Assembly (NCBI GenBank): GCA_964658305.1
Contig: OZ210885.1
Span: 21,638,001-21,702,000, forward strand
DNA: 64,000 nt
Direction: 5' to 3'
Source: Leptogorgia sarmentosa
Taxonomy: Eukaryota
Each line of letters opens with the position of its first letter. The stretch's first letter is position 1. This document shows positions 1-64,000 of this stretch, piece by piece. Under the pieces are notes generated by a model. The model was not told the origin of the DNA and did not search any database. It worked only from the letters and a program-made list of their open reading frames with translations. A program made the position numbers and the translations under genes.

Positions 1-371
1 GTTAACATTACCATCTTCCGACGCAGACGACTTCAAAACACCACTCACCCCAAATTGTGTCTTAACGATGAAACCGAAGATAGTGATGCCACCGCCAGGT
101 GAATTTCAACGCGCAGATCTTTATCTCCGCAAGCATTGGATACAGGTACAAGTGGAATCGTCCACAGCGAAATTTTAAAGTTGGAGACGTTGTTCTCGTC
201 GTGGATGAAAGAACTCCAAGAAATGTTTGGCCTTTAACACAAATCACTGAAGTGACGTCGGACTCGGTAGGTTTTATTCGCTCGGTAAAGGTTAAAACGA
301 TGTCATCCATTCTGGAACGTCCAATCTCGAAGTTAAGAAGGACCAGGAGAAATCCCCGTCGAAGAGCCTGA
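1..371 (+). pseudogene. 3' end of a BEL/Pao LTR retrotransposon pol (post-integrase DUF5641-type region), runs off the window start
   Basis: KWNRPQRNFKVGDVVLVVDERTPRNVWPL...IRSVKVKT...ERPISKL is the typical BEL/Pao C-terminal motif; followed by purine-rich GAGGAGCCAGA and TGT. Confidence 0.85.
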
Positions 372-423
372 ACTGAGTGTTGTCTTAAAAGAGTATGATC
401 CTCCAACTCTTTGAGGAGCCAGA

Positions 424-630
424 TGTTATTGCAATAATTACAATTGTGATGTAACTACATTAATTAGCATGTGCATATGCAATTAGCATATAATTAGGAA
501 TAGTATAAAAGAATTGTTGAAGGTTGTTTTTTTTAGAACGACAAACGAGAACGGTTTACCGGTATAACGGAGTGTATAGTTGCATACGTTTTTCTACTGT
601 CGAATGTAAGACGAGTAGGAATTTAAACTA
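424..630 (+). repeat. Probable 3' LTR of that BEL/Pao element
   Basis: Starts TGT directly after a polypurine-tract-like sequence; TATAAAA inside; 3' end approximate because the partner LTR is outside the window. Confidence 0.55.
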
Positions 631-1952
631 TAGAAAACCGGGTATCCGGTCAATTCGCCCCATTACGAATTCGCCCCCTACGAGTTCGCCCCATTCTTGC
701 ACAAGTTCGCCCCATTCTTGTACAAGTTCGCCCCATTCTTGCACAAGTTCGCCCCAAACAGCAAAACATCGTTTCGCCCCAATACAAAGTCGGTTCGCCC
801 CGTCAGTATTTTAGTGGGTGACCAGTCAAAACGGGCCTGCATCCAATAGTCAAAACGCATCCAATAGTCATACCTTTTTTTTGAGACACCCTGTATATTT
901 TGAAGCAGATGTCTTGAATATCATACATTATAGTTACTTAGCCATATTTCCGAGTCTAGCAATGAGTCATCGTAATATTATATACCATTATATAAAGTTT
1001 CAAAAACATAAATAGATCTATTGTCCAAGCGCATCTTTTGTCAGTTAATCCTGTTGTGACTGTTGTTTGCATTAATTGCCTTGAAACAAACAACATAAAC
1101 AGCTTGAAAAATTAACAGAAGAATAAAATCCAAATTGAATGGGCTATTTTAAGTAAGCGTGTCATCATTCCTCACATGATTGTCCATCACGCAGGAAATG
1201 CGAAACATCCTATAACTTGCATGTAGCAGCGTCATCATGTCGTCATGCAAGGCCGGTTGTTCGAAAGTCGGATAACTTTATCCGCTCAAAGTGATTTTAC
1301 TGTTGTAAAAATGTTCAAAAAGCCATAAGATAGATAGATTTTGAGAAAACACATTGCAGCTAAATACAGCTGGAATGTGTGTTACTTTACAACAATGAAA
1401 GTTATGAAAATAAGGTTCATCTAAAAGAGCATATAAAAAGGAATTACAAATATTTTAAAGTATATAAGTCATATAAAATATATTTACAAAGCTAAAACTT
1501 AATGAAGATTACGCACAAGAGAATTGTTTAATACAGGAAGCAATAAATGTTTTTAAAAATAAAAAAATTAAAAATCAAAATATGAAGACTACAGCGGTTA
1601 CACATAATTTCCAGATATAAACTTGCGATTGATAGGCAACTTCCATTCATCACCCAATCAAATACGCGTGTATGAGATATATTGCTAACCTACTATATTT
1701 TCGGGACAAAACATTTAAAAATATCAAAAACAAAACTTGAACAGAAGCATGTATGAGTCATCCGGATGTTATTGACTGTATCACAAGTTATTGTGATACA
1801 ATGATGATACCATGCCATTGTTCTTGCGCAGTCATTGTCATCAATGGCCAAACACAATCGTATAAAATGTGTTACAAGTATACAGTATCTTCACTCGAAC
1901 ATTCACCACCGCTGCGCTACAGTCAGAAGTTCTATTTGCCGTTTTACTGAAG

Positions 1953-4900
1953 ATGTCTGCCGAAGATAACTGCATTCGCTGCAAGGAGCCTGTAAGAGCT
2001 CGGCAACAGGGGCTGTTATGCGATTGCTGCAAAAGATGGCAACATCGGACCTGTAACAGTGGGATCTCGCTAATCGCGTATCGAACCGCTGTAAGATGCG
2101 GTGAAGAAATTGACTGGCGTTGCATAGACTGCCTTAATTTGAGTGCGGGATTCTTGTTGCCTGCCGCGGAGAGCACGAGACTGGTTGAAGATTGTGAGTA
2201 TTCTAATTCATATAGCTATACAGAAATAGTTGAAACAGCTTTCAATAAACACCCAGATGAGATCAAAACTGTTAATAACTTGATTACTTGCAGCCGGACA
2301 AGAAGTAGATGAAGATGAAGTAGATGAAGATTTGGTGATGATGTTGGTCGGCATGGCAGCCAGCAATTCCGAAACTGACGCACCTGGAGAAATGGACTGC
2401 GGCCCTCAAGGTATCAATTGCATTCACCAATCTTTTTTTCATTATTTCCCTTATATGATTATATGAAGTTATGTTAGTGCATGATAAGTTATGAGTATAT
2501 GAAGTTATGTTAGTGCATGATAAGTTATGTGAGTATATGGACCTTATATGAGTATATGAAGTTATGTTAGTGCATGATAAGTTACGTGAGTATATGGACC
2601 TTATATGAGTACGGTATATGAAGTTATGTTAGTGCATGATAAGTTATATGAGTATATGAAGTTATGTTAGTGCATGATAAGTTACGTGAGTATATGGACT
2701 TATATGAGTATATGAAGTTATGTTAGTGCATGATAAGTTATATGAGTATATGAAGTTATGTTAGTGCATGATAAGTTACGTGAGTATATGAAGTTATGTT
2801 AGTGCATGATAAGTTATATGAGTATATGAAGTTATGTTAGTGCATGATAAGTTATATGAGTATATGAAGTTATGTTAGTGCATGATAAGTTATATGAGTA
2901 TATGAAGTATATGAAGTTATGTTAGTGCATGATAAGTTACGTGAGTATATGGACCTTATATGAGTATATGAAGTTATGTTAGTGCATGATTAAGTTATAT
3001 GAGTATATGAAGTTATGTTAGTGCATGATAAGTTATGTGAGTATATGGACCTTATATGAGTATATGAAGTTATGTTAGTGCATGATAAGTTACGTGAGTA
3101 TATGGACCTTATATGAGTATATGAAGTTATGTTAGTGCATGATAAGTTACGTGAGTATATGAAGTTACGTTAGTGCATGATAAGTTACGTGATTATATGA
3201 AGTTATGTTAGTGCATGATAAGTTACGTGAGTATATGAAGTTATGTTAGTGCATGATAAGTTATGTGGGTATATGGACCTTATATGAGTATATGAAGTTA
3301 TGTTAGTGCATGATAAGTTATGTGAGTATATGGACCTTATATGAGTATATGAAGTTATGTTAGTGCATGATAAGTTACGTGAGTATATGAAGTTATGTTA
3401 GTGCATGATAAGTTACGTGATTATATGAAGTTATGTTAGTGCATGATAAGTTACGTGAGTATATGAAGTTATGTTAGTGCATGATAAGTTACATGAGTAT
3501 ATGGACTTATATGAGTATATGAAGTTATGTTAGTGCATGATAAGTTATATGAGTATATGAAGTTATGTTAGTATTTTTATATTGTACTTTGTACCTTATT
3601 GCACTTTTAGTTTCAACAAATGTGACTTTATTTTCATGTAAAAATACGAAGTTGATTTTGGCCAGGTATTCTATAATTTAATACTCCCAATAACATATGA
3701 TAGTAGGTAATGATGATGGAAGCATGCAGGACCTATTGCCAGAACTTGAAAGGATCCAGGGCGGAGTTAATGATAGTGAAGGCTCATACAGTGGGCGAGA
3801 GGATCTACGTTCTGATGGAGAAGCATCGATTGAAGAACCTGGCATCATGGACTGTACTGCGGATGAGAGTCAACCAACGATTAGTTTTTAGATTATCGAA
3901 GATTCATCAAAAAGGGGGAAAAGCAAGCTGACTGATAGCAGAGGCTACACGTACAATGTCAAAAGAAAACGTGTCAATGCTACAGACTGGCAATGTACTG
4001 TCAGACCTAAGGTAAATACAATTCAATTTCTTAAACAAAAAAACCTACATGGGGAAATGTATGGCATACTACATAAAGTTCCTGAGCGTTACATCCTACT
4101 GATCCTTATTTGCATTTTTCCTATCCTGTAGATTAACCCATGTAGAGCAATAGTGATTCGAAGGGAACTTTGATATTCGCACAGAGCATAACCATCCAGG
4201 GGATGTGGATGCAAGCAATGCTATAAAGATAATATCAAAAATTAAACAGGAAGCAATTGTCAACCAAGTGCTACTAAATGAAATGCCAGACGGTCCATGC
4301 CTAACCCTGCCTAACCCAGAAAATCTTGCTCGTGCAGCCAACTACCTAAGGAAAGAGCTGTGACCCACAGATCCAACCGACCTCTCCTTTGATTTGGAAC
4401 AAGAACATGTCCCAGATGGTTTCCTTCGCAAGGACATCAAGGTTAGTTCTCTTAATTACCTTTTCACTTTTTGAAAATTTAACAGGTGGAACATGTGTTT
4501 AAATGGACCACCTGCTACCTAGTACTATTCATTTTCCCCCTTTATTAAACATTTTTTCTATTTGCGTTAGGTACGTGATCGACGTCATCTCTTATTTGCC
4601 ACTGATGAGCAACTTGATGTCCTAAGTCGTGCCAAAAGTTGGTATGTGGATGGCACCTTCAAGCTCTGTCGCCATCCCTTCAGCCAGCTGCTCACCGTAA
4701 ATGCTTTCGTGAGGGCAGACGACCATGCAAAACAGGTCCCTTTGGCATTTGTGTTGATGTCGGGAAGAAAGAAGAAAGACTACAAGGCTATTTTTCAAGC
4801 AATACTGGAAGTCTTGCCGATCAGCCCATTAGTGAAAAGGATAACCCTTGACTTTGAAGTATATAGTTTCAGTATTTGTTATTTTGGGCAAGGTTCTAGG

Positions 4901-5571
4901 TTTTGGTTAGTTTCACCTTTAAAAATATTCCAAATTCAGTATTCATTGTTGTTCAATATTCGATTTACCATGGATAATAAATGGATCTTGGATCATGGAT
5001 AATAAATTCGTTTTACCATGGATCTTTTTAACTATCCACATGGTTCAACTATCCACACCATTCTTCATTTTAGATTCAAGCTCTTGGTCTGCAATCGTGG
5101 GACATACCGCTTTCTCAGAATGGTGATGACATTGCCTTTTTTGCCAGATAGTGAGATTATTCCAGTTTTCAACCGTCTCAAAGTGCAGGCTACAACCGAA
5201 CCTCTCCAGAAGTTTGTTGAATACGTTGAGATAACGTGGATCAACAGCTCTATATGGCCACCATCAAGTTGGAGTGTGTACCTCCAGGCGGTGAGGTCAA
5301 AGGATGGCACAACAGCCTTAACAGACGGGCACATGGAAAAGGGCAGCTACCACTCTACTTCCTGATCGAACTACTTCACCAGGAAGCAAGGCTGACATCA
5401 CTGCAGATACGGCTGGTCTCAGAAAGAAAATTAAAACGGATGCAGCGAAAAGTATATCGCACCATACAGGCAAGAATCTTCAACCTATGGGATGAGTATC
5501 ACAAAGGGAAGAGAAATGCATATCAGCTGCTGAAGGCATGCAAATACTTAAATGGACCATTAGTTCGGTAG
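1953..5571 (+). pseudogene. Multi-exon MULE transposase with N-terminal PHD finger and FLYWCH-like domain; stops and frameshifts
   Basis: CIRC...CDCCKRWQHRTC...WRCIDC (PHD); DSRGYTYN...WQC; WYVDGTFKLCRHPFSQLLTVNAF...VPLAFVLMSGRKKKDY...ITLDFE; GWHNSLN. Confidence 0.85.
2460..3572. repeat. Minisatellite of ~38-bp units (GAGTATATGAAGTTATGTTAGTGCATGATAAGTTAYRT) with optional ~18-bp subunits, in a MULE intron
   Basis: Directly visible tandem array. Confidence 0.95.
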
Positions 5572-8355
5572 ACGTTATAATATAGAATTTAATTGTACAG
5601 GTATATTCACTATTGTAGGAAAAAGTAGGAATTCCACTACCAAAAGTAGGAATTAAGTAGGATTAGTCTTGTATATATTTTGGAAATTATTATAAATATA
5701 ATTATAAATATATTATAAATATAATTGTATGAATAGACAGAGTTACAAAAAAGCTGCAGGTATCCGGGTACCACCTGCGAGGAAGGTTTAACTTCGTAGA
5801 CCTCACTCTACACTACGCAATGAACCAGCTGTTCAATGCTCCATACTAGTCAGTAGAAAATAAAAATAGGAAGCCCATTTTAAATGACACAATTGAGATA
5901 TTTTGCAGTCTGAGAATGACATAATCCACATTGTCTCGAGGAAGGTTGTAATATTTTACTAATTTGGAGATGCACTTGTAAAGTCCGTTCTGCTCATAAC
6001 AAAGGATTGCTGCAGATTTAAACATTTCGCATCTTTCGAACTTTTCTGACATAAAACTCTGCTTTATATTCATTTACGTGCATAACGGAGCATAACAAAC
6101 CAGAACACATAGATTACAGCTATATTATATCATATTTTATAAATGTGGCAGTTTGCAATGTAAACAAAGCTAAGAGTTTGTTTTAAATTACGGACTTAGA
6201 ACATCCTTAAATACTTTTATATCTAGCTAAGATATTAAATAAAATTTACATTAAAATGGGGTCGAACTTGTTTTTGATTGCGGGCGAACTTGTATTATAG
6301 ATTGGGGGCGAAATTGCATATATATTGGGGGCAAACTTGCGATGGGGCGAAAGCGCCGTAAATCGAAAACCGATATAAAGCAATTAAACCGAGCAAACGG
6401 CAGTAACACCAATGGTCGTTTTTGGATTAAACTGGATGGTACGGATGTTAAAGCAGCCATAATGGAGTCGCAAAAGAAGGTTTGGAATGGTGACGTAGAT
6501 TATGATGATGGAAAGATGAAGGAGGCTAAGGGATGAATATGTTGATATAAATGCAAAAATGGATCTTCTGAAAAGCCCTATTGTTGCACTCCCAAAGGTA
6601 AAAGAAATTCTGGAGAAAACTATATCTGATTTCAAGGTGGAGACTGAATTCCTTTTTAATGGCTTCAATAGTGCGAAGAAAAAGCAAAGCAACCCAATTG
6701 CCCTGAAGCTACCTTGAAAGAAAAAAACTGGGAAGTTGTTGAATATCAGACTCTGCTTCAACAGAGCGAAAAACTTGCACTTGACTTATTTCATCTTGAC
6801 TTATTTCATCTTCAGTGCAAGACACAGCCATCACAAAGCTGACAAGAAGTAGTTTAAAAACCCTTGCATCCTATCGCACACAGTACTTGACTAATCTGTA
6901 CAAGAAGAGGCGTACCAGCGCAACCCATGTTGTTGTAACCATGTTGTTGTAACCATGTTGTCGGATCAAAAGAGAACAACCAAACCTTATGCTCTTCCTG
7001 TTCGATTCATCCTATGCATTACACTGTCTTTCTTTTTATGATGCCAGAAATGAAGAAAAATTCACAAACGAGAAGCAAACACACTATTTGTCTTGCAGAA
7101 TAGCTATAGTAGTTAAAGCTTCGTTTATTTTCATGCAGCGAATAATGAGTTTTAGTTTTTTTTAACATTTGGCCATTTATTACAAATTTACGTACTAGCA
7201 TACTTGCGTGCAAAAATTGTACCGGTATACCGCGGTATTTTTAAAATACCGTAACCAGTATTCAATTAGATGTTAGCACAAGAATATCAGAACCTTCTGT
7301 TCCTTACGCTTATGTTACATCAAAGGTTCCGCTATGCTTACGTCGTAGTGAAAACCAGGCTTAACAAGACAATTGAGAGGTTGTAAGTGAGTATATGCAC
7401 TAGTTTTGTTTTACTACTAAGTGTGTAGTGCAAACTACCAGTGTAATTTTATCCTTTTGCATGATTTGTCACTCCAAATAGTAGATAAGTCATAGGGAGA
7501 AAAGGCTAATCAGAAACAAAGACAGTCACAGTACCGGGTATCAATTATGTTTTAATTGTATACAGGTACTGTAACGGATGGTGAATTCTGCTCATTGCGT
7601 ACAAGAGGTGAGACAAGACCATTGCATGTGTGGCAGCTTATACATGATGCCAGGGAACAAGCTAGGAGTATGTCAAAGAAGCAACTTGAAGGATGTCTTT
7701 TGGTACAATCAGGTATTAGAGGCCATTCAACTATTATGTCTGACTCATCAAATATCCCCCTGTTTTAATAACCTTTTCATCACCCCTTGTATGTATTTTA
7801 GGTTTTGAAACAACTACAGTAGTTACCAGTATGGTATTATGTCCAGTGTGCTGTTAAGCTAAAAGAAAGACCTGGCAATTGCATGCACTGATAATGCATC
7901 AATTGCTGAGGGTCACCCCTGCCACTCTAACACCACAATCATAATGGCATCACTTCGTTTATGTGTCCTTCTAACCTGTCTGCATCCAACTGAGTCCAAT
8001 AGTCACCAATAATCCAAGTAAATTGTGTTCCACTTCAAGCCATTGTTTTACTTGTATTAGTTCTAGATGATGGCACACTTGTTGTTTCAAATCCTGTTGC
8101 TGCCATACCTCTTGATCTTATTGAAGACATTCATAAGATGAGAACAGATCCAGGAATGCAATCCACCTTTACTGCGATAAAAATATGTTGTTGTCACGTG
8201 ACCAAATTTGCATTTTTTCGGACAACTTTCGCACTTCGCTATACAAATTATTTACAGGTGCGTGATATAGCCAAGCGAAAATATCGCGAAATAAAGGCGA
8301 TTTGGAAAGTTTTTTTGTATTTGTGGGTATAATTTATCTCCTGCAAGTGGAATAT

Positions 8356-11300
8356 ATGTCTGGTTGTATGAATAAGAAAAATAAGCGTGTTTCGGAGATG
8401 ACTGTTGCCGAACTAAAGGAGTATTTGAAAGTGTGTGGCGTTACTGCAAACGGCTATTTAAAGCCTGCTTTACTTCAGAGCGCTCAAGCAGTGGAGAAGA
8501 TGATGTTGCCGATTGACCCGAATCATGAATATGGTAATTCGGAGCTCAAGAGCGCAAAAGACACGTTTATTATTCATGATATGATAATACGTCAGCCATT
8601 GTCATATCCAGTCGTGGACGACTTCATAGATTTGCCTCCCTTTGGTTTATATGATATTTTTAACTATTTAATATACAGCTCAGCTGAGTATGATAAACAG
8701 GGACTTGCTTCATATAATCATTTGAAGATTATAGATTGTTTGACGAAGGCTATGTCGAGTCACTGGGAACCGCAACACTGAAGGAAGAGGGTATGCATCT
8801 GTTTGTTGGAAAGGTACGACCGGCTATGAAAGACTCGATGGACGATGGAAAAAAAATGTATGATGTCTGGTTTATGTTGGAAGGAAAAGGCAACAATCGA
8901 GGTAGCGTATTAATGGCTAGATGTACATGTAAAGGAGGGCAAGATGGAGGCTGCAAGCACATCGCAGCATGTTTGTATTCGCTGGAGGATGCATTGCATA
9001 ATCGCGAGAGTGTTACATCGGGTCCATCGTCCGTCAACAGCAAACCCTGTGTCTTTCCACTACGTGAAAAAATGTATCAATCGGAATCCTCACAAGAAAC
9101 TACAGCAGAGTCCAAACCTACCCAGACAATGAAAAATGGAGGTATATTATTGATTTCTGATTTACCCCTGAGACCCCTATCACAAAAATTATAATATCTA
9201 TTTTTTAGTTGCTAAAAGCATGAACACAACATCGAGGGATCATGGTATTCTGAAAGAAAAGCTTCTTGAATATCACAGAGAGCATGGCTTACACAAAATA
9301 ATTTCTGCCGAGCATCTTTTTGATAATATTTCATTAAACGATGAAGAAATTGAAAATGTTAGCACGCACACAGTTGAACAGTGGAAAACCAATGAATGGT
9401 ATATTCACAAAGCTGGTATTATTACTGCTTCAAAAGCAAAGAGAGTTTTCAATGCACAGCTTAAGTTGGAAAAAGCTTTAAAATGTAATGTTTTAAGTCT
9501 TGTAAAAGATATCACCTCTCCAAAATGCACATTTAGACCTTCCCCAAAGGTTTCATGTAGCCCGCAGAATCCAAGAGAATGGGGTTTAGTTCATGAAGAT
9601 TCAGCGAAAGATTCTTATTACAGGGTTGAGAGTAAGAAGCACTATAAACTCAGTCTTCTTTCTAAAGGACTTCATATTTGTAAGGAAAAGCCAATGATAG
9701 GTGCAAGTGTGGACAATATACGTACATGCTAGTGCAATGCTGATTGTCAAGATGTTGTTGTAGAATACAAATGTCCTTGGAAATATAGAGATCAGCCTCC
9801 CAAAGAAGCTTTCCTAACCCGAGAGATTGGTGGCACTGTTACTGAAAGAAATCATGTATTAAAAAAGACTGCACCCTATTATCACCAAGTACAGATTCAA
9901 ATGTTTGTCACTGGGCTTAACTTTTGTGACTTTGTGGTGTGGACAAACCAAGGCAATTTTTGTGGCATCAATACCATTTGATAAAGAATTTATGGCTTCT
10001 TTGTGCAACAAGATTGAAAGCTTTTGGTATGGACAAGTTTTTCCTGCATTGGTGTATGAGTTGACAAATCCTGATTCTGTACCCAAAAAAGCTGCTGGTA
10101 AGTGCTTTTGAAAAGTAAACCAACCCTCTAGATATAGTTATGTGTAATTCAATTGCCATCAATGTTGTTTATTTTGTCTTTAAATATTATATTTTAGTAC
10201 ATTTGGATGTTTCAAAAGATGAGTCTGTCACATTACCAAAAAGTGCAACCAAAGAACTGCGGAGCATAAATGTCATGAATATTGACATTTATGAGACCTG
10301 CATACGGAAATTGGAACCAAAGCAAATGATTAATGATAACATTATTAGCATGCTGTTAAAGTAAGTGCTACTTTTGCAAAAAAGTAGGTAATTGCAAAAA
10401 AGTAGGTATACTAAGTGTGGGAATATTTTGTATTGCAGGGATTTCAAGGATTGCCAAATTCCATTTGTGAGCACATATTTTTATACTGCTCTATGTGGAG
10501 AACAAGGTTCCAGTACATTGAGGTAACTCAAATTTATTATCTACGAAACTACCGGTACATGTATATCACAATGAAAGACAATGTTAGAAGCATTTAAGCT
10601 TTTTATTGATTTTGATGCACTGTAAATAACATTAACTGGTGCAGTTTGCATCAATCTAAAATTACAAAATACGGTTGTAGGCTTGCAGCCTCTGTTTCTT
10701 AAAGAATCAGGTAACATGTTTTGAAATCTGTTTTGATTATTTAAACTCTTACCATTATAGGCGGTCATGCTATGATAATGCAGAAGTGTTCTTTAAGCCA
10801 GAGCTATGGACACATGATTTTTGTATCTGTGTGACGTAGTGACGCAGATATATTGCTATCGTGTTGTTAGCTGTTAGCTATTAGTTGTTAGCTGTTAACT
10901 TGCAGCCAATCAGCGAATTCGTTAGTTAAATTTAGCCAATAGGGGACAACGTAACATTGAGATGACGTAATTCTCACTGAGCCCACCCGCAAATTTAAGG
11001 GAACCAACGTGAAGGTGTGCAAAGCAGTTCTTGCGGGCTAAATATTACAAAATGGCAGCTGATATAGGCGCGAGCTAAAGAGTGGTGATGTGTTTGATCG
11101 TGGATTTTGTTTCGCATGAAATATATAAAAACAAAATATAATGTTCGCAGCGACGAGTGACTTCAGTGAAATAGAGGTTAATTTATGAGCGTTTACGCCG
11201 TTTAGAACACTATTTATACTAAGGAAATTTATACGCAAAAATATCATGACGCAAATTGCAGACATTGGCATTGCTTTTAAAGATATTAATTAAAGAGGTT

Positions 11301-12950
11301 CGCGTTTGCTATGCAATTTAGATCATCAAAGCAAAAATATCATGACGCATTTTATACAATTGAACACAGCGAATATTTAAGGTTATGAAAGAATTTAATG
11401 TCTTGACACAATAGCGCGTATATTTTCCCTACGATACTTTAGCGCAATACTTTAGTGTGTCGGTACTGTCGCACTCACACACTGTACATGTTTGGACTGC
11501 CCGCTGTGTCATTGTGATCACGGAATATCTACTATATTTTGACGCTTCGCCATACGGAATGGTTGAAACATTCAATCCCAGGAAAATAGATTTTGTAGCT
11601 TGTAATAAAACGGGTTTGTGCGTTTATTAAGCGCGAGACAAAACAAACGAAATCATATATAGTTTCAAGTATTCTGTTTTGAACCTACGCTCAATGCGCA
11701 TACCGATCATACATACACTTTAGCGTCTACGCAAATGCGCAGACGTCTATTTTAAAGACGCAATAACATAAAATGTGATATCATATGTCGTCAAGTTTCA
11801 AATCCTTATGCAATTTGATATATGATCGCAGGAATTCCGGAATGCGAGAGTCATGAAAGCTTATATCAAGTATTGAATATGTCTCCACACAACCTCACAT
11901 CTTGAAAGGAAGTAGTATTTGCACTATTCGCCTATTCCCTAGCAATAAACCATTTTATACATGCAAGATCGCGTATTAGGGACAGATAAGATGCGTGTAT
12001 CGAAAAGCTGAAAACAAATAAGACTTGATCATCAAGCTACATAGGCGCAGATACATGTACACTTTGTGTACCTATTTTTTATTCATACCAATAAACAGAA
12101 GGTAATATAAATTAAATACTGGTAATGTATGTGTACCAACAATGAAGACCTTCCCTTTCGCTATTAATTTTGCAACAAGGTACACATTGGTTGAATTATA
12201 TTATTTTTGTTTCAGTCTCCATTGGCTATCATCACTCCATGGTAGGAACCAAAAGTTTTAAACAAATGCCTTAAAAATTTCATGCCCAACTTTACATTAA
12301 AAATGTAAGAAAAAAATGACTTTTTGTAGGCATGTCCTCATAATGGATTCCTTAACTTGGGATATTCAAAATAGGAGAAAGGAGTTTAGTCTCCTTTTCA
12401 GGTAAGATGCATTTGTATTATCGTGTATTTAGACATTTGTACTAAATTGTGTTTTGTTACTAAGTTATTTCACAATTTCTTATAGATTCTTTGAGCATTT
12501 GTGCAATAAATACTCTCTGCCAAGGAAACACTTAAAGCTTTCAAATGCAGTTCTAAAAGTAACTATTTTTTCTGATATTATGTACTTATTAATTCTAAAA
12601 TTTCTTTTAAAGCTGATGTAGCTCAATGATGATGTTTTCTTAATATCAGGTACCTCAACAAGCGGTTTCAAGCAATAACTGTGGTTTTCATCTTGTCCTG
12701 TTTGTTGAATATTTTCTGAAGGTATGGCACTGATAATTTGAAAAGAACTATATCACATTTGTATATTAGGTTGGTTTTTATTGTAAATTCTAAATTCTGC
12801 TAGTAAATTGTCCTAATTTCTTCATTAGGATTTGGAATTTTACCATGTGAAAAGAGAGCAGTACTGTAATCAGGTGCACAAATGGTTCGATATTGAAAAG
12901 GCTGAAGAAAAAAAGAACACAAACAAGAGAGTTCTTGAATGATTTAATGA
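8356..12950 (+). pseudogene. SAP-like + SWIM + YqaJ/lambda-exonuclease + Ulp1/SENP-like (C48) protease; multi-exon, degraded
   Basis: MTVAELKEYLKVCGV (SAP-like); CTCKGGQDGGCKHIAA (SWIM); EWYIHKAGIITAS, WGLVHE, IGASVD, VEYKCP, YYHQVQ (YqaJ); LEPKQMINDNII, LHW (~12217), DSL, VPQQAVSSNNCGFHL (~12650) (protease). Confidence 0.75.
10818..12080 (+). mobile_element. Non-autonomous Helentron/Helitron2-type element (HINE/DINE-like), copy 1
   Basis: T-run flanks; subterminal inverted repeat TGTATCTG/CAGATACA; GTTAGCT microsatellite near the 5' end; 3' hairpin GTACAC-TTT-GTGTAC; diverged inverted copy at 21705-23003. Confidence 0.7.
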
Positions 12951-13021
12951 ATGAAAAGTATTCAAAGTAACTTGATAGACTCGATTCATTAATACTGACA
13001 GCAACAGAAAAAATTCAAAGT

Positions 13022-16000
13022 TCAGTCATTGTCATCACTCTCATGTGAGCAGTCATTGCCATCTCTGTCATAATTTTCACTGTCCCAGTCTTTGCTATCA
13101 GAATCACTGTCCCGATCAATAATGCTTGGGCTTAAGTTGACAAGACAAGCACACACTTGGATGATAGAGCTTGCATATGGTTTTAAAGTTAGTGGTATAA
13201 CTGTATGGATAAGTTGAAAGCATTTCAACTTCCTGATCATTCGCTCAACATGGACACACATTTTAGCTATTCGTCTTGTCATAGTTGGTAATGGTAATGG
13301 TTTATTGGATAACTCTTTGCAGAACATTTACATCTGAATTACGAGTTACTTACATGATTAAAAAATAGATTATGTTATAAAACCTAAATTATATACAAGT
13401 ATGTAATTATTAAAAGGATCTAAATGGATCTAAATTGTATATATAAATATATAATTTAATTGTTCGAAATTTATAAATTGTTCGAAATTTATTTGTTACA
13501 AATTGGCTAAAATGGTTAGTTCTTACGATTGTTTAAACATTGTTTACTCTCCTTGACTGCGATCGTAGTGAATACGAATGAGTGATGGTGGGGTTGTAAT
13601 TAGTGTTAATGATCTTAGACAACACAGAACTTGACTTTTGTTGTTGAGCCATGAAGGATTCACAAATACGGTCTCTACGATTAGATAACTGAAGCAGTTT
13701 AGAGTTTAGATTTTTAATGCCCTTCGTTGAACGGATTCGATATCATCAGATAGGTACTGCGGTAAGTTAAATGAGAACCAGGCCTTTATCTGATATGCCA
13801 GCAATTTTCAATTGTCTCAATATATATAACCGTTTGGTACCTTTCTTAGTAATATAACCAACATGTTTATTCCAAGATAGATCATCTGATATATAAACTC
13901 CCAACAGTTTGAAATGCTTAACCAAATCCACTTGATGACCACCAATCAACAGCTGATCACCAATTGGTACGCATTTCTTTGCACTTCTTTGGATTCAATA
14001 TCATATGTCTAGAACTAGCATACTGATTAACCTCATTAACTAAAAGGGGCGTAAGGCTCGGAGAGTTATGAGGAATTATTTCCAGTGAGGTCAGGTCGTC
14101 AACAAATTTAACTCGATAGTGCCATGAGTTTATTAACGAGTTAACGAGCACGGCAAATAACAATGGGCCAAGCTTCGTCCCCTGAGGAATTCCACCATTA
14201 AGATATCTGTATTCGGAATTGGAATTCCCAATTCTAACACACAGATCTTTTATACAAAAAGGCAGAAACCCAGTTTCGGAGAACTGGATTCACCCCAAAG
14301 CGATTCAGTTCTGATAAGAGAACGCTATGGTCGAGAAGATCAAAGCCCTTTGCAAAGTCGCCAAAAAAAAGCCGGATAGAGCAACCACCAGTTTCCAAGT
14401 GGCCCAGAATTGTATGCATTAAATAGACCAGGGCTTGAGTCGTAGATTTTCCCTTAACGGTGAACTGAAATTGGTCCAGCATAGGAAGTAAATCGTGGGA
14501 CAACCTTTTAAGTGAGAAACCCTCCATAATCTTAGCAACTTGGTTCGTCAACGATATTGGACGTAGATCTGAATTTATTTCTTTAGGGGGATGACACTTA
14601 GGTAATGGAATAGTGATCGATGCCTTCAACTGTTCTGGGAAAACGCCTTGCTTCATACTGGAATTATAAATATCCGCCAAAACTGGAGCCAGTTCGACAG
14701 CAAAGACTTTTAGGACCCGGTTGGGTATACCGTCAGGACCAATTGCTGAGCAGGATTTAATGCGCAATAGATCACGAAAGACCTTGTTACTTGTAACTAA
14801 CAGCTCATCAGGAACATGAATACAGGGGCTATTCGGGGAATGATCGAGCGGGGAAAAGTTAGTTGAAATATTAACAAAGGCGTTTGACACAAAATATCCA
14901 ATGATGGAGTTTCCTCGTTAATGAATTGATGATACCACTCACTTTTCCGGCATGGGGTGGATAACTTTTTGACATGGCGCCACCAGTGAGAAATATTAGA
15001 GTCTCTTAGGTGTTGCACAGACGAACTGTAATACTTCGCCTTCGATACCTTTATCTCATTTTTAACTCTGTTTCTCCCAAACTTAAATTCTTCAGAGACA
15101 CAACCAAATTTTGCCAATGCGGATTGCCTCTTCCCAATAAGGAATTTTAATTTACATGTTTACCACAGTTTGTCACATGCCAGAGTTTTGACCCGTTTAA
15201 GGGGGAAACAGGAATCGACAGCGCCAGAAATGAGTTTATGGAACTCAAAATATTTATCTTCACATGCCTCAACTTCAAAGACGGTAGACCAGTCAACCGT
15301 GGTTATCCCTTGGCCAAAACGATGAAAATTACTTTCCGTTAAAACTCGTCTAAACGCTGGATCTTTCTGTTTTATGTTAGCGGTACCCGTGGGCGGGTTA
15401 TTTTTCGCCACAATGGATATAGTATAGTGGTCACTAGAAGCAATCTTCGGTAATTGAGTAGGCGCAGAGAAAAGATTCGGTTTCTTCACTAAACACCAGT
15501 CTAACACACCACTATCTCGTGTGTTAACTTTGACTAATTGTTTAAGTTAAATTGGTGGAATTAGGATTGAAATCCCCCGTATTCACAACTAGAGCATCAG
15601 GGTGGGCATTCACAAACAAATCAACATTATTTTGAATATGAACTAGACAATCGGAGTCATCCTGGGAATTGGAGGCAGTGCTGTGGTAAATTACCGCAAA
15701 CAAAATCAATGAGGCTTGACGAGGAAGACGTGGGGGTCTTAAAGCCAACCACAACGACTCTCTATCGACAGTTTCGTACTCAAATAATCTTTTAACTGGG
15801 ATAGAATTCTTAACATAGATACCAACACCGCCCCCCAAACGATCTTGACGATCACTTCTGAAAAAATTATAGCCCGGTATACTTATTTCATCAGTTAAAA
15901 TATCATCAGATAGCCATGTCTCTGTTAAACTAACAATATCAGCAGAATTATGTTCGACAACAAGTTGAAGTTCGTCAACTTTGTTCCTCAAGGAACGAAT

Positions 16001-18537
16001 GTTTGTCAAAAGAATATTAGGAATATTGTTTTCCAAGCGAGATGGAGATTGGAGTATGTTGATACTAATACAATTGGATAGGTTAGCTAACCTATTGTTA
16101 ACAATACCAAATTGTCGTTGTCGTACCACAGTTTGAATACTACCTTTACTGGATAATTTCACCTTCCCTCCACGATTTAAGCGATACGGTTTAAAAATGT
16201 TCAAAGCTTTAAGTGATTCGTAGACAGATGCAGACACCTTCGGGCAATAAGATGGTCTCAAACGTCGGAAAAATGTTCCTGTATATCGAAGCATCACACC
16301 GGCCATATTGTAAATATACTTGAAGACAAGTACAACTTCCACAGGCACAAATCGTTATATACCGTTTTATCCCGTTTTAAAGTTGGCAGAAGCCAACTTA
16401 GAACCCAAGGAATAAACAATGATACCAATGTAGGAAACAACGGATCCAAAATATGAAATAAATTGAGAAAATTTACGACACACTAAACACATGTGCAGCT
16501 TCAGAGAGCGCATACATTAATTGAATGCTTCATATGCTTACAGTGACCCTGCCTTAGTTGTTGCCTTTGCCGAGACCTTGCCCTTGCTCATGATTGGTGG
16601 AGCAAGCAGACGGACATGTTTTAATGCAAAAAGATCTTGCACATTAAAACCTTTATCAGCCATAATGATGTCACCGGGATTTAACTGTTCTATAAAACCA
16701 CATTCCTTTGTAAGCTGGTTATCACTAATGCTTCCACTGTACAGTTTTGAAATAAAGTTAATATGAGGGACAGGTGATATTGATATAAACAGCTTGAATG
16801 TATTCCTGGATTTATAGGTACTGTATGTCGATCTTTGGCTTGAGATCCGGGTAGGCTTTTCAATATAAAATTCAGTGCAATCAATTATTCCTCTCAAGTT
16901 CTTACATCCCCTCAAAGATGCTGAGATGCAAATGTCATTTAATTCAGCCAATGTCATTTAATTCAGCCACTGTTGGAAATGATAACAAAAAGGACAACTC
17001 CTTTGATAAAAATAGTATCCAAGTGATGAAAATTTGGCTGGCTGTTCCTGGGGCAACATCAAACAAGTCTCCTAACATAACCATGCTTGGATTTCTTCTT
17101 AACCTCACCAAAGTCAAAAGAAGTTGTTCCCAGGTGGATAATTTTCTTAGGTTGTACTTGTTCTAAAATAAAAAAATGCAGCTTAGAGCTGAATACTTCA
17201 ATGGACGAAATCGCCAAATAGTATTGCTAGTTGGTAAATAAACAAAGTCAGTACACAACTTGGTAATTATTCATACACCAGCAATAAACTTTAAAAAATT
17301 ACTTTTCATGAATAGGAAATTTAGAAATATGCTATCAAATTAATTTTTATGAATAATATGCATGCAATGACAAAGACCTTCAAATGTGCAGGTAGTGCAC
17401 TTTTACGTTTTGTCCATTTTACTCCTTTCCACATGTATAACTTGTTAGCTTTGTCCTTGACAAGATTGTACAAAGTTTTTAATACTTCAAGGTGTAACCC
17501 TAAATGATAGAAAGAGACAGTTGTGAGTGTCAATAAGGGGGACTTTAAATGGTAGATTGCTTCCATTTACCATGCTCTCTCTATTTATCCTCACCCCTCT
17601 CTAATGTTCCCAACTTCATAGTTTTATTGTTCGGGAAGTAAATATAGTTACATGTACCTATATAATGGAGACATTTTTTTTGGTCAGTAATTTTCTCAAT
17701 AAATGATGTCTTCACGATAACGCTGTCACCTTCAAATCCATCACAAAGATCACTTGACAAAGCAGATTGATTGGTTTGGAACTATCGAAATAGAATAAAT
17801 TACACCTGTGAACTATGATTGCATATACAGTTACATGCACTAGATACTATTTGGATTATGTATGTAGCCAGATACTGTACTATGCCTTACCATGTCCTCT
17901 TTCTCCACGTCAGTTTTAACGATAGTTTCATCCGAAGGGCTTTCGCTTAAAGCAACTTTAACTTTATCCGAGCTTGGACACCGAGTTGTATCGGAAGTAA
18001 AGCTGTGCGAATCAGGACCGTTAGCTAGGTTTTCCGGCTGTGCGTTGGGAAAGCTTTCATCAAGTGACAGTACAGCTTCTGCTGCAGACATTTCACTCGC
18101 TGTTTTAGAACGTTTGCTGTATGTATGTCGAGGTTTTGGTGGCTTTCGTTTTCGTCGTATATGTTCGATCTGTAGTATTAAATATAAAGCAAAAGTCAAA
18201 ACATACTGTTGAGTACCTGAGTCATTATTAGACAAATATATTGATTATAAAATACATAACTTACTTTATTCTCATCAGCTGTAGCTGGTATTGGATCAGG
18301 ATATTCTGCTGTCGGTCCATTTTCGCCAATAAAATGAAAACCGCATATATAGCTGTCTTTCCGACAGATGAATTTGTCGCCTCGACAACACGCATTTATC
18401 CAAACTTGTCTCCTTTCATTCGATTTCTTCCCATTTGGGAAACTGTAGAAAGATACTGAAGTCCCATTGTCCTTTTTTAAGCGTGCTGGGTACCTCAAAT
18501 CGCTTTTGCACGTTCCCCAAGCACATCTCTTCACCAT
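13022..18537 (-). pseudogene. THAP + HTH + DDE_Tnp_4-type (ISL2EU) transposase, interrupted by a LINE
   Basis: MVKRCAWGTC...WINAC...ICGFHF (THAP); IIDCTEFYIEKP...YSTYKSRNTFK...SGSISD...IMADKGF; HVERMIRKLKCF. Confidence 0.9.
13288..16554 (-). mobile_element. Near full-length non-LTR retrotransposon (CR1/L2 group), APE endonuclease + RT, frameshifted
   Basis: NIRSLRNK...LTETWL...RSDR..GGGV...GDFN (APE); LRPISLT, DFAKGFD, PQGTKLGP, FVDD (RT); 3' AATAAA + (CCATTA)n tail; TSD TAGTTG at 13282-13287 and 16555-16560. Confidence 0.92.
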
Positions 18538-20273
18538 AATTCGTGAATCAGTTTTATTTATATTTTATAATAATCAGTATAATCGAGGCCGTCGAGCGAA
18601 ATATATCGTATCTTTCTATCCATACAACTGGAAATTCTTCTTCTCGTAGTATATTCCACTTGCAGGAGATGAATTATACCCACAAAAAGCCTTTATTTTG
18701 CGATATTTTCGCTTGTCTATATTGCGCACCTGTATATAATTTGTATAGCGAAGTGCGAAAGTTGTCCGAAAAAATGCAAATTTGGTCACGTGACAACAAC
18801 ATATTTTCCATCACAGTAAAGGTGGATTGGAAACTGTAATTACTACCATTAGACGAAACCTTGTTCCACCAGGTTATACTCCATATCCCTTCAGACGAAA
18901 CAGTCCCAAGTCCCATCTGGATATGCTGTGTTCAATTGTAGCAACATATCTATACAGGAAGAAAATAGAAGAGCTGAAGAAGGAAGCTGACTTCACAACA
19001 TTTTCGTATGTGCCTGAAATAGATCCCATCATGGGCACCCAAAGGCATGATAGAAGTGACCACAATCACTTATTCAGGCGCGTTGCTAAAAGTGTCCGGG
19101 AAGGAAAGGACAATAATCTAAATTATAAAGCATTTGATGATGTTTTATTAGATCCCAGAAGTGGTCTTACACATGCTGCTTTAATTGGAAAACGAAAACA
19201 GTCCCTTGTAGATGCAGAACGGCTTCTGTCCTACCACGTTGTTGAATCGTTAAAGTGTCATGGGCATCAAAGGGAAGCAAAGCACGATGAAGTAATCGCA
19301 AACTGGCATGAGGCAACTGACGGAAGAGGCATCAGTCAACTTAGACGGTGCAAGTATAACCATTTGATGTTGCAATACATCTTAGATGAGTGGATGCCGT
19401 GGCATAGTAGCTGTTATGACTTTTCTACAATCGATATTAACAGGTACATAGAAGCTACTTTCCATGTTGTGCTATACACTCCTACCAGACAGGTTGGACA
19501 TTTAAATGGCCTTATTAAATTCTGGTGTGGAAATAGTATGTTTAATCAAAGCATTTACATGCAACTGCATGACAGTGATAAGTGAGAGATGAGGATGTAG
19601 CTGAGCTTCCTTAAACAAACAAGCTATTTTCTTTGATCAAACAATTATAAAATATTACATCTCTCCCTACTGACATTTTCCACTATTTTATAGGCCAGTA
19701 GAAAATATCCGTGGCTTTTCAAGGGAGACAGTTATTGAAATAACAACAAATATTGAAAGTCAAGAACTACAAAGATGTGAGAATGATATTATCGGGTATG
19801 GAATGCCATAGCTGTCTTAGGTGCCTATTTTTTATTACACGGTATCCATTCATGAATATATGCGGTACAAACATCTTTATATGCTGTCAATTCGTCATTA
19901 TATGCGGTACAAATCTTGTTATATGCTGTCAATTCGTCATTATATGCTGTCAATTCGTCATTATATGCTGTACAAACTCCACTATATGCAACTTCATACA
20001 TATACAAATTCATTATATTCAACTTCATTATATACAACTTCATTATATACAACCTCATTATATGCAACTTCATTATATGCAACTTCATTATATGCAACTT
20101 CATTATATGCAACCTCATTATATGCAACCTCATTATATGCAACTTCATTATAATATACAACTTCATTATCATTATATACAACTTCATTATATGCAACATT
20201 GCGTGGCGCAAACTTTTTACTGTGCTATAAAGTGAATCAGCGCTGTAAGTGAATCAGAATGTGATTATACAAA

Positions 20274-21650
20274 ATGGATCCGGATTTTCAATCTGAAATG
20301 AAAAGAATTTTGGAGAAACTTGGCCTTGGTTCGCTGACCCACCGATTCTCAAGCCAGAAGGTTACGCCTGATATAGTATGTATGCTGTCTTTATACGAAT
20401 TTCATCAATTGGGAGTGAATACATAGAGTGAAATTATGGCTTTACGAATTGAATGCACAAAATATGGCTCTGTTAAACCAGTAAAAAAGCGAACACATGG
20501 ACAGTGCGCGAAATTCGAGATACCAAAAGAACTCTTGGAAAGCTTTCTCGATGAAGACTTTCTCATAAGTGAAATAGCCACAATGCTGTCCTTATCTGAA
20601 TCAACAATTTACCGTCGTATGAGGAGCTATGGTCTTAGCAAACTTGACTTTTCTGAAATAACTGATCAACAGTTGGACAACAATGTGAGTACAATTGTCA
20701 AGGACTTTCCTTTTTGTGGAGAAAACATGATTAAACAGCTTTTACTTGGCAAAGGTATCAAAGTCCAGAGATCGCGCATGCGTGATTCAATTCACCGAGT
20801 TGATGGACAGGGTGTGGCTGACAGAAAAAAAAATAGGTTACAACGCCGAGTATACAATGTGAAAGGCCCTAATCATTTGTGGCATGTTGATACCAACCAC
20901 AAGTTAGTGAGATGGAATTTTGTAATTGTTGGTGGTATTGACGGTTTCAGCCGGTTGCCAGTGATGCTTGTTTGCACCAACAACAATAAAGCGGATACAT
21001 TGCTTCACTGTTTCGTGGCAGCTGTAAATGAATACGGTTTACCAAGTCGGGTAAGAACAGACAAGGACTTGGAAAATGTTCAAACCGCTGACTACATGAT
21101 TAAAAACAGGGGAATTCATCGTGGAAGTATCATCACTGGCCGGAGTACTCACAATCAAAGAATTGAGAGGCTTTGGAGAGATGTTTTTCAGGGTGTTCTT
21201 AGTTTCTTTTATCACTTATTTTATTTCTTGGAAGATGAAAACCTTCTTGATCCACTCAACATCAATCATATTGCTGCACTGCATCATACATACTTACATG
21301 AAATCAATAACAAGCTTCAAATTTGGCAAAGAGCATGGGCAAACCATAGAATGCGTACAATTAAAACAAGCCCATTGCGCCTCTGGATTGCTGGCCAAGC
21401 GCAAAACCCAGTAGGTCTTGACACTCCTCTTCATGATCTGAACCAGTATGGTGTGGAAGGTAATATCGACGATGAATCTGATGAAAACGAGGAAGGCAGG
21501 CCAATTTTTTCTCCGCCGGTTGTAGAATTTGATGAAAGATGCCTGGCTGAGCTTAATGCAGTTGTGCCAAATCCAAGTAACCATTGGATTGATCAATTTA
21601 TGACGAATCTTGAAATCATTACAAGGCATTCCGAAAGTGAAAATTTATAG
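20274..21650 (+). pseudogene. IS3EU transposase: N-terminal SAM-like domain, HTH, integrase-core DDE; one in-frame TAG at 20424-20426
   Basis: ATG 20274 is in frame with ORF 20436-21650; MKRILEKLGLGSLTHRFSSQKVTPDIVCMLSLYEFHQLGV; LWHVDTNHKL, GGIDGFSR, RVRTD, STHNQRIERLWRD. Confidence 0.88.
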
Positions 21651-21704
21651 ACTGGTTATGTAACAAGCAACGTGGTAAAATACTTAAAACGTAATGTACT
21701 TAAT

Positions 21705-23003
21705 AAAAATAGGTACACAACGTGTACATGTATCTGTGTCTACGTAGCTTGGTTACCAGCGATGTATAAAATGGTTTACAGCTAGGGAATAGGCGAATAG
21801 CGCAAATACTAATTTTTTTTAAGGCGTGAGGTTGTGCTTGGTTAAAACGTGAAACGTATTCAATACTTGATATAAGCTTTCATGTTAACTGTGACTATCT
21901 CGCATTCCGGAATTCGCGCGATCATATCAAATTGCATAATGAATTTAAACTTAACGAAATATGATATCGCATTTTATGCTATATTGCGTCCTTAAAATAT
22001 TGACAGCGCTTTGCGATTGTTTGTAAAAAATGTGGCTTTCTAAAAACCAAATTTACTCTTTTCAAAACCATATTATAATAATATATTTATATACACTATA
22101 TTCTATTCATTCATGCAGCATTTGCCTAGACGCTCAAGTGTATGATCGGTATGCGCGTAGGTTCAAAACAGAATACTAGAAACTATATGAATTCGTTTGT
22201 TTTGTCTCGCGCTTAACAAACGCGTTTCATTACAAGCTACAAAATCTATTTTCCTGGGATTGAATGTTTCAACCTTTCTGTAAAGTATGGCGAAGCGTCA
22301 AAACGTAGTAGATGATGGCGTGATCACAATGGCACCGCATGCAGTCCAAACATCATGTGCAAATGTGTCAGTGCCGACACGCTAAAGTATCGTAGGGAAA
22401 ATATATGAGCAATTTTGTCAAGACATAAACCTCTTTCAATTGTAACGTGTATAATATTCGCTGTGTGTGTTTAAGGTAATACAATGTATAATGATATTTC
22501 TGCTTTGATGATCTAAAAATTCCATAGCAAACCTCTTTAATATCTTTAAAAGCAATGCCAATGTATGATTTGCGTTGTGATATTTTTGCGTATCTGCGTA
22601 TAAATCTGCGACACGCAGTGTCATTTCTATCCTACTTTTGACATCCAAACGACCCGTAAAACCTGCTGTAATTCTGTCATGTTTACACTTACCAGATCAA
22701 GATAGGTCTCCGTATAAAATGGCGACAAAAGTAGGATAGAAATGAGAAAAAAGTACAATATTTTAAGCGATTTACCAACTTGCTCTTGCTTCGAAGTTCG
22801 AAGTATTTGCAAATGGCGGGACATCAGAATCGACATGCGAAAAGCTCTGCTCTGATTGGGTACAAGCTAACAGCACAAAGCTCTGATTGGCTAGAAGCTA
22901 ACAGCGCGAAGCTCTGATTGGCTGCAAGCACGGTTACGGTTACAGTTACAGTTACAAGACGATAGCAATATATCTGCGTCACTACGTCACGCAGATACAA
23001 AAA
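21705..23003 (-). mobile_element. Non-autonomous Helentron-type element, copy 2
   Basis: Inverted homolog of 10818-12080 with the same subterminal repeats and hairpin (GTACAC-AAC-GTGTAC). Confidence 0.7.
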
Positions 23004-23600
23004 GCTATAAACTAACGAAAAAACATGCAGTCTTCAAAGAGGCGACCAGGAGCTTTGTACACATGTATTATGTGAGAACCATTTGATGCAAGTAGTACCT
23101 AAAAGGGCTGATACCTCAGCAAAATTAATTTCAGTATTTGTTTTAGAGTGCTTTCACATAATATATTAAATGAATTCAAGATGATTTTTTAAAAAAATGT
23201 CAACTGAGATTTTCAAAATTCGCTAAACCTGATTAGCGTGATAGTAAGATCTTTGTATGGGGACAAAAGCATTCAAATCAACATGATAAATCAGGCATTT
23301 GAAAGCATTTTATGAAATGGGGGCAACCAAAGTCGTTTTGGAGATGAAACCTCCATAATATTGCAATGCTTTGTGCAACATGATTTTTGTTATAAATTAG
23401 AACTTTTTGGTGGTACTTTTTAAAACTCATTGTTAAGTATACACCGTATTTCATATTCTACCAAATGTACACTCACACTAAGACCTGACCGCCTCTGTAA
23501 AACAAACTTAAAGTATAAACTAATATTAACAGTAGTATAAACCAATATTAACAGTAGTATAAATGTCAAAAGTGAACACTAGTCATTCTTTCTTTAACAT

Positions 23601-26600
23601 TCAAATGTTTCCAAAATATACAGAAGCAAATGCTTCGTCATACAAGTCATATAGATCATTGTCAGGTGGCAATTGCATAGAACTGTGTGAAGCATAGGGA
23701 AGTGTCATCACATTTATGCAAGTATTGGCCAGTGGTAAGAAAGATTTTGTCACCTCGCAAAATCTAATTTTTGGAGTCAATTTAAAACCCAGCAATGGTT
23801 CTTCATCACTTGAGGTTGTGAATTGTAAAATAGACTCCAATTTGATACTACCGCGTCGACCAGCTACAGTATATGTTAAAAAAAAGAAAATGTTAAAAAA
23901 AAGAAAATGTTTAAATATAAATTAATTTTGCTTTGTGGAAGTACAGTACATGTAGTAACTCCTTAACTCTATGATAAAACTGGAACAATAACTCAGGCTT
24001 GGTTCTTAGGGCCTGTTTATATGGAGGCGAGTTACCCGGCTGACCAAGTTACTCGCTTTGCCGGGTAACTTGCCTTCAATAGAAAACTATAGGTTTCCCG
24101 GTGAAGTGTTTACATGGCGCAAGCGGTAACTCGCCTTGGTGAGTTCCCGGTGAAAAGAGCCGGGATCTCGCCCAGGCGAGATGAATATTTCACCATGTAA
24201 ACACTTCAACCGGGAAAATCGGCTTCAGGGGGCATTTTCAGTCTTAAAATGTGTTTAAATTTTCCTGCATAAATTGGAAAACAAAAATTAACTGCCAGAT
24301 TACTACCAGAGAAACCTCACCCATTTTTTCAGCGTTCATGAAATACTGATGAAAAATTAGTAATGAACACTTGGATACTTACAAGCCACTTCTCGCATAT
24401 ACTTGCTAAATAGTGTATATACTCTAGTTTCATACGTTCTTCTATTTGAACCCACAGGACTGAATTCTGGAACAAGAAGTGAGTTAACCTTCCGCAGTGT
24501 CAACACACTCAATGGGTTGGGCTTGAAAACTTCTTGCACTGATGGAAATTTGCAACACACCTAGGATCAGGAATAATTTTATTATTAGGAAGTGTTGTTG
24601 TGTTAAATATTGAATGAACTAAAATCTACCTGAAATATGCCAATCTTCTCCAACCCTTGAATTAGATATTTCACACATTTTGATTTGTCCTTTGCAATAA
24701 ATATGTCTTGAATAATGTTGTCTGAGAGAAATTGTGGAAGCTTTCCATTTTGCAAAATACTTAGTCCTGCAAAACATAACATTGATATTCTATTGGTTGT
24801 CACCAAGTGTTTTTGTGATGAATTAAGTGGAAATTGATGATTATGCTGTAATAGCTGTCCTGCATGGGGTTAGCAAATGACTCAAACTTACTATTGAACA
24901 CAAGACCAAGACATATCATAAGCATTTTTCTCACACAAATATCAGACATAAAACACAAATACTTGTTCACTATATAAAACATAGTTCTAACTATACTGTT
25001 AGAACTAAAAAGGCTAATATTAAAATAAAAATGGTAAAAATTATATACCCATTATTATTCCAACAGTAACATACTCTTCTGCAAGGAGGTCACGAAGCCC
25101 ATTATTAAAATACTTTTCTTTCACTTCTTGTAAGATAAGGCGGAAAAATTCCTTTCGAGGACCCCCATAGTCTTGGGCTTGCTGACAAGTCAAATATATG
25201 GCTAAAATCAGCATAGAGAAATGCCAAAAGTAAACACTAAATTAATTAAGACTGTTTTACCTCTCCATAAAACTGGACATCCAGGGTGAGAAACGGATCA
25301 TGTAATCCAGCTATCTCTTCCATGCCTGTCTCCAAAATGTTGTAGCGATCTACTATGATATAGTTTGTGGCACCTTCCGGACAGGTGTTTTCATTTTCTA
25401 TTTCCAGACTTCTACCCTTCACAAGCTTGGATTGCATCAGACGTACAACTTCTTTAGTGCTGGTTACATGGTTTTCCTGGCAGTAGTCGGAAATTTCAGT
25501 AATAACTGAATTGACATCCATTGAAGTTTCTCCAATTTGATCCATATCTTGTATCACAGTTACAATCTCTATTTCATTGTTACTCTCTGTCTCTGTGCTT
25601 TCAATATCAATGGCATTAACAATATTGTCAATTGCATGAGTATTTTCGTCATCCTCTGGAACCAATGCAGTACTGATGGTTATCTCTGGCTCAACATTAC
25701 CATGTGTAACAATTACATTACTGGAATTGTTAACAATGACATCATTACTTATACTTAAGGTATAATCACCATCTGTTTCAATACCATAACCTTTGTTTGC
25801 CTCTGATTCAGAATTTGTGTCAGAAAGTCCTGCAGTGCATGTATACAAATGATTCCTTAATTTGTGCATAGGGAATTCTTCTAGGCAACCATTACACATC
25901 TGCTTTACATGGGTTGCTTTTTCTGGCTTAAGAGGCTTCGTAGAGAGGTTCTGCTGGATTGGTCGAACATAAATTTTGGACTGTGTACCAAGGTTTGCTT
26001 TTAAGTTTTTAACAGCCCAAGGGCAGGTAATTATATTAAATTTTCTGCAGTAGGATTGACATTGTAGTAACTCGAACCCACCACCAAGTTTAAGTTGCGG
26101 GAAACCCAGTGTCTCATCGTCAACAATTTCGTCTGACATGATTTTTTGAGCAACCTGGCTTTCGTCATCTTCCAGTAGAAACCTGATCTTTTTCAAGCCC
26201 AAACCCGCATTGTGCAGGAGTTGCTTCGTGGTGGCATTTGGTATGGAGCTTTGTTTACGATCAGCCAAGCAAAAAACTTGAGTTGTCCACGTTCTACTAG
26301 AACCGCGAGATGCTTTCCTTTTTCTGCTAGCCACTCTTGAATATCTAGGATTAAAGAGCCTTGCACGTTCGCAAGCGACTGTTGCAGCAGTTAAACTAGT
26401 TGATGGGGTTGCACTTGATGTAGAAGTATTATTTTCAGAAGTAACATTTGGCAGACCATTCTTTCCTCGACATGCTGAGCGTAGACGAATCCGATCGCCA
26501 ATAGTCTGAACGCCAAGCCGAACCAATTCAGTATCCGACATAGCAATAACTATTTCAGGATCGATTCTTTCTTCCTGAAACCTTTCACGTAAAGTAGAAA

Positions 26601-26628
26601 GACCGGCGTCTTCTAAAGCTTTATCCAT
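23601..26628 (-). CDS. IS3EU accessory protein: SAM + UBZ-like zinc finger + acidic linker + G2E3-like HECT E3 ligase domain (about 5 exons)
   Basis: MDKALEDAGLSTLRERFQEERIDPEIVIAMSDTELVRLGVQTIGDRIRLR (SAM); CNGC-x11-HLYTC; VQFYGE|QAQDYGGPRKEFF; LQFTTSSDEEPLLGF...LPLANTCINVMTLP...FGNI (HECT C-lobe with catalytic Cys); intactness after splicing not verified. Confidence 0.82.
24009..24215. mobile_element. Fragment of a Harbinger-type MITE in an intron
   Basis: Starts GGGCCTGTTTATATGG after TTA; internal CCGG palindromes; other end not found. Confidence 0.45.
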
Positions 26629-27902
26629 TTGGATTTTCCAAAATATTAATTACAATATTTAGCGATTTGTTATTCTTGTGATTTTATCAAATAATATGAA
26701 TATATGGTGTACGAATTATATCCCCGGATGTTTACACGGTACGAGTTGTCGGCACTTTGTCGGGCACGATCAGCACGATTCGCAGTTTGGCGTATCAGGG
26801 CGCAATATTACTGCGCAATATTACTGCGCCCTGGGCGTATGTAATCGAACGCGCAATAAATGGTTGAACCATTGGGTTGAATATAATGAACTTGAATGTA
26901 ATGATGTTGCATATATTGAAGTTGTATATAATGAAGTTGTATATAATGAAGTTGAATATAATGAATTTGTTGTATATGTATGAAGTTGCATATAGTGGAG
27001 TTTGTACAGCATATAATAAGATTTGTACCGCATATAATGACGAATTGACAGCATATAATGACGAATTGACAGCATATAACAAGATTTGTACCGCATATAA
27101 TGACGAATTGACAGCGTATAAAGATGTTTGTACCGCATATATTCATGAATGGATACCGTGTAATAAAAAATAGGCACCTAAGACAGCTATGGCATTCCAT
27201 AATCGAGTATCCAGAGCATCCCCGTGCTGGAGGGACAGATGACTTGGAGACATTCTTCAGTTTAACCCATCGCTATGTGGGAAGTGTTTTCTCACTGAAA
27301 CAGTTCAAGGAATTATGGCCAAAAATAGTCACGTTAGCTGATGATGCAAACATTCAAGTAAAATTCCTTATACACTATAGGTTGGTTTCATTGAAGGTTA
27401 AACATACAGAGTACTTGGTGAAAGACCTTACATGTTTTGAGACTTTATGCCTCTTAAAAGTCCATAAATGAAATCAGTAAATTGCACACTCAATAAGACC
27501 AACCTTACTTTCAACAGAATCTGGTTACTGGTTACAAGATGTAGATTACAATATACATTTTAAATTACCACTTTTTTTAGGGGCCGATTACATGGAGCAT
27601 TTTCAACCCCGGGGTTGAACTCAGCCCTGTTGACAGGGTTGAAATTTCAGCCCTGCCTGTAATTGAAAACTCTATTAAAATCAAGCGCGCGATTACATGG
27701 CAAAGTTTTCAACCCAGGGCTGAGTTCAACCCCGGGGTTGAAATTTCAACCCTGCTTCAGCTAGCAGGGTTGAAATTTCAGCCCTGGGTTGAAATTACAC
27801 CCGGGGTTGAAATTTTGCCATGTAATCGTTTCAGCCCTGGGTTGAAATTTTTATGAGCTATTGGAGCATGCGCGGTAGTGACTATTTATCACAAGAAACA
27901 AA

Positions 27903-29364
27903 ATGGAGTATACGATACATGAGGAGGTGGAAGAGAGTGTTTAATTGCACTGGGAGTGGAGGAAATACAAACTGCTGCTGCTGATACAAACAAAGAAGAA
28001 ACAAATAAAAAAAGATTTCGATGGGACAAAGATCAGAAGGTAGAAAACTTGATACGCTGCTGCTTAGCAAATTATAAAAGCCAATCCGAATTCAACAACT
28101 CCGATTTTAATGCTGACAAAGTAAAACAGTATGAAGCAGTGCGGGTGGCGATGGCAAAAATATATGAGAAAGATCCGTCACAATTTGGTCCCGTATCTGT
28201 TCTTTCAAATGCATTAATTGGCGTGAGTGATTCTCTACTTGATGAGGAGCAAAAACGGGAAAAAGTACAGTTAAAAAAGCAGCAGGATCAAGACAAGAAA
28301 CTAATTAAAAGAGGATACCAGCGTATACATGAAAAGCTGAAGGATATTCGCCAGAACTTTTCGATAGCAATCACCAGTGGACGCCGTAGTGGTAGTGGCA
28401 AGGTCGTTCTTCAGTTCTATGATGAATTGGTAAAGATATGGGGCGGCTCTCCTGCTACTGAACCACTGTCGTGTGGGACAAGCACCGAAACAGTGAACAA
28501 CAGTTGCTTTGACGTGGCCCTTGAGCAAAGTATACTTGACAACATGAATCAGGAAGATGAAGAATCCGATGATCATGATGGTGGTGAGCCTGTTATTGTA
28601 AGTAAATATTATCTAAATGTTTTTTTCTTTAATATCGAGGCTTTTGAGTCAAAATCTTGTTTATACTGGGTAAAGTGACAAACTTTGGTTTAAGGTTACT
28701 GAAACTGTTAGCCTGTTAAGTGTTACAAACATAATTATATTCCTTATATGCATGAGGGCCTCTCACCATGCTGTCTCTGATAGTCATCTTAAAGTCTATC
28801 CTGTTATTAATATGTAGTCTTCTTCACATAGTGCAGAAGTTGTAGATGGTGGGATGACTGGAGCCCAGACAGCATCAGTGATTGGGAAAGCAAGCAACAA
28901 GCTTTCTGCTAAGAAGCGAAAAGCTGAAACAGTTCGGCCTGTTATTCCCCAATTGATCGACAACAAAAGAAAGCATATGGAGCGCCAGTTCAGTGCTGCT
29001 CAAAGAGATCAGCTGCTCCTGCAAGAGTCGAAAGAGGATTCCAAATTTAAAAGGGATATGACAGAAGCTATCAAACAGTCTGATCAGACATTTGCCAATG
29101 CGATGCAGCAAATGAGCCAATCTATTGTTCAGGTAGCTGAAAGTCTGATGCAATCCATGAAAGTATTTGTTTAGAGGTTCCGGCCAGCCTGTGATGCAGC
29201 CTATGATGCAGCGAAACAATCAAACACCTTACCAGCATCATTACACCGGCTTAAATTCTCCAGCTGTGTATAATAACTTTGGCACACATCAGTTCAACTT
29301 TGAAGAATGTACTTCACAGATACCAGATGATTCAGATGAAAAAAGCACTTATCATACTTTGTAG
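27903..29364 (+). pseudogene. Harbinger Myb/SANT-like DNA-binding protein (2 exons, frameshifts)
   Basis: KRFRWDKD...LANYKSQSEFNNSDFNADK...GRRSGSGKVV..FYDELVKIWGGSPATEPL. Confidence 0.8.
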
Positions 29365-29679
29365 GCATCAAGCCCCTTTCCCAACTATATTTAAAATCAT
29401 CTAAGAAGATTAAATTTTCGAACACAAAATATCAATTGTTTATATTAATATGTTACAGTAATTGTTCTGTTAATTGTTCTGTTTATGACTGAACTTTAAT
29501 ATGAACCTTAAATGCATGTTAAATACAAATGTTTACCATTGTTGCCTGGATGTTTACCATGTGTTGCTCCACTGACACTGTACTTACTATTTATAAAAAG
29601 TTATAAATTATCAAAAAATTTTATAAAGTTAATAAGATATAGTTAATAAGTTTTAAAATGTTGTTCACTTTTCTTGTGT

Positions 29680-30723
29680 CTCATGTACATAGTTTCATGT
29701 AGCATCTATATTACAACATTTCAATAATAATTATCAGGTAAATTATGTGTCATATAGTCTGTGAGAATTGGTACTCCTTCAAACAGAATTGTGTTAGGGG
29801 GTAGGCAGGATCCCCAATAAGATAATTTGGTACTGCATCATGACCAGGGAGCACTGTGAGGTATGTGATAGGTAACTGTCCACTGTTAAGGTTTTTACAA
29901 ATGGAGGAATTTGCAAAACCTTGGCATCATGCACTGAGCCAGGCCACCTGCATTCCACATCCATGAACTGCCCATTGCTGTCACACACAGCTTGGACATT
30001 GAGAGAAAAGAATTGTTTGTAGTTGAAGAAGTCTTGTGAGTTGTCTGAAGGGCGTTTGATAGTGATATGCGTTCCATCAATACATCCTATAGCCTGTATC
30101 ATACCAAATTTGAGTTCGAATTCTGAGGCTTTTTGTCTCATTTCATCCTTATTCCTTGGTATGTGTATATACTTTGGCCCTAGCACTCTGTTTATGGCTG
30201 AACATACTTCAGTTAAAACATTCGTCACTGTACTTTGGTGAATACCAAACGTATTTGCTGTCATCCACAACGAGCCGGTGTCTTTCAAATAATACAATGT
30301 GACTGCCAGTTTTTTGTCTGTAGTTAGGAATCTATAGTTCGGCGAGTTTGGTTTAGGCCTAATTACTGGGTCTAATTGAGCTACTAAGTTGTAAAAACAC
30401 TCTTTGCTCATTCTCAAATTTTTCTTCCAAGTATCTGGTGGGATATCTTCACGCAATAAATTAGTCCACCACTGATCCGTTCTTCCATTTGCCACCCATA
30501 TTGTTCTCGGTTTTCTGCACAGTCTGCGAAGTTTGAGATGCTTTTTTCGTTTAGCCCATTTGTTCTTTTTGGAACACAAATATGCTGTAATCAACATCAT
30601 TCGCTTCTTTTGTAAAAGCTTATAGGCAATGGCCATAGCATTAAACTGTAATATCAAGGTTATTAACACCCCAAATTGAAAGAATACAAACATTGCAATA
30701 CGTTTCATATTTTCGGCGGCCAT
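29680..30723 (-). pseudogene. Harbinger (HARBI1-like) transposase, C-terminus frameshifted or partly deleted
   Basis: NLRMSKECF...LYYL...TFGIHQSTV...IGCIDGTHI...FFNYKQFFSLNVQAVCD...WPGSVHDAKV. Confidence 0.93.
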
Positions 30724-31299
30724 CTTTTAAAATTTCCCGCTTTTTGTTACTTCCAATGGCGGGAACGTATAGCATTTCAACCCCGGGGTTGAAATCTTTC
30801 ATGTAATCATAAAGAATTTCAACCCTGTCAACAGGGCTGAGTTCAACCCCGGGGTTGAAAATGCTCCATGTAATCGGCCCCTTAATAGGGAATTTTCAAA
30901 ACAGATGTCCTCTGATCTTCCTTTCTACTATTATACCCTGAATGAAAGATACAGGGAAGAAGAAATGCCATCATTTGACGAGCCAAAGAAGAAATCTGAT
31001 GGAAGCAAGTGTCAGCCACATCTTCAAAAGCTCAAGATTAACCACCATGAAGACAACTCCATTCTTGTTCCTGGACGAGCAATGTTGCCTGTTCGTAATA
31101 AAGGGACAATTCGACAGAGGCTGCACAAACCAGAGATGGGAATGCCACCAGTCCCAACACATTTAGCTTTAAAAGATTAAGCATCAAGTTGTAGTAATCC
31201 TGCTACACAGCCAAAAACGCCCCACTTGCAACAAGCTTGTTGACAACTTGCACTTAAAATAGGGCACTTTAGAAAGCGTTAAAACTGAATATTAGGTAA

Positions 31300-34200
31300 A
31301 TAATATCATAGCGACCTCGAAATCTTTTGTCTTACGAGGTGCGATTAACGTCGTATTTACACCATGCTGAGTAAACAGGTACGATTAGTAACTAATCGTA
31401 CCTCATGTTTACTAATGAGGTAAGATTAGTTACTAATCGTACCTCATCTTTATGCAAAAGATCTCCCATTGTCTCGGTCACTATAATATTACAAAGTAAT
31501 AGCAATAGCATTTGCGGTCGATTAGTGATTAAATGTACCCTCAAGCCTCGTAGTGCCAAGAAATCGAAGTTCTCTCTGAAATTCCTCATGGAAACTACTC
31601 CCCTTTAATGTAAATGTTTCAGAATATAGAGTAGTTGGTTGGGTAGCGCTTGGTTCACTCACGTTATTTGCACTAGCTTCGTCTTTTTCCACGTTTTTTT
31701 CACTTTGGTTTTGCATGTCTTGATTAACATGAGCATCACTATCGCCTTCTTCCAACAAAACATTAGAAACTTTAGTTTCCTTTGGAAACGAAGTACAATT
31801 ACAATTGCATGACTCTAATTTCAGTAAAGGCATCGAGCGAATGTTGTCGTCCTCCTTTGATGGTAACTTTGGGGGCAGTTTGTGCCACTACTGAATTGTC
31901 TACCATAACATCAAAAGTAAATATCAGCATAACACAACAGCCTTTGTCAGGTCCTTCGTCTTCGATCTAAACGAAAATAAAAATTAATTAAATTATGTAA
32001 ATTCAAGGCAAAAGCTTTAAATATTTATATTTTAAAAAAGGAAGCGAGGTATATGCAAATACACTTACTGTGTGAATGCAGCTCGATGTCACTTCTATTA
32101 TCGCTGGTGAACTTTGTTCTCGCAATTTTGAAACGTTTTCGTTGCTGTGCAAGAACAAGACCAAGGCCGGCGAGAGCCAACTACGGGCCCCAGGACAAAT
32201 TGTAAACACGGGCCCCCCATCCCACGCAATCAACGAAGAAATCGCCAACGAATTACTTGTAAGAAATCCCCGATATGCCGGAACATTTCGCTGCCAATGG
32301 CGCATGTGACGTGCATGTATGTCATCGTACCAGCAGAATAGCAGATGGATGTTGTAGCCTTTAAAAATAATTACAGAGTTATGACTTTATTATTTGGCGG
32401 ATTTTTGTTTACTCTATTCTGAAAAATACAGGAAATAGTTTCATAAAAAGGAATAATTTACCATTTATTTATTTTGTTTATTTACTCAACAACAGTCATT
32501 AATAATTTCAACAGGACTAACGACTCAACAGTTAAATAGTCAACTCCTATTAACATAAATCAATAGATTATAGTCACAATGTCACACGCATGTTAAGTTG
32601 ATCTTTCTAGCTTTCTTGTTTGCAAATTCGTCTATTACAGTATCGAAGTTCAGTTGACGGGCGAAGGCTGGATTAAAGTAAAGCATTACTAACGAGGATA
32701 GATGCAGCTGCCCCATCGTGGAGCGAAGGTGACTTTTAAGGATGGTTAATCCACTGAAAGAACGCTCTGCCCCAGCGACTGATACAGGTAACGTACAAAA
32801 GATTCGAAGTGCAACACAGACATTTGGAAAGAGACTCTCCAAGTTCTCTTCTGTTAGGCGGTTAAGAAGATCCAGAGGAGGTAGAATGGCTTTGCCGAGG
32901 TTTTCCAAGTGGATAGCTTTCAAGTGCAAAATCTCAGTCACGAGATCCCCAGAGACATCAACGATATATTCCTTGGTAAACAAGGTTGCATGTTTCTCAA
33001 TTGTTTCCTCGTTCATTGACAAGTACTTCTATAGAAAGACGAATTTCGCTTCCAAACTTCGAACTACATGGTAACGGTTTCTCATTTCTGTCAACAAACT
33101 CTCAATAATAATCTCAAAAACGTGTGATCTAAATTGTTCGCATGGATCGTTTCCTTCATCGTCTTCTGAATCTTCACTTTCATCAGATACATCCGATTCT
33201 TCGAAGAACCTCTTCCGTCTCTTCTTTCTTTTCTCGGATTGGACATGCCACAGCTCAATTTTCAAACTTGTTGCCACAGCTTTGCATTCGGCTAGAATTG
33301 CAGGTCATTTTCCTTTTAAACTCTGGAGATCACGGATAAGGCCATCTATATTCTTCACTTCAATATCTATAGTTGCACTTCGCGCTTGCAAAACTTTGCT
33401 TCGGTCATCAATCATCTTCAATGCTTTGAACCAAATTGAAGACATAAGAACACATTTGAAAGAAGATACGTACTTGATGAATCCCTTGACATCCGCTTTA
33501 ACTTGAGCTGTGAGATTGAAATCCAGAAGAGATTCCAAAGCGGTTTTCAACCTAGAAAGATGAGCAGCGAATGGACGAACACTTTGGATTCTCGCAGACC
33601 AACGTGTGCTTGAAAAAGGATGAAGGCTGTCTCCAATAATGTCTTTCAAGAGATCCCAACGTTCTGGAGATCCGTGAAATATGACATACACTTTTTGCAC
33701 AACACCAAAAAATGTCACGACCTCTGGGCAACACTCTGCTGCATGAGTACCACACAGGTTAAGACTGTGAGCTGCACAAGGGGAAAATTTTGCAAGCTTG
33801 TTCTCATTTTCAAGGCGACTACTTACACCTTTATAAACACCGGTCATATTACTTGCATTGTCGTAGCCTTGTCCACGGCAATTTGCGAAAAGAATACCGT
33901 GCTTTTTCAAGGTATCCAAGATCATGGATGCGCTAACTTCCCCTGTCTTACTGTGTCTTTCTTGATTGTCCACAAAATCCGGAAATCGTTCCTGCACCTC
34001 ATGTTGTCCTTCGAGATTGCAGTAAACGTAGCGTAGGACAAAGACATTTTGCTCCAAGGTCCTGTGTCTGGAGTAGCGTCTACAATGACTGCGTAATATT
34101 TGGAATCTTCAATTTCCTTCAAAAGCCTTGTCCGGACTGCGTTGGCACAGCATTCGATAAACTCATTTTGCGTTTCCTTTGAAAGGTATGTGACTTGCAT

Positions 34201-35697
34201 CCGACGATTAGAATCTTGAGCCTCCTTTACAGCAGCAAGGTGTAACTCTAAAACTTTATCATACCGTGCAAGTAGCTCACAAATACCAAGAAACAAGCCA
34301 TTGTGTGGATCACCAAGCTTTTCAGTAATTCCTCTAAATGGTAGCCCCCTTTTGGCCAAGAACAGTGTAATATCCAACAACCTTACCAGAATTAATTTCC
34401 ATTGTAAGATCTCACTTTGAATGCTTTGATCAAGTTTCATGTCAATTTTTGCACTGTTTGAAATGGTCTTTTCTAACTTTCGCCACTTCAGATAACACGA
34501 CTTATGAGTAGCACTCTCCTGATGTTGAGGTATTTTTTCGTATAATTTTTGCCAGTTGCCACATATACCTTGTACCCGAGCTAGTGATGGTCTTGATTGT
34601 TCTGGGCCGTTGTAAAACAGACGACAACAGAAACAAAAGAGTGATTGTTTCTCAATGCTCCATACTAGCCAGTCACGAAGGATTTTCTCTCCATTGTTCA
34701 ACTGAGTGTGCAACAAATGATACGGAAAACCACGTCCTGTCTCATCACGAGGGAATTTAGTAGGGTGTTGTAGATGGCCCCTTTGCATGGCAGAATGGAT
34801 CTGATTAATGTTCGGGGCAACTTCTTCCAGTTTTCCAATGTCAAAATCATGCAATTGACCAATGGGTGCAACAGGAATACTTTCCATCACATTGCTGTTG
34901 GCAACAGGGAGAATGACACAGGAGGCTGCAGGTTTGGAACTGGAAGGTTCCAAGGAATCCAAGAGCGGAATGTCTGAGTTGTCTGATGTCATAGAAATGG
35001 AATTGTGTGGTGGTTTATTAGCATTTTCGTGATTAGATGTATTAATGTAACCATTGGCCTCTCACTGTCAGTTACACAGTCATCAGTGCCATGGGAGACA
35101 ATTGTGTCTATCTCCAAGTCAGCATTACTCTGATTACTGCTAGTGCTACACTCATGTTCTTCATTTAGAATAAAAAACTTGGAAAGCGATGTCAGACCTT
35201 GTTTTATACTTTCTTCCTTTGCAGCCCTATCCTTCCTTCCTTACTTCCTGATTTATGTTGGTAACGATTCATCATTTATTATTAATAGGATGCAAGCCAA
35301 TTTGAAATTATAAACGATCAAGAAATAGTTTGTTTCGCGTTTCGATTGATCACAACGACCAGCGGTAGTGTGCAAGTTGGTGTACTTCATTTAGGACAAA
35401 CATTGCATCAAGCGATGATAAACGATACGAACATTTTCCCGAGATTTCCGGGCCCCAGGTATTTTGCCCCCCCCCTGCGCCCCCCCCCCTCTCGCCGGCC
35501 TTGAACAAGACAGCTCGGCGTTCGCTCAGTTTATTGGGAAAACTTACGTGACCCATAACCATGTAAAGTTCAAGACAAGAAACAGACTTCAAATGAAGAA
35601 TTTTCTCAACTTTTAAGTCAAAACAATGAACATACAAGTGTCGATTATCCGCAAACACGTCTGCCATATGATCCCTTACATCCATGATGGCTGACAC
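31300..35697 (-). pseudogene. Degraded uncharacterised gene convergent with the P-like transposase, split by a hAT; possible C-terminal HIRAN-like domain
   Basis: Frame ...ERRAVLF|LHSNENVSK... rejoins across the hAT TSD; GT-AG intron ~31968-32069; ETFTLKGSSFHEEFQ followed in another frame by ANAIAI. Confidence 0.45.
32162..35503 (-). mobile_element. hAT DNA transposon with both ends; ZMYM1-like transposase pseudogene ~32582-35273
   Basis: 15-bp TIR CAAGGCCGGCGAGAG; 8-bp TSD AACAAGAC (32154-32161, 35504-35511); RDWLVWS, LPFRG, VDATPD, GQGYDNAS, CAAHSLNL, STRW, AERSFS. Confidence 0.95.
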
Positions 35698-35772
35698 AGA
35701 AATGAATATTTACTTCCGGTCGCATTGATAATATGATTTAAATTGTTGCATTGTGGGATAGCTGACTAATCC

Positions 35773-36410
35773 TCCTTTACCTGGATCATGAAAAACAGAG
35801 CTTATGAAGTTAACCTTTGCACAAGGTAAACTTTCAATAATTTACAATGACAGGCCAAGAAATTGTTAACAACTTTTCATTTAATTGTCATTTTCTTTCA
35901 GATATCTTGATCACATGTGTGAAGCAAACAAACTAGCTAAGAAACATGCTACCTTGCAACCTGCCATATTAAAGGTAATAACTAAATGACAATCATGATT
36001 CCATATCAATTTATAAATAATTGACAATTATTATGGCATAAAGTTGGGCATGATATTGCAAATGTATCAGCAGTGTGTGGTAATGTGTGGATTTGAGATG
36101 GAAAAAGAAAAATAACTAAAGTACTCTTTTTTAATCTGCAGGTACCCCAGCAAAATATGTCCAGCAACAACTGTGGTATTTACTTGAGTTTATTTTTGGA
36201 GTTTCCTGAAGGTGGAGTGCTTTTTTTTCAGTTTTACTACCTTATGTGTTGAAATACTGATCAATAGCATATTTTTACTAATTGGGTTACTTCACAGGAA
36301 ATAGATTTGTATGAAAATGATCCAGTTTATTACATGCAGAAGAAGCACAGAAGAAGAGTTGATGTTGAGAGGTATTGGAGAACATTACATGCCCTTCATG
36401 TTATAAGGCA
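35773..36410 (+). pseudogene. 3' exons of the Ulp1-like protease gene of a second ISL2EU-like element
   Basis: SFTWIMKNRAYEV aligns with SLTWDIQNRRKEF (~12350); VPQQNMSSNNCGIYL aligns with VPQQAVSSNNCGFHL; similar exon layout. Confidence 0.7.
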
Positions 36411-36549
36411 TAAACAAAGTGTGTAAATAATGTAATTAACAAATTCATTTTTTTCATTTGTATGGGGTTAAGGGTATAAAATTAATTTAATTCATTAACA
36501 TGTGACATATATTAAATAATTATTCATGATTTCACAATGTTGTAATTTA

Positions 36550-38577
36550 CTATTCCATTCTTATCAAACTGGGTTGCAAATTTACAATGGCTGCACAAAC
36601 TTTGATAATAGATGTAATATAGGCTTTAAATGTAAGTGGGATAACACCATGCAAAATACTAAAACATTTAAGTTTTCTAATCATCTGTTCTACATGAACT
36701 CGTTTAGCTGCAACTCGTCTTGTTGCTGTAGATGCTCGGGAAGACACTGTGTTCTTCATCATTATAGGTGGGGCTATCAAATAAGCACCACGTAGAACTA
36801 ATAGGTCCTGGATGTTGAAACCCCTGTCTGCCATTATGCAATCATCTTGTTCTATATGATCTAGAAAACCTCTCTTTTGCACAATATCTTTATCACTTAT
36901 GGAACCACTGAACAATTTGGACACAAAATTGAAGTGGCATATTGGGGACAGTGACACCAATATTTTAAGTGTGTTATACGATTTATACTGACTGTAGGTG
37001 CGTCTCTGGCTTGATGGAAGGGAGGGCTTTTCAAGATAAAATTCTGTACAATCAATAATTCCTCTCAAGCGGTAATATTTCACATATTTAAAAACTTTTG
37101 GACGACATCCATCCATTCCTTCCATGTCACTATGTGTTGAAAAATTCAGCAGAAACCCCATCTCTCTCTCTAAGAACAGCACCCAAGTTACAAAAATCTT
37201 GCTGCCACTTCCAGTAGATATACCAAAAGTGGTACACAGTGTTTGCAATGTTGGTCGTCTCCTGAGTCGCACAAGTGTAAAAACCAGCTGTTCTTTGATG
37301 GTGAGTTTGCTCCAACTTTGCTTTTGCTATATAATAATAGTGATAATTTTTTACCAAATTGACAACTAGCACACTAGTTTCACCTCGACTATAACACACT
37401 AGTTTCAACAGTTATTCAATTAATATATTACCAGACGATGTTTTTTTTTCATAGAAGTATTCTTGTTGCTTGTTGTAGTTGAACCACTCCACATTCGTAG
37501 CCTTCTTGCCTTCCTTTTAACAAAATTATACAATGCTTCCAGACATTCCTTTGTTAAACCTTAAAAAAAATTACGAGTTTTTTGTGCATACAACACAGAT
37601 AGCTTGATATAACCATTATGCACTTTTTTTACAAATTGATTCCCAAATACAGGGACACAAATACATTTCAATATTGGTATCAAACCTGTGTAATGATATG
37701 TTAATTTCAGGTTATCTATTGCTATCATAAACAAAAATCTTCTTAGAGTCTGGCTGTCTTGAAGAACATCATCATTGTACTTTTTAATATCTGTAGCTTT
37801 CAAGTTGGTCTAGAAAATTTTATTAATATCACAATTATTATTTACGTCTTACTTTTATAAATCGGATTGGTTTATTCAATATACCTGTACACAAGCATCT
37901 TGCTTATTCGGTCCCTCAGCAGACAAATGGTCTATTTTGACATTTTCTGAAAACCCATTCTGTGATGCTGTATCTGTTACAACGTTTGCTTCTGCCACAG
38001 GAGATTCACTACTCAGTCTAAGACTCATGAGACCGTCAATAGCAATCTTTTCCTCATTTGCTAATGCTTTTGATTTTTCTAACGACTCATGAAGGTCTAA
38101 TAGGGCTTCCACGGCATCTCTCTCATGCCTCCGACTTTTACTTCCAGAATTTACAACGCGCATACGCTCTTTTGGAGCCTTACGTTTGCGATTCAATCGC
38201 TTGACCTATCAACATGCAAAAAATAGAACTAAATATAGTTGAGTGAATGTTTACAAAGGGTATGAATTTTAAAAGTTATTACCAACCTTTCCTCTACTTG
38301 CTGTAGCTGATATTGGATCAGGATTTTCTGGAGTTGGTCCATTCTGACCAACGAAGTGTAGGCTGCAAATATAGCTGTCTTTTCCACATACAAAAAAGTC
38401 GCCTCGATGACACGCCACAATCCACCTTTTTCTCTTTTCTGCTGATTGTTTCCATCTTTTAGGAGCAGGGAAACGATAAAAACGGACTTCATCTCCTTTT
38501 TCATTTTTTGTCAGTAAATGTGGGTATCTAGAATCATTCTTACATATGCCCCAAGCACAACGTTTTGTAGCAACCAT
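36550..38577 (-). pseudogene. Second THAP + DDE_Tnp_4 (ISL2EU-like) transposase, multi-exon
   Basis: KRCAWGICKNDSRYP...WIVACHR...ICSLHF; IIDCTEFYLEKP...IMADRGF...RVHVEQMIRKLKCF; paralogous to 13022-18537. Confidence 0.9.
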
Positions 38578-38589
38578 ATTGAAATACGG

Positions 38590-39170
38590 TCATTGAATCA
38601 TTGGAACAATATCTTTGTTAACCTCACGTCTTCGTCGACTTAAGCCATAACATTTCAAACGATTAATGAGAGTCCGTTTGCACATCTTGATATTATGATA
38701 TTTCTCCAAAAAACATAGAATGGTATAGTAGTCATAGTTTCTCGAAAAATAATATCTGATCGCTTCCTCTTCTTCCATCACTCCTGCTTGATCAACAGAC
38801 AACAGTGACAGATTACCATTTACCAATATTCCAACCATTCCAACCACAGTGACGGCTTCCGGCCGAGCTCAGTTGTGTGATTGTGTTTCCGGCCGAGCTC
38901 GAAGAGAACCTGGGAACGAGGTTGCTCAAATGTGCGATTGTGCTTCTGGCCGAGCTCAATTGTGTTTTGGATGTCACAATTGTGTTTCGCGACGGTCAAA
39001 TGTGATTTGGATATTTCACTTGTGTTCTGGTGAGCTTCAAATGTGTTGTGACTGTTTGTATTGTGTTTTCTTCGTATCTAATGTGTTTTAAAAAAGTCAG
39101 TTGTGCTTAAATCTGTTTGAAATGTGTTTCATTTTGTTTGTTTTGTGTTTTGCACTTATGGACCACCGTA
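38590..39170 (-). mobile_element. Truncated end of another IS3EU-type element with the transposase N-terminus
   Basis: Minus-strand terminus TACGGTGGTCCATAAGTGCAAAACAC with ACACAA repeats; AIRYYFSRNYDYYTILCFL...RTLINRLKCYGLSRR (Clr5-like HTH). Confidence 0.65.
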
Positions 39171-39279
39171 ATATTATGTTGGATTGTCAATTACAGATTA
39201 TATTAAGAACCCACAGTGTTGAAAAAAGTTTGCAGACATTGCTGGAGTTATTGTTTGTAATGCTTCAATTATGGCTACT

Positions 39280-39775
39280 TCAGTAAAGTTTATTGCAAAT
39301 TGTTCATGCTTTCTTAAATGTAGTTTCATAGATCTAAAACAAAATTCACATGTATTAAAGTCAGGACTGTATGGGGCTGAAACACAAGATCTACACCATT
39401 ATCTCCCAATATTGTTCGCAGTTCATTGTCGGCAAATGCGCCAATGATAAAATCCACAGTTGTCCATAACAATAATATCTCCATTTGACAGTAGGGCATA
39501 TTGCCATAGACAGGATTAACCAAGTTCAAGCACTGTTCAAAAAAATTGAGCATTTCTAATCCAGTAGACGGACCATTTAGGATGTTGAACTGGTCAACTC
39601 CAAAGCGACTGATCCATTACAGGTTAACCATTGTAATTACAGTTGGAAGTGTAGGGCTGAACTTCAACAGCTGGTTCACCTTTCTTACTGTGCCCATACA
39701 CACGGTTTGGTGTTGTTTTAACGACGGATGCTTCGTCAAAACGGGAATGTGGTATTTAATATGCATGTGTTCAAG
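39280..39775 (-). pseudogene. IS630/Tc1-like DDE transposase fragment
   Basis: Across frameshifts: ILNGPSTGLEMLNFF, GDIIVMDNCGF, LRTILGDNGVDLVFQP, YSPDFNTCEFCF. Confidence 0.65.
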
Positions 39776-39829
39776 GTAATGTTAAAACACATTCCTTTTC
39801 TGGCCAACATGGCCGCAAGATTTTTTGTT

Positions 39830-41734
39830 TCCCCCTGGGAATCAGACCTTTTGCTTCGAGGCATACCTCAGCCTTTTCCTCCTCATCCTCAGATATCACT
39901 TTAAGAAGATTTTTAATACTGGGGTATCCCTTTCTTAATGCACGAACGGCATCTGCATGAGCCGACCATCTTGTGTCAGAGAGGCGCTTGACTGTTGGTG
40001 CTGCTGATTTTTCAAGGGCATCGCACAAAATCTTCCAGCGGTGCGTGGAGGCTGAGAAAAAGACATATATTTTCTGCACAGCACTAAAAAATAGAACAGC
40101 TTCTGTGCAGTAATCTAAAGCACATTTTCCAACCAAATTTAGGGAATGCGCACAACATGGAACATATTCTGCGAGATTATTCTTTTCTTTTATTAGGGCC
40201 TGCATCCTGTTATACTTCCCACTCATCTCAGAAGCATTATCGCAGGGCTGACCTCTACAGTCTGCAATGTCAATACCAGAATCGTCAAGAAAATCTAGCA
40301 AAACTTTTGCCAGTTCAGATCCAGTATGTCCACGAATCCGTAGAAAGCGCTCAATCGAATTGTCTTGTACGACATATCTTACGATTACTGTGAGTAGGTC
40401 AGTATATGCAACATCTGGGGTAGAATCCACAGAGACGGAGTAGTATTTAGCAGCTTTTACTTCTTCTACGATATGACGCCGTACTTCCTGCCCAAGTAGC
40501 TCGATGAATTTGTTGCAAATAGTTGACAATAAGTAGGACACGTGACCTCTTCCTTTATTTGCTCGTCGCTGGATGTGTTCCGCAAGAAAGTTATCATACT
40601 CAGCTAATAGCTCAAGAATTCCTAAGTAGTTGCCGTTGTGCACACTACCTATTATCTCATTACTGCCACGGAACGCAAGCCCTTGTGAAGCAAGGCATTT
40701 TATGATGCTAACAATGCGTTCAAGAAGCTGATACCAATACTTCATCTCCGATTTGTGCTGTTCTATCAGACTTTTATCAACGCATTGGCTATTTGTCCTC
40801 CGAACAACTAGTTGTGCGATGCAACGTTGATGCAATGAGCTGCTTTCATGAAGTCTTAAGTCTCTTGAAGCATGTTTCCAATCTGAGTAGCCACCAGATG
40901 CAAGAATTGACAGTTCTTTTGGTGGTGAGAATAGTTTACATATGATGCAATAAAGTTTACCTGTGGATGGTGAATAACAGAGCCAATCCTGTTTGACTTT
41001 TTCACATTACATTGATCGCGAAAGAACAGGCTTTTATTACAATGACGCCTAAATGTTTCACCTTGAAATATTATCCCTGAGGTACTGAGGTCATTATCAT
41101 GATGTTGACAATCGAATGCACCTTGCCTGCAAAAATACTCTTGCAAAAATACTCTGTTAGTGTTTTATTCTTTGTCAGTAAATTTTGAAATTTTCTTTCT
41201 TTCTCCTGTTTTGCTTTTATTTTTTGCCAGCCACTTTGGTTCTTGGACATAGCTAGTATTGATGAGGTGCCTGCCCTTAAAAAAGGGAAATTAAAGATTT
41301 TAGTTGCTGAACATGTCATAGAAATATGATCAAATTGTCAAATATCGAACAAATTACAAGTATAAACAGAAAACAACATCACAAACCTAGGTATGAATTA
41401 ATAAAGATAAAAAAACATTACAAATGACGAACTTGTAATAGGATATTATCACAAATTAATAATTATATATATTTATGAATCATGTACTTTGGTCAAATGC
41501 GCAAAATGGCTTTAATGCCAGGCGATGCTTTCGGTCAGGGATTCATTCGGAAAGTCGGTACTTCGTGTACCCAAATCTTTCCATCTAGTCTAGACTGAGT
41601 CTAGGTTTACATTTTGTTTACTTTAGTTAGGACTGGTTTGTTAGATCATTTTTTGTTCTGACAAGTGAAGGGCCTATTTATTGTTGGGGCCTGGAGCTGC
41701 AGTCCCATCCACCCCTAGTGTTAATCCGGCCCTG
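39830..41734 (-). mobile_element. Truncated hAT (ZMYM1-like transposase); only the 5' terminus is retained
   Basis: LAFRG..GNYLGILELL, VDSTPD, RGQPCDNAS, CCAHSLNL, DTRWSAH; minus-strand terminus CAGGGCCGGATTAAC at 41734. Confidence 0.88.
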
Positions 41735-44538
41735 CTTACAACAGTGGCTTTGTCCAAGGGTTGCTTTTTTAATACTTGGCCATTCAAAAGTATATTCTGC
41801 ATTATTATATCCTTAGCGAAAACCGAATCCCTATAAGAACAATATGCCTCGTCCAATTATATCTACCTTTTATTACACTATAACGTAATAAGTGATGTTT
41901 AAGTGATATTCATACATTTTATTCTGTGTTATGCTAACGGAACCTGTTCAATTAGTTTACAATGCAAGCATAAAAATTTTCTGCTCTGGCGTTTTAACTG
42001 ACGTAGCATTCTTGGGCTAATTAGGGAATTGAAAGCATTTAAATTTGAACATGGACATTCTCAAATTAAAACGGTAGCCTTTTTAGGGATGCACTGTACA
42101 GGGTTCCTAAAAAAGTACCATTCATAGAAATCAGCTCATTTGTTCCATTCATGCATCAGAATTGAATTGAATAGAAGCTACATGAACGAAAGAAAGGGTA
42201 CTTTTTTTTTAATACCCTGTGTATGTAGCCTGTTATATAGTGAGGTATCGTAATAGAGAGAAACAATGTAATTCATACAATCCCACTAGCTCAATTTATA
42301 ACATATTCCAACTTATAAAATTATATGCAGCTTGATCGGATTACTTGGTGACAAGGGTGTATTACCCTTGAGCTTGGTTTTCCCGAAGAGAAACAGATAC
42401 GAATAAGTTGAAAAGAAAACTTTTATAATTTTAGCAAAAGTGAAAATTACAATAAGCATGAATTTTAAAGCAGCTTTCATCAGTGACAGTGATTTGAAAA
42501 TCCGCCGTCACAAGTGTACGGCATGGTAGAACAATTTTACTGTCCTTCAATATCAAATAGTACGGATGATGACTTGTAATGGTAGTGCAAGGCACAAAAA
42601 TAGAAAGTCAAAATCATTCAGCAGTTGAAGTATATAAATTCTTTCCAAGTACTTTAACAGTAATTTGTAATGAGAGGATTAATTTTTATAACTAGGAGTT
42701 ACTATCGCAAGGAAATGTGCTGCCGTTGCGCTCAAACTTTAAAACCCCGGCTGGGTTATAGATTGTAAGAATACCTGTCCACTTTTGAAACAGTGACTTG
42801 TTATCATGATACGATGATACGAAGTCAAAATGATCACGTAATGTAATGTATCCGAGTTTTTAAAAAGCCTGGGCAAGATACATTTTTTCGTAATACGATG
42901 ACACGAAGTGTGAAATTGATATGCCCGATTATTCAGAAAGCAGCGTGTGACAGCCTTCGTGATACGATCATACGAAGTGAAAATTATTACCGATTAAGTT
43001 TACCACGTTTATATCTCGTTATTTAATCGCAAGCTCAACGTAATAATTAACTAGGGATCCAAGGATAGTGCAAAGTTTCAAAAGATAGACACTACGTTAC
43101 ATGGTTTAGTTGCGTAATTGCTGTTCATGAATGCGGGCTTATACAGGAGCTATTATAGCTATTATTCAAAGTCAGTTTAAAACTAACTGAAAGGAACAAC
43201 GGCAATGTCCACAATTATGGATAGGCCAAATATATTTTGTTTAATCATAGTATAGAGAATACAAAATAGTTATTTGAATTACTTGAATTCTTTATTTCCC
43301 CTTTTCGGTATTTGACATTTACACCATCGTATAATATAAACATAATAAAGCATACATGAATCATTGAATGGTTCAGTCACCACTGTTCTTTGTAAGGCAA
43401 TGATATCTGCCACATGATGTCATATGACATAATATATAAATAATACAAGATTGGTACATGTGTAATATGTCTGAATGACATAGCTAATTTGGACTATAAG
43501 AATCACTTCGCTCTTTTCATATCAGAAAGTGAAGCCTCAATCCTCATAGACATAAATCAATAATAATTAATCGAGATTGTTTCAAACAGTCCTTTCTTGT
43601 AATTTGCGTTGATTTCACAACGGCTTAAACTTGTTTCTTATCTTTTCTTCTGAAATTCATATTTATAATAACATAATATTGTCATTGGGTCGCGTAAATC
43701 ATATGCTATCATTTTCATCATAATAAAACTTTTATATTAGAACGGTATTCACAGTGTTTTCACTTTACTTCGATTTTGAAGTGCTCCTAGTATAACTCGT
43801 GGACTTCTTACTGTATTGAATCATGATAAACAGACATTAATTTATGTCCATTTCAATTTTTGAAGAAGCACTGTTATAAATAGCAATTTATTATATATTT
43901 GTTACACATGCCATCCAATATTTGATGCCGCCAGCTGGCACGCAATTTTTATATTGAAATCAATACGTTTACTTTTCTCGCAAAGCTAACTATAGAATAT
44001 CGTTACAACTGTAGTGCAACTACAAACGTGTTTTGTATTTCTAAATGTTCTATGTAAGACATGCGCCCATTGTCATCGCCATATTTTCACATTTAAAAAT
44101 ATTGTAAACTTTCACACGCATGCGCATTTAGACCATTTCTCACGAAAAATCGAGCTGCAGGGGGGAAGTCGTTTAGAATGCACCGAAATACCCGTTTGAG
44201 AAATAAAAAATATCACAATAAAATCGATAGTTGCATGATTACATTTTGCTTAACATTTTAAAAAACAACAGAATTACATGTAAAGAAGTCATAACTTGTG
44301 TAGTTAGTTAAAAAGTGAAACCAGAATTGTTTTTATATCGATCCGGTAAGGAAAAGCAGCAATCGCAAAACCCCCCCGTAAAGTTTACACTATGATGTAT
44401 GTATGACTCGTGTAAATTTCGCCCCTCATCACAATAGTGCAAAGTTAAACTTTGCACTAAAAATGCGATTCAGTGCGCATATTGTGTTTACGTCCCGTTC
44501 TTTAAAAAGCAACAGCACGCCAGTTAGGGTGAAGGTTT

Positions 44539-44601
44539 ACTGTTAGGGTTAGTGTTTACTATACTATTAGTAATAGTATAGTAAACACTAACCCTAACAG
44601 T
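44539..44601. repeat. Perfect palindrome (31-bp arms, 1-nt loop) containing TTAGGG
   Basis: ACTGTTAGGGTTAGTGTTTACTATACTATTA-G-TAATAGTATAGTAAACACTAACCCTAACAGT. Confidence 0.9.
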
Positions 44602-45539
44602 CTATTAGGGCTAGCATTCTGAACATTGCTTGCATCATTGATGTGTGATCGCCATAAATGCCAAATTACCCAACCACAACGCAAAAATCATTAGCACAAT
44701 CTTGCATCCGTATGAAACGCTTTTGTAAAAACCTTTCGATTCTTGACGCACTTATTGGAGATGCGTGCCGCGTGCGCAATACAATATCTTGTTTACGTAC
44801 TTCAAGCTTAATTATTCAGACCGCTCCCCTCTTTTAACAAACGTCCCTGAAGCTTAATTATGCCCCCGGATACGACAAACATCTTTATGGACAGACAGAC
44901 AGACACAAGATCTCGATCTCGACAATACATAACTCGCGCGAAAGACTGGGTCGAGTAGACTCTGGGGAAACCACCGTGTGTCAAGAATAGTTTGCTGCCT
45001 CGCTACGCTCGCTCACCAACACAATTATCTACGGAGATAACAACCAGAAATGAAACACATGCATGACATGAAATCCATGCATGTCCATATTACAAACCAA
45101 ATAAAGAAATAAAAAATCCCACAAAACAAAGCTGGTATGTTCTTAGTGAAAAAGTATTCAAATTGAAATTTATTTCAACGATTTATAAATTGCAATTGAG
45201 AAGCATCGCAAAATGCAAAACCTGTCAACTGAGCAATACAAATTTGAAACCTGCCGACAGAGAAATACAATGAAATTTGAAACCTGTTGACCAATTAAAG
45301 TTGAACTGCATGTCGACCTCATGTTCTCATTTGATACCGATGATGTATTGTGGCAGTTGTTGAATAATACAGTGTTTTTTATGCAGGTATTCGGATCCTG
45401 GACTGTGGTTCAAATAGCTGTGTCCTCATTGAGGTTGTGGATTGATGGGTGACACCATGAAATGTGATGAGTGTGGTCGTGATGGAGTTTGATGGTGGAC
45501 GGGGTTGAATGTTATGGTAGGATGGAAGGTTGTAATAAA

Positions 45540-45760
45540 GTGAATTATATTAGAACGAATTACATTAAAAGGAATTATATTAAAACGAATTACATTAAAA
45601 GGAATTATATTAAAACGAATTACATTAAAAGGAATTATATTAAAACGAGTTGTGTTATGTGTATACTGGCAAAACCCGGGTTTATGGTGGTGTTTTGTGT
45701 GAATGCCAGGGCCATAGTGATTGCCATTTATCACCGGGCCATGTCCCTTGGTTTTCCGTT
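45540..45760 (-). repeat. 30-bp (2x15) tandem array beside a possible IS3EU-type terminus remnant
   Basis: (AAAACGAATTACATTAAAAGGAATTATATT)n; minus-strand ACGGAAAACCAAGGGACATGG. Confidence 0.45.
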
Positions 45761-48448
45761 GAAAACTCGTAGTTATGTTTCATCAGGCCCCAAGCATAAC
45801 CGGGAAAGCACGCTTCTAACCTGCTAGCTGGTCTTGGAACGACGTGCTCGCATATTGGGTGTTAGGTTTAACACATTGTGGTTCGTGTGTGAGTGTATTT
45901 ATTTTTCTTTGACGAGTGGTGGGTGGTTATAATCGTGATTTTGATGATGAATGTCTGTTTGTGTGTTGGGTCATCCCGCTGCGTCGGTATGATAGATGGC
46001 AAAATAATTACGTTTGTTAACGGTGATAACGAGTAAATTAGAAACATGTGGACCCTACTTGGTTCATCTGTATATCTCGTACGTTTACCGTATATGGATT
46101 ATCATACCTTATATGCAACAAAACATAGACGAGCAAATGCACGGCAATGGCAAGCAAATACATCGGAACAATGAGGAAATAGCATGTACATCTTGCGACA
46201 TACATTCTGATAGTATCCAATATGGCGGAATTATATGGCGGTATAAAACTAGCGGCTGCACATTTACCATGGCATTTACCCGCTTTATAATATGTACATG
46301 TAAAAGATGAGCATTGGCGATAAGGAATGAATTTGTTGAAACTAGAAAGATGAAAGTGGTGAGTGCTACTGAATATCACTTCAATTAAGCGAGCAATATA
46401 CATTTAAACACTGAAAAACCTTTACATACACACACGCTTGATATGTGGTTTGAGGTTGATTAAATGAGATTTTTCTTAAATTCTCCTTTATACTACATTT
46501 CAAACAATTGTTTGTCATGGATTTAATACCATTTACAGATTTAACTCTAGGCCAATAGATTTACTGAGCACATTGAATGGACGTTCTCTGACCGAATTTA
46601 TTTATATTAGTACGTTCTTATAACTGCCAGCACACTTGGTGCTCACCAGTAATCAGTCCAAGATGATAAGTATCGAATGAAAATAATTATTATATAAAGT
46701 ATAGTGTTTTGCAGAACTTTCTGCCACACATGAGATAAATTCGTATTTTCACTCATCCATGTATTATTCTCTGTTCAATCAGAAAAGCATCTCCAAATTA
46801 TTGCTGTATTTTGCTGTATAGAATTGAGCAGTGTCACATTGTTACAGGCGTAGAGCCACTGGCAAGTGATGTTTGTACTGCTCTTTCCAAGTTGTTGGAC
46901 ATTTACAACTCTCAATGTCAGACAAGCTTGATGGGATTACCCAACATGTTACAAAGTTCTTCCAGCAACACCGATATAGTAATGATATAACAATATCGTA
47001 ACATTTTTGTATGTTGTCAACTTTGTGATTTCAGACAAGAGGACTGTATTAGGGTACTTAGGATGTCCAACCTTCTAACGAGTTATACTGTGGGAGTCAA
47101 AAGTCCAGTTCATAATGAGTTGCTAATTGTCATTTTAAACAAGCTTATAATAACTACCTAACTATATACTATAATAATTATTACTTGGGGGGCCAGGTTT
47201 CTTCAACCACTAATTACATAATTTTAGTATTTTGCTTCTAACATTTTCTTTCAAAGTACCTTGAACCATTTTCTAGAACTCATTAAATTGCTGTAGTTTT
47301 GGAATTGTCAAAGATGAAATTTCATTCAAACTATATGTAAAAATATTCCACCTACTCATTCCTACCTGCCTGATATGTTTTCTTCACAATTTTTGGTTCC
47401 CTTGTGTGTACATTTTGGTTCAAATTAAAAGATTTATGCAAAAATTCTATGAGAACTAAATATCTCAGTTTCATTCTCTTTAGTGTACAGTTTACTTTTA
47501 ACTTTAAAATGTGCATAGATCTATTATTTACAGGCTTTCCCCAGGCAGTATACTGCACATCTTTGAATGGCCTTTACCTGAGCTGAGATAATTGGCTAGC
47601 TCCCCTTCTCTTGTCTACCATCGTATTACATCATGAAAGCAGAGTGATAATGGTCACTAACAAAGTTTGAGATGTGTAAGGTCACAGTTTAGTGGTTGAG
47701 GTCCACAGTATAATGTGAAAAAGAAAAAACTACACTGACAGTGGCATTTTATTGACTGTTTTTATTGTTCTGGAGTGATTTAAATTGTCGTTTAGGATAT
47801 TATGTAGATAATGTATGTGGAAAATTCCGAATTTAAAAGTGGATCTTATTTCCAACCAGAATGTGCACATATGACCACTGTCATATTCATTTTATATTAG
47901 TGAGCAAAGAGAAGTTTGATTGGTAACCAAAGCTGTAGCCATTAAGACAGGAAAGAGGAAGTTGAAAAGTAGCATGCAATTCATGTTTCATTAACTGGAA
48001 ACATTCTAGGCGCCATCTGATGTGAACCATTTGTTCCAAAATACAATCCTATGTGTTTCATACAAGTCATCAAGCAGTCTCCTTTTACATATGAAAGGTA
48101 CAGGTGCAACTCCTGTATGATGAATAGTACTCCATAATTTGCATCTCAAAGAACCTAGAAACGTTTCCAACTGTTATATGGTGTTTTTACGTTTCACATA
48201 TTTTTACGGTGTCTACTGGAAAATCACTGAGCAGGCTATAATGCAAATATGACAAAACCAAGCCTCAAATTTATTCACAGTTGCGATACGTTTCCTCGCT
48301 GCATATATTTACTTGAATATAATCTTAAATGTTCACAAGTCGACTATTGAACTTTTTTCCTAAACTTCTGATGATTTCTCTTCAACGACACGCTCTAGAT
48401 AGTAATAACTGTGTACACGACTCTAGCCTGAGACAGACGAATAATAAC

Positions 48449-49142
48449 AATTATTATATACACAAGCGCTGGATATGAGCTATTCTGCAATCTGATTGGC
48501 TCCCTACTAGCAGGATATTAGCTCATATCCTGCTACTAGAGAAAAACAAACAAAATGGCGGAAAGAGCGAAGCCGGAATTAAAGTTTTCAACAGTTAAAA
48601 ACGTCTTTGCGATCGATTAAAAGAATAAAATTCAAGAAGTTCAGTGAGTAAATGTTAATTGTGCAGTTTTGAATCTGGAAAACCGGACTCGACGCCATAA
48701 AATTCATCGCTTGATCGAGTTGGATCGCTTGTTGCTGTTTGTTGACATTTTACAACGGTAAAATTTGTGTTCTACTTTCAAATGCAGAAAAATACAGATG
48801 AAAACTGCTGAAATTTAAAACTAGCTATAGTTTAAACGTAACGTTGACTATTTTAATTCCGTAACTGTTGTTTTTACCGTGCTTTTTGGCGTGTATTTAT
48901 CAAGTAAAACTGTTTTTGTAAATATGTCGATTTCAAAGCGATAGAACACTTTGAAATTATATTCAGTTATTAATAAAATACAAATAAATTTGGAAGTTGT
49001 TTTTGTCAAGCGCTTGTGTACATAATAAAACAGTTATTCTGCTCACTCTCGTCGTATATGATTGATAGTCGACGAGGCGCATAGCGCCTCGTCGACTATC
49101 AGCGCATATACGACTCGACTTCACAGAATAACTGTTAATTAT
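48449..49142. mobile_element. Non-autonomous Crypton-like element inserted in the left Academ TIR
   Basis: Absent from the right TIR; AATTAT at both borders; left end is inverted to an internal site (~49008-49028); long terminal hairpin around GATAGTCGACGAGGCGC..GCGCCTCGTCGACTATC; family assignment is from recall. Confidence 0.55.
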
Positions 49143-49300
49143 ACGTCTGAGAACATTCGTTACTAATCTTGCCTGATGACGTCAGAGTGTTAGTCGAGAT
49201 TTAGATAACGGATTGCCATTGGTCACACTAAAATTGCATGTATTGTGCATTTTTATTGGTTCATTGCTCTTTAATCCTTTGTTGTGAATTATTAATCAAG

Positions 49301-49696
49301 ATGGCGAAAATTACATATGGAAATAATTTATGGGCACGTGCAATTGATAAGGTACTAAATGTATTTCAAGTACCTTCTTTGTATAAGGAACATTAACAGG
49401 CCCTTACTCAGTTATTTTTGAAGCGCGATGTTTTTGTTAATCTCCCAAAATCCTATGGAAAATCGCTTATATTTCAAGCTGCACCCGTGTTGGCCGACGT
49501 TGTGTTTCGAAGAAGCACTGGAACCAGTATAGTCGTGGTCATTTCTCCGCTGAAAACCCTTATGGAAGATCAAGTTAGACATTTAAACAAACTAGGCTTA
49601 TCGGCCGCTTGTGTATCAGATCAACACGACGATCGACTTGTTCAAGACATCATCAATGGACAATACACACACGTATATGGATCACCTGAGTGCTAA
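49301..49696 (+). pseudogene. N-terminal fragment of a RecQ-like helicase (AcademH)
   Basis: DVFVNLPKSYGKSLIFQ...VVVISPLKTLMEDQV...VYGSPE; upstream in-frame stop. Confidence 0.88.
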
Positions 49697-50004
49697 TTAT
49701 GTCAAATTATGCTGATATTTAATTTATGCTTTTAAAGTTATTGTGGCTACCGTAACTTCCGGTGACAATTTCCGGTCACGTGATAGCCGAACACGAGGGA
49801 ATATAATAGAAAATATACACATTTTTTTTTTTTTGCGATAAAAACGGACGCCATATAGTTCATATTGTTAGTGCATGAAGAACCAAACGGTTCTTAACGT
49901 AAATTAAAGTAATAAAGCAAATGAAACCCGGTTGTTGTTGTTGTGTGCGTGGAATTCGGCGAAATTCGGTAAAGACAAGTTTACGTGGCGTCAAGATAGC
50001 AACA

Positions 50005-50022
50005 GTTAAGAACCGTTTGGTT
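50005..50022 (+). promoter_or_regulatory. PBS-position 18-mer complementary to the element's own LTR (candidate self-primer binding site)
   Basis: GTTAAGAACCGTTTGGTT is the reverse complement of AACCAAACGGTTCTTAAC at 49881-49898 and 56234-56251. Confidence 0.75.
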
Positions 50023-50282
50023 TCTGCGTGTAATAGTCGTGTTGACGACAGCTGATCTTCAGGAAGGAGATTATTACTGGTATTGTGTTATTGACAGATT
50101 TGGAAGAAGAAAGTTGATATCTGCATTAGAAGACGTTATTGACCTGGAATATTGATTATTATGGTGGAGTAATTCGGGTTTACGTAGTTGGTCTTCAAGG
50201 GAAGCCATTCATCAAGTTGGATAATTATACTTGTATTGTGGGGTACTTACGAGTTAGTTTAAAGAAGGAACAGTGAGTTAGA

Positions 50283-53200
50283 ATGAGTCGTCAGAGTCAA
50301 CAAGAAAATATGGCACAATTGGGCAACGTAAACATTATATTTAAGTCGAGGTTGGAATATATTAACAATCTTTTGACATTACAAGAAGACATTCAGGAAC
50401 TAATGGGTGCAGGGCCTGGCAATGTTGACCAGGTCATGTTGAAGAAAGATGCTTATGATAAATTATGGTGTGAATTTGTAACTGTTCATGAAGAATATTT
50501 GGAAATTGTTGCAGCTGAGGATGAAAAAAGAAGAGCTATTTTAACATATAGAGGACAGATGGCAAAAAAGGTGCACTTGGACGGTGTAGTAACATCTTGG
50601 TGTAGAAAGTCGAAGTTGGACAGGCGTGGTAAGGCCCGAAGCCTGATCAGTAGTTTAACAAGTGGCACAAGTTCAGGATCGGCCTTGTCAAAGAAGAGGG
50701 AAAGGATGGCTCTCACACAGTTAAAGGTAAATCAATTAATGCAACAACATGAAATGAAAAGGAAGATGGAAGAGTTGAGATATCAAGAAGAACTGATGGA
50801 GGCTCGAATGGAAGCAGAACAAGCAAAGATTAGCTTAAGTATTTACAACGAGCTAGCTGATGAACAAATTAAAGAGTATGTTAATGATGTAACAAGTGTT
50901 AATGGTGATGAGGTACAGGACCAGGGGGAACCTGGTTTGAGCCCTCTGACTGAGAACGATGCTTATGGATTAGATAGTGAGTTTGATACTGGACACCCCC
51001 CTGACCTTCCCTCAATTCAAGAGTTGTCGGGAAACCCACAACATTTTGGACATGGAGAACAGAAACCGATAGTATTGGAAGCCAGAAGAATAGATTGGGA
51101 CTATGCAACACTTACAATGATGAATCACCCAGTTGTGAACTACGCTGTCTTAAATCATGCAGTAATAGAGAACACCAGGCATTCTAGTGCTCTCATACCT
51201 CAAGCAAGTAAGTCGTTTACTTACGCTGGAAATTATAGACCACAGCTAACCCCCAGATCACCCTTGGAGCGACCAGTATATATGGGGACTGACAGAAACT
51301 GTGGTATGCTAGATGCACGTTACCCAGTGGCAAGAACACAAGAAGACCCAGCAATTAAGTTACCATGGCAACCACCTGAAGAATTTGAGGCACGAATGAA
51401 CCCCAGGAGGGACAATGGGGAGGAAATGGTTAGGGCATTGCGGCAAGTTGTGTCAACTCCAAGAATTAAATACATGAGTTTCGACGGCGACCCCATGAAC
51501 TATGTATCATTTATTCACAACTTCGAAACTTGCCTTGAGAAAGATAATCCTGATAATGCAACGAGATTGCAATTACTAATTCAACATTGCAATGGGAAAG
51601 CGCGAGAAGCAATAGAGTCATGTGTGAACCTTCCTGCCGAACAAGGTTATGTCACAGCTAAGAGTACCTTAAAGGAGAACTTTGGGAAACCCCATATAAT
51701 TGCCAAAGCACATGTTAAGAAATTGGAAAATCTGCCAGCCCTAAAACAAGCTGACGGACCAAGTTTATTGGAGTTTGCAAGGAATCTAGAGGTCGCGAAC
51801 AGAACCCTGACCAGCATGGGACCGGAGTATGAAAGCGAATTGAGTCATGTGAATACTTTACGTGAGTTAAATAGGAAACTTCCATTGTTCATGAGAGTGA
51901 AGTGGACTGAGCGTGCGGGAACAATAATTGAATCAGGTTCCAGACCAAATTTCGAGGACTTTTTAAAGTTCGTGAAAGGAAGAGCTAGACTTGTAAATAA
52001 CGAATTTGCTGAAGATCTTTCTAGTAGTGCGTCGAAATTGAAAGGAAGGGGACAAGGAACAAGTGGGCGCTTCGTGCAGAAATCGTCTACGTTAACCGCA
52101 GGTGTAAAACAAGCTCAAGACGTGAATCGTGAGTCGAATCCAGCTCGGCAAAAATGTTCGTTCTGCTCTGGGGTGCACAGGATTTGGAAGTGCCTGGCAT
52201 ATAAAAAACTATCTTATGAAGACAGGAAGAAATTTGTCCAAGAGAAAAGTTTATGTTTGAAATGCCTTAGCAGAGGACATTTTTTGAGAACATGCCCCAA
52301 GGCACACTTTAGATGTCAACAAGAAGGCTGCAATAAAGAGCATCATACCTTGTTGCACCCTCCAGGAACTACGTCTCAGAGAGATCGCGAAACTCAGCAG
52401 GAGCATGGTAGAAACGAAACGAGAGTTGACGACGACAAGAATCAACAATCAGAGTCTAAGATAACTGCGTCAACAGGGGCCGGCGAGAGAGTGCCTCAGC
52501 GTTGTACCCGTAAGGGTGGAAATCAAGGGAGGAGAGCATCACCAAGTGGTAACGTACGCGCTCCTGGACTGTGGATCGGAAGTAACTCTCATGCATCGGA
52601 AATTGCAAAGGGAACTCGGAGCTCATGGGCGAAAGATCGAATTCACACTTTCGGGAATAAATGGGTCTAGACAAATTGATAGCGAACTCTTGGATATTGT
52701 AGTCACGTCTATGGGCGGAGAAACATCATTGGAATTATCAAACGTGCGGGCAGTTGAGAATGTGCCCATAGCTGGAAGTTGCATTGCCTGAAAAGAGGAT
52801 ATCGAGAGCTGGCCTCACTTGAATGGAGTTCCGATTACCGAACTAGACGTAAACGAAGTAACATTGATCATTGGCTTACAGGAGCGACCCAGCATATTCT
52901 TGCCGCTCGAACATCGCATTGGGAGAGAGAATGAGCCGGTGGCGATAAGATATAGCCTTGGTTGGACAGTCGTTGGCCCTATTGGCAAGGGTCGGGAGGA
53001 CAATTGCTATGCTATGAATCTCACTCAGACAGTTGGCAATATAAAGAAACCCATCACTTGTGTAGATCATCGAATCAATCGGAGGAGATTGAAAGAACCG
53101 GCGGAAGGCTATACAGAAGAAGATTTTCGATTTGAGAACAGTGGCTCGGATGAAGGCGAACTGACGTCGAAGTTAAATGTACCGGTCGACGAATTGGAGT

Positions 53201-64000: not shown

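Follow-up and report, generated by a model that had tools for sequence, protein, structure and literature searches.

A BEL/Pao retrotransposon of Leptogorgia sarmentosa whose primer-binding site matches its own LTR, with probable priming by its own RNA

Introduction

Self-priming of reverse transcription has been shown for Tf1. According to the accessible portions of the reports, the transcript's first 11 bases pair with the primer-binding site (PBS); the cut by RNase H falls between bases 11 and 12 (PMC7175516, PMC10085805, PMC4600332). The same mode has been proposed, again in the portions available, for Tf1/sushi, Tj1, Tcn1 and copia TAR (PMC4600332, PMC6317226, PMC7175516, PMC10085805). 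The initial annotation of the DNA studied here named Tf1/Tf2 as the established case; the proposed range is wider than it allowed, and includes Tf1/sushi, Tcn1 and the plant copia elements TAR, Houba and Osr-1 in the accessible text of PMC6317226. The same text presents self-priming as having probably arisen more than once.

BEL/Pao elements are classified by the ICTV as Belpaoviridae, with LTRs of 0.2-1.2 kb, a gag-pol order of PR, RT, RH and IN, and a polypurine tract (PPT) (PMC8742986). The ICTV profile describes them as primed by tRNA-Arg or tRNA-Gly and their replication as poorly understood (PMC8742986). A published case of BEL/Pao self-priming was not found in the open-licence literature; a remark in GyDB, Repbase or supplements is possible. 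The words "PBS" and "tRNA" are absent from the main text of a BEL/Pao survey (PMC3118150) and of the Sinbad paper (PMC554778). The accessible portions of PMC3601003, PMC10886601, PMC8220671, PMC7472051, PMC4558846 and PMC6934838 likewise contain no BEL/Pao self-priming.

Herein, a BEL/Pao element is described from a 64,000-nucleotide stretch of Leptogorgia sarmentosa DNA, referred to as the window. The element is young and defective, and its PBS matches a segment of its own LTR, the arm. With a probability of roughly 0.7, its family primes with its own RNA in a Tf1-like manner, and not with a tRNA.

Results

Structure and age of the element

The element extends from 49742 to 56357. Its parts are as follows.

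49742..50004, + strand: 5' LTR, TGT...ACA, 263 bp, from the LTR comparison and the target site duplication (TSD)
56097..56357, + strand: 3' LTR, 261 bp, which holds the arm again at 56234-56251
49737..49741, + strand: left TSD, GTTAT, from the TSD pair and the empty-site joint
56358..56362, + strand: right TSD, GTTAT
50277..52670, + strand: Gag reading frame with DUF1759 and Cys-His boxes
52486..55974, + strand: pol, with protease region, RT (YVDD), RNase H and integrase zinc finger
56085..56096, + strand: polypurine tract TTTAGGGGCCGG, common to the relatives

Paired TG...CA LTRs are flanked by a short TSD, and Pao-type Gag, RT, RNase H and integrase domains follow one another in this order, as expected of BEL/Pao. 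The Pfam domains are DUF1759, RVT_1, Peptidase_A17 (E 5.6e-46) and Integrase_H2C2; these are BEL/Pao domains and not the Ty3/gypsy chromovirus proteins that define Tf1/sushi. The 22 best protein matches have identities of 55-89%; those with a name are from Acropora, Nematostella, Actinostola and Patella, which by itself makes a marine invertebrate host probable and a cnidarian likely. Pol contains the RNase H motifs FSDAS, RLEL, WTDS and NPADD. The copy in the window is defective: Gag and pol are out of frame near the Gag-protease border, where the relatives have a single ORF, pol carries in-frame stops, and the C-terminal part of the integrase (about 250 aa) is absent.

The two LTRs are identical at 260 of 261 aligned bases, with one 2-nt gap. 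A contig of the empty site has a joint that skips 6621 nt, which equals the element plus one TSD (3/3 runs of one sample), and this fixes the element ends independently of the LTR comparison. The LTR repeat appears to reach 50008 because the TSD and the PBS both start with GTTA; the left TSD and the contig joint place the true end of the 5' LTR at 50004. That the TSD and the PBS both have GTTA looks like a mix of target preference and chance, since the 5' flank of a putative second family copy ends, in contigs, with GTGAT and not with the GTTAT of the window. Near-identical LTRs and an empty allele make the element a recent insertion, and its cis signals were therefore likely functional until recently.

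Contig joints at 52780-54870 and 55919-56084 (runs X1-X3) suggest that this second copy lacks 2089 nt internally and differs from the window element in its 3' part and its 5' flank. The retrotransposon sits within a 41-bp perfect inverted repeat pair (49137-49177 and 56372-56412) and adjoins a DEAD-box helicase fragment (49397-49693; PF00270, E 1.9e-9), and contig depth is greater over the flanks than over the element. The repeat pair and the helicase fragment probably belong to a small multicopy DNA element, the landing site of the retrotransposon. Elsewhere in the window, a fragment at positions 2-320 (36-47% identity) looks like the integrase end of a further BEL/Pao element, and a 411-aa frame with DUF4371 lies at 39771-41006 on the minus strand, presumably a piece of a hAT-type transposase. 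Tandem arrays occur near the window start (2450-3574), at 45506-45666 (15-bp unit) and at 57631-58455 (190-bp unit), together with a 219-nt inverted repeat (62442-63192) and a glutamine-type triplet run (63617-63759).

The PBS matches the LTR at its very end

50005..50022, + strand: PBS, zero spacer, starting with GTT and not TGG; imperfect pairing continues to 50032
49872..49898, + strand: predicted self-primer arm, ending ...AAC; the perfect 18-nt part is 49881-49898

The PBS GTTAAGAACCGTTTGGTT (50005-50022) is the exact reverse complement of LTR positions 49881-49898, just as claimed in the initial annotation for the 18-mer that directly follows the 5' LTR. Pairing begins at the first base after the LTR, and base 50004 adds no pair. 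The further claim that the 3' C of the arm faces this first base also holds, the end of the LTR being fixed by the TSD and the empty-site contig. The configuration is that of Tf1-like elements, in which the PBS is complementary to the element's own 5' LTR and flush with the LTR end.

Once G-U pairs and small loops are allowed, the predicted stem between arm and PBS reaches 49872 and 50032 (-36.6 kcal/mol), and the arm alone folds as a hairpin (-9.6 kcal/mol). The 18 pairs have a mean probability of 0.95-0.97 for all seven assumed start sites. For the PBS, predicted pairing is at -35.2 with its own arm, compared with -18.1 or weaker for six other candidate stretches. In dinucleotide shuffles of the LTR, a match longer than 10 nt was obtained in 0 of 20,000 and one of 10 nt in 1. 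The fold of the whole region is unexceptional (z -2.2, with 8 of 200 shuffles equally stable), and local inverted repeats of at least 18 nt occur at 8 sites in the window (38 of 63,677 positions). The unusual feature is the register at the first base after the LTR, not the length of the inverted repeat. Variants in the arm or the PBS within the family were not seen among contigs at 80% likeness.

According to the ICTV description, the PBS of BEL/Pao elements should complement the 3' end of tRNA-Arg or tRNA-Gly; the site found here starts with GTT and has no spacer. Because the proteins place the element in BEL/Pao, this non-tRNA PBS is read as a departure within that group.

Promoter, poly(A) signal and predicted RNA fold

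49757..49782, + strand: two TTCCGG motifs and CACGTG, likely U3 promoter elements
49802..49807, + strand: TATAAT
49837..49873, + strand: alternative core promoter guess, GATAAAA at 49837 and Inr-like TTAGTG at 49868
49911..49916, + strand: poly(A) signal AATAAA, lying downstream of the arm and largely unpaired in the fold of 5' LTR plus leader
49929..49953, + strand: GU-rich tract; in the predicted fold it forms, with the U5 end (49995-50004), a stem that stacks on the PBS stem

The TATA-like box near 49802 and the AATAAA at 49911, both named in the initial annotation, exist. A TATA-like word is present in only 2 of 9 LTRs compared, and CACGTG in 7 of 9. We take CACGTG to be an E-box and the TTCCGG motifs to be ETS-like. 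The usual spacing rule for GATAAAA and TTAGTG, as we assume it, puts a candidate start near 49870. As a guess, transcription may begin there, two bases before the extended stem, in which case the stem would form the 5' end of the RNA, as in Tf1, and would not be internal to R, a possibility raised in the initial annotation. In the predicted fold, both flanks of the PBS compete for the same GU tract.

Relatives of the element

A metagenome scan gave 49 loci, 11 of which have the same PPT followed by the TGT start of an LTR; the PPT pattern of the clade was TTTAGGGGC[CT]GG. An LTR-PBS junction together with the arm was found in only 5 of the 49, all of one family (L005, L006, L008, L010 and L011, hereafter L005-type). 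Both arm and PBS are thus available for two families only, that of the window and the L005-type. Five families (L003, L004, L007, L018 and L025/26) provide the LTR side only. L002 provides the PBS side only; the middle of its LTR is absent from the contig, and its LTR end (...AATA) was placed by homology. Between the window and L002, the closest locus, ungapped comparison shows 21 of 26 bases kept in the PBS, as against 11 of 30 within U5 and 17 of 54 farther along.

Protein scans of the viral collection found no relative. From the same collection, 49 matches to the PPT motif were dropped, as they did not continue as the LTR start of the clade. The genome collection gave one locus, a distant TGG-type element. 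No tRNA genes were found in 28 loci. L001 (9074-15053) is a BEL/Pao element that has two LTRs and a PBS of the TGG type and lies within the record of a Wolbachia genome; this is host DNA, through transfer or assembly error.

A tree of single-frame Pol hits was calculated with FastTree from the elements of this study. The window groups with L002 and P0001 (support 1.0). A second group without the LTR intron described below consists of L003, L004 and L007 (0.997), and two intron-bearing groups are formed by the L005-type and the L018/L025-type. Support along the backbone (0.19-0.85) is too weak to order gain and loss of the intron.

A predicted LTR intron and compensatory changes

In the L005 family, the LTR end ...CGTAACA is followed by GTTTTCGACTACTTCGTC, and the PBS is GTTTTCGACT, which also starts with GTT. 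The best match of this PBS in the unspliced LTR is 6 nt. A PBS foldback was absent both from a plain inverted-repeat search of 26 loci, at a threshold of 14 nt, and from a duplex scan of the L005 family in unspliced form. This lack of a match looked like a refutation of self-priming. Removal of a predicted GT-AG intron, 71 nt of GTAAGG...TGTAG, however, gave a perfect match of 10 nt that is anchored where the LTR ends. Among 280 introns tried, this single one gave a match of at least 7 nt. By chance, 10 nt was reached in 4 of 2000 shuffles with any GT donor and in 1 of 2000 with GTRAG. A scan of 1447 sites found five other contiguous matches of 10-16 nt, at places not identified as LTR ends.

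After the predicted splicing, 15 of 17 pairs are kept at PBS positions 1-17 of L005, with pairs 11 and 12 broken. Between the window and L005, six positions of the PBS (4, 5, 6, 7, 10 and 15) have changed on both sides of the stem. These compensatory changes join two families and need the predicted splice. The initial annotation had proposed self-priming in BEL/Pao and asked for covariation between families, and its proposal thus gains support, short of proof. The primer pairs of L005 have probabilities of 0.35-0.86 in the predicted spliced fold and 0 in the unspliced one. The family specificity of the predicted pairing is not complete, as the L005 PBS pairs with the spliced arm of L018 at -21.0 (9 nt) and with its own at -18.4 (10 nt).

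Nine LTRs aligned on the 3' end of the arm share the motif AAC-(A/G/T)GT-N4-5-AAC at LTR nt 105-162, the arm and intron patterns having been written after inspection of the sequences. By these patterns, an arm homologous to that of the window stands at the corresponding place in the LTRs of the relatives. It is uninterrupted in the window, L003, L004 and L007. In L005, L010, L018, L025 and L026, it is split 5 nt from its 3' end by a predicted intron of 67-71 nt with donor GTAAG and acceptor YAG, followed by AAAAC. The splice sites lie in the sense orientation, which suggests that the arm region is transcribed.

The arm of the 3' LTR of L010 differs from that of its 5' LTR at two bases, and the 10-nt junction match is lost. 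In the 3' LTRs of L003 and L007, the last bases of the arm overlap an 8-bp inverted repeat, AAACGTGC / GCACGTTT. From this repeat and the folding of the window arm on itself, one may speculate that, in families lacking the intron, hairpins conceal the arm copy of the 3' LTR.

Discussion

Proposed priming mechanism

The best reading of the window family is that of an intron-free form of a marine BEL/Pao clade that self-primes in the manner of Tf1. We infer a start site, a cut and a priming step that would proceed as follows. Transcription would start upstream of the arm within the 5' LTR, perhaps near 49870, and the arm would then make up the first 30 nt or so. The arm would fold onto the PBS, with the U5 stem stacked on the duplex. 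A cut after ...AAC (49898), made by the RNase H of the element by analogy with Tf1, would free a 3' OH. Reverse transcriptase would then start at the LTR end and proceed through U5 and what is left of R as far as the cut. Strand transfer to the 3' LTR would use the segment between 49899 and a poly(A) site just past the AATAAA at 49911, a repeat of some 30 nt. The layout fits this model, since the poly(A) signal lies downstream of the cut.

In the sister families, the primer would need splicing, and only a spliced 5' copy could prime. The sequence upstream of the cut would be copied from the 3' LTR RNA in these families, and the intron would therefore survive only if the 3' copy stays unspliced. 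A single splicing of the 3' LTR copy followed by reverse transcription would give an intron-free LTR like that of the window. The switch of intron state may have occurred more than once, because intron-free LTRs are found in two separate lineages of the tree. The broader proposition is that the whole clade is tRNA-independent and primed by its own RNA, with two interchangeable states at one homologous site, a splice-built primer and an absent intron. We regard it as an even bet.

Alternative explanations

The stem between arm and PBS could instead be a structural switch acting in dimerisation, packaging or translation control, with another primer or site used for priming. The arm and the PBS each form a small hairpin, so a kissing-loop contact is conceivable, and the second arm copy in the 3' LTR could pair over a long range. 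The compensated pairing, moreover, speaks for selection on the stem and not for priming as such. However, in both families with data the stem begins at the first base after the LTR, with ...AAC of the arm facing GTT. In LTR elements, this is the place where minus-strand synthesis must begin, according to the accessible portion of PMC10886601. A TGG-type PBS after the LTR is not present. We consider a purely structural role unlikely.

A host RNA might bind the PBS, for example a tRNA half cut in the anticodon loop, with the LTR match being secondary. Priming from the anticodon loop is described for copia and the fungal element Helenus in the available parts of PMC10886601 and PMC6317226. The complement of the PBS resembles an anticodon arm (AACGG-UUCUUAA-C), and the window and L002 share conserved PBS bases. 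A tRNA-like sequence was not found by ARAGORN in the whole window or by Rfam at E<=10 in 49600-50400. The implied anticodons also differ between the families, being CUU in the window, CUA in L002 and GAA in L005; CUA is presumably a stop reader, and we take the L005 reading to have C in place of the usual U33. A host primer would leave the parallel changes of LTR arm and PBS unexplained, and this explanation is judged highly unlikely.

Priming by the element's own RNA could also use a 3' end produced by the first splicing step at the donor-like GTAAAT (49899), instead of one cut by RNase H. The arm of the window ends exactly at AAC followed by GTAAAT, and GT follows the arm in 4/4 intron-free LTRs, where the search pattern required it. 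The other intron-free LTRs, though, read GTGCCT, GTGCCT and GTCACG, which are poor donors, and C follows the arm in the five intron-bearing LTRs. The chance of this route is very slim.

The initial annotation offered as its own alternative that the stem masks the poly(A) signal of the 5' LTR and so allows read-through transcription; the loop that the stem closes does contain AATAAA, and the downstream GU tract is predicted to be paired, but this idea is hardly credible, as AAUAAA is more open with the leader (unpaired probability 0.78-0.93) than in the LTR alone (0.37-0.73), and the register at the LTR end and the missing tRNA PBS are left unexplained.

Significance

If self-priming by the element's own RNA is true, BEL/Pao would be the third LTR superfamily to reach it, contrary to the standard description of BEL/Pao as tRNA-primed. 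Annotation based on the PBS would miss or mislabel such elements. They would no longer depend on the tRNA supply and, applying an idea from the accessible part of PMC7472051, might escape silencing by tRNA fragments that act at the PBS. The window would also be a natural control for the splice-junction form, with the same arm at the same LTR position and no intron. A control of this kind would link the plain form and the splice-dependent one through a single mechanism, and splice-dependent priming would become testable by comparison of families.

Comparison with known systems

Within Belpaoviridae as described by the ICTV, the window element is alike in its LTRs, gag-pol and PPT, and L001 shows the TGG-type PBS. 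In half-tRNA priming, as in the copia elements Osser, Bryco and Bianca and the fungal Helenus, the PBS lacks a TGG start, as in the window. Unlike those, the PBS of the window matches its own LTR, and the anticodons implied vary between families and include a stop reader. The plant elements Tcn1 (gypsy) and TAR, Houba and Osr-1 (copia) are likewise cases of self-priming predicted from sequence, as far as the accessible text of PMC6317226 goes, in other superfamilies and hosts.

The closest likeness is to the Ty3/gypsy chromoviruses Tf1, Tf2 and Tj1 and the Tf1/sushi group, whose PBS, in the portions of the reports available, is complementary to their own 5' LTR RNA, as in the window. The predicted U5-side duplex next to the PBS is like one side duplex of the Tf1 "pretzel" as given in the accessible part of PMC10085805. 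The third "pretzel" duplex is not clearly present in the window, where the PBS flanks compete for one GU tract. The pairing in the window is 18 nt when perfect and about 26 with G-U pairs, as against the 11 reported for Tf1 in the text available. The window differs from Tf1 further in its BEL/Pao proteins and in the arm of the sister families being split by a predicted intron.
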